This document shows positions 1-64,000 of a DNA stretch of 64,000 bases, piece by piece. The notes below the pieces were generated by a model that did not search any database, was not told the origin of the DNA, and saw only the letters and a program-made list of their open reading frames with translations. Every line of letters starts with the position of its first letter. Positions within the stretch are counted from its first letter, which is position 1. A program made the position numbers and the translations under genes. The stretch is from an uncultured Candidatus Saccharibacteria bacterium. GTDB taxonomy: Bacteria > Patescibacteriota > WWE3 > UBA101185 > UBA10185. Where the stretch lies: positions 81,080 through 145,079 of the forward strand of contig CAZEBU010000002.1 of assembly GCA_964510435.1 (NCBI GenBank), read 5' to 3'.

Positions 1-31
1 TTAGTTTGTTAGAATCGAGGCCGTAGAAATA

Positions 32-256
32 ATGAGTAAAACAACAAAGAAAGTAATATCTAAAGACGGAAAAGTCATCGAAACACTTCAGGCAGGAATG
101 TTCAAAGTAGAGTTAGAGGACGAGACTATTGCTTTAGCTACATTATCTGGTAAAATGCGAAAGTTCCGCATTAGGATATTGGCCGGAGACACAGTAAAGA
201 TCGAGTTTTCTCCCCATGATCTAACTAGAGGTAGGATTACCTATAGATACAGGTAA
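32..256 (+). CDS. infA: translation initiation factor IF-1
   Basis: 74 aa; S1-like IF-1 sequence ([21 protein letters not shown]...[21 protein letters not shown]). Conserved position upstream of rpmJ-rpsM. Confidence 0.9.
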
Positions 257-266
257 CCATTTTTAT

Positions 267-383
267 ATGAAGGTACGTGCATCTGTAAAAAAAATGTGCG
301 AAAAGTGCAAAATTATAAGAAGAAAGGGTGTCGTGAGGGTTATTTGCTCAAGAGATCCTAAACATAAACAAAGACAGGGTTGA
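267..383 (+). CDS. rpmJ: 50S ribosomal protein L36
   Basis: 38-aa ORF not in the track (below its size cutoff): [38 protein letters not shown], with the Cys/His zinc-ribbon pattern typical of L36. Lies between infA and rpsM as in most bacteria. Coordinates hand-counted. Confidence 0.85.
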
Positions 384-387
384 TTCT

Positions 388-774
388 ATGGCTAGAATTG
401 TAGGCATTAACGTTCCGGATGAAAAAAGAGTAGAAACCGCCCTAACCTATATACACGGCGTGGGGGCAACTATCTCGAAGAAAATACTTGAGAAAACAGG
501 TATTGGTCTTGATACTCGAGTAAAAGATCTCTCTGAAAGCGATCTGGCTAAGATCCAAAGTACTATTGTGGAATTACAGGTTACGGTTGAAGGTGAGCTA
601 AAAAGAATAACTAGACAAAACGTGCGCAGGTTAATGGATATCAAATCTTACAGAGGCCAAAGACACCGAGACGGGCTACCGGCAAGAGGACAGAGTACAA
701 AAAGGAATGCTAGAACCAAGAAAGGTAAAAGGAAGACTGTGGGAGGTCAAAAGAGAAAGTTAGTCAAGAAATAA
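388..774 (+). CDS. rpsM: 30S ribosomal protein S13
   Basis: 128 aa; MARIVGINVPDEKRVETALTYIHGVG... and a basic C-terminus typical of S13. Confidence 0.95.
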   Translation: MARIVGINVPDEKRVETALTYIHGVGATISKKILEKTGIGLDTRVKDLSESDLAKIQSTIVELQVTVEGELKRITRQNVRRLMDIKSYRGQRHRDGLPARGQSTKRNARTKKGKRKTVGGQKRKLVKK

Positions 775-780
775 CAATTT

Positions 781-1170
781 ATGGTAAAACCATCAAAGAG
801 AAAAAAATCCAAAGATAAAATAATTCCTTCTAGCGGGAAGGTACACATCAAGGCTGGTTTTAATAATACGCTAATTACCATTACAGACCCGGACGGCAAC
901 ACTCTTTTTACAGGCAGCGCCGGAAAAGCAGGTTTTAAAGGCTCTCGAAAATCAACCCCCTATGCAGCCACTAAAGCTACTGAAACTATTGCCTCCCAAG
1001 CTCGCAATGCAGGGCTAAAAGAGGTTTCCGTAACGGTAAAAGGTCCCGGATTGGGGAGAATACCTGCTATAAAAGCACTAAAAACTGGAGGCTTACACGT
1101 AATATCAATTTCGGACAGCACACCGGTTCCCCACAACGGTTGCAGACCTAAAAAGAAGAGAAGAGTTTAA
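781..1170 (+). CDS. rpsK: 30S ribosomal protein S11
   Basis: 129 aa; [24 protein letters not shown]...TPYAATKA motif of S11. Confidence 0.95.
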
Positions 1171-1172
1171 GA

Positions 1173-1784
1173 ATGGCTAGATATAAAGGACCTAAATGTA
1201 GATTGTGCAGAAGAGAAGGCGAAAAATTATATCTTAAAGGTATGAGATGCCACACTGATAAGTGCGCTATTAACAAAAGAAACTACGCGCCCGGTCAACA
1301 TGGAAACTCCCGAAGGAGAAGAAGAAGACCCTCTGACTACGGTAAACAGTTACGAGAAAAGCAGAAAGCAAAAAGAATTTACGGAGTTCTAGAAAGACAA
1401 TTTAAAAAATATGTTGATGATGCGTTGGAAACAAAAGGGGTATCAGGCGAAAAGCTTTTAAAACATTTGGAAACTAGATTTGATAACTTGGTCTTTCGAA
1501 GCGGTTTTGCTGTTTCTCGGGCTCAGGCCAGGCAGTTTATTAGATCAGGGTTTTTTGAGATAAACGGTAAAGTAGCCACCATACCTTCCATGCAACTGCT
1601 AATTAATGATATTATCAAGCCAGTAAATTTCGAAAAGATCCATTTAAGAGAAGGTTTTGTACTTCCTGAATGGCTTGAAGCCAACGTAAAAGAAAAGTAT
1701 GTAAAATTTGTTAGTCTGCCCACATTAGATAATTCACTAGAAAATATCAATGTGCAGTTAATTATTGAATATTATTCTAGATAA
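1173..1784 (+). CDS. rpsD: 30S ribosomal protein S4
   Basis: 203 aa; MARYKGPKCRLCRREGEKLYLKG N-terminus and an S4 RNA-binding domain. Confidence 0.95.
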   Translation: MARYKGPKCRLCRREGEKLYLKGMRCHTDKCAINKRNYAPGQHGNSRRRRRRPSDYGKQLREKQKAKRIYGVLERQFKKYVDDALETKGVSGEKLLKHLETRFDNLVFRSGFAVSRAQARQFIRSGFFEINGKVATIPSMQLLINDIIKPVNFEKIHLREGFVLPEWLEANVKEKYVKFVSLPTLDNSLENINVQLIIEYYSR

Positions 1785-1795
1785 GGAGAATTTTT

Positions 1796-2725
1796 ATGCA
1801 AATTACTTCTAAAGATTTAAAAATTAGAACCATCTCCGAAACAGATACACAAGGTGTATTTGAGTTCGACCCATTACCTAAAGGTTTTGGTCATACCCTA
1901 GGCAATACACTCAGAAGAGTTTTGCTTACTTCAATGGATGGCGCGGCTATTGCGCAAATTAAGGTTGAGGGAGCCAATCACCAGTTCTCAACTCTAGAGG
2001 GAGTAAAAGAGGATTTAGTAGAAATTATTCTAAACTTGAAAAAAGTTCGCCTAAAAAAATTTAGTGACAACCCGGAAGTGGCTATTTTAAAAGCAGAGGG
2101 ACCAGGAGAAGTAACTGCTGAGAAAATCGAATCTACGGCAGATATAGAGGTTATAAACAAAGACTTGCATATAGCTACCTTAGCTAACAAAAAAACTAGA
2201 CTAGAGATCGAACTAATAGTGGAGTCAGGGGTTGGTTACTCCCCTATGGAAGAAAGAAAAACTTCCAAAGTTGGTGTGATCGTCATCGATGCTTTATATT
2301 CTCCGGTAATTAGTGCCAATCTGGAAATTGAGGAGACAAGAGCCGGAGGTAGAACCGACCTTGACAAACTCGTTCTCACGGTGGAAACGGACGGCACGAT
2401 CAAACCTTCCACGGCTGTCTACAAATCCGCAGGTGTTCTTTCCAGGTTCTTTGAAGTATTAGAGAAGTGGGAGCAAGAACCGGAAAAGAAACCGGAAGAC
2501 ATAGAAATTCAGACCGGAGAAGTTTTGAACATTGAGGAGATCCTCGTTGATGAGCTCCCTTTACAAACTCGAACCGTTAACGCACTTAAAAAAGCAGGTG
2601 TTGATACCTTGGCAAAGTTGTCCAAAAAGTCCGAGGAGGAATTAGCTGACATTAAAAACCTTGGTGAGAAATCAATTTCCGAGATCAATAAATTGCTGGT
2701 CAAAGAAGGTCTGAAAGAAAAATGA
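1796..2725 (+). CDS. rpoA: DNA-directed RNA polymerase subunit alpha
   Basis: 309 aa; N-terminal dimerisation domain followed by a C-terminal alpha-CTD (ELPLQTRTVNALKKAGVDTL...). Follows S4 in the alpha operon. Confidence 0.95.
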   Translation: MQITSKDLKIRTISETDTQGVFEFDPLPKGFGHTLGNTLRRVLLTSMDGAAIAQIKVEGANHQFSTLEGVKEDLVEIILNLKKVRLKKFSDNPEVAILKAEGPGEVTAEKIESTADIEVINKDLHIATLANKKTRLEIELIVESGVGYSPMEERKTSKVGVIVIDALYSPVISANLEIEETRAGGRTDLDKLVLTVETDGTIKPSTAVYKSAGVLSRFFEVLEKWEQEPEKKPEDIEIQTGEVLNIEEILVDELPLQTRTVNALKKAGVDTLAKLSKKSEEELADIKNLGEKSISEINKLLVKEGLKEK

Positions 2726-3192
2726 GACACAGAGTCGCTAAAAAGACATTGCAAAGGGACAAGAGTCATAGAGTAGCATTACTAAAAAACCTTTCCACTA
2801 GCCTTATTATCAACGAGAAGGTTATAACAACAGTTTCCAAAGCAAAGTACTTAAGACCTCATATAGAAAAACTTATTACTAAGGCAAAAAAAGGAAATGG
2901 CTTTAACAACGTCAAGTATATGAAAAGCAAGCTTTTCAAAGAAGATGCTGTACGAAAAATCTTGAGTGATTTAGGCCCAAGATTTAGTAAAAGGCCTGGA
3001 GGCTACACCAGAATAATTAAGATCAAGAATAGAGAAGGTGATAATGCTCCCATGGCAAGAATTGAGTTTGTTGAGAAACCAAGAAAAAAGGAGAAAAAGG
3101 TTACTGAAAAGGTAGAAAAGAAATCTGGGAGAAAAATAACAGCTAAGAATGTTAAGAAAAATAAGGCGAAAAATAAGGAAGCTATAAAATGA
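2722..3192 (+). CDS. rplQ: 50S ribosomal protein L17 with Lys-rich C-terminal extension
   Basis: 156 aa; L17 core (RHRVAKKTLQRDKSHRVALLKNL...) plus a ~45-aa K/E-rich tail. Overlaps rpoA by 4 nt. Confidence 0.9.
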   Translation: MRHRVAKKTLQRDKSHRVALLKNLSTSLIINEKVITTVSKAKYLRPHIEKLITKAKKGNGFNNVKYMKSKLFKEDAVRKILSDLGPRFSKRPGGYTRIIKIKNREGDNAPMARIEFVEKPRKKEKKVTEKVEKKSGRKITAKNVKKNKAKNKEAIK

Positions 3193-3605
3193 AAAAGACC
3201 TATATCCCAAGCAAAAATGAGATCAAACAAAACTGGCATTTGATAGATGTAGATAACAAAATCCTCGGCAGAGTAGCTACGGAAATAGCCACATTACTTA
3301 CAGGAAAAAATAAACCAAGCTATACTCCTCATATCAACGTGGGAGATAAAGTGGTGGTGATCAATGCAGAGAAAATTGCAGTGACAGGAAGAAAATTAAC
3401 CCAAAAAAAATATCACAGATTTACAGGCTACCCCAGCGGAATTAAAACCGAGTCTCTGGAAAAACTACTGGAAAGGAAACCTACGGATGTAATTAAAAAA
3501 GCTGTGTGGGGCATGCTTCCAAACAATAAACTTAGAAAAGAGAGAATCATCAATTTACATATCTACAAAGGTGAGGAACATCCACACCAAGGGCAAATAA
3601 AATAA
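3189..3605 (+). CDS. rplM: 50S ribosomal protein L13
   Basis: 138 aa; MKKTYIPSKNEIKQNWHLIDVDNKILGRVATEIA... typical of L13. Overlaps rplQ by 4 nt. Confidence 0.9.
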   Translation: MKKTYIPSKNEIKQNWHLIDVDNKILGRVATEIATLLTGKNKPSYTPHINVGDKVVVINAEKIAVTGRKLTQKKYHRFTGYPSGIKTESLEKLLERKPTDVIKKAVWGMLPNNKLRKERIINLHIYKGEEHPHQGQIK

Positions 3606-3606
3606 T

Positions 3607-4023
3607 ATGGCAAAAGTAGACTCACAAGACAATTTGGTTATGACCTCAGGAAAAAGGAAAACAGCCATCGCCAGAGTATTCCTTTACCGAGAAAAAGGTG
3701 ATATTTTTGTAAATGACAAAAAGATTGATGATTACTTTACCAAAGAAATTGAACATATTGCTTGGAAAAAACCCTTTCACATCATAGGTGTTTCACATCC
3801 TGATACTCAGTTTAGAGGTACCATTAAAGTTTTTGGTTCAGGGAAATCAGCCCAACTTGATGCAATAACACACGGAATCTCCAGAGCGTTAGCCAAAATG
3901 GACGACGAATATAGGACAGCGCTAGGAAAAGCCGGTTTATTGACCAGAGATCCCCGAATGGTGGAACGAAAAAAGTATTATTTAAGAAAAGCTAGGAAAC
4001 GTCCACAGTATTCAAAGAGATAA
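3607..4023 (+). CDS. rpsI: 30S ribosomal protein S9
   Basis: 138 aa; the C-terminus ...RKARKRPQYSKR is diagnostic of S9. Confidence 0.9.
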   Translation: MAKVDSQDNLVMTSGKRKTAIARVFLYREKGDIFVNDKKIDDYFTKEIEHIAWKKPFHIIGVSHPDTQFRGTIKVFGSGKSAQLDAITHGISRALAKMDDEYRTALGKAGLLTRDPRMVERKKYYLRKARKRPQYSKR

Positions 4024-4299
4024 CCTATCCTTTAACAACTCTTTTAAATGTAGTAATTCACTTTCTATATTATTAATCTTTGATCTCAACTCGTACTTAT
4101 GGACATCATTCATATTAACAATAGGTGTATTGTAGATCGAGGAAATCTTATCCAAAACTTTTAAAGGAGGGCTTGTTCTCCCCCTCTCATAAGCAGAAAT
4201 AGTTTTCCCGGAAAGTCCTATTCTCTTAGCAAAACGATCCTGGGAAAGATTGTAACCATCTCTTATTTTCTTTATTTTTTTTCCAATATGTTCGGGCAT
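4012..4299 (-). CDS. XRE-family helix-turn-helix transcriptional regulator
   Basis: 95 aa; N-terminal HTH_3 pattern (IKKIRDGYNLSQDRFAKRIGLSGKTISAYERGRTSP). Divergent from the RadC-like gene. Confidence 0.7.
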   Translation of the reverse strand: MPEHIGKKIKKIRDGYNLSQDRFAKRIGLSGKTISAYERGRTSPPLKVLDKISSIYNTPIVNMNDVHKYELRSKINNIESELLHLKELLKDRLSL

Positions 4300-4328
4300 G
4301 GCAGTTATCTAAATTAATTAGAAACTAA

Positions 4329-4366
4329 CATATTGTAACAAGTATTGCAATAACCTATATTGCATA
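4329..4366. promoter_or_regulatory. divergent promoter/operator region with three TATTG(Y)AA direct repeats
   Basis: tattgtaa (about 4331), tattgcaa (about 4343) and tattgcat (about 4358), spaced 12-15 bp apart in the 68-bp gap between the XRE gene and the RadC-like gene. attgcaat is itself palindromic. Confidence 0.35.
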
Positions 4367-4367
4367 T

Positions 4368-5084
4368 ATGTACGGAAAACTGACCTTAAGGGATTTCGAT
4401 AAGGGAAATCAGCCTCGCGAAAGACTCGTAAATAAAGGCTCGGAAGCTCTTTCAGATGTTGAGCTGATGGCCATAATATTAAGATCCGGAGGAAAACACA
4501 AATCAGTTTTGGATATTTCCTACGAACTGCTAAAAAAACACGGCAACCTGGTTAATATATTCCAATGTGATCTGGAACAGCTGGCAAAGGAGAAGTACAT
4601 CGGGCGAGTGAAAGCCATAACTATAATAGCTGTCTTAGAAATATCTAAAAGAATACATTTGGCAAATAAGAAAGAGTATAGGTACATTCACAAACCCAAA
4701 GATGCCTTCCAAATAGTAAAGAAAGAACTTTTTGGTAAACGGCAAGAACATCTTTACTTAATTTCTCTTGATACTAGAAAGAGGTTTCTTTCTAAGGATC
4801 TGATCTGTATCGGATCTGTTAATGAAACGTTGATTCCTGTTAGGGAAATAATACAAAAAGCATTACTAAAGGACGCCGTCAATATTATCCTTGTGCATAA
4901 CCACCCCTCTAAGGATCCCAGTCCCAGTAAGGAGGATCTAGTAATTACCGAAAAAATTGCAAAAGCATGCCAACTAACCGGTTTGTCGCTTTTGGATCAC
5001 ATTATTACGGCTGACAATGAGTTTGCTAGTATAAAAAGTCTAGATTTATTTAATAGTGAAAAGTTAAGCAATGAAAGGAGGTGA
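4368..5084 (+). CDS. radC: RadC-like JAB-domain protein (UPF0758)
   Basis: 238 aa; N-terminal HhH-like region and a C-terminal JAB/MPN domain with HNHPSxxxxPSxxD (HNHPSKDPSPSKED). Confidence 0.85.
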   Translation: MYGKLTLRDFDKGNQPRERLVNKGSEALSDVELMAIILRSGGKHKSVLDISYELLKKHGNLVNIFQCDLEQLAKEKYIGRVKAITIIAVLEISKRIHLANKKEYRYIHKPKDAFQIVKKELFGKRQEHLYLISLDTRKRFLSKDLICIGSVNETLIPVREIIQKALLKDAVNIILVHNHPSKDPSPSKEDLVITEKIAKACQLTGLSLLDHIITADNEFASIKSLDLFNSEKLSNERR

Positions 5085-5088
5085 AGAA

Positions 5089-5220
5089 ATGAAAACAAAG
5101 TTAATTGTGATTTCCAGTTTGGCAATCTTAATACTAATTCTGGCCGGTGTGTCGTGGGCTGCATTCGGAGATAGAAGTAAGATCTTAGGGAGCAGTTTTT
5201 CTGTGGGGAGTGTTACCTAA
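5089..5220 (+). CDS. small predicted signal-peptide/membrane peptide (43 aa)
   Basis: ATG 4 nt after the radC stop, preceded by a ggaggtgaag RBS. Encodes MKTKLIVISSLAILILILAGVSWAAFGDRSKILGSSFSVGSVT. Hand-counted; overlaps the 3' end of the convergent ORF 5185-5598. Confidence 0.35.
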   Translation: MKTKLIVISSLAILILILAGVSWAAFGDRSKILGSSFSVGSVT

Positions 5221-5598
5221 TTCAATAGTAGATACCTTTATCTCCCCATCAATCAAAATATGGTCTTTATAGACAACAAGTTTCTTTACCCTAGACCTCA
5301 GTAGTTCTCTTTTTAGTAGACCAGATGCATTTCCCTCCCTTATTAGTTCATTGTACTTATCAATAAACTCCTCTCTGGCTTTTGTTAACGCGCTTTTCCT
5401 AACTTTGAAAATTTTAAATTCTCCCAATTCACCTTTTCTTTCTCCTAGCTGTGTGGATAGAGACTCACGTTCTTTACTAATTTCTTTCAGTTTAGTATCA
5501 AGGAGGTCTTCTCTAAATCTCTTTTTTACAAATTCCTCAACAGGGTAAGTACAATCAAATAGGAATAAGTGTGTCGAGATGAAGATTATAGGGTACAC
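5185..5598 (-). CDS. hypothetical coiled-coil protein
   Basis: 137-aa ORF, charged and helical (KLKEISKERESLSTQLGERKGELGEF...). I recognise no family. Confidence 0.4.
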   Translation of the reverse strand: MYPIIFISTHLFLFDCTYPVEEFVKKRFREDLLDTKLKEISKERESLSTQLGERKGELGEFKIFKVRKSALTKAREEFIDKYNELIREGNASGLLKRELLRSRVKKLVVYKDHILIDGEIKVSTIELGNTPHRKTAP

Positions 5599-5724
5599 GA
5601 AACTAGAAAATATCTCAAAAAAACAGCTTTAAACGTCGTTTAATAAATGATATACGACATGCTCACAAATAGTTCTTTTATAGATAAGCTGATTTTAGTG
5701 CTAGTGAGGTTATAATCGTGTTTT

Positions 5725-6441
5725 TTATGATACTGGCTTAATAACATCAGCATATGGTGCAACAAATTGAGTACCTTCATCGGAGACAATTGGTGTTTCT
5801 TCTTTAATCGTTTTCCTGTTTTCTTCAGCAAGTTCCTGCTTAGAAATATCATAGTAAATCTCTCCTCCACTTTTAAGGTAATCACTTTTAACTTTTTTAT
5901 CACTTATATCGATAATGATTTTAACCTTTGATAGAAGATCAAGAGATAAAATGTCTGCCTTTTTACACTTCTTTTGTAGATTACCAATGTGCACGCTGTA
6001 GACATCCAGTAGGCTTTCGTTTACTTCTTTATCTTTAAGCGAGGTCATTATTGCATTTACTTCTTCTTCAAGATATTGGGTATCAGAGTTTATAGTCTCT
6101 ATTAAAGAATACAAATTTGAGTAATCATTAATGATATCAATACTCAGAATTTTAAGGCTTAAACCTGAGCTTAAAAATAATTTATAAAACCTGAGCATAA
6201 GTCTAATTACATTATCTTCATGATCGAAGGAAGCTTCTAAAGTTCTTAGGTTTCTGGACATATTTACTCGTAGTGGTATTAGCTCGTGTTCAATTTGGAC
6301 AATTGTGTTCCTATGATCAATATACTTATCTCTACGTAATTCTCTTAAGCGTCTTTTAGATTCAAAGTGATCTGACCATATACCAGCAAATAAACCACCT
6401 GAAAAAGCTGATAATAATATTAATATGGCATCTTCCTTCAT
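5725..6441 (-). CDS. hypothetical membrane-anchored protein
   Basis: 238 aa; one N-terminal TM helix (AILILLSAFSGGLFAGIW) then a helical soluble domain. I recognise no family. Confidence 0.5.
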   Translation of the reverse strand: MKEDAILILLSAFSGGLFAGIWSDHFESKRRLRELRRDKYIDHRNTIVQIEHELIPLRVNMSRNLRTLEASFDHEDNVIRLMLRFYKLFLSSGLSLKILSIDIINDYSNLYSLIETINSDTQYLEEEVNAIMTSLKDKEVNESLLDVYSVHIGNLQKKCKKADILSLDLLSKVKIIIDISDKKVKSDYLKSGGEIYYDISKQELAEENRKTIKEETPIVSDEGTQFVAPYADVIKPVS

Positions 6442-6527
6442 ATATGTATATTATATGTCAGTTTAGTTGTAATATATCCTTACAGGCACCACGCTAGTTC
6501 ATTAATGCAACAATAGTGATTGTGGTA

Positions 6528-6556
6528 TTTACAAAATTATAAATGGTTGCTAAAAT
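6528..6556 (+). promoter_or_regulatory. sigma70-like promoter (-35 TTTACA, 17-nt spacer, extended -10 TGcTAAAAT)
   Basis: tttaca at 6528-6533 and tgctaaaat at 6548-6556. The predicted transcription start is near 6563, at the base of a structured region. Confidence 0.45.
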
Positions 6557-6562
6557 GTAAGC

Positions 6563-6655
6563 GTGCTAGTCGGGCGAAAGCCCTTCTTCAGCTAAGACAT
6601 GTCTAAGCCGAGAGACTAGCACACTAAGAGCGCCTTTTCTGGCGCTTCTTTTTAT
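6563..6655 (+). ncRNA. candidate small RNA with a three-way-junction fold, ending in an intrinsic terminator
   Basis: A 9-bp outer stem gtgctagtc/gactagcac (6563-6571 / 6614-6622) encloses hairpins gggcGAAAgccc and gctaagacatgtctaagc. A GC stem agagcgcc..ggcgct (6627-6647) plus a cUUUUUaUU tract follows. Sits directly downstream of the promoter above and is antisense to the last ~11 codons of ORF 6624-7061. Confidence 0.4.
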
Positions 6656-7061
6656 TAGATTTCATTTTATTCTTATTCATAACACTTCCAAGTTTGTAAA
6701 TATTGTTATAGATTCCTATTTTTTCAACGACTACTTTTATCTTCATTCTTGGGGATACTGGATGAATAAGCTCATAACTTATAAGGTCTTTCATCTTACC
6801 CTTATATTTTTTCTTTCTCCTTCTTATTTCTGAAATACTCTCACAATTTTCAATGACCTCTGGTGCGTATTGTAAACACCTAAGTCTCATATATTGATCG
6901 CTAATATTTCTAGGCATTCTATTTGAGTCGTAAATGAGATGATTAAATCCTTCTGATGTGAAATGAACGTCAGATTTTAGAACAGGACAATAAACCTTTT
7001 TAATTTTTTTGTAGTCTTTACGCTTTTCTTCAATTAATTTCTGTATATCTTTCGTGATCAA
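6624..7061 (-). CDS. hypothetical highly basic protein
   Basis: 145 aa; a cysteine-containing N-terminal half and an extremely K/R-rich C-terminus (KNKMKSNKKKRQKRRS). No family recognised. Confidence 0.45.
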   Translation of the reverse strand: MITKDIQKLIEEKRKDYKKIKKVYCPVLKSDVHFTSEGFNHLIYDSNRMPRNISDQYMRLRCLQYAPEVIENCESISEIRRRKKKYKGKMKDLISYELIHPVSPRMKIKVVVEKIGIYNNIYKLGSVMNKNKMKSNKKKRQKRRS

Positions 7062-7313
7062 TTATCTGTCTTTCTTATAGTACTTTTATAAAACAATAAG
7101 CTGGTCTACTACCAATCCCTTGCTTTTTTAACGGTAACTCTCTTTAGAAATTCCTGCAAAAGTCGCTATTTTGCGCCCATAAAGTAGCACTCCAAGGTCT
7201 TAGGTGTCAAGTGGTGATTTTCTAGGTACGCGCAACAATTAAACATAACATCCAGGAGTCCCGTTAAATTTATTGTAAGCAAGCTTTTATAACCATCGAT
7301 AGTGGTATATACC

Positions 7314-7814
7314 TCACTCCGAGTTTATATTTTGCCAAAATATCTTTGGGTGGGGATATCCACCATAAATGGCGGCACTCTTATAAGCCTTTTTTACATT
7401 CTTTAAACCCTGCGTAGTCAAAACTTTGGTTAAACGCCCCCTGTACAGTTCTCTCGAAAGCTTTGGTTTAAACACAGGCATGCAAATCCAGTCCAGTATT
7501 TCCTCAATCAATGTATGCTCTTCATCCCTAAGATTTCCTGCTTTAATAGAGTAGCCTTTATTAGTCTTTTCAGTTTTATCACTATATATAGTCTTGTTAG
7601 AGTTCATCCTGTGGTACGTTCTATGGGGAATCTTTGATTCATTCTGTGGTGCAAATCCAATCACAGAGTCCACTTCATTTATCGTTACAACAGTTCCCTT
7701 TCTTGAAGGGCTCTGCTCTATTAACTGGTACACGTTTTCTAGTCTTTTAAGTGCCTTGCCTACAGTTCTGTGGTCACATCCAAACTCTCTGGCTATTTCT
7801 CTCCAACCACACAC
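7314..7814 (-). CDS. N-terminal HTH-domain protein (possible mobile-element or phage remnant)
   Basis: 166 aa with a GTG start. Residues 5-25 (REIAREFGCDHRTVGKALKRL) form a classic HTH like those of transposase OrfA or terminase small subunits. An in-frame stop lies 2 codons upstream, so the N-terminus is intact. Confidence 0.45.
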   Translation of the reverse strand: MCGWREIAREFGCDHRTVGKALKRLENVYQLIEQSPSRKGTVVTINEVDSVIGFAPQNESKIPHRTYHRMNSNKTIYSDKTEKTNKGYSIKAGNLRDEEHTLIEEILDWICMPVFKPKLSRELYRGRLTKVLTTQGLKNVKKAYKSAAIYGGYPHPKIFWQNINSE

Positions 7815-8000
7815 GCACTACCCACGTTTTAGGGTGTATACCTTACCCGCACTTTTAACAGCACCAGCTGAAATTCTTGTTCTAAGAAGTAAAAGGGTAT
7901 AAATATGCTTAGCTAGATAGTCTTCCCCAAATACACTATTTAAATTCGAGGGAATTGGGATTTTATAACTTGATTTAATTATGTCAATATTATTCATCTA

Positions 8001-8189
8001 TCAACTCTTCTCGGTCAAAATAATGTACCCCTTTCCCAAACATGCGTGGCACACTCTTCTATCAAAGGAAACAGTCCCAAACCCATTACAGACCAGGCAT
8101 TTATGCGGTTTTAAATCATTTCTATTTTTCATCGTTTTATCCATCTTTTTTATTTCGCTTTCAACAAAAAGGCTGACATATACACCCAA
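8001..8189 (-). CDS. small zinc-ribbon protein (CxxC...CxxC)
   Basis: 62 aa; KCLVCNGFGTVSFDRRVCHACLGKG carries two CxxC pairs. Could be a real small protein or spurious. Confidence 0.3.
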   Translation of the reverse strand: MGVYVSLFVESEIKKMDKTMKNRNDLKPHKCLVCNGFGTVSFDRRVCHACLGKGYIILTEKS

Positions 8190-8494
8190 TTCCTTGGATA
8201 GATATACCGGCTTTTCAGCAGGAACTCTGCTGTCACCTTTTTTACTGCAGCATTATAGACATGTTTTTTAAGTTTATGCAAATGCCGTATTTTGCTTTAA
8301 CCACAGTAAATCATAAAATATATTATTTTAAAATATTTCAAGATTAATAATTTTTTAATTTTTGGGAAGTACGATGTTGGAATGAAAAATACAAGGAAAC
8401 TCCTTAAGTTAATTGATTTACTAGCTCACCTAAACAAGAAAACAGGTAAAAGATACTATGTTTTAGTAACAATAGATGGTTCCTGGTAAAGAAA

Positions 8495-9064
8495 CTACAC
8501 GCCAATTCCTAGTATGTAAACGGGAATATCTATATCTGAAACTCCTCTGGCATTTAAATCCCATACAAACTGTTCAAAATACGACACGCCAGTAGACATC
8601 TTTGCCGCCAACTCTTTCACAGGAACTATCTCAACTCCGGCATCAATATGCCCTAAGTTACTAAAAATGGTCATTTTAGCGCATACATTGTAAACCATAA
8701 AAGAATACTTACCGAATTGCACCTCAACACCTAGCTTATTTTTTATAAAGTCCATTTCCCTGTATGCATTATTAATTTTTATTGGAGAATACCCGTCTAT
8801 AAAGTATTCTGTCGGGTAATCGCATTTCTCTCTTATTCCATATTGCCACCCTTTAGATTTAAAGATTCTTTTAAACTCGTTATTCAATTTTCGTGGAGAG
8901 TACAGTGTCTTACCTGGCATAGTTTTTTCTTTGCTCTCCTTGCTAAAACTCTTTAAAGCATCGTTTAAACCGATTGCTTCTTCAATCTCTTTTAACTCTT
9001 GACTATAATTATTTTTTACATAATCCTCGCCATTAGCGAAGGAATACCTTCCAAATATTTTCAT
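8495..9064 (-). CDS. type II restriction endonuclease, BamHI/BglII/BstYI family
   Basis: 189 aa. IDGY...GVEVQFGKYSF...LGHIDAGVEIVPVKELAAK follows the BamHI pattern (D94 ... GMEFETGNIS ... LKHGEIDLAIILMPIKQLAYY). A Gln occupies the position of BamHI Glu113, as in BglII. Sits 2 nt downstream of a methyltransferase gene. Confidence 0.6.
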   Translation of the reverse strand: MKIFGRYSFANGEDYVKNNYSQELKEIEEAIGLNDALKSFSKESKEKTMPGKTLYSPRKLNNEFKRIFKSKGWQYGIREKCDYPTEYFIDGYSPIKINNAYREMDFIKNKLGVEVQFGKYSFMVYNVCAKMTIFSNLGHIDAGVEIVPVKELAAKMSTGVSYFEQFVWDLNARGVSDIDIPVYILGIGV

Positions 9065-9066
9065 CT

Positions 9067-10005
9067 TTATTTAATCCAACTTATTGGTACCTTCGATACC
9101 TTTTCTTTTCCTGTTGGTTTGTATACTGGTTTACCTAGAGGCCTTATTCTTAATTTTCCAGCTCTTAATTTAGCAATTCTCTTCTCGGCTAAGCTAACAT
9201 ATTTTGCTTCCATTTCCATACCTAATGCATCCCTATTATGCATAATAGCACCAATAACCGTGGAACCCACACCCATAAACGGGTCGTAAACCAAATCTCC
9301 TTCGTTTGTTAATGCTAGAACACATCTCTGAACCAATTCCACGGGAAATTGACAGGGATGACCAGTCTTTTCAGGATGATTGCTTTTTACATTAGGTATT
9401 TCCCAAATTTCCTTCTCCCAATCCCCACAAATTATCTCCCAAAAATCTGAAGGATTCTTTCCTCTTGGATTACCAGAAGGTTTACCTAAATTTTTACCTT
9501 TATAGGAAAGCTTTCCTGGGTACTTTGCAGGAACTCTTACATTATCAAGGTTGAACACATACTCTTTATTCTTATCATTTTTTGTGAACCATAATATTGT
9601 CTCGTACCTACCCGAAAACCTTTTACTAGCGTGGAGTCCGTGACCAAAATGCCAGATTATTCTATTCCTTAGATGAAATCCAACGTCTTTAAAAATATTA
9701 TAAAAATAAATATCTAAGGGAAAAACTTCGCCTTTTTTGATATAGTTTCCAACCTCCCATGCTAAACTGCCGCCGTCTCTTATTTTGGAGTAAATTGCTC
9801 GAGCAAAATCTTTATAAGGATGAAGGTACTTTTCAAAATCTTTTCTTTTCTCATATTCCTTTCCAATATTGTATGGTGGAGAGGTTATAAGTAATTGTAT
9901 GCTATCATCTTCCAATTTTTTTACATGTTTGAATGTATCAACTTGGAGAATATCGTATTTACCAAATTTTTTTTGCATGTTTAATCCCAACTTTGACTGT
10001 GCCAT
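9067..10005 (-). CDS. DNA methyltransferase, beta-class (SPPY motif IV before FxGxG motif I), probable N4-cytosine or N6-adenine type II MTase
   Basis: 312 aa; LLITSPPYNIGKEY (motif IV) followed later by DPFMGVGST (motif I). This order matches the N4C/N6A beta group that includes M.BamHI and M.PvuII. Confidence 0.85.
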   Translation of the reverse strand: MAQSKLGLNMQKKFGKYDILQVDTFKHVKKLEDDSIQLLITSPPYNIGKEYEKRKDFEKYLHPYKDFARAIYSKIRDGGSLAWEVGNYIKKGEVFPLDIYFYNIFKDVGFHLRNRIIWHFGHGLHASKRFSGRYETILWFTKNDKNKEYVFNLDNVRVPAKYPGKLSYKGKNLGKPSGNPRGKNPSDFWEIICGDWEKEIWEIPNVKSNHPEKTGHPCQFPVELVQRCVLALTNEGDLVYDPFMGVGSTVIGAIMHNRDALGMEMEAKYVSLAEKRIAKLRAGKLRIRPLGKPVYKPTGKEKVSKVPISWIK

Positions 10006-10151
10006 AAACCTATGTTATCACACACACAAAACTATCAATTATATACCGGGTCATTACTAAACAATGAGGTTGTGAATTTGTGATTTATATTTTCAAAAAA
10101 TAAGGAATACCAATACATTCATTATAGTTACTTTCTTGGTAGGAAGTTTCC

Positions 10152-11432
10152 CTAAAACGCATCCAATTCAGCAAAGGACGGATTATTGACAATTTCCTCT
10201 ACAGCATCGCTATCAAATTTTTCGTTCTGCCAAAAACCCCGAAGTTCCAAATCTTTTGTTGCAAGGGGGTATATCCATGCAGTAAACACTTTATCTGCTT
10301 TATCAATAAATATTATCCTTACCTCCACACCTCCAGCAAGAGAACCACTAAGTGGAAACGTGACAAATTTGCTTCTATAATAACTATTGTCAAAATTCTT
10401 CAAACCAGTAATTTCGGTTTCTAAACCAACTATAGCTAGATGTGACACGCCGTCATTACCCCCGTCAAGATAATTATCTAAGGCTTCTCTCAAGAAAGTC
10501 ACATACTCCAAGTCACTAATATTCTTTCTCCATTCTAAGTATTCTTCGTAATCGCCTATAGCTGGTTGTGGAAAGGTATCACCAGCATTATAAATATCTT
10601 CAATCTCTATTTTTGGTTGCTGTGCAGTTAACCCATTAGCTTCGCTAGGCTCAGTGTGCTCTTTAGCCCCGTTAGAATCATAAAACTTAAGGTCAGTCGG
10701 AAGATTGAATTTATTAGGCTCATAGGTAGTAATTTCTAGCAATATTGATATGCCTGTGACTAAAGTGACAAGTACTAAAGATACTTCTAAAAATCTTAGA
10801 ATTTTTCTTCTTCCCCAGAAATTATTAAAAAACTTGAATGCTAATATAAACAAAGTAAACGATGCCAGTAATAACGGTAATATTTCTTCAGGAATACTTG
10901 GTTTGGGTGAGTACCCTATAAAAGCACCTATAATTGCGTATAAAATCAGTAAAAAGAGAAGTAAAACTAACCAAAATAATACCTTGACTATTTCGTCGGT
11001 TTTCCTATAGGAGAAAGCCAGACGCGTATATATTTTCTGTATTAATTCCTTAGTATATCTAAAACCATACAACTTAATTAATAATATTGTTCCTATTAAA
11101 AATGTTATCATTCTCCAAATATTATCTGAGAACCAAGCGCTATCTGAGAATTTAAACTCTGCAATCGGATTTATAACCACAATTAACAATATATAAACTC
11201 TTACCCAAGTCATGTTTTTACTCTGATATTCTTTATATGCAAGGTAGATTAGTGATAAGAAAATAATTATCTTGAAGTTATAGAATGTATTACTATTTGA
11301 AAGGTAACTAGGCTGTGTGGCCAACAACCAAATAAATAAAAATAACAAAACTAGTGGTAAACTTTTCAGTATAACCGAGTCAGACTTTATCATTGATAGT
11401 ATTTTCTTATTGTAAGACTCTTTTAGTTCCAT
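10152..11432 (-). CDS. hypothetical polytopic membrane protein with C-terminal soluble domain
   Basis: 426 aa; about 7 hydrophobic helices in the first ~240 aa, then an acidic soluble domain. No family recognised. Confidence 0.55.
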   Translation of the reverse strand: MELKESYNKKILSMIKSDSVILKSLPLVLLFLFIWLLATQPSYLSNSNTFYNFKIIIFLSLIYLAYKEYQSKNMTWVRVYILLIVVINPIAEFKFSDSAWFSDNIWRMITFLIGTILLIKLYGFRYTKELIQKIYTRLAFSYRKTDEIVKVLFWLVLLLFLLILYAIIGAFIGYSPKPSIPEEILPLLLASFTLFILAFKFFNNFWGRRKILRFLEVSLVLVTLVTGISILLEITTYEPNKFNLPTDLKFYDSNGAKEHTEPSEANGLTAQQPKIEIEDIYNAGDTFPQPAIGDYEEYLEWRKNISDLEYVTFLREALDNYLDGGNDGVSHLAIVGLETEITGLKNFDNSYYRSKFVTFPLSGSLAGGVEVRIIFIDKADKVFTAWIYPLATKDLELRGFWQNEKFDSDAVEEIVNNPSFAELDAF

Positions 11433-11685
11433 GGTATCCCAAACTGATTATTTTACTTATCTCTCTAATTAATCCTTATCTTTTTTACCTACTGCTCTTC
11501 GGAGTTCCTTTTTAGCAAGTGGAAAACTTATTATTCTTGATATTTTGTACTTTACTTCGAAATATTAACCACTTTTTTCAAGAAAAAATACAAATCCTTC
11601 CCACAAAATCATTTTACATCATAAACTATATGTTTACTTCCACACTGTAAGGTATAGAAATAAACTCAATTAGGCTGCTCTTTCC

Positions 11686-12153
11686 GTGGGGAGCGCAGAT
11701 ATCAAGCTTTTGGAAGATCTCGCAGCAGGTACCAATCCGGAAAACCTCGTAGACGAGCTGCCCGGACCGTCCTTTAGTGGGCTCCATCCCAATTGGACAG
11801 AAGATTATCCGCTAAAAATCTATAATAACGCTACGGGTCATATTCAACTAACCTCCAACGCCGACTATGAAACTATCAATGATCCGGATGATTTAAGACA
11901 AATAATCTATGTTGAACCCATTAATTGGAGTGATACAGATAACAATGGCTTGGTCGAAGAAGGAGAACTCGGTTCTTCTTTTGGCAGGAAGACCATCATC
12001 AAGTGGAAAACAGAAGGTTTTGACCTAAGCTCTATGAGCTCGGGTTCGGTGAAGGGAATGGTTTTAAGATTCTCCACGGATAATGTGTCGGACACAAAAC
12101 AGGGAAAGAGCGCTATTTTCGATTTCGTATTCGACTCTCTAGGACTGGAATAA
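11686..12153 (+). CDS. hypothetical protein
   Basis: 155 aa with a GTG start; an in-frame stop lies 5 codons upstream. Acidic, no recognisable motif. Confidence 0.4.
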   Translation: MGSADIKLLEDLAAGTNPENLVDELPGPSFSGLHPNWTEDYPLKIYNNATGHIQLTSNADYETINDPDDLRQIIYVEPINWSDTDNNGLVEEGELGSSFGRKTIIKWKTEGFDLSSMSSGSVKGMVLRFSTDNVSDTKQGKSAIFDFVFDSLGLE

Positions 12154-12160
12154 ACGTTTA

Positions 12161-12190
12161 GAAGCCTCACCCGGGAGAGGCTTCTATTCT
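12161..12190 (+). terminator. stem-loop downstream of ORF 11686-12153
   Basis: gaagcctc-acccggga-gaggcttc is a perfect 8-bp stem, followed by a weak U-tract (tattctgtc). Confidence 0.4.
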
Positions 12191-12224
12191 GTCAAAAAAC
12201 CTGATTTTCTGCTATCCTGAATTT

Positions 12225-14798
12225 GTGCTGATACTGCCCAAATTGATCTATAACTTTATCTATTGGTGGATCTATGAGATACCAAGAAACACTTTTAATG
12301 TTCTTAAAAAGATCACCTATTTTGTAAACAACGAATTTTCTTTTACCTTAAACATCAAACTTATTTTCACACCTCTCTACGGCGACAACACAATCATAGG
12401 CAGGGTAATTGGTTTTATCTTAAGAATAATTTTTATAGTTGTCGGATTTTTCTTTGTAGGATTTCTAGCCTTAGCTTCTGTGATCTTACCAACCTCTTGG
12501 TATCTCCTACCACTTATCATGTTCTATTATCTTGGCTTTTGGTCCCTACCTATCGTCGCAGCTATGTTTTTATACCATATCTACATCACCATTGATCAAC
12601 CTGATAAAAGAGTGGAAAATGTGGATGAAGAAAACAAGTTATTTTCTTTTAGGCCTCAAGTAAAGGAAATAATTAGGAAAATAAAGAAAAACCCCTCACA
12701 GGCTATAGCAAGTTTTATGAAATCTCCCGAAATTAACTCCTTGTTGGAAAAAGCAGAACTTACCGATATCAATTTCCCTGCAAAAATCGGCCAAGTAGAG
12801 AAACTCTCCACTAAAAAAGTAGAGGTTTCATCCTTTGTCTACGGCAAAAAGAACAGATCCAGATATGTAGAAAAAGAGCATTTACTTCTCGGTTTGCTTT
12901 CCTCCATTCCCGGTATAGATAATATCCTTTCGGAATTTGGCATTGAACTTAAAACTATTGAAGAAACCGCTTTGTGGATTGTCGGGAAAAGAGAGGATGA
13001 ATCCAAGCTCTACTTCTGGCAGGAAGATTACGAAACATCAACCATATCAGGTTTCGGTCATGGCCTCATCGGCAGAGTTACGCCCCATCTTGATGCAATT
13101 TCAGTTGATTATACTAAAATGGCTAAGAAAGGCCGGCTTAAAAACATTATTGGCAGGGAAGACGAAATTAAGAAAATTGCTCAATTGCTTGGCGGTTCTA
13201 GAGAAAATGTCTTACTGATCGGAGAACCCGGATGTGGAAAAACCTCTATCGTTATGGGCATGGCGCACAGAATTATGCATGGGACAAAATACAAAACTTT
13301 GCAAAACAAAAGGATCGTTAACTTACAAACCGGAAGCCTGATTGCGGGGTCAAAAACAACCGGTGAAATTGCCGAAAAACTAAAAGACGCACTTGATGAT
13401 GCTATCGGTTCTGGAGATATTATCCTCTTTATTGACGAGATTCATGCACTAGTTGGTTCTGTTAACGAAGGAGAGGGTTACTCCACAATATTCTCTATCT
13501 TAGAACCTCATTTATCCTCAAATCAGCTGCAGTTTATAGGGGCTACAAGCATAGAAAACTATCGTAAGTATATTGAATCCATAGGTTCTTTTTCAAGACT
13601 ATTTGAAATTGTAGAAATCCCTGAATCCAACCAAGAAGATACCTTGGAAATACTTAAATACATAGCTGATCTGCAAGAAGTTACTTTTGGTGTCAGAATA
13701 ACCATGCCTGCACTCTTAACAATTTTAAAACTCTCAGGAAAACTAATTCATAACCGAGTCCTTCCCGATAAAGCCATAGATGTGCTCATCAGATCCGTAG
13801 CCTTAGTCAATGATTCAACTAGGGTAGTCACTTCTAAAGTTGTGGAACAAGAAATATCCGAAATGACGCATATTCCCGTTACGGCAGTTACAGAAGAGGA
13901 GTCAGAAAAGCTTCTTAACATCTATAGAGAGATGAAAAAGTATGTGGTAGGACAAGATCACGCTCTAGAAAAAATCTCCTCAGCTTTAAAAAGAGCCAGA
14001 GTGGGAATAAGAGATGAGAAAAAGCCTATCGCCAGCTTTTTGTTTGTAGGTACAACAGGCGTAGGAAAAACAGAAACAGCAAAAACTCTCGGTAAGGTTT
14101 ATTTTGGAGATGAAACTAATATGATCCGCTTGGATATGAGTGAATATCAACACGTTGACAGCATCGAAAAATTAATTGGTTCCTCAGACGGAAAAACAAG
14201 AGGTCTGCTGACAGAGGCAGTTCGGTCAAAACCTTTTGCCGTGATACTTTTAGACGAAATTGAAAAGGCGCACCATAAAATTTTGCTTACCTTCCTGCAG
14301 GTATTGGACGACGCCCGCTTAACTGACTCCACAGGAAGAACAGTTGACTTCACCAACACAATTATTATTGCCACCAGCAACGTTGGGACAAAGCAAATTC
14401 AAAGCATTACTGAAAAAAGTGGGTCATACGAGGAAATCGAGATCGTCGCCTTAAAAGCGGTAAGAGAAAACTTCGCACCGGAGTTTCTTAATAGATTTAC
14501 GGATATTATTGTCTATAAACCCCTAGATCTAGAACACGTTCGAAAAATTGCCCGCATTTTACTATATGACGTGAAAGGGCGTACTCAAGAGCAAAACGTC
14601 AAGATTTCCTTCTCAGAGGAATTGATCGATGAATTAGTTAAAAGAGGCTACAATCCACAGTGGGGTGCCCGACCTATGGCCAGGGTAATAGAAGATTCCG
14701 TGGAAACTCATATAGCCGAGAAGCTTCTTACCAAGGAGATAAAGAGGGGGGACGTCGTCAAACTTGGCATAGAAGTGTTTGATGAGCGTCCCCATTAA
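12225..14798 (+). CDS. ClpA/ClpB-like double-AAA+ ATPase with N-terminal transmembrane segment
   Basis: 857 aa. NBD1 Walker A is GEPGCGKTS with Walker B ILFIDEIH; NBD2 Walker A is GTTGVGKTE with Walker B ILLDEIE and a sensor region. There is a single Clp_N-like repeat (EHLLLGLLSS). The first ~130 aa hold 3-4 hydrophobic helices. No long M-domain and no IGF/IGL ClpP-docking loop. Confidence 0.85.
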   Translation: MLILPKLIYNFIYWWIYEIPRNTFNVLKKITYFVNNEFSFTLNIKLIFTPLYGDNTIIGRVIGFILRIIFIVVGFFFVGFLALASVILPTSWYLLPLIMFYYLGFWSLPIVAAMFLYHIYITIDQPDKRVENVDEENKLFSFRPQVKEIIRKIKKNPSQAIASFMKSPEINSLLEKAELTDINFPAKIGQVEKLSTKKVEVSSFVYGKKNRSRYVEKEHLLLGLLSSIPGIDNILSEFGIELKTIEETALWIVGKREDESKLYFWQEDYETSTISGFGHGLIGRVTPHLDAISVDYTKMAKKGRLKNIIGREDEIKKIAQLLGGSRENVLLIGEPGCGKTSIVMGMAHRIMHGTKYKTLQNKRIVNLQTGSLIAGSKTTGEIAEKLKDALDDAIGSGDIILFIDEIHALVGSVNEGEGYSTIFSILEPHLSSNQLQFIGATSIENYRKYIESIGSFSRLFEIVEIPESNQEDTLEILKYIADLQEVTFGVRITMPALLTILKLSGKLIHNRVLPDKAIDVLIRSVALVNDSTRVVTSKVVEQEISEMTHIPVTAVTEEESEKLLNIYREMKKYVVGQDHALEKISSALKRARVGIRDEKKPIASFLFVGTTGVGKTETAKTLGKVYFGDETNMIRLDMSEYQHVDSIEKLIGSSDGKTRGLLTEAVRSKPFAVILLDEIEKAHHKILLTFLQVLDDARLTDSTGRTVDFTNTIIIATSNVGTKQIQSITEKSGSYEEIEIVALKAVRENFAPEFLNRFTDIIVYKPLDLEHVRKIARILLYDVKGRTQEQNVKISFSEELIDELVKRGYNPQWGARPMARVIEDSVETHIAEKLLTKEIKRGDVVKLGIEVFDERPH

Positions 14799-14812
14799 CC
14801 GGGTTAAAGAAA

Positions 14813-15037
14813 TCAACGGCTTAAGTAGTACAAATAGGTTGTGATCAACGCCACTCCGGTAACCATTGAAGAGTAACCAAGAAAAAGCAGATCATTCACC
14901 CTTTGCTGGTACGGATGGCCATTCCCTGCTCTGGAGAGGAGAATCCTACTTTTCCTAACCCAGCCAACCCGAATACACACCGCACCTGCAATAAACAGAA
15001 AAGCGCCTATCACCAATAGATTTGGGCATGTCCTCAT
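14813..15037 (-). CDS. small two-TM membrane protein (hypothetical)
   Basis: 74-aa ORF with two hydrophobic helices. Confidence 0.3.
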   Translation of the reverse strand: MRTCPNLLVIGAFLFIAGAVCIRVGWVRKSRILLSRAGNGHPYQQRVNDLLFLGYSSMVTGVALITTYLYYLSR

Positions 15038-15087
15038 GCTCTACTCCTTTTAATATCATTGTTTATTGATGTTATACTACAAAAGTT

Positions 15088-16089
15088 GTGAAAGAGCAAA
15101 AAGAAAGACTGGAAAATCTAAGGAAAAACCTCTTCATCGAAGGGAAAAAAGCGAAGATAGTCAAACTCGAAGAAAGCCTTAACGATGAATCCTTATGGGA
15201 TGATTGGGAAAAAGGTCAAAAGGTATCTCAAGACCATGCAGACTTAAAAAAGGATGTGGAAGATTTCCAAATGCTGGAACTAATGCTAGAGGAAAACGAC
15301 CTGGAAAGCTTTGAAAAGGAAGTAGGAAAACTTGAGCTAAAGACTTTTCTATCAGGAAAACACGATAAAGGAAACGCCATAATAAGCATCCATGCCGGCC
15401 AGGGGGGAACAGAAGCCATGGATTGGGTGGAAATGCTGCTAAGAATGTATTTGAGATATTGTGAGCGGAAAAAATGGCTGACCACTGTTCTTTCTGAAAT
15501 ATCAGGGGAAGAAGCCGGATTAAAAAGTGTGGTTTTTGAAGTGAAAGGGAAATATTGCTATGGCTTTCTTAAAAAGGAAAGCGGAGTACACAGGCTAGTG
15601 AGACAGTCTCCCTTTAACGCAGATAATTTAAGACAAACTTCCTTTGCCTTGGTAGAAGTTATTCCCATGATCGATGATTCAATAGAGGTAGATATAAAAG
15701 ATGAGGACATAGAATTTACATCTTTTCGAGCCAGCGGTAAAGGCGGTCAAAATGTTAACAAGGTATCCACTGCAGTGAGAATCAAACATCTGCCTACCGG
15801 TATTGTGGTAGAAAACCAAACCGAAAGACACCAAGCCAAAAATAGAGAAAAAGCTATGAAAACATTAAGATCAAAATTGTACACACTAGAGAGGGAAAGA
15901 ACCGAAGCCGAAAAGAAAGATCTCAAAGGGGAATACAAAACTCCCGGGTGGGGAAATCAAATTAGAAACTATGTATTACACCCGTACAAACTGGTTAAGG
16001 ACTTAAGAACAAATGTGGAACATACAAATCCGGAAGATGTCTTAGACGGCGATCTAGATCTCTTCATCGACTCACAAATTCAATTGTAA
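15088..16089 (+). CDS. prfB: peptide chain release factor 2
   Basis: 333 aa; SPF tripeptide (RQSPFNAD) and GGQ motif ([26 protein letters not shown]). GTG start. The N-terminal region is one continuous frame (LRKNLFIEG) with no CUU-UGA shift site. Confidence 0.9.
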
Positions 16090-16317
16090 ACCTTGATTTT
16101 TCAGTATTAATAAGAGAACTACGGCAAAAATAATAAAAACGGCTGTTTTTACCAAATCGGTTTTGATGTATTTAATGTGTAGTTGGTGGGTGGCCTTTTT
16201 AGACATAGATTTAGCAACTACTGTGTTACTCCTAAATCCACTTCTTACCTGTGCTCTAAGCAGCTCCTTTTTTCTTCTTTGGCTTTTTGATTTTTTAGTA
16301 GATTTCCTCTTAGACAT
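16072..16317 (-). CDS. small tail-anchored membrane protein (hypothetical)
   Basis: 81 aa; a very basic N-terminus ([17 protein letters not shown]) and a C-terminal TM helix. Confidence 0.35.
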
Positions 16318-16340
16318 ACTGATATATTAACAGCAAATGA

Positions 16341-17036
16341 TTACTCAGAGGGTGTGGTTTCTTTGACTTCTTCGTTATCAATATTGTATTCCCTTTCCGG
16401 CCGGTAAATAATATTAAAGATTTTTTCCGTTTCTTTATTTAATCTATTAACAGCCTTTATACTGATGGTATTTATTCCTTCCCTTAACTTAACCGAGGTT
16501 AAAAAACTGCCGTCAGGATTGGCAATAATTTGTTGATTATTAATAAAAACGTCAGAATCCAAATCCACCTGTCCAGTAATATCCATCACGTCATTAATTA
16601 ATACCTGGTTGTCTTCCGGGTGGAAAATGTTCAGATTAGGTTCATCCGTATATTGTCTATATTGGAAAAAAAGGTAAATAAAAAAACTAAGTATCAATAA
16701 GGAAACAAAACTTATAATTAGTAGGGTGGGTGTAATAATGAATTTTTCCGGTTCCAGCTGCCTAAATTTTTTGTATTTCTCCTCTAATTTATCTTCGAAG
16801 GTGGGTTCGTACTCCCTACGCCATAAAGCTAGTATTTCCTCGGTATCCATGTCCAGAAATTCTGTGTATATTTTTAAAAAACCGGTAGAATGCACTTTTC
16901 CATCAAAAATTGAGTAGTCATCGTTTTCCAAAGCCTTAATGTATTTTTTATGTATCTTTATCAGTCTGTGAACATCCTCAATAGTATGATTCTTCTTTTG
17001 TCTGCTTGTCTTTAGCATTCGCCCAATACTCTTCAT
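16341..17036 (-). CDS. rodZ: RodZ-like protein (N-terminal HTH, TM helix, C-terminal domain)
   Basis: 231 aa; an N-terminal XRE-like HTH (RMLKTSRQKKNHTIEDVHRLIKIHKKYIKALEND), a single TM helix and a C-terminal beta-rich domain, matching RodZ architecture. Confidence 0.55.
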   Translation of the reverse strand: MKSIGRMLKTSRQKKNHTIEDVHRLIKIHKKYIKALENDDYSIFDGKVHSTGFLKIYTEFLDMDTEEILALWRREYEPTFEDKLEEKYKKFRQLEPEKFIITPTLLIISFVSLLILSFFIYLFFQYRQYTDEPNLNIFHPEDNQVLINDVMDITGQVDLDSDVFINNQQIIANPDGSFLTSVKLREGINTISIKAVNRLNKETEKIFNIIYRPEREYNIDNEEVKETTPSE

Positions 17037-17059
17037 ATTTTATTTTTTTTAAAGTAAAT

Positions 17060-19324
17060 TTAATATTCTTCGTCTTCGTATTTCTGGGGCTTTTTTATAT
17101 CTCCAACTGAAGGGTCATCAGATAACGGGATCGAGTCGATTAGCACTTCTCTAGCTTTACTACCTTGGGGAGGTCCCACAATGTTATTTTTTTCCAACTC
17201 ATCCAGTATACGAGCTGCCCGAGCATAGCCGATGGATAATCTTCTTTGCAAAAGTGATGCCGAGGCTTTTCCCGCTGAAACTACAATCTCAATTGCCTCA
17301 TGGTACTTTTCGTCTACTGACTCTCCCCCGGCCGCCACACTCTTTGATCTCACATCATCTGACGGTGTCTCAAGTATTTCTTCTTTATACTCAGGGGGTA
17401 TTCCTTGATCCTTCAAGAAATTGACCACACTGGCTTTCTCATTTTCGGAAACAAAAGCACTCTGCAGCCTAACAGGATTTGCCCTATCAGGAGGAATAAA
17501 CAACATATCACCACTGCCCAACAGTTTCTCCGCCCCTGATTGGTCAATAATTACCCTCGAATCCACAAGCCTGGTAACATTAAAGGCAATCCTACAAGGA
17601 ACATTCGCTTTTATTAACCCAGTCAACACTTCTGCCGATGGTCTTTGTACCGCTAAAATAAGGTGGATACCCGTAGCTCTGGCCAATTGTGCCAACCTGA
17701 TAATACTTTTCTCTACTGCAGTAGGATCCGTCACCATGACATCCGCTAACTCGTCGACGATAATCAAGATATATGGTAAAGCTTGAAAACCGGATTTTTG
17801 GTTGTACATCTCAATGTTTTTAGCTTTGGCACTTTCAAATAACCTGAACCTGCGCATCATTTCACCCTCAGCCCATTTAAAAACGGAGGAGGCTATTTCA
17901 ACATCAGCAACTAGAGGGGTGTATAAATGAGGTATGTCTTCATAAGCATTTAGCTCAACTCCCCTCTTAAAATCCATTAAAATTAGCTTTACCTCCTGAG
18001 GAGTGGCCCTAAATAGTATGGAGAGTATGAGGTTGTGAATAAAGACTGATTTACCTGAATTTGTGGCTCCGGCAATCAGTAAATGCGGCATTCTACCAAT
18101 GTCATAAACTTGCGCCACGCCACCAACATCTTTACCTAAAACAGTGGTTAATTTTGATTTGGCGCCTTTCATTTGCTCCGAAGATATCATCGATCTAAAG
18201 TCCACTTTTTCCCTAGTCCTATTAGGAACTTCAACGCCTATTAGCGCCTTACCGGGAATTGGTGCTTCGATCCTCACCGAACCTGTAGGAGATGCCAAAG
18301 CCGCTGCCAAATCATATTGTAGATTGGCCACCTTGGCAATTTTGATGCCGGGGGGTGTGCTTAGCGCATATTTTGTAACCGAAGGTCCTACTTGTACATC
18401 AACGACTTCCGCAGGAATGCTGAAAGAACTAAGCGTGTCTTTAATAATTTTTTTATTAGTTTCTATATCAACCCCATCCTTAGGTCTTACCGATGGTTCA
18501 TCAAGAAGGTCAAGACCGGGCAACTTCCAAACTTTAGTATTTGTATATGGTAGATTTGGTGCAATGGAAACCAGAGAATCGTCCGACGCCATAGCTAAAG
18601 TACCAACAATAGCCTGTGGTTCCGACATGCTGGGTACTATTTCAAAAGAAGCTTCCCTATCTACAGTTTCCTCACCGGAAAGGCCAATTTCAGCCTCACC
18701 TGCATCCTCTCCGTAAAGCTCGTTTTCATCCATACCAACCATGCCTTCGGTGATCTTGATTTCATCCTTACTTTTTTTCCTAAACAGATTACCGGTTTTT
18801 ATGTTCTCCCGGTAAAAATTAACTACTTGATCAATGGAAACGTTAAAAATTAGGATAACTGAAATTAATAACAATCCCAATAAAACTGCTAGTGCTCCAA
18901 AAACACTTACCATGTTTTTCAAATTAGTGGCAATCATAAATCCCACAAAACCACCGCCTTTCCCTGCCAAAGCAACTTCTCGTGCTATGTTCACATCAAT
19001 GAAAACATGCAAAAACCCGGAAACTGCCACCAGTAAAGTGAGTAATCCAAGAACAATGCGAAAGTCTTTAATTCTGTGTCTCACCGAATCAATCATTAAA
19101 AGACCTGATATACCTGTAATAAAAGGGATAATAATCGCCGAGTACCCAAATACTTTTCTAATAACTAATTGAATTTTAGCGTTGATGAAATAATCAGGAG
19201 CAAGAAAGGAAATTAACGCAACCACAGAAAAAATTAACAGACCCACCGCCAACAGGGACCTTAAGGACTCAGGACTAATATTAAAACTCAATCTAAATTT
19301 CTTTTTTCTGCCTCTCTTGGCCAT
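17060..19324 (-). CDS. ftsK: DNA translocase FtsK/SpoIIIE
   Basis: 754 aa; N-terminal TM helices, an ATPase with Walker A (GATNSGKS), and a C-terminal gamma wHTH domain. Confidence 0.9.
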   Translation of the reverse strand: MAKRGRKKKFRLSFNISPESLRSLLAVGLLIFSVVALISFLAPDYFINAKIQLVIRKVFGYSAIIIPFITGISGLLMIDSVRHRIKDFRIVLGLLTLLVAVSGFLHVFIDVNIAREVALAGKGGGFVGFMIATNLKNMVSVFGALAVLLGLLLISVILIFNVSIDQVVNFYRENIKTGNLFRKKSKDEIKITEGMVGMDENELYGEDAGEAEIGLSGEETVDREASFEIVPSMSEPQAIVGTLAMASDDSLVSIAPNLPYTNTKVWKLPGLDLLDEPSVRPKDGVDIETNKKIIKDTLSSFSIPAEVVDVQVGPSVTKYALSTPPGIKIAKVANLQYDLAAALASPTGSVRIEAPIPGKALIGVEVPNRTREKVDFRSMISSEQMKGAKSKLTTVLGKDVGGVAQVYDIGRMPHLLIAGATNSGKSVFIHNLILSILFRATPQEVKLILMDFKRGVELNAYEDIPHLYTPLVADVEIASSVFKWAEGEMMRRFRLFESAKAKNIEMYNQKSGFQALPYILIIVDELADVMVTDPTAVEKSIIRLAQLARATGIHLILAVQRPSAEVLTGLIKANVPCRIAFNVTRLVDSRVIIDQSGAEKLLGSGDMLFIPPDRANPVRLQSAFVSENEKASVVNFLKDQGIPPEYKEEILETPSDDVRSKSVAAGGESVDEKYHEAIEIVVSAGKASASLLQRRLSIGYARAARILDELEKNNIVGPPQGSKAREVLIDSIPLSDDPSVGDIKKPQKYEDEEY

Positions 19325-19344
19325 TAATCGTATGATAACAGGGA

Positions 19345-21057
19345 TTAAATAAAAATGGAATGTACTATAATAAGCGGTTCTCTTCCTGTCTCTTTGCTTA
19401 GAAATTTTTTCAGGTCTTTTTCTATATTGGTCTTAATCCCACCCCAGTTATTGGCTATATCCCCATCTTTCTCAATAGCCTTATTAACTACGTCTCTGGA
19501 TTTACCAAGAAGAGCTTTTGATTCCTTCACATAGATGAAGCCCCTAGTAATTATGTCCACCTTGCCAACTCTCTGCCTTCCTTTTCTGGAAACAGGTACA
19601 ACAACCACCAAAACACCATCAGTCGATAATAATCCCCGATCCCTTATAACTATGGGGCTAAGTCCTATACCATCAACATATTGATCATGTACTTCAATTC
19701 TTTTCCCTTTTACGGCGCTATTATTACGAAATTCAACCACCTCTCCTTCCTGCAGTTCAAAAACACTATTTTCATTAAACCCCAACTTACCAATCATTTT
19801 GGCATAATCATGAATTTGTCGGATGGTACCCCCTATGGGAATAAAATATTTTGGTTTAACCAAGGAAGCAACCTGGGATAGATCCCCCCTATGACCATGT
19901 CCTGAAACGTGCATGGCATTTCTGTTCAAATGATCAATAACCTCCACCCCCATCAAAATCAAATTATCTACAACTCTCCCCACAGCAATGTCAGTTCCCG
20001 GAGGATTTGGCTCGGAGGAAAATACCACGTAACCACCTTTTTTCACGCTCACATGCCTATGTTCCCTCCGACTTAGCTTATCCAAAGATGAACCAGGCTG
20101 CCCAAAACATCCGGCGATTATATAAACAAGGCTATCTTGAGGTAAACCTTCGGCCTTTTTTACTCCCATAAAAGCGTTATCGGAAAACGGAAGGTACCCT
20201 AAATTTTTGGCAATGTTAATAGATTTTTCTATTGATCTACCTACCGGAACGACTTTTCTACCGGCTTTTATGGCAGCGTCAACAATTTGGCGTATTCTGG
20301 AAATATTCGAAGATATGGTCGTGATGAAGATCTGTTTTCCTTGTAATTCTCCAAAGAGAGAAGGAAATGTTTCGTCGAGTGATCTTTCTGACTCTATAAA
20401 ACCATCCTTCGAAGCTCCCAGACAGTCAGAAGCCAAACAAAGAACACCTTCCTCGCCTATCCTAGAAATAGCTTCCAGGTCAATGGGTGCGTCAATAACA
20501 GGTGTTTGATCTATCTTAAAATCAGCCATGTGCACTACAGTGCCTTGCGGAGATTTAATCACCATACCCAATGAATCAGGTACTGAGTGATTCACATGAA
20601 ACGCCGACACGGTAAACGCGCCTAAACTAACTGGATTGGTTGATGCATCAAATAAATGAAGACTGACAGAATCTTTAAACCTTTTAAACTCTTTTTCCTC
20701 CAACAGCTCTTTAATAAATTCCTGCGTAAGCTTGTTAGCATAGACTGGAACATTTAATTCCTTTAATAAAAAGGGTATAGCGGCAAAATGATCAGCATGG
20801 GCATGAGTAATAAAAAGACCTCTAACCTTGTGGGAATTTTCCAGCAAATAAGTCATATCCGGGATAATAAAATCCACCCCAAAATCTTCCAGTTCCGGAA
20901 ATCCGATACCAAAATCTACGGCAATAATATCCTCGCCGTATTCATAAACGGTAAGATTCTTAGTCACGCCATCACCGATAGCAACAAATCTTAATGGGAT
21001 ATTTGAGGTAGATCCCTTAACTGCGGTCTTTTTTGTGTTCTTAAACTCCATAGTCAT
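19345..21057 (-). CDS. rnj: ribonuclease J (metallo-beta-lactamase/beta-CASP)
   Basis: 570 aa; HAHADH motif (FITHAHADHFAAIP) and a beta-CASP region with a C-terminal domain (HVSGHGHRGDL). Confidence 0.9.
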   Translation of the reverse strand: MTMEFKNTKKTAVKGSTSNIPLRFVAIGDGVTKNLTVYEYGEDIIAVDFGIGFPELEDFGVDFIIPDMTYLLENSHKVRGLFITHAHADHFAAIPFLLKELNVPVYANKLTQEFIKELLEEKEFKRFKDSVSLHLFDASTNPVSLGAFTVSAFHVNHSVPDSLGMVIKSPQGTVVHMADFKIDQTPVIDAPIDLEAISRIGEEGVLCLASDCLGASKDGFIESERSLDETFPSLFGELQGKQIFITTISSNISRIRQIVDAAIKAGRKVVPVGRSIEKSINIAKNLGYLPFSDNAFMGVKKAEGLPQDSLVYIIAGCFGQPGSSLDKLSRREHRHVSVKKGGYVVFSSEPNPPGTDIAVGRVVDNLILMGVEVIDHLNRNAMHVSGHGHRGDLSQVASLVKPKYFIPIGGTIRQIHDYAKMIGKLGFNENSVFELQEGEVVEFRNNSAVKGKRIEVHDQYVDGIGLSPIVIRDRGLLSTDGVLVVVVPVSRKGRQRVGKVDIITRGFIYVKESKALLGKSRDVVNKAIEKDGDIANNWGGIKTNIEKDLKKFLSKETGREPLIIVHSIFI

Positions 21058-21069
21058 TCATTAAGTTTA

Positions 21070-21690
21070 TCAGAACAACTTAAGTTGTCCATCTTGCTCA
21101 TCATCCTCTTTTTCCTCGATAAAATCACCTGATTTGATCTGTTCCAGCACCTCAGGAATTCTCAAAAAATCCTTTTTCAATGCCTCCAGCATCTTGGGGT
21201 TTCTTAAGCCGGCAGCGGGGTGGTAAATGGGAAAAACAAAGAAATTAGTAGTTTTAATTAATTCACCATGATCTCTAGATATCTTTCCCGCCTTGTAAAA
21301 AAAATTCAAAGCAAAACGTCCTAGACTAACAATCAACACCGGATCGATAGTTTTGATCTGAGCAGCTAAATATGGGATGCAGGCGTGTATCTCGTCAGGA
21401 AGCGGGTCTCTATTTCCGGGAGGACGATGTTTGATAATGTTACCAATCCAAACATCTTCTCTCTTGTAACCCAGTTCGGCTAATAGTCTCTCCAATAACA
21501 TCCCCGCCCTGCCTACAAACGGTCTGCCTGTTTCATCCTCCACAGCACCCGGAGCTTCTCCAATAAATAGTAGTTCCGAATCAACGTTACCCTCACCGGG
21601 AACGCCATGTTTTGCTTGCTTGTACAATCTACATTTTTTGCAATTTATAACATTGGTATCTATTTGTTTTACAATTTCCTCTTTTGTCAT
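21070..21690 (-). CDS. uracil-DNA glycosylase, family 4
   Basis: 206 aa; CKKCRLYK...GEGN...LLFIGEAPG...GRPFVGRAG is the family-4 UDG signature with iron-sulfur cysteines. Confidence 0.85.
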   Translation of the reverse strand: MTKEEIVKQIDTNVINCKKCRLYKQAKHGVPGEGNVDSELLFIGEAPGAVEDETGRPFVGRAGMLLERLLAELGYKREDVWIGNIIKHRPPGNRDPLPDEIHACIPYLAAQIKTIDPVLIVSLGRFALNFFYKAGKISRDHGELIKTTNFFVFPIYHPAAGLRNPKMLEALKKDFLRIPEVLEQIKSGDFIEEKEDDEQDGQLKLF

Positions 21691-22214
21691 TTGATCTTCC
21701 CTAATTGTTCCAAGGTACTTATCACCTTTAAAGTGATGCGCCGCTTTCCGCGTTGGTATATTCGATCCGAAATAAAATAAGCCTCTCTAAAAGTCATCCA
21801 GAAATACTGGTCAAACTGAGTTTCACTTATTTCCAATTTGTCCGAAGAGGAATCAACGGTACAAAAATAGTATTCCTTGCCCATCATAGCCACTTCATTA
21901 CCCCCATCATCAAGTAATGTGCCCACTTTATGCCTTCCCGGTTTAAACTCCATTCTATCTATTTCCACAAACTCCGCATTACTATATGCAAGATTCTCTG
22001 CAAAACTCTTTCCCAACTCTTCGACTATTACCCTTTTTAAGGCGCTTATAGGCTCTTCTTTATTATTGATCCTCCCTTGGGGAAGTTGCCATAATCCATA
22101 TTCCTTTTTATAAAACATAAGTATTTTATTTTGGTTAATGACGCAGGCCACTACTCCAGGTCTGAAACCTTCTTTCCTTACTTCATCCAGTTGTTTAGGC
22201 GTAGGTGTTTTCAT
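21687..22214 (-). CDS. NUDIX hydrolase
   Basis: 175 aa; Nudix box QLPQGRINNKEEPISALKRVIVEELG (Gx5Ex7REUxEExGU). Confidence 0.8.
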   Translation of the reverse strand: MKTPTPKQLDEVRKEGFRPGVVACVINQNKILMFYKKEYGLWQLPQGRINNKEEPISALKRVIVEELGKSFAENLAYSNAEFVEIDRMEFKPGRHKVGTLLDDGGNEVAMMGKEYYFCTVDSSSDKLEISETQFDQYFWMTFREAYFISDRIYQRGKRRITLKVISTLEQLGKIK

Positions 22215-22217
22215 AAC

Positions 22218-23297
22218 TCACTGAGGCAGGTATTGTTTGAGATTCTCTTGGGTTAAGTGAACTTCTGTTGCAGAGCCTTCCACTATGTTTTTGGCTACTT
22301 TCCTACATATTGATTCCAGTGTTCTTTCCAAACTTCTGATTCCTGTGTCATAACCAAACGGCCTAACTATGCCCGGCCAAAGGTCGTTATCAATAACCAG
22401 CTCACCGGGCTTAAGACCGGATCTTTCAAAAATTTGGGGCAGTAGGAAATCTCTAGAAATAATCACCTTTTCTTCATCTGTGTAGGAGGGCATCTTGATC
22501 ACTTCCATCCTATCCATTAAGGCAGTGCTTATCGTACCCGTATTATTAGCCGAACACACAAAAAGAACTTCGGATAGATCAACTGGAAAATCCACATAGT
22601 GGTCACGAAATTCATTACTTTGATTGGGATCTAGAATTTCTAATAATACCGCCATGATATCACTCAGCAAACCTCTCTCTCCACTGGCCTTATCTATTTC
22701 ATCCAGTAAAATAACAGGGTTTCTGGCACCCGTTTTTATCAAAGCCTTAACTATTTGTCCGGGCTCTGCTTCCGGCATAGACTTACTGCGCCCCCTAAGT
22801 TCCAAGGTAGAACCAATACCGCCCATGGCAATTCGAACAAATTTACGATCCAAAGACTTAGCTATGGACATGGCTAAAGTCGTTTTTCCTACACCTTGCA
22901 GACCAACAAACAATAAAACCGGTGTTTTAGCAAACATATTACCACCTCGTTTATTAATAAGGATCAAGGACGCCAGATATTCTAGAATTCTCTCCTTAAC
23001 AAAATACATTCCGTAGTGGGTTGAATCTAAAATTTCCTTGGTGTTATCCAGATCCAACTTATCCACGGTTCTTTTATCCCAAGGTATTTTGGAGATTATA
23101 TTTACATACCGGGAGAGAATATCAAACTCCGAGGAATAATGCCCCATCTTGGCCATCCTGTTTAACCTATTTAGCATTTGCCCAAGTCTACTTTCCAACA
23201 ACGGGGGCAATCCCGAAATCTCATCGAGCGTTTTTGACAACTGCTCTAATTCTTCAAAGATATATTTATCTACATCACTCATTATTTCTAACCACAA
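22218..23297 (-). CDS. Lon-type AAA+ ATPase module without LAN or protease domains
   Basis: 359 aa. Collinear with E. coli Lon residues ~230-600 (VPWNARS.../ILDTDHYGLERVKDRILEYLA/GPPGVGKTSL.../LLDEIDK.../MEVI). Ours reads IPWDKRTV...ILDSTHYGMYFVKERILEYLA, GLQGVGKTTL, LLDEIDK, MEVIKMPSYTDEEK. The ORF ends at the AAA/protease domain boundary; no Ser-Lys protease domain is present. Confidence 0.8.
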   Translation of the reverse strand: MWLEIMSDVDKYIFEELEQLSKTLDEISGLPPLLESRLGQMLNRLNRMAKMGHYSSEFDILSRYVNIISKIPWDKRTVDKLDLDNTKEILDSTHYGMYFVKERILEYLASLILINKRGGNMFAKTPVLLFVGLQGVGKTTLAMSIAKSLDRKFVRIAMGGIGSTLELRGRSKSMPEAEPGQIVKALIKTGARNPVILLDEIDKASGERGLLSDIMAVLLEILDPNQSNEFRDHYVDFPVDLSEVLFVCSANNTGTISTALMDRMEVIKMPSYTDEEKVIISRDFLLPQIFERSGLKPGELVIDNDLWPGIVRPFGYDTGIRSLERTLESICRKVAKNIVEGSATEVHLTQENLKQYLPQ

Positions 23298-24210
23298 ATT
23301 TATTAAACTGCTTATCTTTTACTTCATTTATTAAAGGCAGAAGATCCTCCATAGGTGAGTAGACCATCATAAGATCAAGGACCTCCTCAAAATTATCGAA
23401 ACTCATAAATAAAAGCTGGCCGCTGTCAGGTAATTGTGTCTTATAGCTTTTGTACTTAGGATTGTGCGCAATATTTTTCGAAATATCACCCGCAGACTCC
23501 TCTACACTTACCAGGAAGGGCTCATACTCGGTAATAACTAAAGCTTGTTTTACTTTACTAAGAAAATACTTTTCTGACTCCACAGTTTCTAAGAATTCCT
23601 TGTTCATAATCTTACTTTCCTGCTCATCCAGCATCAAAACAAGCGCTAGCCGCCATTCCTGATCAATTTTTTGACCGAAAATAATGTATCTTCCCGAAAG
23701 GTAATCTCCAAAATCATTTAGTATTCCCTCTTCGTCGAGTGCACCCCAAAAGAATTGGTAGGAAGCTAGTAAATCACTCCCTATAATATAAAAATCCACC
23801 TCGAAAGGAATGTACTTAGTTAAATCCCCAACGTCAAAAACGATATTCGGTTGTTCTAGGTTATAAACGACGGTATTATCATATCTTTCTTCCGGAATCT
23901 CCATAGCTACGTCCTTAACAGCCATTTCTTCTCTATCTTTTAGCTTGTTTTGCGTAAAAATGATGGAAATTATGGAAACAGCGGCTGCAACTAAAACCAG
24001 AGCAAAAGCAGTGAGGAACTTTTTATTGATATGGAGCTTAACCCTTACTTTCTTTTTTTCTTTTTCTGGGGGAACAAAAGAAGTTCTCTTAATTTGGAAG
24101 GTGGTAGTGTGGTTAATTAGTTTGTCATCTAATTTGTGACCACAAGATCTACAAAAGTAACCCTCATCATCATGTAAGTTTTTATTACAATTAGGACAGA
24201 TTCTATTCAC
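23275..24210 (-). CDS. hypothetical zinc-ribbon membrane protein
   Basis: 311 aa; N-terminal CPNC...CRSC zinc ribbon, one TM helix (FLTAFALVLVAAAVSIISIIF), then an extracytoplasmic domain. Overlaps the Lon-like gene by 23 nt. Confidence 0.5.
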   Translation of the reverse strand: MNRICPNCNKNLHDDEGYFCRSCGHKLDDKLINHTTTFQIKRTSFVPPEKEKKKVRVKLHINKKFLTAFALVLVAAAVSIISIIFTQNKLKDREEMAVKDVAMEIPEERYDNTVVYNLEQPNIVFDVGDLTKYIPFEVDFYIIGSDLLASYQFFWGALDEEGILNDFGDYLSGRYIIFGQKIDQEWRLALVLMLDEQESKIMNKEFLETVESEKYFLSKVKQALVITEYEPFLVSVEESAGDISKNIAHNPKYKSYKTQLPDSGQLLFMSFDNFEEVLDLMMVYSPMEDLLPLINEVKDKQFNKFVVRNNE

Positions 24211-24226
24211 TTACCAAATTTTACCA

Positions 24227-26371
24227 TCAATTACGTTTGTTGCGAGGTTTTTTGCTGGGCTTATAACCAGCCTCCAATATTTTTTTCGACAGACTCATCT
24301 TCCCATCCCTAGATACATCAAGTACCCTCACTCTCACGGTATCTCCGTCTTTGAGATGATCATGAATATCAGTCACATATTCGTTGGAAACCTCACTAAT
24401 ATGAAGTAATCCCACTTTTCCGGGTAAAATTTCCACAAATGCACCAAAATCGACCACTTCCTGTATAACTCCTTCGTATTCCTCCCCCGCCTTAACGTCC
24501 TTTACCATGTTGGTAACTATCTCAGCCGCTTTTTCCGAATTCTCAAGACTCGTGGAAGAAACTACCACTGTACCATCTTCTTCAATGGAAATATCCGTGT
24601 CGGTTTTTTCCTGTATCTCCCTGATGGTCTTGCCTCCCGGCCCAATGATGGTACCAATTTTCTCACTATCAATCTTCACACTAACTGTCTTAGGAGCGTA
24701 TTGGGATACATCTTTTCTTGGAGTAGAAAGAGTTTTTTCCATAATATCCAACACATACAACCTACCCTCTCTTGATTGCTCAACAATCTTAGGTAGCATT
24801 TCAAAAGGAATGCCGCCCACTTTCATATCCACCTGGATAGCTGTAACTCCATCTCTTGAGCCAGTCATTTTAAAATCCAGCAACCCAAAGGCGTCTTCCA
24901 TATAAGCTAGATCCGTCATGATCAACTGCTTTTCAAAATTTTTATCGGCTATAAGCCCCACGCCAATTCCTGCAATCATCTCACTGATAGGTACGCCGGC
25001 ATCCATCAACGCCAACGAAGAAGCGCAGGTAGCAGCCATAGATGTAGAGCCGCTGGAGGAAAGCGTTTCCGAAACCACAAGAATCATATAAGGAAAGCCA
25101 TCTTGCTCGGGAATAGCGGGTCTCAAAGCATTCTCCGCTATCATTCCATGACCGATCTCACGATTTTTAGGCCAACCTACTCTCCCGGTTTCTCCACTGG
25201 AATAAGGTGGAAAATGATAATAATGCAAGAATTTCTTGGACCTCTCCCCGTACATATCCTGAATAAGTAATTCTTGTGACGGCGAGGCAAGGGTAGTGGT
25301 CGTTAACATTTGTGTCTCACCACGAGAAAATAAAGCGCTGCCGTGTGTCCTTGGTAAAACACCAACCTCGCAAGTAATCGGCCTAATGTCCTCGGCGCCT
25401 CGTCCATCAATACGTTTCCCTGTTTCCAATATTTGCTTCTGCATGGCTTCCTTCTTCAATTCAGCTAGGGCCAGAACCATATCAACTTTTTTGTATTTTC
25501 CCTCCAAATCAGTGAGCACAGTCTCCGTCAATTCTTCAATCTCTTCACTAAGATCAGATTTATCGGCACCCTTACTCATTAGCTCATCGATCTTTTTTCC
25601 CGCTAATTTTTTAACATCCGAGATTAATTCCTCAGGAAGGGCTCTTGACTCATATTCATATTTTTTTCCTTGTGGATTTAGTTCCTTAGCAAATTCCATG
25701 ATCAACTCATATAGTGGGTCTACATTATTTCTGGCGAACTCCACCGCGCCGAGGATCTTTTCTTCAGGTAGATTGTTGGCTTCTGCCTCCAAAGCCATTA
25801 ATTTCTTATCTTTACCCACAAAAGAAACCATCATATCCAGCTCGCTACCGCCATGAAGTTGTTCATGGCCGGGGCACATGAGATACTTTTCGTCAATGTA
25901 ACCCACCCTAGCCGACATCACAGGGCCGTCCCAGGGAATATCCGAAGCTGTAAGTGCCGCCGAAGTAGCAATCATACTTAAAAATTTGGGGTCACTATCG
26001 TGATCCAAAGAGAGTACAGTAGCGATAACCTGAACTTCGTCCATATAGTCATCAGGGAATAGCGGCCTAATAGCGTGGTCGATCATTCTCCCGGCGATAA
26101 TGGCAGCATCAGTTGGTCGCCCGTCTCTTTTTACAAATCTGGAACTTTTGATACTACCGCTAGCATAAAACTTCTCTCTATAATTAACATTAAGCGGAAA
26201 GTAGTCAATATCGGGATTGTAATCAGCTGAGACTACAGTAACCAACATTACGGTATCTCCAAAACTAGCTTTAACGGACATATTAGTCATATTGGCTAAT
26301 TTTCCTGCTTCCAGACTCAATTTTTTACCCGCAAATTCAATTTCTTTATATATTATGTTTTTAGTGGCCAT
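24227..26371 (-). CDS. pnp: polyribonucleotide nucleotidyltransferase (PNPase)
   Basis: 714 aa; two RNase PH domains with KH and S1 domains at the C-terminus. Confidence 0.95.
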   Translation of the reverse strand: MATKNIIYKEIEFAGKKLSLEAGKLANMTNMSVKASFGDTVMLVTVVSADYNPDIDYFPLNVNYREKFYASGSIKSSRFVKRDGRPTDAAIIAGRMIDHAIRPLFPDDYMDEVQVIATVLSLDHDSDPKFLSMIATSAALTASDIPWDGPVMSARVGYIDEKYLMCPGHEQLHGGSELDMMVSFVGKDKKLMALEAEANNLPEEKILGAVEFARNNVDPLYELIMEFAKELNPQGKKYEYESRALPEELISDVKKLAGKKIDELMSKGADKSDLSEEIEELTETVLTDLEGKYKKVDMVLALAELKKEAMQKQILETGKRIDGRGAEDIRPITCEVGVLPRTHGSALFSRGETQMLTTTTLASPSQELLIQDMYGERSKKFLHYYHFPPYSSGETGRVGWPKNREIGHGMIAENALRPAIPEQDGFPYMILVVSETLSSSGSTSMAATCASSLALMDAGVPISEMIAGIGVGLIADKNFEKQLIMTDLAYMEDAFGLLDFKMTGSRDGVTAIQVDMKVGGIPFEMLPKIVEQSREGRLYVLDIMEKTLSTPRKDVSQYAPKTVSVKIDSEKIGTIIGPGGKTIREIQEKTDTDISIEEDGTVVVSSTSLENSEKAAEIVTNMVKDVKAGEEYEGVIQEVVDFGAFVEILPGKVGLLHISEVSNEYVTDIHDHLKDGDTVRVRVLDVSRDGKMSLSKKILEAGYKPSKKPRNKRN

Positions 26372-26490
26372 TTTACTTAGTGGTCTCAGCGCAATGAGGA
26401 TTAAGAGATGAGATACTTCCTACGAAAATTTCGTAAAAAATACTCCACTTCCTAATCTCCACGCAACCATACTCCTTAAAAAATTATTAC

Positions 26491-26757
26491 TTACTTAATT
26501 TCCAGCTTTTTCACCAGAAAGTCATATCTCTCTTCGTCTTTTCGCTTTAGATAGGCTAAGAGTCTTCTTCTCTTATTTACCATTTGCAGAAGCCCTCTCC
26601 TGGAATGATTATCTTTTTTATGTTTTTTCAAATGATCCGAAAGTTCAGAGATCCTTTCCGAAAGCAAAGTAATTTGCACCTCCGGAGATCCCGTGTCACT
26701 TGCGTGCATTTGACTATCTTTGATGATCTTCTGTTTTTTTTCGCTATTTAAAGCCAT
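26491..26757 (-). CDS. rpsO: 30S ribosomal protein S15
   Basis: 88 aa; ...[33 protein letters not shown]... typical of S15. Lies upstream of pnp. Confidence 0.9.
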
Positions 26758-26793
26758 AAACTCTAGTTATGATATCAAAACATGTTTATAAAA

Positions 26794-27459
26794 TCAATCT
26801 TTATAGGGAGGGGTTTTAGAAATAATTCCTTTTAATAAAGCCTTAGCTGTCTTTTCATCCGGAGCTAATTCCCATTGAGTGGCTTTTTGCAGTACCAGAA
26901 GTGAAAGTGAACTAGTCTTAGGTTCTACGACATTAACAAAACCGAATCTCTCGTTCCTATCGGTTATGTCAATATTAATTATCTTTGAAGTTTTTGAAGC
27001 TTTGTCCAAACTCCTGTAGATCTGCCCTAGATCAAAAAGATTTTGCGCACCAATAATAAATAGGACATCAAAATCGTAACCTGCAATTTTCGATCTAATT
27101 TTCTCTCTACTGTTAAAGTTTGGGGGGATAGGACTTATGGTCAAATATAAAATACCCTCATCCGTCGTATAATTAACCTTTGAGGCTTGGGTATCAGAAT
27201 AATCAATGGAAACAACCAAATTTCTTTGTTTAACTTCTCTGGTGATCTTATTTGCATTAATAAGGTCTTTCCCTTCCTCAGGCACTTTCCCGGGATAAAT
27301 AAAGGTAACTTCTTTCTCACTGTTTATTAACATGTGATAAATTCCTACACTAGCACAATAGGCATCCAAACCTGCTACCTTAGAGGTCATTATGGCAATA
27401 TTCTTTGCACCATTAAGCAATGTTGCTACCTTGTCTTTCACCACATCATTATTATTCAT
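26794..27459 (-). CDS. DHH-family phosphoesterase-like protein (degenerate motifs)
   Basis: 221 aa; NIAIMTSKVAGLDAYCASVGIYHMLI resembles DHH motifs I-II of NrnA-like proteins. The DHH triad position reads SIDYS. It occupies the slot usually held by rbfA or an nrnA-like gene between infB and rpsO. Confidence 0.45.
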   Translation of the reverse strand: MNNNDVVKDKVATLLNGAKNIAIMTSKVAGLDAYCASVGIYHMLINSEKEVTFIYPGKVPEEGKDLINANKITREVKQRNLVVSIDYSDTQASKVNYTTDEGILYLTISPIPPNFNSREKIRSKIAGYDFDVLFIIGAQNLFDLGQIYRSLDKASKTSKIINIDITDRNERFGFVNVVEPKTSSLSLLVLQKATQWELAPDEKTAKALLKGIISKTPPYKD

Positions 27460-27552
27460 AAAATTAGTAGGGGCAAATTTTGTCTATCTGACAACAAAAA
27501 ACACTATTTATATTCTTGGGGATTATACAATATTAACCCTATAGCGTCAATA

Positions 27553-29037
27553 CTACATGACTTCCAACCATTGACCGACCTCAGCTTCTATAAATTGTGG
27601 TTTCAACAGAACTCCAAATTCGGTGCCTTTCCCTGCTACGCTTATTTCATCCTTGCCCGATTTAAGCTTTTTAATAGCACCAATGTAGAGGGGTTCGTCT
27701 TTTTCATCAAGATCCACGGGGTTTTTTTCGAAGATGGCTATTCTGTTCTTGGGTTTAAAACTACCGGCTTCAACTTTACAACCTATAATCTTATCACCGG
27801 ATGGTAACTTAAATATTTTTAAAACTTGTGCTCGACCCTTAATTTTTTCCTCCTCAGATTTAGCAGAACCTTCCAAAAGCTCCGAAACCCCGTCTATTAA
27901 TTCGTAGATGGTCTGATAAGATTTCGCAATCACCCCCAATTCCCTGGATAGTTCTTCAACTCGACTCGGTATTCCCACATTAAAACCCAGGACGATACCA
28001 TCACCACTCTGTGCCAGCATCACATCCGAATCTGTAATCTCTCCTGTAGCTGCGCGCAAGAATTTTATGGAAAAAGTTATACCCACCGTAGAAGTAACCA
28101 AATCAGCCAAACTAGCCTTGACAGCTTCTAGTGTGCCTTGCGTATCAGCTCTCAATACAATAGAAACTACTTTTTTAGTATCCTTTCCGATGATTTCTTC
28201 ACGGCTATCATCAACGGCTAAGGTAGCTAACTCACTCCCTTCCTCCACAACTAAGTCGCCTACATTTAGTACTTCCTTAAACCCGGTGATTTCTACGGGT
28301 GTGCTTGGTCCCGCTTCTTTAAGCATGTTTCCCTTGTCGTCCATCATGGATCTCACTCTCGCCGTATAACCACTGGCCATCACTTTATCTCTAACTCTCA
28401 GCGTACCGCTTCTGACGATACAAGAAACTAGCACGCCTCTCTTTCTATCCTTTTTAGATTCGATGATCATGGCCTCTAGTTCAGAATCGGGATTTGACTT
28501 TAGCTGTTGCAATTCGGCCACTAGTAAAATAGCGTCCAAGAGGTTGTGCAAATTCTTTTTAGTCTTAGCAGAAACCTCAACACAGACAACATCTCCACCC
28601 CAATCTTCTACCATGACGTTTTCTTGAGCCAACTCCTGCTTGGCTTTTTGTACGTCCGCATTAGGTAGATCCACCTTATTTATGGCCACGATAATAGGGG
28701 TGTTAGCAGCTTTCGCATAAGTAATAGCTTCCCTGGTCTGAGGTTGTACCCCGGACTCTGCCGCCACTACCAAAACCACAATATCAGCTGCTTTTCCCCC
28801 ACGCGCCCTCATTTGAGAAAAAGCCTCATGACCTGGAGTATCAATAAAAGTTATTTTTTTGTCATGATGAGAAATTTGATATGCACCTATGTGCTGAGTT
28901 ATACCTCCGTGCTCACCCTCTTGTACATTGGTATTCCTAACAGCATCCAAAATACTAGTCTTACCATGGTCAACATGACCCATGATTGTAACAATAGGGG
29001 GTCTGTATTCATTTTTACTGGTATTTTGTTTTGGCAT
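27553..29037 (-). CDS. infB: translation initiation factor IF-2 (short form)
   Basis: 494 aa; G-domain (GHVDHGKTS, DTPGH, NKVD) plus the C-terminal beta-barrels. The long N-terminal region of E. coli IF-2 is absent. Confidence 0.95.
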   Translation of the reverse strand: MPKQNTSKNEYRPPIVTIMGHVDHGKTSILDAVRNTNVQEGEHGGITQHIGAYQISHHDKKITFIDTPGHEAFSQMRARGGKAADIVVLVVAAESGVQPQTREAITYAKAANTPIIVAINKVDLPNADVQKAKQELAQENVMVEDWGGDVVCVEVSAKTKKNLHNLLDAILLVAELQQLKSNPDSELEAMIIESKKDRKRGVLVSCIVRSGTLRVRDKVMASGYTARVRSMMDDKGNMLKEAGPSTPVEITGFKEVLNVGDLVVEEGSELATLAVDDSREEIIGKDTKKVVSIVLRADTQGTLEAVKASLADLVTSTVGITFSIKFLRAATGEITDSDVMLAQSGDGIVLGFNVGIPSRVEELSRELGVIAKSYQTIYELIDGVSELLEGSAKSEEEKIKGRAQVLKIFKLPSGDKIIGCKVEAGSFKPKNRIAIFEKNPVDLDEKDEPLYIGAIKKLKSGKDEISVAGKGTEFGVLLKPQFIEAEVGQWLEVM

Positions 29038-29068
29038 ATCCTTCTATTAACTTTCTGAGACATGTTAT

Positions 29069-30208
29069 TTAAACATCAGTTTTAGATTCTGCTTTGTCCA
29101 TATCTTGCTTTTCCTCTTCTTCCTCATCGGGATCAGGTTTCTTCTCAGGTTCTTCCTTCTTCTTTTTTTCTTTTATAGCTTCGTCCCAAACACCCCTCAC
29201 CAATTTAGTGTCTTTCTCATCGGTTCCAGATTTTTCCTCGGATCCAAAAAGCCCAACAGTACCTTTAATATCAATCTTCCATTTAGTTAATTTATTTGCT
29301 AACCTGGCGTTCTGACCTTCTTTGCCTATAGCCAAACTTTGTTGATCCTCTGGAACTGATACTACAGCACGTTTATCCTCTTCGTCCAGCAAAACTTCGG
29401 TGACCATGGCGGGAGACAAAGACGCCGCGATAAATCTTTCCGTACTTGTCGAATAAGGTATAATATCAATCTTTTCCCCAAATAACTCGGCGATGATCGA
29501 TTGCACTCTTACTCCCTTCTGACCAACACAACTGCCTACCGGATCTATTTTTTCTTCAGAAGATGAAACAGCCATTTTTGTCCTTGAGCCGGGCTCACGC
29601 GCTATTGCCTCGATTTTCACTACACCGGAAGCAATTTCCGGCACTTCTTGTGCGAATAATTGCTCAATAAATCTTGGGTCAGACCTACTGACAATGATCT
29701 CTGGACCTCTGTTGGACTCTCTAATATCCTTGACCAATATTTTTAATCTTTGATTTAACCTATACTGCTCAGTAGGTACCTGTTCTGATTGCAACATGAT
29801 CCCGTAGGCAAAAGGTTTCCCTAAATCCAAAACAACCACATTACTATCTATTTTGAAAACTGTGGCTGTAATAATTGTTCCCAATTTGGCTCTGAATTCC
29901 TGTAAAATAACCTCTTTTTCTGTTTCTCTGATTTTTTGTAAGATAACTTGTTTAGCTGTTTGCGCAGCAATTCTACCAAATCCGGATGGGGTAACATTCT
30001 TACCTTCAACGAATATCTTTGCTTCACCCGTATCAGGATCCAAATCGACAGTCAATTCTTCAGCTTCAACCTGCTCACCGTGTTCCTTTCTGTCTTTTCT
30101 ATACGCAGACACTAGAGCCAGTTTTATAGATTCGACGACTGCCTCCACAGGGATGCCTCTTTCAGTAGCCACTTGATTTAGTGCTGCATTAAATTCTGTT
30201 ACTGCCAT
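29069..30208 (-). CDS. nusA: transcription termination/antitermination factor NusA
   Basis: 379 aa; NTD, S1 and two KH domains, plus an acidic C-terminal tail. Upstream of infB. Confidence 0.9.
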   Translation of the reverse strand: MAVTEFNAALNQVATERGIPVEAVVESIKLALVSAYRKDRKEHGEQVEAEELTVDLDPDTGEAKIFVEGKNVTPSGFGRIAAQTAKQVILQKIRETEKEVILQEFRAKLGTIITATVFKIDSNVVVLDLGKPFAYGIMLQSEQVPTEQYRLNQRLKILVKDIRESNRGPEIIVSRSDPRFIEQLFAQEVPEIASGVVKIEAIAREPGSRTKMAVSSSEEKIDPVGSCVGQKGVRVQSIIAELFGEKIDIIPYSTSTERFIAASLSPAMVTEVLLDEEDKRAVVSVPEDQQSLAIGKEGQNARLANKLTKWKIDIKGTVGLFGSEEKSGTDEKDTKLVRGVWDEAIKEKKKKEEPEKKPDPDEEEEEKQDMDKAESKTDV

Positions 30209-30215
30209 ATTTTAA

Positions 30216-30239
30216 CTAAAAAGGTGGGTACAACCCACC
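30216..30239 (-). terminator. hairpin + T5 between dnaJ-like gene and nusA (terminator or RBS-sequestering attenuator)
   Basis: Minus strand reads ggtggg-ttgta-cccacc followed by ttttt. It ends ~10 nt before the nusA ATG. Confidence 0.4.
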
Positions 30240-30312
30240 AAATTCCTTACATCTAAACACCTTTTTACCCTCGTTAAATTAACATATAACTAGTTTCAGG
30301 TCAACAAAGTAA

Positions 30313-31242
30313 TTACTTAGCTTTCATGTACTCTTCCAATAGTTTTTTCTTTTTTTTCGAAAGCTTACTTGGTATTTTAACCATAACCTGCACTATAACA
30401 TCCCCCCTACCATCTCTGTTTAACCTTGGCAGACCTTTACCCTTGAGTCTGATCTGTGTACCTGCTTGGGTTCCGGCAGGAATTTTCAATTTAGCCTTTC
30501 CCAAACCTGTACTATTCTGCAAATCCACCACAGGAACTTCTATAATATCTCCCAAGGCAGCTTGGGCCATATCAATTTCTGCCACAATACCTAGAGTATC
30601 GCCTATTCTTCTAAACTCCCCGGGTAATTTTAGTCTGAGTGTTAACAATAAATCACCGGGCGGTACATCTTTTGGCCCTGGCATACCTTTTCCGGAAAAT
30701 CTAATTTCCGTGCCATTGCGCACACCGGCAGGGATCTTAATTTTCACCTTCCCACTTTCCACGTTTACTATCTTTTCCACACCAAAAATTGCATCTTTAA
30801 AATCTATGTGCAATTCATAATAGAGATTTTTACCTTGACGACGTTTTCTTCCGGAAAACCCCCGAAAGCCAAAAAAATCTTCAAAAATATCAAAAGGATC
30901 AAAATCATTAATACCCTCACCGGAAGTTGTATAACTATAAGTAAATGGTCCCCAACCTGCCTTTCCTGAAAAACCTCCTCTGAACGGACCTTCACTAGCT
31001 CCCGAAAAACCTGGACCGGTATGTCCAAACTGATCATACATCTTTTTCTTTTGAGGATCCCTTAGTACTTGATACGCTTCATTAATTTCTTTAAATCTTT
31101 TTTCGGCAGCCGTTTTATCAGACTCATTTACCATATCGGGATGGTGCTCTCTAGCTAATTTACGATAAGCTTTTTTGATATCTCCATCGCTGGCTTTTTT
31201 ATTAATACCTAGTATTTCATAGTAATCTCTGTTTGTTGGCAT
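30313..31242 (-). CDS. DnaJ-domain co-chaperone lacking the zinc-finger domain (CbpA/DnaJ class II-like)
   Basis: 309 aa; J-domain with HPD (YRKLAREHHPDM), a G/F-rich linker, and C-terminal substrate-binding beta domains. No CxxCxGxG repeats. Confidence 0.8.
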   Translation of the reverse strand: MPTNRDYYEILGINKKASDGDIKKAYRKLAREHHPDMVNESDKTAAEKRFKEINEAYQVLRDPQKKKMYDQFGHTGPGFSGASEGPFRGGFSGKAGWGPFTYSYTTSGEGINDFDPFDIFEDFFGFRGFSGRKRRQGKNLYYELHIDFKDAIFGVEKIVNVESGKVKIKIPAGVRNGTEIRFSGKGMPGPKDVPPGDLLLTLRLKLPGEFRRIGDTLGIVAEIDMAQAALGDIIEVPVVDLQNSTGLGKAKLKIPAGTQAGTQIRLKGKGLPRLNRDGRGDVIVQVMVKIPSKLSKKKKKLLEEYMKAK

Positions 31243-31275
31243 GAGCGTATTCTAGCACCACAAATTACCTGATGC

Positions 31276-31307
31276 CAGAAAAATTAAGCCCCCACTTTCG
31301 TGGGGGC
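31276..31307 (-). terminator. rho-independent terminator downstream of hup
   Basis: Minus strand reads gcccccacgaaagtgggggc, a 7-bp GC stem with a 6-nt loop, followed by ttaattttt. Confidence 0.55.
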
Positions 31308-31332
31308 CAAATTAACGAATTAGATAATAAAA

Positions 31333-31605
31333 TTATCTAACTGCATCTTTCAAACCTTTTCCGGCTTTGAAAGCAGCTGTTTTACTGGCAGGAATATGTA
31401 GGGGAGCTCCTGTCTGAGGATTTCTTCCCATTCTAGCTGCTCTTGATCTCACTTCAAAAGTACCAACACCCGTCCAAGTAACTTTCTCACCTCTGCCTAG
31501 TGCAGACTTTAGTGTTTCAGCTAGGGCATCCAATCCTTTTGCAGCATCTACTTTTGTCATACCTGCTCTATCCGCAATAGCGGCTATTAAATCTGTTTTA
31601 GTCAC
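31333..31605 (-). CDS. hup: DNA-binding protein HU
   Basis: 90 aa; MTKTDLIAAIA...GFKAGKGLKDAV... is the canonical HU/IHF fold sequence. Confidence 0.9.
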   Translation of the reverse strand: MTKTDLIAAIADRAGMTKVDAAKGLDALAETLKSALGRGEKVTWTGVGTFEVRSRAARMGRNPQTGAPLHIPASKTAAFKAGKGLKDAVR

Positions 31606-31722
31606 TTAAAACACCCCCTCTCGAAACTGCCATACTTAGCAACTGCCTATATACTAAGGCCTGCCCGGCGGCAAACAATTTAATAATCATAGTTTTCAAA
31701 AAATTCCCTAGAATTCTATACC

Positions 31723-32496
31723 CTAAGGTAGGATTTCGTCAATCCTATCAATAGAATTCTTGTCTGTATCTAATAGTACACCTCTAAACGCTTTTCTACC
31801 AGTATTTTCCCATTCAAATCGCTGATTTAATCCCGTTAAATAATATTTAATAATGATATCCTTCTCCACTCCCAGTACCGAATCAATGACACCAGTCATA
31901 CCAATATCGCTAATGTATAAGGTTTTCTGGGGTAGAGCAATATTATCACAAGTTGGTACATGCGTGTGCGTTCCTACAATTGCGTCAACTTTTCCGTCCA
32001 AATAAAATGCCAAGGCATACTTTTCACTAGAAGCCTCCGCGTGAAAATCCACAATAGTTAGGGAGATGTCCTCGTCCTTATATTTCTCTAAAATTTTATC
32101 TGCCGCACGAAAAGGATCATCTACTCTCTCATTTAAAAAAACCCGTCCCAGCAGGTTTATTAATAAAACTTTTCCCTTCTTGCCTGTGTCAATAACCGCA
32201 TGCCCTTCACCTGCAGTACCGGCAGGGAAGTTAGCCGGCCTAATTACCGGTAGAGAGTCAATTTCATCTGCAAAACCTTTTTGCCAAAAAATATGATCCC
32301 CGCTGGTAAAATAGTCGATACCTAGATCCATGAGCTCTCTGATCGTACCCTTGGTTGCTCCACGGCCATGGGCAATATTTTCAGCATTGGCCAAGACCAG
32401 ATCGATCTTTTCTTTCTTGATCATTTTGGGAAGTAATTCTTTTACGACCTGCCTGCCAGGCCGAGCGACTATGTCACCAATAAATAATATCCTCAT
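31723..32496 (-). CDS. ymdB: YmdB-family metallophosphoesterase (2',3'-cyclic-nucleotide phosphodiesterase)
   Basis: 257 aa; MRILFIGDIVARPGR...NAENIAHGRG...DFHAEASSEK...GTHTHVPT aligns along its whole length with B. subtilis YmdB. Lies downstream of rny, as in Firmicutes. Confidence 0.85.
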   Translation of the reverse strand: MRILFIGDIVARPGRQVVKELLPKMIKKEKIDLVLANAENIAHGRGATKGTIRELMDLGIDYFTSGDHIFWQKGFADEIDSLPVIRPANFPAGTAGEGHAVIDTGKKGKVLLINLLGRVFLNERVDDPFRAADKILEKYKDEDISLTIVDFHAEASSEKYALAFYLDGKVDAIVGTHTHVPTCDNIALPQKTLYISDIGMTGVIDSVLGVEKDIIIKYYLTGLNQRFEWENTGRKAFRGVLLDTDKNSIDRIDEILP

Positions 32497-32708
32497 TATT
32501 GCCTTAACCTTTTTATCTCAAAATTGTCAATTCTATACAAATCCAAAATATAGACAGGTTCTTTGGTCGATCTGATAAAAACAAATCCTAGTGACATCAA
32601 GATTAAAACAAGTATGGTCATTAAGCAACCCTTAACGATGGAGCTCAACAATTTCACAAAGATGTAATACAAAATTATAAATAGTAGTACTGCCAAAAGA
32701 TAGAACAT
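32496..32708 (-). CDS. small hydrophobic membrane protein (hypothetical)
   Basis: 70-aa two-TM ORF between rny and ymdB. Its stop overlaps the ymdB start by 1 nt. Confidence 0.3.
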   Translation of the reverse strand: MFYLLAVLLFIILYYIFVKLLSSIVKGCLMTILVLILMSLGFVFIRSTKEPVYILDLYRIDNFEIKRLRQ

Positions 32709-32730
32709 ACTTCCTATTTGCTTTATACCA

Positions 32731-34212
32731 CTATTTTGCTGTTTTCGTAACCCTAGTTTCTCTAATAACAGTCACTTTTACCACTCCGGGATAATTTTGT
32801 TCTAATTCAATTTTTTTGGCAATTTCCCTAGCTAAAAACTCGGTTGAGGTATCATCTACCTTTTCCGGCTTCACAAAGACTCTTACCTCTCTACCGGCTG
32901 ATATTGCATAGACTCTATCGACACCATCAAAATTTGAGGCTGCCTCCTCTAAATCCTTCATCCTCTTCACATAAGACTCGTAATCCTCACCTCTGGCTCC
33001 GGGTCTAGCCCCACTGACATGGTCTACTAAATTTACAATAGCTGACTCAATGGAACTAAAAGGCTTATCTTCATGATGCTCAGCTACACAATTGACCACT
33101 GCTTCCGAAATGTTGTATTTGTTTAGCAGGTCTACACCCAACTCAATGTGAGAACCTTCGTCTTCGGTAACTATTTTTCCAATATCGTGAAATAGACATC
33201 CCAACCTAACGGTGTCCACATCTGCACCCAATTCATGCGCGATGGCCACACCCATTTTGGTTTCTTCCAGAGTGTGCTCGATCATATTCTGACCATAAGA
33301 AAATCTATACTTAAACTTACCCAGCATTTGTACCAATTCTCTGGGAATATTATAGGCACCCAACCTATGACACAAGTTATCACCGGCTTTAAAAATAATA
33401 TGATCTACCTCATTCCTGGTTTTATTGACAATTTCCTCAATACGAGCTGGTTGAATACGACCATCCTTTATTAATTTCTCCAGAGAAACCTTTGCCACCC
33501 CTCTTCTAATAGGATCGAAGCTGGATAAAAGTATTTCTCCCGGGCTTGAATCCAAATCAAATTCCACGCCGGTCAATTCCTCAAGTGCTCTGATATTTCT
33601 TCCCTCTTTACCAATAATTCTTCCCTTAAGATCTTCATCGGGCAGCTTAACTTTAGAACTGGTATATTCAACAATATAATCGGTAGCGCCAAAACGCATC
33701 GCCTCCACTAACAACTGTCTGGATTCTTCCTCAATGTTTCGCTTGATTTCCTCCTGCATAACTCTTATTCTTTTGGCTTTCTCTTCCGCAAGTTCCTTAT
33801 CCACTTGTTTCAGAACTTCTCTTTCCGCCTGCTGACTAGTCATTGAAGCAACTTTTTCCATCTTTTCTCTTCTTAGCCTTAATAGTTCCGTGGCTTCCTC
33901 CCGCATTTTATCTATAGCACCCTTAGCCTTCTTTAAGGTTCTTGATTTTTCCTCCAATTCTCTTAATTTAGAATTTATCTCTGCTTTTTGTACAGCCGAC
34001 TTTCTCTCTTCTTCCATAACACTTTTCTTGATCCTTCTCGCTTCTTCTTCCGCGTCGGTTTTAACCCTTAACGCCTCATCCTTAGCCTCCAGGATAATCT
34101 CTTTTGCTCTTGCTTTTATTCCTGCTAGTTTGGAACCGGCAACAGCCGTTTCAGTAACCTGAGCAGTCTCTTTTTCTTTTTGCACAAATTTATTCAATAA
34201 GTTTTTCAACAT
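32731..34212 (-). CDS. rny: ribonuclease Y
   Basis: 493 aa; an N-terminal coiled-coil, a KH domain (GKEGRNIRALE) and an HD domain (CLFHDIGK). Confidence 0.9.
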   Translation of the reverse strand: MLKNLLNKFVQKEKETAQVTETAVAGSKLAGIKARAKEIILEAKDEALRVKTDAEEEARRIKKSVMEEERKSAVQKAEINSKLRELEEKSRTLKKAKGAIDKMREEATELLRLRREKMEKVASMTSQQAEREVLKQVDKELAEEKAKRIRVMQEEIKRNIEEESRQLLVEAMRFGATDYIVEYTSSKVKLPDEDLKGRIIGKEGRNIRALEELTGVEFDLDSSPGEILLSSFDPIRRGVAKVSLEKLIKDGRIQPARIEEIVNKTRNEVDHIIFKAGDNLCHRLGAYNIPRELVQMLGKFKYRFSYGQNMIEHTLEETKMGVAIAHELGADVDTVRLGCLFHDIGKIVTEDEGSHIELGVDLLNKYNISEAVVNCVAEHHEDKPFSSIESAIVNLVDHVSGARPGARGEDYESYVKRMKDLEEAASNFDGVDRVYAISAGREVRVFVKPEKVDDTSTEFLAREIAKKIELEQNYPGVVKVTVIRETRVTKTAK

Positions 34213-34390
34213 ATTCCTAAACCTCCATAATCAAACTATTACTACAATGGGAAATGTATAAAAATATTTAAGAGAATTAACCTAACACTCTAAATTTAAT
34301 CAGGTTTATCTAGATGTGTGTTTTCTTGTAAATTCCGACTCATAATTAATAAAAAGTAAAGATAATTTTCTTCCATTTCCCAAGCAGATT

Positions 34391-34945
34391 CTATTTTACA
34401 CCGGTAATATTGTCAACTACCGAATAAACAACCTCCCAGGGATATCCTTTACGTGAGAGGTATACCCTCAATTTATTTCTCATAGTTCTTTTGTCCATTT
34501 TTTTGTATCTCGCTAATTTTCTTGTTGCATCTTTTTTGGCCTTCGCATACTCGATCTCCTTTTTCATTAACTTTAGATTATTATCAATAATTTTATAAGG
34601 AACACCTTTACTAAGAAGGAATTTTCTAATTTGCAGTTTACTAACAGGTTTTGTGGATTTTATTTTCTCGTTGACATAGCTCTTAGCGTAGTCATCATCA
34701 TCCAGAAGGTTTAGATTTACAAGCTTTTCCAAGGATCTTTCTTTAATTTTCTCAATCTCAGAGAATTTTAAATTTTTTTTTCTTTTAAGGTAGTGGTCCA
34801 GCTTTTTCTTAACCTCAGCCGTACTGCGAGCTTTATAGCTTATAAAATTGAGGATCTTTAAGTCGATTTTTTCCTGAGTTTCCTTTATTTTTTCCTTATT
34901 CACTATGCTCCCCGCCGATTTCCATGGGCACATCGGATTCCTCAC
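34391..34945 (-). CDS. recX: RecX-like regulatory protein
   Basis: 184-aa helical, basic protein immediately downstream of recA. GTG start in the track; it overlaps the recA 3' end by 50 nt, so the true start may lie further in. Confidence 0.6.
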
Positions 34946-35990
34946 TTACTTTCTTCCTAATGTTCTTCTCAATTTCCAAGGCTATCTTAGGGTTCTCCCT
35001 TAAATAAGCTTTAGAGGCTTCTCGACCTTGACCCAGCTTCACACCATCGTATTCGTACCAGGATCCACTCTTATTAACTATTTCAAAATCAACACCCACA
35101 TCCAAGATATTTCCCTCACGACTAATACCTTCGTTAAACATAATATCAAACTCGGCAATTCTAAAAGGCGGGGCTGCTTTGTTTTTTACCACCTTGACCC
35201 TTACCTTGATCCCGGAAAACTCATCACCATCTTTTAACGATTGTATCCTTCTAATTTCCATCCTCACCGTAGAATAGTATTTAAGAGCCTTTCCACCCGG
35301 TGTTATTTCAGGGTTGCCAAACATGACACCAACTTTCATTCTCAGCTGGTTGGTAAAAACCACCGTACACCTAGATTTACTAATGGCCCCGGCTAATCTT
35401 CTCAGTGACTGGCTCATCAGTCTTGCTTGTAAGGCAATGTGACTATCTCCAATCTCACCTTCTATCTCCGCTCTTGGTACCAAGGCAGCTACAGAATCTA
35501 TAGCTATAATATCTACAGCATTTGACCTAATGAGAGTTTCCGCGATCTCTAATGCCTGTTCACCGGTATCAGGTTGGGAAACCAACAGTTCATTAATATC
35601 AACACCTGTTTTTACTGCGTAAATGGGGTCAAAGGCGTGTTCAGCGTCTATTAAAGCAGCCGTACCTCCTGCTTTTTGAGCTTCGGCGATTATGTGCTGC
35701 ACTAAGGTTGTTTTTCCGGATGCCTCAGGTCCGTATATTTCCACTATTCTACCCCTAGGAACTCCCCCAATGCCTAAGGCAATGTCCAAAGCAATTGAGC
35801 CTGTGGAAATAGCAGCCACACCTTTTGATCTAGGGTTATCTCCCAACTTCATAATAGCGCCCTTCCCAAAACTTTTCTCTATTTGCTCCAAGGCAGCATT
35901 CAAAGCCATATCCTTATTTTTTTTGGTGGTACCACTACTATCTTTATTTCCCTTATCTTTATTATCCTTGACGGCTTTTTTCGGTGGCAT
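34896..35990 (-). CDS. recA: recombinase RecA (with Lys-rich N-terminal extension in the longest ORF)
   Basis: 364 aa; Walker [11 protein letters not shown]1/L2 loops, and [14 protein letters not shown]. The canonical N-terminus [17 protein letters not shown] begins at residue 28 (about 35909). The preceding 27 aa are K/D-rich. Confidence 0.95.
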
Positions 35991-36080
35991 AGATTTCCTT
36001 TCGAAAAATATTTATCCTACTTATTCTAGCAGTTTGGTAAATTTTTTAGCAACAGAGAATATTCTAATTATTGTAGATAC

Positions 36081-37523
36081 TTATACACTAAGGGCCTTCT
36101 CTAACCTTGTCAGGACAACTTCCCGGCCAAGCAACTCCAATATCCTAAAAATCGGTGGTGTGGCCTTTTCTCCCGTTACGGCAACACGCAAAGTCATGAG
36201 GGCTTCTTTAGTTCCAAAATCGTTTTGTTCCATGAACAAGTATGCATTCTTTTCTATTTGAGAAGATTTCCACGCACCTTTACTTACACCCTTAAATAGA
36301 TCTACAAAACCATTTAAGATATATCCGGTTTTCTCCTTACTTTTCGTGTAATGATCTAGTAAAGTTTCATCAATATTAGGTTCTGAGTAAAAATAGTGCG
36401 TTAAGGAGGTAAATTCTGCTAAAGTTTTTATTCTTTCCTTGATCAGAGAGATCACCTCTAGATGATATTCTTCATTATGGTCTCCTGTATGCAGATCAAC
36501 CGAGTAATTTTCACTCCACTGTAGTATCCTCTTTTGGAAAACTTCAGATGACATGCTTCTTAAATAGTATCCGTTTAACCAAAGTAGCTTTTCCCTATCA
36601 AATACCACCAGATCAGTCTTGTGTACCCTCTTTACATCGAATACTTCGACGAATTCATCAAGAGAATATATTTCTTTATCACCGCCGGGATTCCAACCTA
36701 AAAACATCAGGAAGTTAAGAATAGCCTCCACGATATAACCTTCTCTAAGAAAATCCACAGCTAACACAGCTCCATACCTTTTAGACAACTTCTTGCTCTC
36801 GCCCTTCTCCTTTAGGTTTGGCAAATGAATAAACGTCGGCAATTCCCAACCAAATGCCTGATATAAAAGAATGTGTTTTGGGGTAGAGGGCAGCCAGTCA
36901 TTTCCTCTCATCACATGCGTGATCTTCATCAAATGATCGTCTACCACCACAGCTAGGTGGTAAGTGGGATAACCACCCGATTTAAGCAAAACGGTATCAT
37001 CAATTTCCTTGCTCTCAAATTCCAACGCACCATAAACTTCATCAAAAAACTTAACTCTTTCATTTTTAGGTACTTTGAGCCTCACTACATAAGGGACACC
37101 CTCCAACATAAGTTTTTCAGCCCCCTCCCTCTCTAATTCCCGGCAACGACCGTCGTACATAGTCCTGGCATAACCTTTTTCTGTCTGCTCAGCACGCATT
37201 TCCCCCAATCTCTCCTTGGTACAAAAACAGCGGTAAGCTTTACCAAGATTAATCAACTCATCAACGTGTTTATGATAGATATCCAATCTTTCCGATTGGA
37301 TAAAAGGTCCTTCGTCCCAATCCAATCCAAAATCACTTATCACTTTGAGGATCCTCTCTATCGCCCCCTCTACATATCTTCCTCTATCTGTATCTTCAAT
37401 ACGTATGACAAACTTACCGCTATGCTTCTTCGCGAAAACATAATTATAGAGGACTGTTCTAATATGCCCTATGTGATAATCTCCCGTTGGGCTAGGCGCC
37501 ATCCTGGTTCTTATTGTCTTCAT
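36081..37523 (-). CDS. gltX: glutamyl-tRNA synthetase
   Basis: 480 aa; HIGH motif (SPTGDYHIGHIRT) and KMSKS motif (KLSKR). Class I GluRS. Confidence 0.9.
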   Translation of the reverse strand: MKTIRTRMAPSPTGDYHIGHIRTVLYNYVFAKKHSGKFVIRIEDTDRGRYVEGAIERILKVISDFGLDWDEGPFIQSERLDIYHKHVDELINLGKAYRCFCTKERLGEMRAEQTEKGYARTMYDGRCRELEREGAEKLMLEGVPYVVRLKVPKNERVKFFDEVYGALEFESKEIDDTVLLKSGGYPTYHLAVVVDDHLMKITHVMRGNDWLPSTPKHILLYQAFGWELPTFIHLPNLKEKGESKKLSKRYGAVLAVDFLREGYIVEAILNFLMFLGWNPGGDKEIYSLDEFVEVFDVKRVHKTDLVVFDREKLLWLNGYYLRSMSSEVFQKRILQWSENYSVDLHTGDHNEEYHLEVISLIKERIKTLAEFTSLTHYFYSEPNIDETLLDHYTKSKEKTGYILNGFVDLFKGVSKGAWKSSQIEKNAYLFMEQNDFGTKEALMTLRVAVTGEKATPPIFRILELLGREVVLTRLEKALSV

Positions 37524-37565
37524 AAGTTTATTCTACCAGATAGAAATACATGATAATATATAATT

Positions 37566-38696
37566 GTGACCCTGTCTGAAGCTTCAAAGATAGTAAGAAA
37601 AGGCGTAGTTCTCACCGGAATTTTTGCTGTCGTCTATTATATTTTTTTACTACTTCTCTTTCCAGGCGCTAAAAAACTATTTATTGTTATGTTCCCGGAG
37701 AAAGATCCTCCTACACCTGTTTACGGTGTTTTACCGCCACTTGAGTTTATCGAAAAAGATATCAATGACGATAGAACTCCCAGCTTTATACTTGATACTA
37801 AAGACGGAAGATTACCAAAAGGCTTACCTAGGAAAATGACCGTTTACGAATATATCAGGTCCGTGCCTCCTTTCGAAAAGGGGAAAAATGCCTCAGCTAC
37901 AGCTGAAAAACTAGGGTATTACGAAGACGATCTCATCACTAGTTTAAAAGAAACCACCTACAGATGGCGTAAACTAAATTCCAACGGCTTACTGGAAATA
38001 AACACTAATACCAAAGATGTTATACATCTAACGCCTCTCACTGGAAAAGCAAGCAGGTTTCCCCGAGGAGAGCTAACGGAAACCAAAACTCTTAATTATG
38101 CCAAAGAACTTTTAGAAGACGTGGGAAGATTTGAGGATGAGTTGTACCTCAATGGTACACAAAAAGTTACCTTCGTGCAGTTTTACGGCAATAGGCTGGA
38201 AACAACTGAGGCCCCTCTAGATGCCCAGCTGGCTCGTGTTGACTTCTTTCGTAGTATAGAGGAATACCCCATACTAGGACCTGACCCTAAAGTAGGTTTA
38301 CAGTATATATACTTAAGAAGGCCTACTAAAAACGAGCCTCATTATAATTATCCCATCTTGGAAAGCCATGTTCGGGAAATAAAAACTCAAGCAAATGCCA
38401 CCTACCCCATTATTACCGTCGCAGACGCTTGGAATTTAGTAAAAAACAGCAAAGGAGTCATAGTTAACGCCACACCCTCCGGAAGCAGCCTACTAGATAA
38501 AAGCGTTACACCCATAGTAGAGGATATTTACATCAATAACATTTACCTTGCTTACTACGACAATAGTTCTTACCAGGAATACTTGCAGCCTATTTATATC
38601 TTCGAAGGCAAATACACCACGGGCGGAACACAAGGTGGTACCATTACCATTTACTACCCGGCATTAACACCAGACTTTATCCAATCGGTAAACTAA
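37566..38696 (+). CDS. hypothetical N-terminally anchored extracytoplasmic protein
   Basis: 376 aa; one N-terminal TM helix then a large soluble domain. No family recognised. Confidence 0.5.
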   Translation: MTLSEASKIVRKGVVLTGIFAVVYYIFLLLLFPGAKKLFIVMFPEKDPPTPVYGVLPPLEFIEKDINDDRTPSFILDTKDGRLPKGLPRKMTVYEYIRSVPPFEKGKNASATAEKLGYYEDDLITSLKETTYRWRKLNSNGLLEINTNTKDVIHLTPLTGKASRFPRGELTETKTLNYAKELLEDVGRFEDELYLNGTQKVTFVQFYGNRLETTEAPLDAQLARVDFFRSIEEYPILGPDPKVGLQYIYLRRPTKNEPHYNYPILESHVREIKTQANATYPIITVADAWNLVKNSKGVIVNATPSGSSLLDKSVTPIVEDIYINNIYLAYYDNSSYQEYLQPIYIFEGKYTTGGTQGGTITIYYPALTPDFIQSVN

Positions 38697-39805
38697 AACC
38701 ACTCATAGCTGGAAAATAACCAGTTAAGCAAATTTCTTGTATCCAGAAATCTATCATCGCTGGCTAGAACAATGATGGTTATGTCTTTCACTCCTTCGTT
38801 ATATTGATAGATTAAGACTTCCCCTGCGCCTGTTGTGGTACCTGTTTTTACACCCACCGTACCTGGTATTTCCCATAATAATCTATTGGTATTTGATATA
38901 TTCACCTCAAACTCCCCGTTCACATCATAAAAAGTATGATCCTTGGTTTGGTATATCTCTCTAATCAGGGGAATCTTAGCAGCCTCCCTGGACAACAAAT
39001 ATAAATCCCACGCTGAAGAGTAGTGAGAACCATCCTGTCCATCCAAGCCAATTTCATTGGTGAAAAATGTATCGTTCATACCAAGGTCTTGGGCTTTTTT
39101 GTTCATTAGATCTATAAAAACCAACCTGCTAAATTTCGAGGATGAGAGAACACAGCTTGCGTCAGCTGCTGAGCTCACCAGTAAGCTGTAGAGTAAGTCT
39201 TTCACTATAAACTCTCTGTCCAGAGGTAACCATAACTTTGTACTATCAACTGCCGTACAATCAGGAGTAATAGTAAGAACTTCATTTTCCGAGTAAATAT
39301 CCATAGCCACCAAAGCGGTCATTAATTTTGTAGTAGAAGCCGGTGCGAAAGTTCTCCGCAAATTATGTTCGCTGAGCACTTTTTGTGAATTATTATCTAC
39401 AACCACATGAGCTTTTGCTGTAATAAAAGGGAAGGCAATTTTATTAGTCAGCACGGGACCCTTTTTTAAAGTGCCCGACACTCCCAAAACAGTGCTACCA
39501 GCGGGGGAATTCCCGCTGTAAGATGGTTCGCCATAAATGTAAGTAATTATTCCCGTATGTAGCAAAGAAATGTTACTTTGGTAAGTCTCTTGCCTTAGGA
39601 CATACCTTACAGGCAAAAATAATACCGCCACAAAAAGGCTAACTACTGCAAACTGGTAAATCAATCCGTAGAAACGTTTTTTCTGAACAACAATAGAAAT
39701 GTAGTCAAAAAACCACAGGAAAGAGATGAGGTATCTGATGATGATAAATTGTAATTTTTGTATCAGTGTTAATGCCACATTAAAAAAAATCTTAAAAATA
39801 CTCAA
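38693..39805 (-). CDS. D-alanyl-D-alanine carboxypeptidase (peptidase S11, PBP5-like)
   Basis: 370 aa; an N-terminal TM helix, SxxK (PASTTKLMT), SxN and KTG (VKTGTT) motifs. Confidence 0.8.
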   Translation of the reverse strand: MSIFKIFFNVALTLIQKLQFIIIRYLISFLWFFDYISIVVQKKRFYGLIYQFAVVSLFVAVLFLPVRYVLRQETYQSNISLLHTGIITYIYGEPSYSGNSPAGSTVLGVSGTLKKGPVLTNKIAFPFITAKAHVVVDNNSQKVLSEHNLRRTFAPASTTKLMTALVAMDIYSENEVLTITPDCTAVDSTKLWLPLDREFIVKDLLYSLLVSSAADASCVLSSSKFSRLVFIDLMNKKAQDLGMNDTFFTNEIGLDGQDGSHYSSAWDLYLLSREAAKIPLIREIYQTKDHTFYDVNGEFEVNISNTNRLLWEIPGTVGVKTGTTTGAGEVLIYQYNEGVKDITIIVLASDDRFLDTRNLLNWLFSSYEWF

Positions 39806-39824
39806 ATGAGATTAAATAATTCCT

Positions 39825-41120
39825 TTAGGGAGAAATTCTTTTTACATCTCTAGGCAGATAGGTAGCTTCTTTGACACTGGGCAGATCCAGCAAGAGCATA
39901 ATAATTCTACCCGGACCTAAGCCACCGCCACCATGAGGCGGGCAACCGTATCTAAAAAAGTTCAAATAGTCTTTTATAGTATCTAAGGAGACATTTTTTT
40001 CCCCAGCCTGTTTTTCTAAATATTCCACCCTGTGTTCTCTCTGTGCGCCGGTGACAATTTCCACTCCTTTATATATCAGATCATAGCTCATGGTCAAATG
40101 CGGTTTATCCTCATATCTCATGTGGTAGAAGGGTCTCACCTCTATGGGGTAATCAATAAGATAAACGTAATCGGATCCTGTTTCCTCCTTAAACATTTTA
40201 CCTAGTTCGCGTTCTTCCTCCGGGCTGACATCATGCGGTCTCTCACTTTTTACACCTCTTTTTTTCAGAGCATCTTTGGCATCTTCCATGGTGATCCTAG
40301 GAAACGGTCTTTGAGGAAGCTCCAGATCAGGTAGAAGTACTTTTTTTGCCTGTTCCATCATGGAAAACATAATGTTTTCCAGTTCGTCCATAACATCAAA
40401 ATGAGAATCTATATAGGAGATCTCAAAATCCCAGCCGGTAAACTCTGTCATGTGCCTGGTAGTAAAGGAAGGTTCTGCCCTAAACACCGGTCCCACCATA
40501 AAAACTTTTTCGAAACCGGCCGCCAAAGCTGCTTGTTTGTAGAATTGCGGTGATTGAGCAAGGAATGCCTTACGATCAAAATAATTAATTTCAAAGACCT
40601 CGGACCCGGACTCGCTAGGTGCATTCATAATGGCGGGCGTATATATTTGAAAGTAGTTCTCTTTTTCGAAAAAACTTCTCATGCCTTTTTCCAGTTCGGT
40701 CCATATTCTAAAAATCTTTTGCTTTTCAGGCTTCCTTAAGTCAATCCAACGCCAGTCAAAACGAGTTGATACATCCGTTTCCTCACCACCTTTTTCAACA
40801 ACTACCGGTATGGGAAGCCTAGGGTCGGCATTGGATAAAACTTCAATTTTTTCTATAGCCACTTCGATACCACCGGGAGCCTGTTTTTCCTTTTTCACTT
40901 TACCTTCTATGGACACTACGGACTCGTGACTTAAGTGGTCAACAATATCAAAAACTTCCTCATTTTCAGCCTGTACAACCACGGTTTGGATCGTGCCGGT
41001 TACATCTCTGATGATTAAAAAGGCAATTTTTCCCTGATTTCTTATTGTTTGTACAAAACCTTTAATCAAGACATCCTTACCGACATATGCAGATAGATCT
41101 TTGGTCTGGGTTCTTTTCAT
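39825..41120 (-). CDS. aspS: aspartate--tRNA ligase, archaeal/eukaryal-type (class IIb)
   Basis: 431 aa; N-terminal OB anticodon-binding domain, FLAQSPQFYKQ, motif 2 FRAEPSFTTRH, and motif 3 GGGGLGPGRIIMLL. Lacks the bacterial-type insertion domain. Confidence 0.8.
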   Translation of the reverse strand: MKRTQTKDLSAYVGKDVLIKGFVQTIRNQGKIAFLIIRDVTGTIQTVVVQAENEEVFDIVDHLSHESVVSIEGKVKKEKQAPGGIEVAIEKIEVLSNADPRLPIPVVVEKGGEETDVSTRFDWRWIDLRKPEKQKIFRIWTELEKGMRSFFEKENYFQIYTPAIMNAPSESGSEVFEINYFDRKAFLAQSPQFYKQAALAAGFEKVFMVGPVFRAEPSFTTRHMTEFTGWDFEISYIDSHFDVMDELENIMFSMMEQAKKVLLPDLELPQRPFPRITMEDAKDALKKRGVKSERPHDVSPEEERELGKMFKEETGSDYVYLIDYPIEVRPFYHMRYEDKPHLTMSYDLIYKGVEIVTGAQREHRVEYLEKQAGEKNVSLDTIKDYLNFFRYGCPPHGGGGLGPGRIIMLLLDLPSVKEATYLPRDVKRISP

Positions 41121-41156
41121 AACTACTTACATTCAACTTATTATCCTACATATTTT

Positions 41157-41438
41157 TTGTCAATCCTTTGTTGTACAATGAAAACGATGGATGGAAAATA
41201 CATCAAAGCCATGTTTAAAATATTTCTGGTCATGGTAGTCATTGCCCTTGCGGTACAAGCTGTCTCGCTAGGTATATATTGGTATCAAAGGAGAAATTTC
41301 GAGGATAAGGAGTATATAAAAAACAATAAAGAGAAATGTGAAAAAGTTCTAAGCGGAGAAGAAGGAGATTTGACCGATTACTCTTTTTGTAAGAGATTCA
41401 TGGGGTGGTTGGAGGTCAACACCAGATTAGACGACTAG
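41157..41438 (+). CDS. small membrane protein (hypothetical)
   Basis: 93 aa; one TM helix (IFLVMVVIALAVQAVSLGIYWY). Confidence 0.35.
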   Translation: MSILCCTMKTMDGKYIKAMFKIFLVMVVIALAVQAVSLGIYWYQRRNFEDKEYIKNNKEKCEKVLSGEEGDLTDYSFCKRFMGWLEVNTRLDD

Positions 41439-42676
41439 TTTTCATCAACCTCAATTAAATAAGTGAGCAAAGAGGCTACCATTGCCAGAATAAAAACCCA
41501 TTTCCAGTATGTAAATACTTGTAAGGCTATGAGAACACTGACAGCCATGATGACAACTCCAGCATGTACAGTTAATTCTCTGTACATAAAATAGTCAGAA
41601 CCTCCAAGCTTTTTGGCTTTTTCATATGACAGGGACATAAGTGGCAGGGAAATAGCTCCGGATACGAATCTATCCATAATGTTAAGCCCATAAAAAAGTG
41701 TAGGACTGCTAAAAAAAATTCTGGGTAGATAAAGAACCGCATTTACTAAAGTGCCAATGGCATGTATTTTTTTTGTCCCGTGCTTATCGATCATTTTTCC
41801 AATAAACAAAACTGTGATCGAAGAAATAAGAAAAGATAGGGTATTCACAAAGCCAATGGAAGCAAAGTTTTGCAAAACAAAAAAAAGTAGTATGGGCCAG
41901 AATGTAGCGTATATGGCAAACTCAAAACCTTGGCCAAAGTAACTAAGTGATAGGTTCTTCATTTTACTATTTAGCAAGTAGTTTTTTAGTACTTTTAAAG
42001 TACTGTGTTTTTTGTGTTTCCAATCATGAATAACAAAAGTAATCGGCAGCGCTGCTACAACGAGAAGGATTATGCTGATACTAAATAAAACACCAAAACC
42101 ATACCAAACAATTATTATCCCACCTATGGCGGGTCCCAAGCCGGAAAATAATCTGGTTAAAAAAAATCTCAAACTGGTGTTTTTTGCAAAGTGTTTTTTA
42201 AATTTACCAACTTTTCGCAAGAAAAAAACATGGAAAGGAATCCAATAAAAAGTGACTTTAAATCCGGCGAGTGAACCTGCCAATAGAATTAAGAAGAGAT
42301 TATCCTTAGATAAATACCAAAGCATAATTTCTACAATTAAAATAACGAAGCTGACGATCATAGAAAGTTGAAAATGAAACTTAGAAAATATCGTCTCACC
42401 AAAAAGTAGAAGAGAAATCCAAACAAAGGTAGAACGGAGCAAATAGTACACCAGCACCCAAGAAATACCATTGATGACAATGTTACCGCTAAAAAATAAA
42501 AAACTCTCGGAAATATTATAAATATAAATTGGTAAAAATATACCCACCAGAGAAACGGCCATAACTCTTATAGCGTGGGTTAGGTAAAGGGCACTATTTT
42601 CGGAAAGATGAATTCCGTGGTCTTTGTGATAAAAGGGAAAATGAAAATGTACTTTTGAATATATATCTGAGGGCAT
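41435..42676 (-). CDS. MFS-type transporter
   Basis: 413 aa; about 12 predicted TM helices with a 6+6 topology and a central loop. Confidence 0.65.
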   Translation of the reverse strand: MPSDIYSKVHFHFPFYHKDHGIHLSENSALYLTHAIRVMAVSLVGIFLPIYIYNISESFLFFSGNIVINGISWVLVYYLLRSTFVWISLLLFGETIFSKFHFQLSMIVSFVILIVEIMLWYLSKDNLFLILLAGSLAGFKVTFYWIPFHVFFLRKVGKFKKHFAKNTSLRFFLTRLFSGLGPAIGGIIIVWYGFGVLFSISIILLVVAALPITFVIHDWKHKKHSTLKVLKNYLLNSKMKNLSLSYFGQGFEFAIYATFWPILLFFVLQNFASIGFVNTLSFLISSITVLFIGKMIDKHGTKKIHAIGTLVNAVLYLPRIFFSSPTLFYGLNIMDRFVSGAISLPLMSLSYEKAKKLGGSDYFMYRELTVHAGVVIMAVSVLIALQVFTYWKWVFILAMVASLLTYLIEVDEN

Positions 42677-42690
42677 AGGTTTATTTTATA

Positions 42691-44346
42691 TTATTCTAAG
42701 GTAGGTTTTTTAATATCCTTTAAGATCAAATCTATATAGGTCTGCGAATTATAAATATTTTTCTTTAGATTGTAGGCTACGTCTACTACATCCCCTACCT
42801 CAATATTTAAATTTAGATCATTTTCATTAAAAAGAATGGCTTTGTAAAATTTTTCTCCGCTCACAAACTTTAATGACAAGTGTCGCCCGTCCTTACCCAC
42901 TCTATTAACGGATGATACTCCCATTTCCCGAGTAGCAAAAACGGGTTGGTTATTACCTAAACCATATGGCCTCAACTTATCCAGATCATCTATTAAACCT
43001 TCATTTATAACCGAGGAGGGTACCTGTAGATCTACTTCTAGAACTCTGATAAATAAATCTTCGCTTATCATCTTTTTAGATAGCCTCTCTAGGTTTTCCA
43101 ACATCTCTTCGAATTTGTCAGCATGGATACTAAATCCTGCCGCCATAGGATGCCCACCTAAACTCAAGAACAAATCTTCTATCTCTCTCAACAGTTCAAT
43201 GATGTTTACGCCTGGTATAGATCTTACTGAACCCTTATAAACATCGTTGGTGGTGCTAATAACTACCGCGGGTCTGTAATACTTTTTTGCTAATCTTGAT
43301 GCCACCAACCCTATTATTCCCTCATGATAATTCTCATTATGAGAAACGATCACGTGCGGTATTTCTTTTTCATCCACTTTTGTTGCCAACTCGTACATTT
43401 CAAATGTCTTATCCTGACGCGCGCTGTTTATTTGATTTAGCTTCCAAGCCAACTCTTTCACCTTGGCGGGGTCGTTTTCCAAAAGTAAATTCAAAGAATC
43501 AACCGCGTCCTCTACCCTACCACTGGCATTTAGCCTTGGGCCTATCAACCATCCTAGATCATAAGTGGTAACTTCCACACCTTTTTTGCCGGAAAGTTCT
43601 AAAAGTGATCTTATCCCTGGGGGAGGTGCGGTATTTAGTATTTCCAGACCCTTTTTTACTATCGTACGATTAAAACCAAGGACTGGTTGTAAATCGGTTA
43701 CAGTGGCTAAGCAGCAATATGACATAAAATGGGGGTCGTCAGCACCCAATACGCTGGCTAATAACCAAGATATGGTAGCTCCAACAACCTGATCATACCA
43801 AACGATTACATCGGCTTTTGGAACTTCGGGTGGCTTCTGATGGTGATCAGTAATAATTACTTGATGGTCATCTCTTTTCAATAATTCAACTTCTGCAGAG
43901 GAGGTAATTCCACTATCAACTGTGATGACTAAAACCCCCTTCTCAACCTCTTTCTTATCTAATCTCTCTAGGGCGGCCTCAATCGAACTTTTCGATAAAC
44001 CATAGCCGTGTTCAAATCTATTGGGAATAAAAGCGTAAACATTCTTATACCCCAATTTATGCTGTAATGTACTATACAAAATAGCGGTGGCACAAATACC
44101 ATCTACGTCATAATCCCCATGAATAATAATCACTTTTTCTTTTTCTATAAACTCATTAATTAAAGTTCTCGCTGATCTAAGAGATAAGAGAAGCTCTTTA
44201 GGAAGTTTTTTAAACCAATAAGATACGGGTGGTGGGTTAAGGAAAGTATCTTTTTCATCATCTGTAATGTATCCGCGATTTTCCAGTATTTTTTTGATTA
44301 CATCTCCTTTGCCGTCGTACTCATCCATAATTTCCCATTTGTACAT
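42691..44346 (-). CDS. recJ: single-stranded-DNA-specific exonuclease RecJ
   Basis: 551 aa; DHH motifs (IIHGDYDVDGICA, ITDHHQ), a DHHA1 domain and a C-terminal OB fold. Confidence 0.85.
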   Translation of the reverse strand: MYKWEIMDEYDGKGDVIKKILENRGYITDDEKDTFLNPPPVSYWFKKLPKELLLSLRSARTLINEFIEKEKVIIIHGDYDVDGICATAILYSTLQHKLGYKNVYAFIPNRFEHGYGLSKSSIEAALERLDKKEVEKGVLVITVDSGITSSAEVELLKRDDHQVIITDHHQKPPEVPKADVIVWYDQVVGATISWLLASVLGADDPHFMSYCCLATVTDLQPVLGFNRTIVKKGLEILNTAPPPGIRSLLELSGKKGVEVTTYDLGWLIGPRLNASGRVEDAVDSLNLLLENDPAKVKELAWKLNQINSARQDKTFEMYELATKVDEKEIPHVIVSHNENYHEGIIGLVASRLAKKYYRPAVVISTTNDVYKGSVRSIPGVNIIELLREIEDLFLSLGGHPMAAGFSIHADKFEEMLENLERLSKKMISEDLFIRVLEVDLQVPSSVINEGLIDDLDKLRPYGLGNNQPVFATREMGVSSVNRVGKDGRHLSLKFVSGEKFYKAILFNENDLNLNIEVGDVVDVAYNLKKNIYNSQTYIDLILKDIKKPTLE

Positions 44347-44394
44347 AAGCCAATTAGAACATCAAACAAAAAATATTACAAGACAAAATGCATC

Positions 44395-45306
44395 TTACCT
44401 TCTTTTCTTTCTAGAGATATGCTCCTCCCAAAAAACCAGTGTAGGGCTAGCTGTAAATATTGACGAATAAGTTCCGGAAAGTATGCCAATAAGCAGTGCT
44501 AAAACAAAGTTTTTTATAGTTTCACCACCTAATATATAAAGTGAAAACAAGGTAATTAATACCGTAAGAGAAGTGGCAAATGATCTGTTCAAAGTTTCCA
44601 CGACAGAAAAGTTTACCACTCTCTCAAATCCCCAGCCTGGAGGTAATTTCTTTAAATTTTCCCTAATACGGTCAAAAACTACTATTGAGTCATGAATAGA
44701 AAAACCAATAACTGTTAGAGTGGCGGTAATAAAAAGGGCATCAATTTCAATATTGTAAATTCTCCCTAAAATAGAAAATATACCCAGCAGCAAAAATGCG
44801 TCGTGCAGCATAGCTACAAGGGCACTAACACCAAATCTCAAACTTGAATAGGGTTTGGGAATATTCCTGAAGACAAAAGTAATATAAAGCATAATGCCGA
44901 GAGAGGCTAATCCTAAAGCCTTAAATGCATTTATGGTGGTCTCTTTACCAATGGATGGCCCAACAGTTTCAAATGAGTCTTGTCTTATGCCGGGTATCTT
45001 TCCTAATAATTCTAAACTTATCTCATCATTAAGTGTTGATTCAACGGGATTGGTGCGTACTTCAAGTACTTGCTTATCGGAATACACTTCGTTTATCTTT
45101 ATACCTTTTTCCCGAATAGTATTTTCCACCTCTTCTCTAGCAATATCAACATCGTCTAAGTCACCAAGGTTATACTTAAAAACGGATCCGCCTGTGAAAT
45201 CTACCGCTAAATTCAACCCAAAAAGAATCAGAGAGATTATACCGGGAATAAGTATCACGCTGGAAAATATCAGATATAACTTTTTGTACTTCATGAGATC
45301 AATCAT
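44395..45306 (-). CDS. secF: protein translocase subunit SecF
   Basis: 303 aa; six TM helices with SecF signature regions. Overlaps secD. Confidence 0.9.
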   Translation of the reverse strand: MIDLMKYKKLYLIFSSVILIPGIISLILFGLNLAVDFTGGSVFKYNLGDLDDVDIAREEVENTIREKGIKINEVYSDKQVLEVRTNPVESTLNDEISLELLGKIPGIRQDSFETVGPSIGKETTINAFKALGLASLGIMLYITFVFRNIPKPYSSLRFGVSALVAMLHDAFLLLGIFSILGRIYNIEIDALFITATLTVIGFSIHDSIVVFDRIRENLKKLPPGWGFERVVNFSVVETLNRSFATSLTVLITLFSLYILGGETIKNFVLALLIGILSGTYSSIFTASPTLVFWEEHISRKKRR

Positions 45307-46693
45307 CTTTAGCTACTCCTCTGTAATTACCCACGTTGAAAACTTCTATTAATGTTCTAACTATAAAAATAGAGGTAAACAAGGAAACCAAAATACCTAT
45401 GGCTAAAGTTAAAGCGAACCCCTTGACCGGTCCCGTACCAAACTCAAAAAGTATGTAGGCTGTAATTAATGAGGAAATGTTAGAATCCCTAATGGAGCTC
45501 CAGGCTCTGTTAAAACCGTGTTTTATAGCTAGACTCTGAGGTTTTCCCCAGAGTATCTCCTCTTTTATCCTTTCGAAAATTAAAATATTGGCATCGCTGG
45601 CCATACCAATAGAAAGAATAAATCCGGCAAGTCCCGGCAAAGTTAGCACAACGGGAATAGCTTTAAAAATGGCTAAAACAATAATGGTGTAAGTGATAAG
45701 TGAGACGCCAGCCAAAACCCCCAATCTCTTATACATATAGAACATAAAAAGTAGCACTAACCCTAACCCCACCAAACCAGCAAAAAAACTTTTATTAATA
45801 GATTCCTCACCCAAAGTGGCGCCAATAGCCCTTTGCTCTACTACGCTCACCGAAATGGGCAATGCTCCGGCTCTAATTTGCACACTTAAATTTCTTGCTT
45901 GGGTGAGATCAAAATTACCACTAATAATTGGGTCGCTGATCAATCCCTGTGCCAGCTGGCTGTCTACTACCGCCATGGACAAAGGTACAGTTTCTTGATC
46001 TAAAAAGATAGCAATGGGTTTATTAACATTTTCCTTGGCTATCTCCGAAAACCTCTCCAGTCCTTCCTCGCTGAATCTCAATTGTATCTGCGGCCGATTA
46101 GCGTTTCGAATATCAGCCTCTGAACCAAAAACTACATCCGCTCCTTCTAGATCTGCACCTGTAATGCCTGTCTCTTCCCACACTTCAGGATCAAAATAGT
46201 ATTCCTGATACTTTTCCTCCACCCATTCCTTATCCTCTTTTAAGACCATAAATTTCAGTTGGGCTGTCTGGCCGATAAGATCAATGGCATCCGTAATCTC
46301 ATCCAAGCCGGGGATCTCCACAACGATACGGTATTCTTCCCCAATCTTAACCGTGGCGATGAAGGGTTCCGACACACCCAGTAGGTTAACTCTTCTCTCA
46401 ATCACCCGCATAGCTGACTCTACAGCGTTTTCAGACTCCTCAGGCGAAATGCCGGCAAGGTCTGCTTGTAAAACAATTCTCACTCCGCCATTTAAATCTA
46501 ACCCTCTCTTAAACCTGGAAAAATCAAAAGTATAACGACCACCAAGAACACTAAATTGATATCCTCCAATATGAGAATCAATTTTCAGCCACTTATTGTC
46601 AGACTTAATATCGATCCTGGGTAAAACAATAAGAAGACAAACAGCCGCAATGGTGGATATTAATCCTAATCTAAAGTAAACGCTCTTAAACAT
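45299..46693 (-). CDS. secD: protein translocase subunit SecD
   Basis: 464 aa; an N-terminal TM helix, a periplasmic domain and a C-terminal 5-TM bundle. Lies upstream of secF. Confidence 0.9.
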   Translation of the reverse strand: MFKSVYFRLGLISTIAAVCLLIVLPRIDIKSDNKWLKIDSHIGGYQFSVLGGRYTFDFSRFKRGLDLNGGVRIVLQADLAGISPEESENAVESAMRVIERRVNLLGVSEPFIATVKIGEEYRIVVEIPGLDEITDAIDLIGQTAQLKFMVLKEDKEWVEEKYQEYYFDPEVWEETGITGADLEGADVVFGSEADIRNANRPQIQLRFSEEGLERFSEIAKENVNKPIAIFLDQETVPLSMAVVDSQLAQGLISDPIISGNFDLTQARNLSVQIRAGALPISVSVVEQRAIGATLGEESINKSFFAGLVGLGLVLLFMFYMYKRLGVLAGVSLITYTIIVLAIFKAIPVVLTLPGLAGFILSIGMASDANILIFERIKEEILWGKPQSLAIKHGFNRAWSSIRDSNISSLITAYILFEFGTGPVKGFALTLAIGILVSLFTSIFIVRTLIEVFNVGNYRGVAKDD

Positions 46694-46698
46694 CTTTA

Positions 46699-47289
46699 TT
46701 AAATCACTGCGTAGAACTCTTCTTCGTCTCCAATGAGCATGGTTCTACTTTGAGAAAGGATCTTGGCTACAAAATGGTCGTTTTTTCTCTTTCGAAACAT
46801 AAAATCCTCTTCGGACATGACAGAGAAATTAATCTCTCTGCCCATCTCTCTTTCACCCATAGAAACAATTCTTTTTATTATCTCCATATTTATATCACCC
46901 ACCATTAACAAATCTACATCCAAAACCGTAGATTTCCTTCCCCTTAAAAATGCCGTTGATAAAACAGCAAATTTAATACTGCCTAGGTCTTTGATATTCC
47001 TAAGTATTAATCCTCCCAATCCATCCTCTTTGGTTACCAAGGAGAGAAGTTCAGAAAAATAGATATGTGAAGCATCTGCTTTGTAGTAGATCCGGTTACC
47101 GCTCTGCCTCTTTTTTAGTAACCCCATACTTTCCAACTTAGCCAGTTCGCGTCTTACAGCGTTTATTTCCGCCTCTACACTACGCACAATAGCTCTAACA
47201 TGGTACTGTTCTTCAGGCTGGGAAAGCATCATTTTTAGTATCTTCAGTCTTACCTCGGATACAAATAAGTTTTTGAGATTATCAGACAT
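46699..47289 (-). CDS. winged-helix DNA-binding protein (putative regulator)
   Basis: 196 aa; an N-terminal wHTH (VRLKILKMMLSQPEEQYHVRAIVRSVEA) and an uncharacterised C-terminal domain. Confidence 0.45.
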   Translation of the reverse strand: MSDNLKNLFVSEVRLKILKMMLSQPEEQYHVRAIVRSVEAEINAVRRELAKLESMGLLKKRQSGNRIYYKADASHIYFSELLSLVTKEDGLGGLILRNIKDLGSIKFAVLSTAFLRGRKSTVLDVDLLMVGDINMEIIKRIVSMGEREMGREINFSVMSEEDFMFRKRKNDHFVAKILSQSRTMLIGDEEEFYAVI

Positions 47290-47316
47290 TTTTGTAAAGT
47301 CTAGGACAGATAACTC

Positions 47317-48498
47317 TTAATTATATACAACTTGTTCTACATTTCTATCAGGCACGATAGAAATCCAGAACTTACCTCTGCTAAATTCGATCTCCTCTCC
47401 ATCTAGGTCATAAAACATAGTACGGGCATCCCTATCCTCTTTGGTCCAAGTGGCCTCCACAACCCGCCCGTCAACAAAAATAAGGCCGGTGCCACTGCCT
47501 ACCAACTCGTATTCCAATCTGCTCTTATCATCGCCTATTATGGGAGTTTCAGCGACGAACTGTACAATAACATTTTCAACGGTAATTTGCTCCTTAGTCT
47601 CCCTATCCACGTGCGGTGCGGGGTTGCCGTCTGCATCGTACCCCATAAACCTCAGATAGTGCTTTTCTTCGGGGTTGTACTTAAAAATAGCCGAATAATC
47701 GCCCTCGTACCAAAAATCAATCGTTAAATTCCAGGCCTCTTGCTTATCCTGGTACTTTTCGCTGCCATCAAATTTCCAAACTTTAAATTCCCTATTACCT
47801 GCCCACCCCAAAGAATCTCCGTGCTCTCTAAGTTTTACGCCATTAGTATAGAGAGTGTGCTCAAAAGCCACATTAAGACTTTCATCGCGCCAATTAGCTG
47901 TTGCAGAGGCACCCCCTCTGAAGAGGCTGCGCACCAGCCATTCATCAATAGCTAACTTCGCCTGGGGGGAATAACCTTCATGCATAAGCATAGCATCACC
48001 CATTTCCTTCACTAGAACCAGATAATACTCCCTAGTACTCCTTACCGGACCTATTTTTTCCGGTGTTTCATTAAGATAAAAAGATATAAACCTAGTAATA
48101 CCACCCTCGGCAACGACCTCATAGACAAAATCTGCATAAATTAAACCTGATTGCGGTCTGGCGTCAATGTGGTTATTGATCATCACAGCTAAAGGTCTTA
48201 TATCTTTCCAGGCTTCGGCATCTTTTTCATCAATTTCTGCACCTGTGATGGGATTTTGTACAACATTTTCCGGTCTTGAACCGCTGCCGTCTCTACCCAT
48301 TCTATTTTTTATAAAATCAAAGGGTGATTTTTTCAATAAAAAAATCCATACGACTAGGAAAATAAAAAAGGCAGTTACCGAACCAATAACGATGGGTAAT
48401 ATTTGATTTTTCTTTTTGGGTTCTTCTACATTGAACTTAGAAACGTGAGGTGCATCTTGGATAGGAACATCCGAAGTGTTGTTATTATTCATCTCCAT
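47317..48498 (-). CDS. DUF3048-like membrane-anchored protein
   Basis: 393 aa; an N-terminal TM helix. RPLAVMINNHIDARPQSGL resembles the DUF3048 (YerB-like) signature. Confidence 0.5.
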   Translation of the reverse strand: MEMNNNNTSDVPIQDAPHVSKFNVEEPKKKNQILPIVIGSVTAFFIFLVVWIFLLKKSPFDFIKNRMGRDGSGSRPENVVQNPITGAEIDEKDAEAWKDIRPLAVMINNHIDARPQSGLIYADFVYEVVAEGGITRFISFYLNETPEKIGPVRSTREYYLVLVKEMGDAMLMHEGYSPQAKLAIDEWLVRSLFRGGASATANWRDESLNVAFEHTLYTNGVKLREHGDSLGWAGNREFKVWKFDGSEKYQDKQEAWNLTIDFWYEGDYSAIFKYNPEEKHYLRFMGYDADGNPAPHVDRETKEQITVENVIVQFVAETPIIGDDKSRLEYELVGSGTGLIFVDGRVVEATWTKEDRDARTMFYDLDGEEIEFSRGKFWISIVPDRNVEQVVYN

Positions 48499-48536
48499 GT
48501 ACTCATTATATATATTGAGTACAAAACTTGTCTAGT

Positions 48537-50345
48537 TTAAATTTTGCCTAATTTTCTTGCCAGCTGAGTAACTTCCTGCAAATAACCGGAAACCTCACCT
48601 ACCGCCTCTTCCCAAAACGCTTCTTGGCTTATATCTACACCAAATTCCCCAAATAGGTCCTGGGGAGATTTTGACCCGCCAACAGAAAAAAGTTTGATCA
48701 CAGTTTTTATATAGTCCTTATCTTTTTTCACCCTGCTTTGTAAATATTTAGAAATAAGGAGTCCACCGGCGTACGAATAAACATAAAAGAACATTCTGAA
48801 GTGGGGAATATATATCCACCAATTATCCGCACCAAAGGCGGCCTCTCCCATATAAGCTTCCATGTGCTTTCTAAATAAAGAGCCGATTTCCTTTTTGGTA
48901 AGATAACCTTTTTCCCTAGTTTGTGTGTGCAAATCCAGTTCAAAACTATAAAAGGCCATTTGTCTAAAAATTGTGCTCACATCAGAATCCAGCTTCATGA
49001 TCATAATGGTTAGCTTATTTTCATCATCTGTATCCTTTAGGATCCTTTGCAAAACAAAATCTTCCATAAAGGTGCTAGCTACTTCGGCAATGAGAGTGAA
49101 AACACCTAGATTGAGTTCGTTTTCATGCTGGTTTATCAGTTCGTGGTGAATACCATGGCCCATTTCGTGTGCTAGGGTTAACACATCGTTTAGTTTGTCG
49201 TTGTGATTAAGCAGGATATAGCTAGGCATAGTAGTTCCGCCACTAGAACAGAAAGCTCCACTTTCCTTACCCTTATTGGGAAAAACATCAAGTTGTCCGC
49301 CATTTAAAAATTTCTTAAAGATTTCGGCAAACCGGTTATCCAAGTGATGTAGCGTTTTATAGACTAACTCGGCAGACTCTGCAAAGGAGTATTTTGCCTC
49401 AACTAAAGTGTATTCTACGTTTCGTTCGTAATAATCCAGTCTGTCCTGTTTTAAAAGCTTAGCTTTTAACTGATAATACTCCCGAGGGATATTATAGCTT
49501 TTAATTAGGGCGCAACGCAGGTTATCCACAATTTGCGAGTCAAGGTCATCAGCCAGATGTCTTTTCTCATCAGGACGAGAATAATTCCTCAATAAATCTC
49601 CTACTTTGCTGTTCTCACACACAGTATTCAACTCGTACTCGGCCACATCAAGGTGTTTCTCAAAAATTTCCTCCAATACTTGCGCAGCTTTTTTCCTAAC
49701 CTTTTTGTCTTTATTACTTGTTAAAGATAGTATTTGCGAAAAGTTCTTTTTAGCACGCTCGCCGTCTTCGTCCAATACAAATTTTTCCTCTTTGCTTAAA
49801 AATTCGCTCATCATACGCACCCAATTCCCAAAAGACATTTTATCGGTAAGGTTTAGTATTCTCTCCTCCTTTTCGGACAAAAGATGGTCAGCCATCCTAA
49901 ATAGTTTTTCCAAGTAATGTTTGTACTCCTTAAGCAGTGGGCTTTCTAGAAATTTTTTCTGGTCTTTTTGAGGAATTTTAGATATCTTCAGTTCGAAAAA
50001 CTGCACGTCGTTGGTGATGGCTACTTCAAAATCATGCAACTTGTTTTGTTTGGCCTTAATAAAACTATTTGTCTTCTCCAGAGCCGAACGCAGACCAAAA
50101 TAGTATCCTTGCTTACCACTTGTCCCATAAAGTTTTGCCCAATTTTCATATTCATGCAAAGCCTCTTTTAATATCTTGGGATATTGTAAATAGTCATCCC
50201 TTTCTTTCCATTTATTTATAAATTTATAGCTTTCCTCCTTGATTACTGCCAGCTCTTTCTCGATAGCGGGATCTCGGTCGTCCTTGAATAGGGGACTAAG
50301 ATCCCATTTGGTTTTAGAAAAATCAAGTTTCCCCATAGACGCCAT
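48537..50345 (-). CDS. pepF: oligoendopeptidase F (M3B metallopeptidase)
   Basis: 602 aa; HEMGHGIHH zinc-binding motif within an M3 fold. Confidence 0.85.
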   Translation of the reverse strand: MASMGKLDFSKTKWDLSPLFKDDRDPAIEKELAVIKEESYKFINKWKERDDYLQYPKILKEALHEYENWAKLYGTSGKQGYYFGLRSALEKTNSFIKAKQNKLHDFEVAITNDVQFFELKISKIPQKDQKKFLESPLLKEYKHYLEKLFRMADHLLSEKEERILNLTDKMSFGNWVRMMSEFLSKEEKFVLDEDGERAKKNFSQILSLTSNKDKKVRKKAAQVLEEIFEKHLDVAEYELNTVCENSKVGDLLRNYSRPDEKRHLADDLDSQIVDNLRCALIKSYNIPREYYQLKAKLLKQDRLDYYERNVEYTLVEAKYSFAESAELVYKTLHHLDNRFAEIFKKFLNGGQLDVFPNKGKESGAFCSSGGTTMPSYILLNHNDKLNDVLTLAHEMGHGIHHELINQHENELNLGVFTLIAEVASTFMEDFVLQRILKDTDDENKLTIMIMKLDSDVSTIFRQMAFYSFELDLHTQTREKGYLTKKEIGSLFRKHMEAYMGEAAFGADNWWIYIPHFRMFFYVYSYAGGLLISKYLQSRVKKDKDYIKTVIKLFSVGGSKSPQDLFGEFGVDISQEAFWEEAVGEVSGYLQEVTQLARKLGKI

Positions 50346-50467
50346 GTGTGGATTATATCACACACGAGAGTGCTTTTAGCTGGTATATAGGCGTATTCTT
50401 ACGGCTATAATAGTTGACAGTGGTTCTCGTTTATGATATATTTCCAGAGTTAATTTATGGAAATTAT

Positions 50468-50493
50468 CCCCATGCGCAGGGGCATTTTTTTTT
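50468..50493 (+). terminator. GC hairpin + T9 in the greA leader (attenuator/terminator-like)
   Basis: ccccatgcgcagggg followed by ttttttttt, ~60 nt upstream of the likely GreA start (MLDKNKLYI at about 50555). Confidence 0.35.
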
Positions 50494-50506
50494 AGTGTAA
50501 ACTAAA

Positions 50507-51019
50507 ATGACATCCCATAAAAACAACGCCCAAGAAGTAAATTTAAGTAAATTTATGCTAGACAAAAACAAATTGTATATAACTAAAGACGGACTAAAGA
50601 AATTGAAAGGCGAATTAAAGGCACTTATCGAGGTTAAAAGACCGGAAGTTGCTCTGAATATTCAGTCCGCTAGAGAAATGGGAGACATTTCGGAAAATGC
50701 AGCTTATGACGAGGCCAAAAGAGAACAGGCGTTTGTGGAAGGCCGGATATCAGAGTTAGAGGAGATTATCAAGAATTCAAAGATCGCTGAGGTGAGTAAA
50801 GGAGACGCTATTGTCGTAGGATCAAGGGTTGTGGTACACATTGATGGTGATGAAGAAGAGTTTCACATTGTGGGCGCTCCTGAAGCCAACCCCACAGAAG
50901 GAAAAATTTCTCACGAATCACCTCTTGGTTCCTCTCTGCTTGGTAAAAAAGTGGGAGATAAAATTAATGTCGAAGTTCCTATCGGCAAACTAACCTATAC
51001 CATATTAAAAATAAAGTAG
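50507..51019 (+). CDS. greA: transcription elongation factor GreA
   Basis: 170-aa ORF; an N-terminal coiled-coil with acidic tip (GDISENAAYDEAKREQAF) and a C-terminal FKBP-like domain. The true start is probably the internal Met at about 50555. Confidence 0.9.
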   Translation: MTSHKNNAQEVNLSKFMLDKNKLYITKDGLKKLKGELKALIEVKRPEVALNIQSAREMGDISENAAYDEAKREQAFVEGRISELEEIIKNSKIAEVSKGDAIVVGSRVVVHIDGDEEEFHIVGAPEANPTEGKISHESPLGSSLLGKKVGDKINVEVPIGKLTYTILKIK

Positions 51020-51053
51020 AAATCTTGCTACCAACAATAGCTAGATTAGTTAA

Positions 51054-51078
51054 AACGCCTCAGGAGGCGTTTTTTTAT
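51054..51078 (+). terminator. rho-independent terminator of greA
   Basis: aacgcct-cagg-aggcgtt is a 7-bp stem, followed by ttttttt. Confidence 0.65.
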
Positions 51079-51107
51079 TAGCTAAAAAGTGTTAAATTAG
51101 ATGTATT

Positions 51108-53204
51108 ATGGCTAATTTAAAAGAGTTAAGAAAAGAAAGGATAAAAAAGCTCGAAAAACTCAGAGAAATAGGTATTGATCCCTATCCTTCCAGCTCTAAA
51201 AAAGATCTTTCAAACCTTGAGGCCACCATTAATCATGAGGATTACAGAAACAAATCACTACATCTCACCGGCAGAATTCTCTCTTTGAGAGAGCATAATA
51301 AGCTGGTTTTTATAGATCTGCACGATTATTCGGGTAAGGTACAACTTTATATCAAAGATGACAAACTAAAAAAGACTAACGTTCAGGAGCAAATCCTAGG
51401 GTTTTCTGATCTGCATCTTCTCGATATTGGTGACTTCATAGAAGCTGAAGGGAAAATGACAAAAACAAAAACCGGTGAAGTTTCTCTGCAGGTATCTTCC
51501 CTAAAGATCCTAGCTAAAGCGATCCGTCCTTTACCGGAAAAGAGGGAGGGATTAAAGGATGCGGAAACAATTTTTCGAAAAAGATACCTGGATCTGGCCA
51601 CCAAACCTGAACGGAGAGAACTTTTTGCCAGAAAATCAAGATATTGGCAAGCTAGCAGAAATTTCTTGAATAACAAGGGGTTTATTGAAGTAGAAACTCC
51701 CATTTTGGAACATGTTACCGGCGGTGCCGATGCCAAACCGTTTATTACTCATCATGACGCTCTTGACGAGGATTTTTTCTTGAGGATCTCCTCAGAGTTA
51801 TATTTAAAAAGACTAATTGGGGGCGGATTCGAAAAAATATACACCTTTGGGGCAAACTTCAGAAATGAGGGCCTGAGCGACGAGCACCTGCAGGAATTTT
51901 ATCAACTAGAATGGTACTGGGCTTATGCAGACTACCGACAAAATATGGCCTTGGTAAAAGAAATGTTTAGACATATAGCCAAAGAGATCTATCAAAAAAC
52001 CGATTTCGTGAAAAACGATTATAAGTTTGACCTGGCCGACAAGTGGGAAGAAATCGAGTATGTAAAAATAATTAAGGATAAATTTAAAGTAGATGTCTTT
52101 GAAACCTCCGACGAGATGGTGCTAAATATACTTAAGGAAAATAATGTCACCCTCCCGGGCACGGTTAATAGAAACAGATTAATAGACAATTTATGGAAAC
52201 TTGCCCGCAAAGATATTTCCGGACCAGCCTTTTTAATTGATCTACCAAATTTTATATCACCATTGGCAAAAGAACTCCCAGGCAGTAAGCGTCTAACGGA
52301 GCGGTTTCAGGTTATCATCGCTGGTAGTGAGTTGGGAAATGGCTACAGCGAGTTGAACGATCCTTTCGATCAGTTAGCAAGGTTTAAGGAACAGCAAGCG
52401 GCCAGGGATGCCGGTGATGAGGAAGCGCAAATGCTAGATATTGATTATGTAGAGATGCTCGAATACGGTATGCCGCCAACTTCCGGATATGGACAAAGTG
52501 AAAGGATCTTCTGGTTTTTAGAAAATATCACCGCCAGGGAAGGAACTCTTTTTCCTCAGATGAGAAAAAAGGTCGATGAAGTAAATAAGGATATTTATCA
52601 ACTATCTGCGGCAAACCACCAAAAAGCATCACCCGAATTACCGGAGCTACCTAGGACAGTAGAATTTTCCAAAGAGGCGGTACACCCCCTCTTGGAAAAT
52701 TTTGTAGACGATAACTATCAAAAATTACACGCCAAAATGGTGGCCAAGGGTATGGAGGCCTATGCCGAATCATTCGGGGAAGATAAAGATCTCTGGTATA
52801 TCACTGGTTTACTCCATGATCTAGATTATTTCAAATTTCCGGATGAACATCCTTTAGTAGAGCTTGTCTGGTTTAAAAAATGGCACTTTCCCGACCAATT
52901 TCTGCATGCGGTTGCTTCTCATGCCCATAAAAAAACAGGTGTTGAGCCGGAAACCAAAATCGCTCATGCTTTAATGGCTATTGATGAGCTGGCAGGCTTT
53001 TTGTATGCCTACTCGCTAATGAGACCGGAAGGTTTTACCGGTATGAAAGCCAAATCAGTTAAGAAAAAGTTCAAAGACAAAGCCTTTGCCAGAAAAGTAG
53101 ATAGAGAAGAAATTAAAGCGGGTTTTAGCAATCTAGGGATAGATTTCTCCAAACATATAGACTTTCTAATAGAAATCTATCGAGAAATGGATGAATTTAA
53201 ATAG
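51108..53204 (+). CDS. lysS: lysyl-tRNA synthetase (class II) fused to a C-terminal HD-domain
   Basis: 698 aa. Residues 1-~490 hold the OB anticodon-binding domain and class II core (FRNEGLSDEHLQEFYQLEWYWAY, motif 3 GYGQSERIFWFL). The C-terminal ~190 aa carry an HD domain (LHAKMV...LLHDLD...ASHAH...AIDE). Confidence 0.9.
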   Translation: MANLKELRKERIKKLEKLREIGIDPYPSSSKKDLSNLEATINHEDYRNKSLHLTGRILSLREHNKLVFIDLHDYSGKVQLYIKDDKLKKTNVQEQILGFSDLHLLDIGDFIEAEGKMTKTKTGEVSLQVSSLKILAKAIRPLPEKREGLKDAETIFRKRYLDLATKPERRELFARKSRYWQASRNFLNNKGFIEVETPILEHVTGGADAKPFITHHDALDEDFFLRISSELYLKRLIGGGFEKIYTFGANFRNEGLSDEHLQEFYQLEWYWAYADYRQNMALVKEMFRHIAKEIYQKTDFVKNDYKFDLADKWEEIEYVKIIKDKFKVDVFETSDEMVLNILKENNVTLPGTVNRNRLIDNLWKLARKDISGPAFLIDLPNFISPLAKELPGSKRLTERFQVIIAGSELGNGYSELNDPFDQLARFKEQQAARDAGDEEAQMLDIDYVEMLEYGMPPTSGYGQSERIFWFLENITAREGTLFPQMRKKVDEVNKDIYQLSAANHQKASPELPELPRTVEFSKEAVHPLLENFVDDNYQKLHAKMVAKGMEAYAESFGEDKDLWYITGLLHDLDYFKFPDEHPLVELVWFKKWHFPDQFLHAVASHAHKKTGVEPETKIAHALMAIDELAGFLYAYSLMRPEGFTGMKAKSVKKKFKDKAFARKVDREEIKAGFSNLGIDFSKHIDFLIEIYREMDEFK

Positions 53205-53207
53205 AAT

Positions 53208-54434
53208 ATGAATAATACCGAACAAACTGCCTCTGCTCAAGAAAGTACTGAACCCGAAGATAGTATTTTAACTAAGGAGGTTATACAAAAGAAAAAAGAA
53301 CGTTTTTCTCAGGGAGTTAAAACAGCCATCTTTATTTCTATCGGTTTTCTCATCTTCTTTTCTTTGCTTTTCATTTTCATCACTATTTACAATCGCACCA
53401 AGGACACCTATGTAGTTTCCACCACAGATCCTGAAAATATAGGGCAGGAGATTGTTATCATCAACCCGGAAGAGAAGCAGCCGAAAGAAGAGTGGGAAAA
53501 ATACGGCAATGAGAAATTTAGGTTTTCCTTTAACTACCCTCCCGGGGACAGATTTTTCCTTGACGAAGAGATCAGGGAGGATTATTTTGTAAAAATCATT
53601 GCCGATGACACTATACCGCATGAGAACACCACAGGTAGAAATTTGATCAAGGGGTATATTTTCGTCATCAATCCGCTGCAAATAGCTATCAGAGATATTG
53701 ATAGCGTAGTCAGTCTAAAAAGAGAGTGGTATGTTGAACAATGTGATCAATCCGCAAATGTAACTGGTATAAAAAGTGTGGTTCTTAATGAAGTAGAGGG
53801 CAAAGGTTTTGAAGTCTTTAATTGCAATAGTGATTATCGAGTAGCCTACTACGCCGCTAACGACCTCGTTTATGAAGTAACACAAGTTTATAAAGGGGAC
53901 ATAGGTTTTGAACAACTGTATAAAACTACTGTGGGACTTATTAATGATTCGGTCTTGATCAACATCACTCCTCCTGATACCGGGCCTTACACGTTATTTG
54001 AAAATGTGAGAGAGGGTTTTTCCTTTGAATACGACAAAACCATGGACAACGAATGCTGTTTTGTACCCTCGCCACCGGATAGAACTGCAAAAATAAATAT
54101 TACTTTATCCGAGGGAAGCAACTTAGCTGCTATTGGTTTCTTTACCATCCGCTCAGATCCAGCAAAAACTTTACTTGAATACCTAGAAGAAAAAAAGCAG
54201 ATCCTCATCGACGACTATAAAGTTATTAAAGGGCATGAGCCAAACGGTACAGTAACAGAGTTTAAATTAGGAGGACAAAAAGCTTACTATCTTTCCGGTT
54301 ATTCTTGGAAAGGAAATGACTTGATCTACACAACTCTGCCAAAAAGTAATAGCTACCTCATTATTTCCAAAACTAATCTTTCAGATGAAAACTACCAAGC
54401 CATCGTGAACTCTTTGAAAATACTTACCCGATAA
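53208..54434 (+). CDS. hypothetical N-terminally anchored protein
   Basis: 408 aa; one TM helix (AIFISIGFLIFFSLLFIFITIY) and a large extracytoplasmic domain. Confidence 0.5.
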   Translation: MNNTEQTASAQESTEPEDSILTKEVIQKKKERFSQGVKTAIFISIGFLIFFSLLFIFITIYNRTKDTYVVSTTDPENIGQEIVIINPEEKQPKEEWEKYGNEKFRFSFNYPPGDRFFLDEEIREDYFVKIIADDTIPHENTTGRNLIKGYIFVINPLQIAIRDIDSVVSLKREWYVEQCDQSANVTGIKSVVLNEVEGKGFEVFNCNSDYRVAYYAANDLVYEVTQVYKGDIGFEQLYKTTVGLINDSVLINITPPDTGPYTLFENVREGFSFEYDKTMDNECCFVPSPPDRTAKINITLSEGSNLAAIGFFTIRSDPAKTLLEYLEEKKQILIDDYKVIKGHEPNGTVTEFKLGGQKAYYLSGYSWKGNDLIYTTLPKSNSYLIISKTNLSDENYQAIVNSLKILTR

Positions 54435-54972
54435 ACTCAGTGATCAAACTTTTAAAAAGGCTGAGGTCTCCGTAGTAATGGTCGTTTCCTTCAAGTTCTA
54501 TGGTTTTGTGATTTTCCACTTCCTGCACTTTTAGATAAGTGCACATATCTTGGTAGAAAAATACAGGATCCAAAGATTTTTGGATAAAAAGGGTGGAGAT
54601 AGTGTACTTTTTGACCCATTTGTCAACTTCAAAACCACAGTACTTTCCCCATTCAACGGGTAAACCTACAAAAACGCATTTTTTAGGTTTTAAGATCCCT
54701 TTAAAGATTCCCTTCAGACCTAGTAGCGCTCCGGCAGATTTGCCAAAAACCAGGTAGTTTTCGTACTGATCTATAACTTTTGACACCTCCAAAAGTTCAT
54801 GGTCCAGCAGAATTACCGGCTCTCCGGTTTCCCAATGTCTATAATATTGAATATAAGTTTTGTTGAAAAGAGGTTTTAAAACTTCTTCCACATCCCGAAT
54901 CCATTTCTTGTGTGCAAAGCTATTTCCTGAAAATAATATTAGATCCATACTTTTATTTTGAGTGGGCAGCAA
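54424..54972 (-). CDS. small alpha/beta-hydrolase-fold protein
   Basis: 182 aa; nucleophile elbow GxSxG (FGKSAGA). Confidence 0.45.
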   Translation of the reverse strand: MLPTQNKSMDLILFSGNSFAHKKWIRDVEEVLKPLFNKTYIQYYRHWETGEPVILLDHELLEVSKVIDQYENYLVFGKSAGALLGLKGIFKGILKPKKCVFVGLPVEWGKYCGFEVDKWVKKYTISTLFIQKSLDPVFFYQDMCTYLKVQEVENHKTIELEGNDHYYGDLSLFKSLITEFIG

Positions 54973-55888
54973 AAAATTCCCAGATCAAATCAGTGGCTCG
55001 TACACTCCTCCCGGAGATATTTTTTACGAGTTCAAATAAACCTCCCGGCCAAACATGCTTGGTGTTTACTGCGTAAAAAATAATTTCCGAGGAATTTTCA
55101 CAGTCAGCATAGATTTCTTTTGCGTAGTGATCAGTTTTTGATATTTCCGAAGGACGTTTAGTGCATTTATTGTTATCCAGCCAAAAATTCAACGAATCAT
55201 ACGCACCCGTAAACTCAAAAACATCATCTCTGCCGTTGCCTCCGGCAAAAGGTATGGAACTATCCTCTTTCCCATGGATTAGTATGATCGGCACCGGCGA
55301 AAAAGTTTTCTCTAATAATTTAAACTCCTCATCATCCTCATGTTTTCCACCCACAGCAGCACCAACAGGCGCAACGGCTGCTATCTTGTCATTAAGCTTC
55401 AGAGCAACCAAATGAGCCATCATACCGCCACTAGAGTACCCGGTAACATAAATTCTCGATACATCAACACTATATTCTTCGGATAATTTACCTATTAAGT
55501 GTCTCACATAACCAATATCATCGATGTTCTTCTCTTGCGCATACCCGCAACAAAATTCGCTATTCCAAGAATAAGGAGATAGAGACCTATCCTTGGAACC
55601 ATAGGGGTATAAAACAATAAATCCCTCCCTATCTGCTTTCATACTCAATCCCGTAACGATCTCCATGATCCTTGGGTTGTCCGAATATCCATGAAAGGCA
55701 ATGACCAGAGGGTAGTTAGTTTTATTGTTGTATCCCCTGGGCAAATGTAAACGATATTTTCTTTGTACATTGTCAAAGTCTGTGTAGTGTTCCTTTGATC
55801 TAAAAGTTGTTAGGCCTACAAAGACAGATATTCCTAAAAGTATTAATATAAGAATGGAAACAAAAAAATTTTTCAACATACCGTACAT
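54953..55888 (-). CDS. esterase, PHB-depolymerase family (alpha/beta hydrolase)
   Basis: 311 aa; an N-terminal TM/signal, GYSSGG nucleophile motif, and RIYVTGYSSGGMMAH. Confidence 0.7.
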   Translation of the reverse strand: MYGMLKNFFVSILILILLGISVFVGLTTFRSKEHYTDFDNVQRKYRLHLPRGYNNKTNYPLVIAFHGYSDNPRIMEIVTGLSMKADREGFIVLYPYGSKDRSLSPYSWNSEFCCGYAQEKNIDDIGYVRHLIGKLSEEYSVDVSRIYVTGYSSGGMMAHLVALKLNDKIAAVAPVGAAVGGKHEDDEEFKLLEKTFSPVPIILIHGKEDSSIPFAGGNGRDDVFEFTGAYDSLNFWLDNNKCTKRPSEISKTDHYAKEIYADCENSSEIIFYAVNTKHVWPGGLFELVKNISGRSVRATDLIWEFFAAHSK

Positions 55889-55897
55889 CGATTATAT

Positions 55898-56617
55898 ATG
55901 AGAGATGTAAAAATAAAAAAGTATTTAAAAAAAATGCATTATTCTTATGCTCTTGGTTTGATTCCCACCATCGAACTACTGCGCATAAAACCTACTAAGG
56001 CAATCAAGGTTCTTTTTAAAGAACAATCGGATAACTACCTGGAAACAGAAAAAATTAAACATCTCTGCAGAAAAAACAGAATAAAATTTGAATACAATGA
56101 TAGATGGGTAAACAAAATATCCCACAAGAAAAACACCTACGCAGTGGGGATCTTCGAAAAATACCAGGCGGAACTTGAGAGAAATAACAACCATATAGTT
56201 TTAATAAACCCTAGTGACATGGGAAATCTAGGAACAGTTATCAGATCGATGGTAGCTTTTAACTTTAAAGATTTGGCCCTATTAACTCCGGCTACGGACA
56301 TTTTCGATCCAAAAGTGGTCAGTACTACCACAGGTGCGTTATTCAAGATAAATTTTAAACATTATGAGACTTTTGCGGAATACTCTGAGGAATTTGAATT
56401 TCATAACTTGTATTTTTTTACTATGGATGGTGAAAAGAAAGTAAAATCAGCTAAATTCTCTAAGCCTTACAGTTTAATTTTTGGAAACGAAAGCAAAGGA
56501 ATTGATAAAGATCTTCTCATCTTGGGAAACACGGTACGGATACCTCACAGCGAGAACATAGAGTCTCTAAATCTAGCCGTATCAGCTTCTATTGGTATGT
56601 TTGAGGCATCACATTAG
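55898..56617 (+). CDS. SpoU/TrmH-family RNA 2'-O-methyltransferase
   Basis: 239 aa; SPOUT motifs (VLINPSDMGNLGTVIRS, LIFGNESKGI, NLAVSASI). Confidence 0.8.
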   Translation: MRDVKIKKYLKKMHYSYALGLIPTIELLRIKPTKAIKVLFKEQSDNYLETEKIKHLCRKNRIKFEYNDRWVNKISHKKNTYAVGIFEKYQAELERNNNHIVLINPSDMGNLGTVIRSMVAFNFKDLALLTPATDIFDPKVVSTTTGALFKINFKHYETFAEYSEEFEFHNLYFFTMDGEKKVKSAKFSKPYSLIFGNESKGIDKDLLILGNTVRIPHSENIESLNLAVSASIGMFEASH

Positions 56618-57171
56618 GTATTTTTCCACTTAATATTGCAGCCAACACTTGGTTTCTGTTCAACATCTACTGGCTTGCCTTCCAGAAGGAGATCTATGAC
56701 ATTCCTTAGATCCTCTCCCGTCACGGGAATATTGTTTTCCGGCCGGCTATCGTCCATCTGGCCACGGTAAACTAGTTCTCTATCTTTATCAAAAACAAAA
56801 AAATCGGGCGTACAGGCAGCTTTGTAGGCCTTGGCCACCTCTTGCTGCTCATCGAAAACATAGCTAAACGGGTAAGCATACTTCTTAGCATAAAGCTCCA
56901 TATTAGCAAAACTATCTTCCAGATACTGCTTGGCATCATTAGAATTAATGGCAACAAAACCTACATCTTTTTCGAGATAATCATTTACCAGATCAACGAG
57001 TCCGGGAATAATGTGTTTCACATAAGGACAATGGTTGCAAATAAAGGCCACAACTAATAACTCAGTTTCTTCGAAATCACCTAAGGATACGGTACCGCTG
57101 GTGACTGCGGGAAGCGTAAAATCCGGAGCTTTTGTTCCCAGGGGTATCATATTTGAAGGAGTCAAAACCAT
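56614..57171 (-). CDS. thioredoxin-fold redoxin (AhpC/TSA/TlpA-like)
   Basis: 185 aa; a CxxC active site (CNHCPY) within a thioredoxin-like fold. Confidence 0.75.
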   Translation of the reverse strand: MVLTPSNMIPLGTKAPDFTLPAVTSGTVSLGDFEETELLVVAFICNHCPYVKHIIPGLVDLVNDYLEKDVGFVAINSNDAKQYLEDSFANMELYAKKYAYPFSYVFDEQQEVAKAYKAACTPDFFVFDKDRELVYRGQMDDSRPENNIPVTGEDLRNVIDLLLEGKPVDVEQKPSVGCNIKWKNT

Positions 57172-57379
57172 ATTGCCCAGTATAGCACATCAATTTATTA
57201 GTCAATATGGAATAAAAAAAGAGGCGCACAATATCCAAGCGGTTAGCTAGGGCACGGCACGCCACGTCTTACCACCCTTTTCACGTTTTCCCGGAGAGGG
57301 GGGAGTGGGGAAGGTAAGTAGAACTTAGATGCTATTCTACTACAAATAGGGATATTTTAAAAATCTAAAAAAAGCCAAG

Positions 57380-58606
57380 TTATCTAGTTAGCACTAAAGC
57401 ACTAGGCAAACTCCTGCCGGGACCTACCACATATCTACCATCAATATACATGGCAGAAGAACCGCCGCCGTCTAAGTTTAGGGCATGCTTGGCACCCAAA
57501 GCTCTCATGGCATAGGCTGCCTCTTCCACCGTGGCGCTGGTGATTATTGCCAAATACAAATTTTCATTACCCATACCAAGTGCTCCACGTGTGCCCTTAA
57601 TTTTCTGATACGAGGTTAGATCGCCATCTTTGACCACGACTTCTCCGTTTTTTAACAATGATGGGTAATTTGACACCCCCGCATCCACGCTATCTCCACC
57701 ATATTCGTTGGATTTCTTATAAAATTTGAAGGAACTTCCCCTAAAGGTAAACAAGCCTGTTTTATTCCATGATAAGGCATCTTTGTTGATCCATTTTCCT
57801 CTGCTCGAATGATACAGGGCATAGTCAAAAGAGTTAACTTTACCGCCACAGGATGAATAGTCGGGTGGACAAAAGTATGCGCCGTTCATACCGGCAAATC
57901 CACCATTTTCACTAACATATTCGTGTAGAGGTTTTGTCGGGCAGTTATCAGAACAGTCTCCGGAAGAAGCCGCCACTGTTTTTACCCTCACCCCTGATAA
58001 AGCAACTTTGATCAAGTAAACTCCATGACTTCCCTTTTCCGTTTGTACGGTGATATAAGTATAACCAGAGGAAGGTGGTGGCGGAGGAGGCGGTAAAGTA
58101 GCCAGATATTTATCATATGATTCGTCCAACTTTGAATTCTCTTCCGCAATCTCCTCTACTAAACCCTCAAATTCCTGATCAATAATTTTTTGTCCCCATT
58201 TGTCTATACTACTTAAGCTTTCCTCTGTTTCTAAGCCAGAATTTTCATTTCTTTTTACTTTAGCTTCAAAATCACCGTAAAGTTCATAAACTTCATTGAC
58301 ATTGGCTACCAAACTTCCTTCGGGTGTATTTTTAAATAGTTCTATCTCCTCCTCCAAATTTGCTAGCTGGTTTTCTAAATTCTGAGCTTCCAAAAGAGCT
58401 AAATGCTCATTAAATAGTTCTTCGGATAAGTTTTCTTTAAAATTTTCCTGGGCCTCCTTAACTTGGCTGTAACTTAAACCCAGATTGCTTATCTCATTTT
58501 GCGAGCGCACAAACAGAAAGCTCAATAACAATATGGGTGCATAAATCAAAATGGCAGCGAAGACCACCGCATAGATGTGTTTTTTCCTAGGATGGGGCAG
58601 TTTCAT
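57380..58606 (-). CDS. phosphodiester glycosidase-family protein (NAGPA-like), membrane-anchored
   Basis: 408 aa; N-terminal TM helix, coiled-coil, a poly-Pro linker, and a C-terminal domain with LNLDGGGSS typical of PF09992. Confidence 0.7.
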   Translation of the reverse strand: MKLPHPRKKHIYAVVFAAILIYAPILLLSFLFVRSQNEISNLGLSYSQVKEAQENFKENLSEELFNEHLALLEAQNLENQLANLEEEIELFKNTPEGSLVANVNEVYELYGDFEAKVKRNENSGLETEESLSSIDKWGQKIIDQEFEGLVEEIAEENSKLDESYDKYLATLPPPPPPPSSGYTYITVQTEKGSHGVYLIKVALSGVRVKTVAASSGDCSDNCPTKPLHEYVSENGGFAGMNGAYFCPPDYSSCGGKVNSFDYALYHSSRGKWINKDALSWNKTGLFTFRGSSFKFYKKSNEYGGDSVDAGVSNYPSLLKNGEVVVKDGDLTSYQKIKGTRGALGMGNENLYLAIITSATVEEAAYAMRALGAKHALNLDGGGSSAMYIDGRYVVGPGRSLPSALVLTR

Positions 58607-58677
58607 ACTTTTGTTAATGATATGTTAAATTTAGGCTTTTTAAAAGAAAGAGCCTGTTTAACGCTGGTAAGCTCATT

Positions 58678-58705
58678 TTCAAAAAAACCCAACATGTCGT
58701 ATAAT
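58678..58705 (+). promoter_or_regulatory. sigma70-like promoter (TTCAAA-N16-TATAAT)
   Basis: ttcaaa at 58678-58683 and tataat at 58700-58705, 28 nt upstream of the ATG at 58734. Confidence 0.4.
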
Positions 58706-58733
58706 CCCTAGGACAACACATCGCATAAATAAA

Positions 58734-59075
58734 ATGCCAAAGGAGAAGACTGTGAATGGAACTACCGATGCCTTGTATAAATGTGGTGAAAGCCTTCAGG
58801 TTGCCAAGGAGGACAAAGAATTTCGTGAGGTTATTGAGTGTTACCAGGAAGTCCTAGACAATGCGGAGGACGCCAGGGGAAAACTCAATGTTCTCATGAT
58901 GATGTGCCAGACCTACCTTAGGCTGAAAGATTTTGCTAAGTCAGATTACACAACTACACTGAGTCTTCTGGGTAAGTGTGCGGTCTTGGCTTCAGAAAGC
59001 GGTAATCATAAAAACCGTGCCTTAGTGTTGCAGATGAGAAGGTACTGCAAACAACGTGAGCACGAGACTGTGTAG
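58734..59075 (+). CDS. hypothetical helical (TPR-like) protein, GC-elevated
   Basis: 113 aa; GC content is visibly higher than the flanks. Weak resemblance to the ORF at 63094-63762. Confidence 0.45.
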   Translation: MPKEKTVNGTTDALYKCGESLQVAKEDKEFREVIECYQEVLDNAEDARGKLNVLMMMCQTYLRLKDFAKSDYTTTLSLLGKCAVLASESGNHKNRALVLQMRRYCKQREHETV

Positions 59076-59170
59076 GAAGAAACCTTCCAACTAGAACTCT
59101 ATCAAATTCTCCTGATAGGGTTCTTTTTTGTGACGAGCTAGTTAATAGCACGTTTTACTTCCTATAATAT

Positions 59171-60940
59171 ATGTGCGGTATATTCGGATACGTTTCTAAA
59201 ACAAAAACTGACACTTTCGAAGTTATCCACAAGGGTTTAAAAAGGCTAGAATACCGAGGTTACGACTCCTGGGGTATATCCTTGCTGGATGAAAAAATCA
59301 TAAAAACATACAAGACAACTAATGATCTCTCGGAAAATCCCCAATTTACCACACCTAAAGTAAAAATCGGCATGGGACACACTCGATGGGCCACTCATGG
59401 AGGTGTAACAAAAAATAACGCACACCCGCACTCTTCATCTGACGGTTCTTTCGTTTTAGCTCAAAACGGTATTGTGGAAAACTATAGGCAGTTAAAGGAT
59501 TTTCTCACTAAAGAGGGGTACGAGTTTTCGACCCAAACAGATACAGAGGTTATTGTAAAGCTTATTGAGTACTATCTAAAAAAGATGAAGGGTTTCGAAA
59601 AAGCGGTTGTCTCTGCCTTTAAAAAACTTAAAGGCCGTAATACTATCATCATCTTGACCAATGAAAACAAGATCATAGCCATAAAAAACGGGTCTCCACT
59701 TACCGTTGGCCTAAAAAAAGGCGAATGGTTTTTTTCTTCCGACACCTTGTCATTCTCCGACAAAACTAAGCGGGCCATTATTTTAGAGGACGGGCAGATG
59801 GTTATTTTTGATGATTCAGGATTAATTATTAAAGATTTGGCATCTCAAAAAGTTGTCCACAAGAACACTACTGATCTTTCGTACCAACAAGACAAAATTG
59901 ATAAAGAGGGGTTTGACCATTTTATGCTCAAAGAAATAGTCGAACAGAAAAACGCCATTCTTGATTCTACAAATTATTCTCTCAACGAATTAAAACCGCT
60001 TATTGATCTTATTAAGAAAAGTGAAAAGGTTTATACCGTAGGTGCGGGAACCGCTAGCTTTGCTGCCGGTCAAGTTGCATATTTACTAAGGAAAATTGCC
60101 CAAGTACCTGCAGTAGAACTTAAAGCTTACGAAGTCGAGAGCTACCAAGATATTTTTAATAATAACTCGGTCTTGATTGCCTTAAGCCAAAGCGGGGAAA
60201 CCGCTGACACTCTTGAGGTTATTACATTAGCCAAAAAGAAAAAAACTAAAATCGTTTCTTTAGTAAACATGATGGGGTCCACCATATCCAGAGGATCAGA
60301 TCTACCATATTTTCTCAGAGTTGGTCCGGAAATATGCGTGGTTTCCACTAAAGCCTTTACGGGAAAAATTGCTTGGGGTTATTTATTGGCAAATGCCTTA
60401 ATGAGAAATTACTCTGATGCTAAGGAAAACTTGGCAGAAACTTCGAAGAAGCTGGATAAATTTCTAAAACCCGACTTTTTTAAAAATATAGAAACTCTAT
60501 CTAAAAAGTTAATTAAAAAGGAACACATTTTTATTCTTGGTAGGGGCCAAAACTATTACATCGCTCAGGAAGGGGCCTTAAAAATCAAAGAAACTTCCTA
60601 TAAACACGCTGAGGCTTTTTCCGCCGGTGAGCTGAAACATGGAGTCATCGCTCTGGTAGAAAAGGGTGTTCCTGTAATTTGCGTAGTTTCAGAGGATGAG
60701 GAAAAAGACACTATGCTAAATGCTGCCTACGAGGTTAAAGCTAGAGATGGAGAAATTATAGGTATTGCTAATAAAGACAACAAGGTATTTGATACTTTCA
60801 TCAAAACTCCCAATGGCAAAGCCTTAGATTTTTTAGTCAATGTTATTCCGTTTCAGTTGATGGGTTACTATATGGGACTATTACAGGGATTTGATCCTGA
60901 TAAACCGAGGAATTTGGCTAAGAGTGTTACCGTGAAATAA
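59171..60940 (+). CDS. glmS: glutamine--fructose-6-phosphate aminotransferase
   Basis: 589 aa; MCGIFGY N-terminal nucleophile, two SIS domains, and the C-terminus ...AKSVTVK. Confidence 0.95.
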   Translation: MCGIFGYVSKTKTDTFEVIHKGLKRLEYRGYDSWGISLLDEKIIKTYKTTNDLSENPQFTTPKVKIGMGHTRWATHGGVTKNNAHPHSSSDGSFVLAQNGIVENYRQLKDFLTKEGYEFSTQTDTEVIVKLIEYYLKKMKGFEKAVVSAFKKLKGRNTIIILTNENKIIAIKNGSPLTVGLKKGEWFFSSDTLSFSDKTKRAIILEDGQMVIFDDSGLIIKDLASQKVVHKNTTDLSYQQDKIDKEGFDHFMLKEIVEQKNAILDSTNYSLNELKPLIDLIKKSEKVYTVGAGTASFAAGQVAYLLRKIAQVPAVELKAYEVESYQDIFNNNSVLIALSQSGETADTLEVITLAKKKKTKIVSLVNMMGSTISRGSDLPYFLRVGPEICVVSTKAFTGKIAWGYLLANALMRNYSDAKENLAETSKKLDKFLKPDFFKNIETLSKKLIKKEHIFILGRGQNYYIAQEGALKIKETSYKHAEAFSAGELKHGVIALVEKGVPVICVVSEDEEKDTMLNAAYEVKARDGEIIGIANKDNKVFDTFIKTPNGKALDFLVNVIPFQLMGYYMGLLQGFDPDKPRNLAKSVTVK

Positions 60941-60949
60941 AAATAGAGA

Positions 60950-61436
60950 AAAAAAGAACCCGTGGTCTGCGTCTCAAGCTGGCACGAAGCCTACTCAAGC
61001 GTATAGCAGAACACGGGTCGGTTGTTGTGGTGCTGGTTTGAAGACACCCACGAATAATGCTGAAAACTGAGATTCAGCAAGATCCCGGAGCTAAGTGGAT
61101 GCAAAATTTCTTGTTTATGCAACCGCAACCGCGGAGCGATCGCGCAAGAAATCTTTCATTCTCTCCAGCACAAAAAAAGCCTCCCCACAAAGTAAGTGTG
61201 CTTCCGGCGCACCTTCGTGTTTTAGCATGGCACCCCTCAATGGGGCGGACCTTTGATCCCAAGGCTACCTTCCTCCAAATCCCTTACGGGATCCCACGAT
61301 CGGAACTATGCTCGTTGGTTTTCACCAACTTGAATAGCCTGGATTGGGTATTTCTCAGTCGTGCCTCTGCCGATTTTTTCCTTTCTCAATTTTTAAGATT
61401 CGTTTACTTCATTTGATTGGTGTAAGACGAAATGTA
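60950..61436 (-). ncRNA. GC-rich structured non-coding RNA candidate of undetermined class (possibly divergent RNase P RNA)
   Basis: About 480 nt with no credible ORF and ~50% GC in a ~36% GC genome. A near-consensus promoter lies on the minus strand: TTGACA (plus 61467-61472), an 18-nt spacer, then TATAAA (plus 61443-61448). The 3' end is a 12-bp hairpin cccgtggtctgc...gcagaacacggg (60957-61017) followed by T7 on the minus strand. Internal GNRA hairpins are present (gttggtGAAAaccaac, cccGTAAggg). aaaggtccgccccattgaggggtgccatgctaaaac loosely resembles the RNase P P4/P8 region. Confidence 0.35.
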
Positions 61437-61512
61437 ACGCAATTTATATACCATAATGTCAATTCTGTCAACCTATAGTGAGAAGGGTAGGTAAGATAGA
61501 GTTACAATAAAA

Positions 61513-62355
61513 TTATTTACCGGGTACCAGCAACAGATCAACATAATCATTTTTCCCGTTTTCCGGTATATTCTTTTTAACCACATCTTCCACATTCGTT
61601 TTAACAGTTTTCCTTTTGACCTTATTGATCACTTCAATGGTGTAGCCAAGATCTGCAAAAAACCGCAGTAATTCCTTAGGTTTGACATTCCATTCCTTCA
61701 TACCATAAGGCCAGAACTCCATCAAAACAATTGGGCGGCTCCTCTTGATCAACTTCTTGCCGCCCATAAAAACCAAACCCTCAGAACCCTGCGTGTCAAT
61801 TTTGATCAGATCGATCTTGTCCAACATGCCCATTTCACCAAAATGTTCATCAAGTGTCATAGCTTCAACTTCCAGATAAGAATTTCCTCTGTAAGTGTTG
61901 TTTTTAGAAAAAGAATGCCCGCCCACATTTACTTCGTCTAAATAAAGTTTTTGCTTGCCCTTTTTATCTGATAAAGCACGAGGATACAAAGTTACGTTAT
62001 CCTGTTTAAGATCTGCTAACCTGCCCTGCAAAACTTTGTGGGTACTTGGCTCAGGTTCAAAGGAGAAAACCCTCCCGGATGGAGAAACCTTTTTGCTTGC
62101 TTCCACGGTATACAAACCAAGATTAGCGCCAATATCTACTACCCTCATACCCGGCTCAAGCAGTTCTTCAAAAAGTCTGAACTCAAAACTTTCACTTAGC
62201 CTTTGGAAAAAAATGACGATCTTAAAGATCAAGCTTCTATGCTTATATTTGTATGTCAATGATGAAAAAGGAGAAATTATCGGAAAATCCCACACCTCGT
62301 GGGTTGTTGCGAACCTGGTAAATTTTTCGGACAATTTTGCGTAAGTCTTTCTCAT
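61513..62355 (-). CDS. FkbM-family methyltransferase
   Basis: 280 aa; VVDIGANLGLYTV...FSFEPEP is the TIGR01444 FkbM signature within a SAM-MTase fold. Confidence 0.8.
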   Translation of the reverse strand: MRKTYAKLSEKFTRFATTHEVWDFPIISPFSSLTYKYKHRSLIFKIVIFFQRLSESFEFRLFEELLEPGMRVVDIGANLGLYTVEASKKVSPSGRVFSFEPEPSTHKVLQGRLADLKQDNVTLYPRALSDKKGKQKLYLDEVNVGGHSFSKNNTYRGNSYLEVEAMTLDEHFGEMGMLDKIDLIKIDTQGSEGLVFMGGKKLIKRSRPIVLMEFWPYGMKEWNVKPKELLRFFADLGYTIEVINKVKRKTVKTNVEDVVKKNIPENGKNDYVDLLLVPGK

Positions 62356-62408
62356 AAATCATTCTTAAATGACTCATTATATCACCCACTTAAAATAACA
62401 ACCCATAA

Positions 62409-63002
62409 ATGTATAATGAATTAATGTTTATGGACATAGGTCTTAGCCTTATTTATGCGGTTTTAATTTCCAACTTTTTCCATTTAGATCTAAATTTAAC
62501 CATAATACTGCTTAGTGTTGTTTTTGGTTTGTTGCCGGATCTTGATGTCTCAGTGGAAATATTTCAGGAGGGCATGTTGAAAGGTAACGGAGACAGATTT
62601 CATAGGACATTAACTCACTTTCCCATCTTATATATCCCCATAATACCGGTGGTTTTCTTTAAATATGGAGGTTTTTGGGGTGCTTTATTTACCGTAAACA
62701 TCATCTCTCACTTTCTACACGATTCTGTGGGTTCCGGATGGGGCTTAAAGTGGCTTTGGCCTTTTTCGAAAAGATCTTATAAAATTTTCTCAAATCCTAT
62801 TCACGGCAAATTATCCAGAAACTTTATTGTTTCCTGGAGTCAGGAAGAACTTAAAATTTCCATCGAAAAATACGGTGACAAGAACTGGGTGAAAAACCTC
62901 TATCTTACCTTTAGCAACACTTTAATTTTGGAACTAATCGTTCTCTTTACAGGGATAATAGTTTTAATAGCTACTGTATTAATTAAAGGGTATAGTCTTT
63001 AA
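62409..63002 (+). CDS. membrane-bound metal-dependent hydrolase-like protein (YdjM/DUF457-like)
   Basis: 197 aa; multiple TM helices with H..TH and HxxHD-like motifs (HRTLTHFP, HFLHDSVG). Confidence 0.5.
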   Translation: MYNELMFMDIGLSLIYAVLISNFFHLDLNLTIILLSVVFGLLPDLDVSVEIFQEGMLKGNGDRFHRTLTHFPILYIPIIPVVFFKYGGFWGALFTVNIISHFLHDSVGSGWGLKWLWPFSKRSYKIFSNPIHGKLSRNFIVSWSQEELKISIEKYGDKNWVKNLYLTFSNTLILELIVLFTGIIVLIATVLIKGYSL

Positions 63003-63093
63003 AAACCTATAGCTTTGACTAGGAAGGGTGTTGGCATTATAATTACGCAAAGCATTCCACCAAAATTATTATCGACTCAACAAAGGAGGCATC

Positions 63094-63762
63094 ATGCAGT
63101 ATAAAAATGATCTCTTGGATTTCAATGAGCTCATTGAAAAAGGAGAAAAGGTACGGGAGATTATAGGAGATTCGAAGGCAGCCATCTCGGAGTTCGTACT
63201 GGCTTACAATTTTGCTACAAGCAATGAGCAAAGGTCTACGGCACTAAGGCAGATCGGGTTGTGCGAAGAACATCTAGGCAACATGGATCGTGCTCTGAAA
63301 TACTACCACGATGCTCTGGAGGAAGGTCAGTCGGCTGAACCCCGAGACGAAGCCTCCATGGCTAGAGCCCTAAGACACATTTCTTCCGTGAAGCGTAAGC
63401 AAGGTCTTTACGACGAAGCAATTGAAAAAGCCATACTTGCTTGGAGCCACATGAATAGTGTGAGGCCTCCACCTACGGACATTGTCTGGGTGACGCATGG
63501 CGTGGTTCAAGTTTTAGTCGAAGCGGGAAAGGGCCGGGATGAGATCAAGCGCTGGTTAAAGAGGGAGTCGTCCCATATTCTCTACATGCTTCGAAACGAA
63601 GCAAATGACATCCGTCGCTGGGTTTGGTTTTCCGGCTGGCTCATGGACCTGCATAAAGTATACGGTGCGATTGCCTGGCCTGCCAAAGCTCTTGCTTACC
63701 GAATCTCCAAAAAGGCAGAGTTAACAATCAGGCAAGAGCAAATAGAAGGAAAGCGTCTGTAA
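63094..63762 (+). CDS. hypothetical TPR-like helical protein, GC-elevated
   Basis: 222 aa; helical repeats (ALRQIGLCEEHLGNMDRALKYYHDALEEG). GC is noticeably higher than the genome background. Confidence 0.5.
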   Translation: MQYKNDLLDFNELIEKGEKVREIIGDSKAAISEFVLAYNFATSNEQRSTALRQIGLCEEHLGNMDRALKYYHDALEEGQSAEPRDEASMARALRHISSVKRKQGLYDEAIEKAILAWSHMNSVRPPPTDIVWVTHGVVQVLVEAGKGRDEIKRWLKRESSHILYMLRNEANDIRRWVWFSGWLMDLHKVYGAIAWPAKALAYRISKKAELTIRQEQIEGKRL

Positions 63763-63770
63763 ACACTTAA

Positions 63771-63803
63771 AGCCCTGTTAATCTCCCAAACGGGGCTTTT
63801 TTT
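63771..63803 (+). terminator. rho-independent terminator downstream of ORF 63094-63762
   Basis: agccc...ggggct hairpin followed by ttttttt. Confidence 0.5.
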
Positions 63804-64000
63804 CTTGGCGTTTTCTTGGTGACCCTAGTGTCTGAAAAGTGGAACACTCTTATACCATCAATAATTAAAATATCCAAGCTGGTTAGTGTTCACAATACTA
63901 ACACATCCTTATCGCACCAATAGAGGAGATATCTGTGTGGTATTAATACCCAGTAAGTAAATAAACACATGAGAAGATAAATCGGAATAGATAAATAGCG

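Follow-up and report, generated by a model that had tools for sequence, protein, structure and literature searches.

The gap between glmS and an FkbM methyltransferase gene in a WWE3 (Katanobacteria, CPR) genome is, judging from what can be read in the sequence, likely to be a stand-alone gene on the minus strand for a structured non-coding RNA of ~490 nt, whose family is absent from Rfam 15 and of which we find a second WWE3 member. The element probably does belong to a real RNA family that has yet to be described. The DNA analyzed here (“the window”) is a 64,000-nt stretch of contig CAZEBU010000002.1, and coordinates refer to it unless another contig is named. An earlier note, made from the letters of the window, had wavered between a highly divergent rnpB and an uncharacterised large structured RNA. 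It is the second that our analysis upholds, through a WWE3 copy in which promoter, terminator and architecture are conserved and compensatory changes are seen. A literature search turned up no account of comparable non-coding RNAs from WWE3 or CPR bacteria.

Results

Predicted transcript and composition of the gap

The stop codons of glmS (60940) and of the FkbM gene (61513) enclose a 572-nt gap (60941-61512). GC content is 0.449 for the gap as a whole and rises to 0.506 within its core (60957-61345), compared with 0.388 for the window and 0.26-0.43 in the remaining mapped intergenic regions of the window; the segment of about 50% GC that had been described between the two genes is real.

The gene has its own predicted sigma-70-type promoter, TTGACA-N17-TATAAA, directly readable on the minus strand as a -35 box TTGACA (61466..61471) and a -10 box TATAAA (61443..61448). 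Both boxes had been recognized before, although the spacer was given as 18 nt and is in fact 17 nt. Our automated promoter scan missed this match because it demands a T at the last -10 position. Taken alone, the match is weak support, because 19% of shuffled sequences contain at least one; the window has one match to the pattern where chance would give 0.22.

Some 485 nt from the promoter on the same strand, the gene ends at what reads directly as an intrinsic terminator (60949..61019), made up of a long two-part hairpin (61019-60957), a U7 tract (60955-60949) and CUCU. The predicted hairpin is unusually long, with a 13-bp base and a 10-bp apical stem, and is conserved in the second copy as part of the homologous region. 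The hairpin and U7 of the earlier description thus stand, but its stem length of 12 bp was an underestimate. Placing the 5' end ~6-8 nt past the -10 box and the 3' end within the U7 tract, both from these signals, gives a predicted transcript of ~485-490 nt (60949..61437, minus strand), where the earlier note had ~480 nt. Another U7 tract inside the element (61172..61178, minus strand) is a linker and not a terminator, having no adjoining stem; the second copy reads UUAAAAA there.

A second copy in a WWE3 relative

The second copy lies at about 1579-1069 on the minus strand of L096, a Logan contig (838910) from run SRR21285587 that belongs to a WWE3 relative whose glmS is 69% identical to that of the window. 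The element matches L096 positions 1372-1065 in an nhmmer search (E=1.6e-9), and the reciprocal search returns E=1.4e-7 against 1.4 Mb. Homology between the two loci extends from promoter to terminator only. Common to both copies are TTGACA-N17 with a -10 box, and a hairpin with U7 that ends in CUUUUUUUCUCU. The -35 hexamer of L096 (1614-1609) is identical to that of the window and is followed by the counterpart TTGACA-N17-TAAAAT; an alternative reading of the L096 promoter is TTGACA-N15-TATAAA. The L096 terminator, CGACCCG...CGGGU-CUUUUUUUCUCU, has the same two-part shape, and among its 7 basal pairs (RNAalifold, two copies) 1 is changed on both sides and 1 on one side. An independent gene should carry its own promoter and an intrinsic terminator, conserved in a homologue, and both copies carry them.

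Composition and folding set this copy apart as well. Its GC content is 0.475, versus 0.397 for the genome and 0.30 for the remainder of the L096 gap, and its fold z-score is -4.97, with the minus strand folding better than the plus strand. The window copy (501 nt) has a z-score of -3.64 when folded as the minus strand and of -1.98 as the plus strand. When this copy is split into 250-nt windows, the 3' part alone stands out (z=-3.47, against a background in which 2.7% of windows lie below -3), while the 5' and middle pieces are unremarkable (z ~ -1.3).

The covariation analysis that the earlier note had suggested could be carried out, with two sequences. Of 29 anchored pairs (RNAalifold on MAFFT blocks; two sequences are too few for covariation statistics), 5 have substitutions in both bases and 5 in one base, and none is broken. 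Counting 37 pairs by hand in the same two sequences gives 7 with both bases substituted and 5 with one, and again none broken. These counts come from the two known members, the alignment was made partly by hand, and the 5' third of the element is hardly alignable. Single-sequence covariance models score only 7.4 and 10.6 bits on L096, albeit at the right places.

Conserved core and variable hairpins

The window copy opens with a hairpin UUCGUCUUAC/GUAAACGAA (61399..61431, minus strand as for all features below; pairing probability 0.95), and L096 likewise opens with a hairpin, of unrelated sequence. Next comes a GAAA-capped hairpin (61305..61338) with a GCUAU..AUAGU base and a GUUGGU-GAAA-ACCAAC tip (pairing probability 1.00), at whose position L096 has a larger three-hairpin domain closed by ..CUAU/AUAG... 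A conserved GAUCGU then precedes a GUAA-capped hairpin, GAUCCC/GGGAUU (61278..61301; GAUCCC-GUAA-GGGAUU, probability 0.91); in L096, GAUCGU is followed at the equivalent position by a hairpin of different sequence, CUCGUU/AACGAG. The GNRA-capped interior hairpins reported earlier are these two, and both are confidently predicted.

Downstream of them, GGAGGAA (61270..61276) is identical in L096. We dropped the Shine-Dalgarno-like GGAGG motifs as a special feature, since the genome has no shortage of GGAGG (114 occurrences vs 99 expected). A 39-nt insertion (61227..61265), predicted to form a small branched hairpin, is specific to the window copy; L096 reads GGAGGAACUUC directly followed by GCCAAAACAC across this site, with nothing between.

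The best conserved part (61179..61226) consists of GCY-AAAACAC, an 11-bp hairpin with a CCG-containing loop, and GUG-R-GGAGGC, with GCY pairing to GGC. On alignment A6 (RNAalifold) 14 pairs are predicted for it, 3 of them with substitutions in both bases and 3 with a substitution in one; no pair is broken. With the two-sequence covariance model R3, both copies reach 72 bits, and a search of 1.48 Mb yields no other match. It is followed by a 3' domain (61030..61171) with a closing stem GUGCUGG/CCAGCAC, a junction GAAUGAAAG and two hairpins, A (61103-61155) and B (61044-61102; GCAUCCAC...GAAUCUCAGUUUUC...GUGGGUGU). Pairing probabilities in this domain are 0.72-1.0, and L096 folded alone gives an equal layout, so that the independent folds of the two copies agree in their 3' architecture. 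Of 8 pairs at the base of hairpin B, 1 has both bases substituted and 1 a single base (two copies).

Read directly from the two sequences, the putative conserved core comprises GAUCGU, GGAGGAA, GCY-AAAACAC-hairpin-GUGRGGAGGC and RGAUGAAARG, followed by GYAUCCAC...GAAUCUCNGNUUUUC...GUGGGU, CUUC..AAAC and CGACCCG...CGGGU-U7. Lineage-specific predicted hairpins decorate this core, and the stretch once likened to RNase P RNA is one of them.

Position of the predicted gene in WWE3 genomes

The RNA gene of the window lies downstream of the FkbM gene and runs convergently into the 3' end of glmS, its terminator abutting the glmS stop codon. On L096 no same-strand gene lies upstream of the RNA; downstream is a gene with a NAGPA domain, 67% identical to window 57380-58606 and on the same strand, whose start codon lies 26 nt beyond the end of the terminator. 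In both genomes, the RNA gene is found within 3 kb of a NAGPA-domain gene and glmS. A cis-acting leader should have a same-strand gene downstream in all members; L096 has one and the window does not.

These surroundings bear on the possibility that the element is a cis-acting regulatory RNA, an amino-sugar sensor with a conditional terminator, whose read-through would yield the NAGPA-domain mRNA in L096 and antisense glmS RNA in the window. Such an arrangement would make sense of both terminator positions, and a glmS ribozyme was found neither in the window nor in the loci of relatives. Judging by the sequence, the conserved GUGGGU in hairpin B might form 5 bp with ACCCG in the terminator. Riboswitch-controlled antisense RNAs are known, including the Listeria B12 riboswitch with AspocR and the Clostridium S-box antisense to ubiG, and would serve as precedents. 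However, the downstream target is not common to both copies, and the terminator hairpin is very long and stable (~23 bp) compared with the 5 bp of the sole alternative pairing. The element, at ~450 nt, is also far above known aptamer sizes and matches no riboswitch model, and relatives do without it in regulating the NAGPA-domain gene and glmS. We consider a cis-acting role unlikely. As a separate observation, a -10-like box stands directly before the ATG of the window's glmS.

The distribution of the element is uneven. Closer relatives (glmS 70-74% identical) lack it in the DNA examined around glmS, and because of this the element is, as far as these loci go, patchy or relocating among relatives. 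The closest loci downstream of glmS in GTDB species genomes are likewise without it, as is the DNA next to FkbM homologues. What occupies the site is highly variable among relatives: L091-93 have a 4-nt gap there, L088-90 a TPR gene, L087 other genes, L095/96 YdjM directly, and L003 and L097 a tRNA gene. Searches of 0.3-1.5 Mb of loci with models R1 and R2 (single-sequence) and R3 brought up no additional member, and a regular-expression search for the core motifs across all loci gave nothing new. Scanning JGI metagenomes with six degenerate patterns returned only an identical contig, VAPB010146989.1; a degenerate-pattern scan and five motif scans of viral contigs gave no true homologue.

Such variability, with the element patchy and positioned differently in its two hosts, would also be expected of non-functional or selfish DNA, that is, of a higher-GC foreign or small mobile-element remnant in a variable spot, with gene-like signals that are only apparent. 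A 21-nt A/T-rich inverted repeat (60938-60958 and 61375-61395) would fit, but it is of low complexity, and the element has no meaningful terminal repeats. BLAST against phages and plasmids gave a 27-nt chance match or nothing, and no similarity to viral contigs was seen. The window holds no second copy, and there is no nearby transposase or target-site duplication. Between two genomes with only 69% identity in glmS, the promoter, the terminator and the paired regions have been kept, with compensatory changes, and this indicates selection on an RNA. We regard a selfish or non-functional origin as quite unlikely.

Known RNA families and coding potential

No Rfam family matched the region in a search of the whole window at gathering scores. 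Searching Rfam 15 (4227 families) at E ≤ 10 with the region, its halves and L096 gave only chance matches to snoRNA and frameshift-element models (E ~1-4), where a listing that reaches E=10 extends to roughly 12 bits and weaker matches lie below view. The covariance-model check proposed earlier, covering RNase P, tmRNA, SRP, 6S and large non-coding RNAs, thus returned no family at E ≤ 10. The OLE, ROOL, GOLLD, raiA, HEARO and riboswitch models match neither copy, and the SRP RNA and 6S RNA models gave no match; the predicted folds are multi-branched and ~490-510 nt long, versus the ~180-200 nt rod with a central bubble of 6S RNA. A 13-nt resemblance, CUGAGAAAUACCC, to what we take to be the E. 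coli thiM TPP riboswitch was dropped, there being no TPP model match. By these comparisons, the element is not recognizable as RNase P RNA, tmRNA, SRP, 6S, a riboswitch, OLE, ROOL, GOLLD, raiA or HEARO.

RNase P RNA deserves separate treatment, as Rfam overlooks some highly diverged rnpB genes of CPR bacteria and the element could be one of these. Lui et al. (2021, PMC8172020) found RNase P RNA in 10 of 35 circular CPR genomes only at low RF00010 scores, down to 5 bits, and these diverged RNAs often lack several helices. Matches weaker than ~12 bits would fall below our cmscan listing. The size, GC excess, promoter and terminator of the element would suit a housekeeping RNA, and its GGAGGAA and GGCUUU are like the start of CR-I and the end of CR-V, respectively. 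Nonetheless, RNaseP_bact_a and RNaseP_bact_b give nothing at E ≤ 10 on the window copy, its halves and sub-domains, or L096. CR-I (GAGGAAAGUCCGGGC) and CR-V (ACAGAANCCGGCUUA), in the form that we take to be the RNase P RNA consensus, are absent from the element within 3 mismatches. The folds of both copies contain neither a P4-type long-range helix nor a P1 helix joining the ends. Near GGAGGAA, the sole conserved long-range pairing is the 3-bp GCY/GGC around one hairpin, and because in L096 this single ~40-nt hairpin is all that separates GGAGGAA..GCY from GGC, the two strands cannot be P4 around a specificity domain. The two ends do not pair with each other as P1, because the 3' end belongs to the terminator hairpin. 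As for the stretch that had been found reminiscent of the P4/P8 region, it is indeed present (~61254-61219), but it lies mostly inside the 39-nt insertion that L096 lacks. Together with the absence of the element from this locus in closer relatives, these results make an rnpB, the first of the two identities offered earlier, very unlikely.

Could the gap instead hold a protein-coding or decayed gene, be it the 119-aa plus-strand ORF, a degraded TPR copy or a 14-aa peptide, MKDFLRDRSAVAVA? In relatives L088-90, precisely the interval from glmS to FkbM is taken by a TPR gene of 102-104 aa, on the same strand as the 119-aa ORF and near it in size, and the TPR genes of this genome are GC-rich too (0.46-0.48), with poor codon scores. 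The open stretch of 124 codons is long for non-coding DNA, and GGAGAGA lies upstream of the 14-codon ORF. The 119-aa ORF, however, has a codon log-likelihood of -0.14 per codon, unlike the genes of the window (0.18 ± 0.08), and a Pfam search with it returned no family. A concatenated six-frame translation of the gap, which also serves as a trap for spurious ORFs called over homologous RNAs, had no match at E ≤ 10 among 5.8 billion proteins. Against 1.84 billion representatives, the sole match of the 124-codon frame (28 bits) was to a 737-aa protein with a five-fold repeat, which we judge to be chance. We dropped the reading as a TPR pseudogene, as the TPR proteins match each other at E=1e-6 to 1e-21 while all frames of the gap score ≤2 bits against them. 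No reading frame is common to the window copy and L096 (best tblastn 22 bits); neither ORF is conserved there, and the 14-aa peptide was dropped for this reason. The gap thus has no credible ORF, as the earlier note had said, and the degraded pseudogene it named as a refuting outcome was not found by homology, frames or codon usage. Coding origin is highly improbable.

Scarcely credible is a diverged tmRNA (ssrA): the size suits and an internal frame, ...DRSAVAVA-stop inside a hairpin, recalls a tag peptide, but that frame is missing from L096, ARAGORN is silent at default and 80% thresholds (one junk match at 60%), no tmRNA model matches at E ≤ 10, and reading the sequence reveals no GGGG 5' acceptor strand and, as previously stated, no T-arm or CCA end.

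Discussion

We are left with an independent gene for a structured RNA as the reading that best accommodates both copies. Its product would be a discrete, stable RNA acting in trans, and is probably the RNA part of a ribonucleoprotein. A role as leader or 3' UTR is improbable, because an independent gene alone fits the surroundings of both copies. As a NAGPA-domain gene and glmS lie within 3 kb in both genomes, a role tied to amino-sugar or envelope metabolism is possible. A bolder version, which we hold to be improbable, would make the element the first member of a new kind of large structured RNA specific to WWE3/CPR bacteria, linked in position and function to the NAGPA-domain gene and glmS, that senses or controls the supply of envelope amino sugars, perhaps through its conserved and possibly conditional terminator. 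The hosts are described in that version as lacking the glmS ribozyme and GlmY/GlmZ.

CPR bacteria have tiny genomes (~1 Mb), from which very few non-coding RNAs are known; where it is present, a conserved RNA of ~500 nt under a strong promoter of its own is therefore unlikely to be dispensable. Large structured RNAs are uncommon once the ribosome, RNase P and tmRNA are set aside, and their functions have repeatedly proved unusual; self-assembly has been reported for other large bacterial RNAs. A new family would open a handle on CPR biology, which culture cannot yet approach, and would supply a new target for structural work; the two sequences and their partial consensus structure form a seed for covariance-model searches. 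Our analysis also carries a lesson: an RNase P resemblance seen in a single sequence can fall in a non-conserved insertion.

Among known systems, RNase P RNA (RF00010, RF00011) resembles the element in size, in GC excess, in having its own promoter and terminator, and in joining a conserved core to variable peripheral helices; GGAGGAA also resembles the start of CR-I. The element differs in having no CR-I, CR-V, P4 pseudoknot or P1, and in the single hairpin between its two candidate P4 strands. Like riboswitch-controlled antisense and leader RNAs, it has an intrinsic terminator convergent to glmS (window) or upstream of the NAGPA-domain gene (L096), but unlike the Listeria B12/AspocR and Clostridium S-box antisense systems it is much larger and has no known aptamer, no convincing antiterminator and no target common to the copies. 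With GlmY/GlmZ and the glmS ribozyme it shares a link to glmS and amino-sugar metabolism, here by position alone, in a neighborhood conserved in two genomes only; there is no homology (Rfam is silent), and the element lies outside the glmS 5' UTR. OLE, ROOL, GOLLD, raiA and HEARO, large bacterial RNAs whose functions are little known or not known, also bear comparison. Unlike them, the element matches none of their Rfam models in sequence or structure, has two known members and resides in a CPR host, and all of their characteristic neighbors, such as oapA for OLE and IscB for HEARO, are missing. Like them, it is several hundred nucleotides long and multi-domain, with GNRA-capped hairpins, and it occupies a GC-rich gap in an AT-rich genome as an independent gene of a narrow lineage.

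The gap between glmS and the FkbM gene

The window belongs to a genome of candidate division WWE3 (Katanobacteria, CPR). Its glmS (59171-60940, plus strand) has 74% identity to that of a WWE3 MAG, and contig VAPB010146989.1 (NCBI assembly GCA_006243175.1) is the same DNA. A 572-nt gap separates the stop codons of glmS and the FkbM-type methyltransferase gene (61513-62355, minus strand; Pfam PF05050). The core of this gap (60957-61345) has 50.6% GC, as the roughly 50% of the earlier note had it, versus 38.8% for the whole window and 26-43% for the other mapped intergenic regions.

The earlier observation of the gap, a minus-strand promoter and a terminator is confirmed except for spacer length and hairpin size. 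The TTGACA (61471-61466) and TATAAA (61448-61443) boxes are present, with a spacer of 17 nt rather than 18. This promoter pattern occurs once in the window versus 0.22 times expected, and taken alone the match is weak because 19% of shuffles also give at least one. The terminator lies ~485 nt downstream (~480 nt had been claimed), its U7 tract (60955-60949) adjoining the glmS stop codon; its hairpin (61019-60957), described as 12 bp, is a two-part structure of ~23 bp. Two GNRA-capped hairpins, a feature noted earlier, have predicted pairing probabilities of 0.9-1.0. Over 501 nt, the fold z is -3.64 for the minus strand versus -1.98 for the plus strand, and among 250-nt pieces only the 3' part of this candidate RNA gene (hereafter, the element) is unusual (z = -3.47; 2.7% of 256 background windows fall below -3).

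A homologue in a WWE3 relative

By looking up contigs that encode close relatives of glmS, we found L096, which is a Logan contig of run SRR21285587; its glmS shares 69% identity with that of the window. With the window element as query, nhmmer matched L096 at 1372-1065 (E = 1.6e-9); the reciprocal search against all collected loci and the window gave E = 1.4e-7 and matched nothing else. No further members were found in the 1.5 Mb of collected loci or in viral contigs. The L096 copy sits within an 817-nt gap, folds with z = -4.97 and has 47.5% GC, versus 39.7% for its contig and 30% for adjacent intergenic DNA. Its promoter reads TTGACA-N17-TAAAAT or, alternatively, N15-TATAAA, and an identical CUUUUUUUCUCU tail ends both copies, after a long two-part hairpin of the same kind. 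Single-sequence covariance models of the window copy give L096 only 7-11 bits, yet at the correct positions. One such model, of the 5' domain, also scored 17.9 bits at 7312-7468 of the window (minus strand; E roughly 0.0025), probably by chance, and many of the pairs there are non-canonical. We regard the L096 homologue as the decisive finding for the element.

Folded separately, the two copies are predicted to share one layout over their 3' two-thirds. GGAGGAA is followed by GCY; AAAACAC then opens an 11-bp hairpin that carries an ACU(U)A bulge and has CCG in its loop; next comes GUG-R-GGAGGC, whose GGC would pair back with the GCY. After a linker that reads U7 in the window copy and UUAAAAA in L096, a stem-closed domain holds RGAUGAAARG and two hairpins: A, which is variable, and B, in which the strands GYAUCCAC and GUGGGU and also GAAUCUCNGNUUUUC are conserved. 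CUUC..AAAC and a further linker lead to the long terminator hairpin.

Three blocks were aligned with MAFFT, and RNAalifold confirmed their base pairs; two sequences are too few for a statistical covariation test. Both sides had changed in 3 of the 14 anchored pairs of the core hairpin and one side in another 3; the hairpin B base (8 pairs) and the terminator base (7 pairs) each had one pair with a two-sided and one with a one-sided change, and no pair was broken in any block. A hand count of 37 pairs across the two copies gave 25 unchanged, 5 with one-sided and 7 with two-sided changes, and none broken.

Hairpin A contains a 14-codon ORF, MKDFLRDRSAVAVA (61115-61159, minus strand), with GGAGAGA ahead of it and an ending that resembles a tmRNA tag; nothing of it beyond AUGAAA is conserved in L096. 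The segment CUGAGAAAUACCC (61346-61358, minus strand), a 13-nt stretch also present in the E. coli thiM TPP riboswitch, has no conservation in L096, and the TPP riboswitch model matched nothing in the element region.

Genomic context

What lies downstream of glmS varies greatly among WWE3 relatives (window 60941-62408 compared with loci L087-L098, L003 and L225), making this DNA a hot spot of gene-order change. Besides the RNA element, its occupants are a convergent FkbM gene after a 4-nt gap (L091-93), a TPR gene followed by FkbM (L088-90), other genes (L087), YdjM directly (L095/96), or a minus-strand tRNA gene that either follows glmS directly (L097) or lies ~0.9 kb away past two TPR-like ORFs (L003). 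In every relative, glmS is flanked by small, paralogous TPR genes. At ~6780-6960 of L003, the 3' portion of this tRNA gene recurs ~80 nt away, with AACCCTAGGCAAATGGTTGGTGACCCCTACGGG present twice, which looks like the att-site scar of an integrated element. In L225, a JGI contig, two overlapping ORFs (481 and 135 aa) make up glmS (241-2045), the result of a frameshift or of an error in assembly.

In L096, the element lies ~2.6 kb upstream of glmS and immediately upstream of a same-strand NAGPA phosphodiester glycosidase-domain gene, orthologous (67% identity) to window 57380-58606. In the window, the element and the NAGPA-domain gene also share a strand, with a TPR gene and glmS intervening. 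The sole functional hint for the element is that it recurs near the NAGPA-domain gene and glmS. As L096 has no same-strand gene upstream, the element is probably not a 3' UTR, and as the window has no gene downstream, it is probably not a leader; an independent gene would be the only reading that fits both contexts. A conditional-terminator or antisense mechanism is a minority alternative that we consider unlikely.

Relatives closer to the window than L096 have no element in the collected DNA around glmS, which covers up to 10 kb upstream and 0.25-6 kb downstream; it is therefore patchy or mobile. Its neighbourhood is nevertheless the same in both carriers. Non-functional or selfish DNA is a quite improbable description.

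Known RNA classes and coding potential

The whole 64 kb window contains no tRNA, no rRNA and no Rfam 15 family at gathering score. The Rfam comparison proposed in the earlier note found no known family for either copy; at E <= 10, the region, both its halves and the L096 copy gave only chance snoRNA or frameshift-element matches. Because Rfam at normal thresholds misses the RNase P RNAs of some CPR genomes (Lui et al. 2021, PMC8172020), the suggested divergent rnpB was tested directly. Two conserved purine motifs can be read as P4 strands, but they enclose just one small hairpin. CR-I and CR-V are absent from the element with three mismatches allowed, its 3' end is a terminator hairpin rather than a P1 strand, and the stretch earlier noted as reminiscent of P4/P8 falls mostly in a 39-nt insertion (~61265-61227) absent from L096. 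We therefore reject the rnpB identity; a diverged RNase P RNA is very unlikely.

The gap indeed holds no credible ORF. Its 119-aa plus-strand ORF resembles spurious antisense ORFs in codon usage (-0.14 per codon, versus 0.18 +/- 0.08 for genes) and matches no Pfam family. The concatenated six-frame translation of the gap found nothing at E <= 10 among 5.8 billion proteins. A 124-codon open frame had one match among 1.84 billion representatives; its 28 bits recur over five repeats of the target protein, and we regard it as chance. The window and L096 copies share no reading frame (best tblastn, 22 bits). A small TPR gene occupies this spot in relatives; comparisons among the encoded TPR proteins give E = 1e-6 to 1e-21, yet none of them matches any frame of the gap. 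The six-frame, TPR and tblastn comparisons thus lend no support to a pseudogene, the scenario named earlier as refuting, and a protein-coding element is extremely improbable. The TPR-family genes at 58734-59075 and 63094-63762 (GC 0.46 and 0.48) have the poorest codon scores among window genes. A tmRNA is scarcely conceivable: its T-arm and CCA end had already been noted as absent, and ARAGORN finds neither tRNA nor tmRNA, 80% thresholds included.

Other features of the window

Most genes lack a Shine-Dalgarno sequence; a TATAAT-like box ends 2-8 nt before the ATG instead (e.g., at 59171, 55888, 50345 and 48498; the glmS example is cctataatatATG). This replacement suggests that leaderless or near-leaderless mRNAs are common in this WWE3 genome. 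The strongest fold z of the window lies at 6501-6750 (-5.15 minus strand, -4.07 plus strand); by eye, two terminator-like hairpins at 6540-6663 follow ORF 6624-7061, and Rfam gave only weak chance sRNA matches there.

Interpretation

We think it probable that the element genuinely belongs to an as yet undescribed family of structured RNAs in WWE3 bacteria. The two copies show a putative promoter-to-terminator unit conserved across two lineages, with base pairs maintained and no coding frame, which supports the uncharacterised large structured RNA of the earlier note. The element would be transcribed as a discrete RNA of ~490 nt, whose long 3' hairpin may both end transcription and stay part of the mature RNA. 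This RNA may work in trans, probably alongside a protein partner.

The 5' third is strongly divergent, with one GAAA-capped hairpin in the window versus a three-hairpin domain in L096; each copy retains a ..UAU/AUAG.. stem, after which GAUCGU and a hairpin precede GGAGGAA. Functional structured RNAs typically show this pattern, in which the core is conserved and the peripheral helices are lineage-specific.
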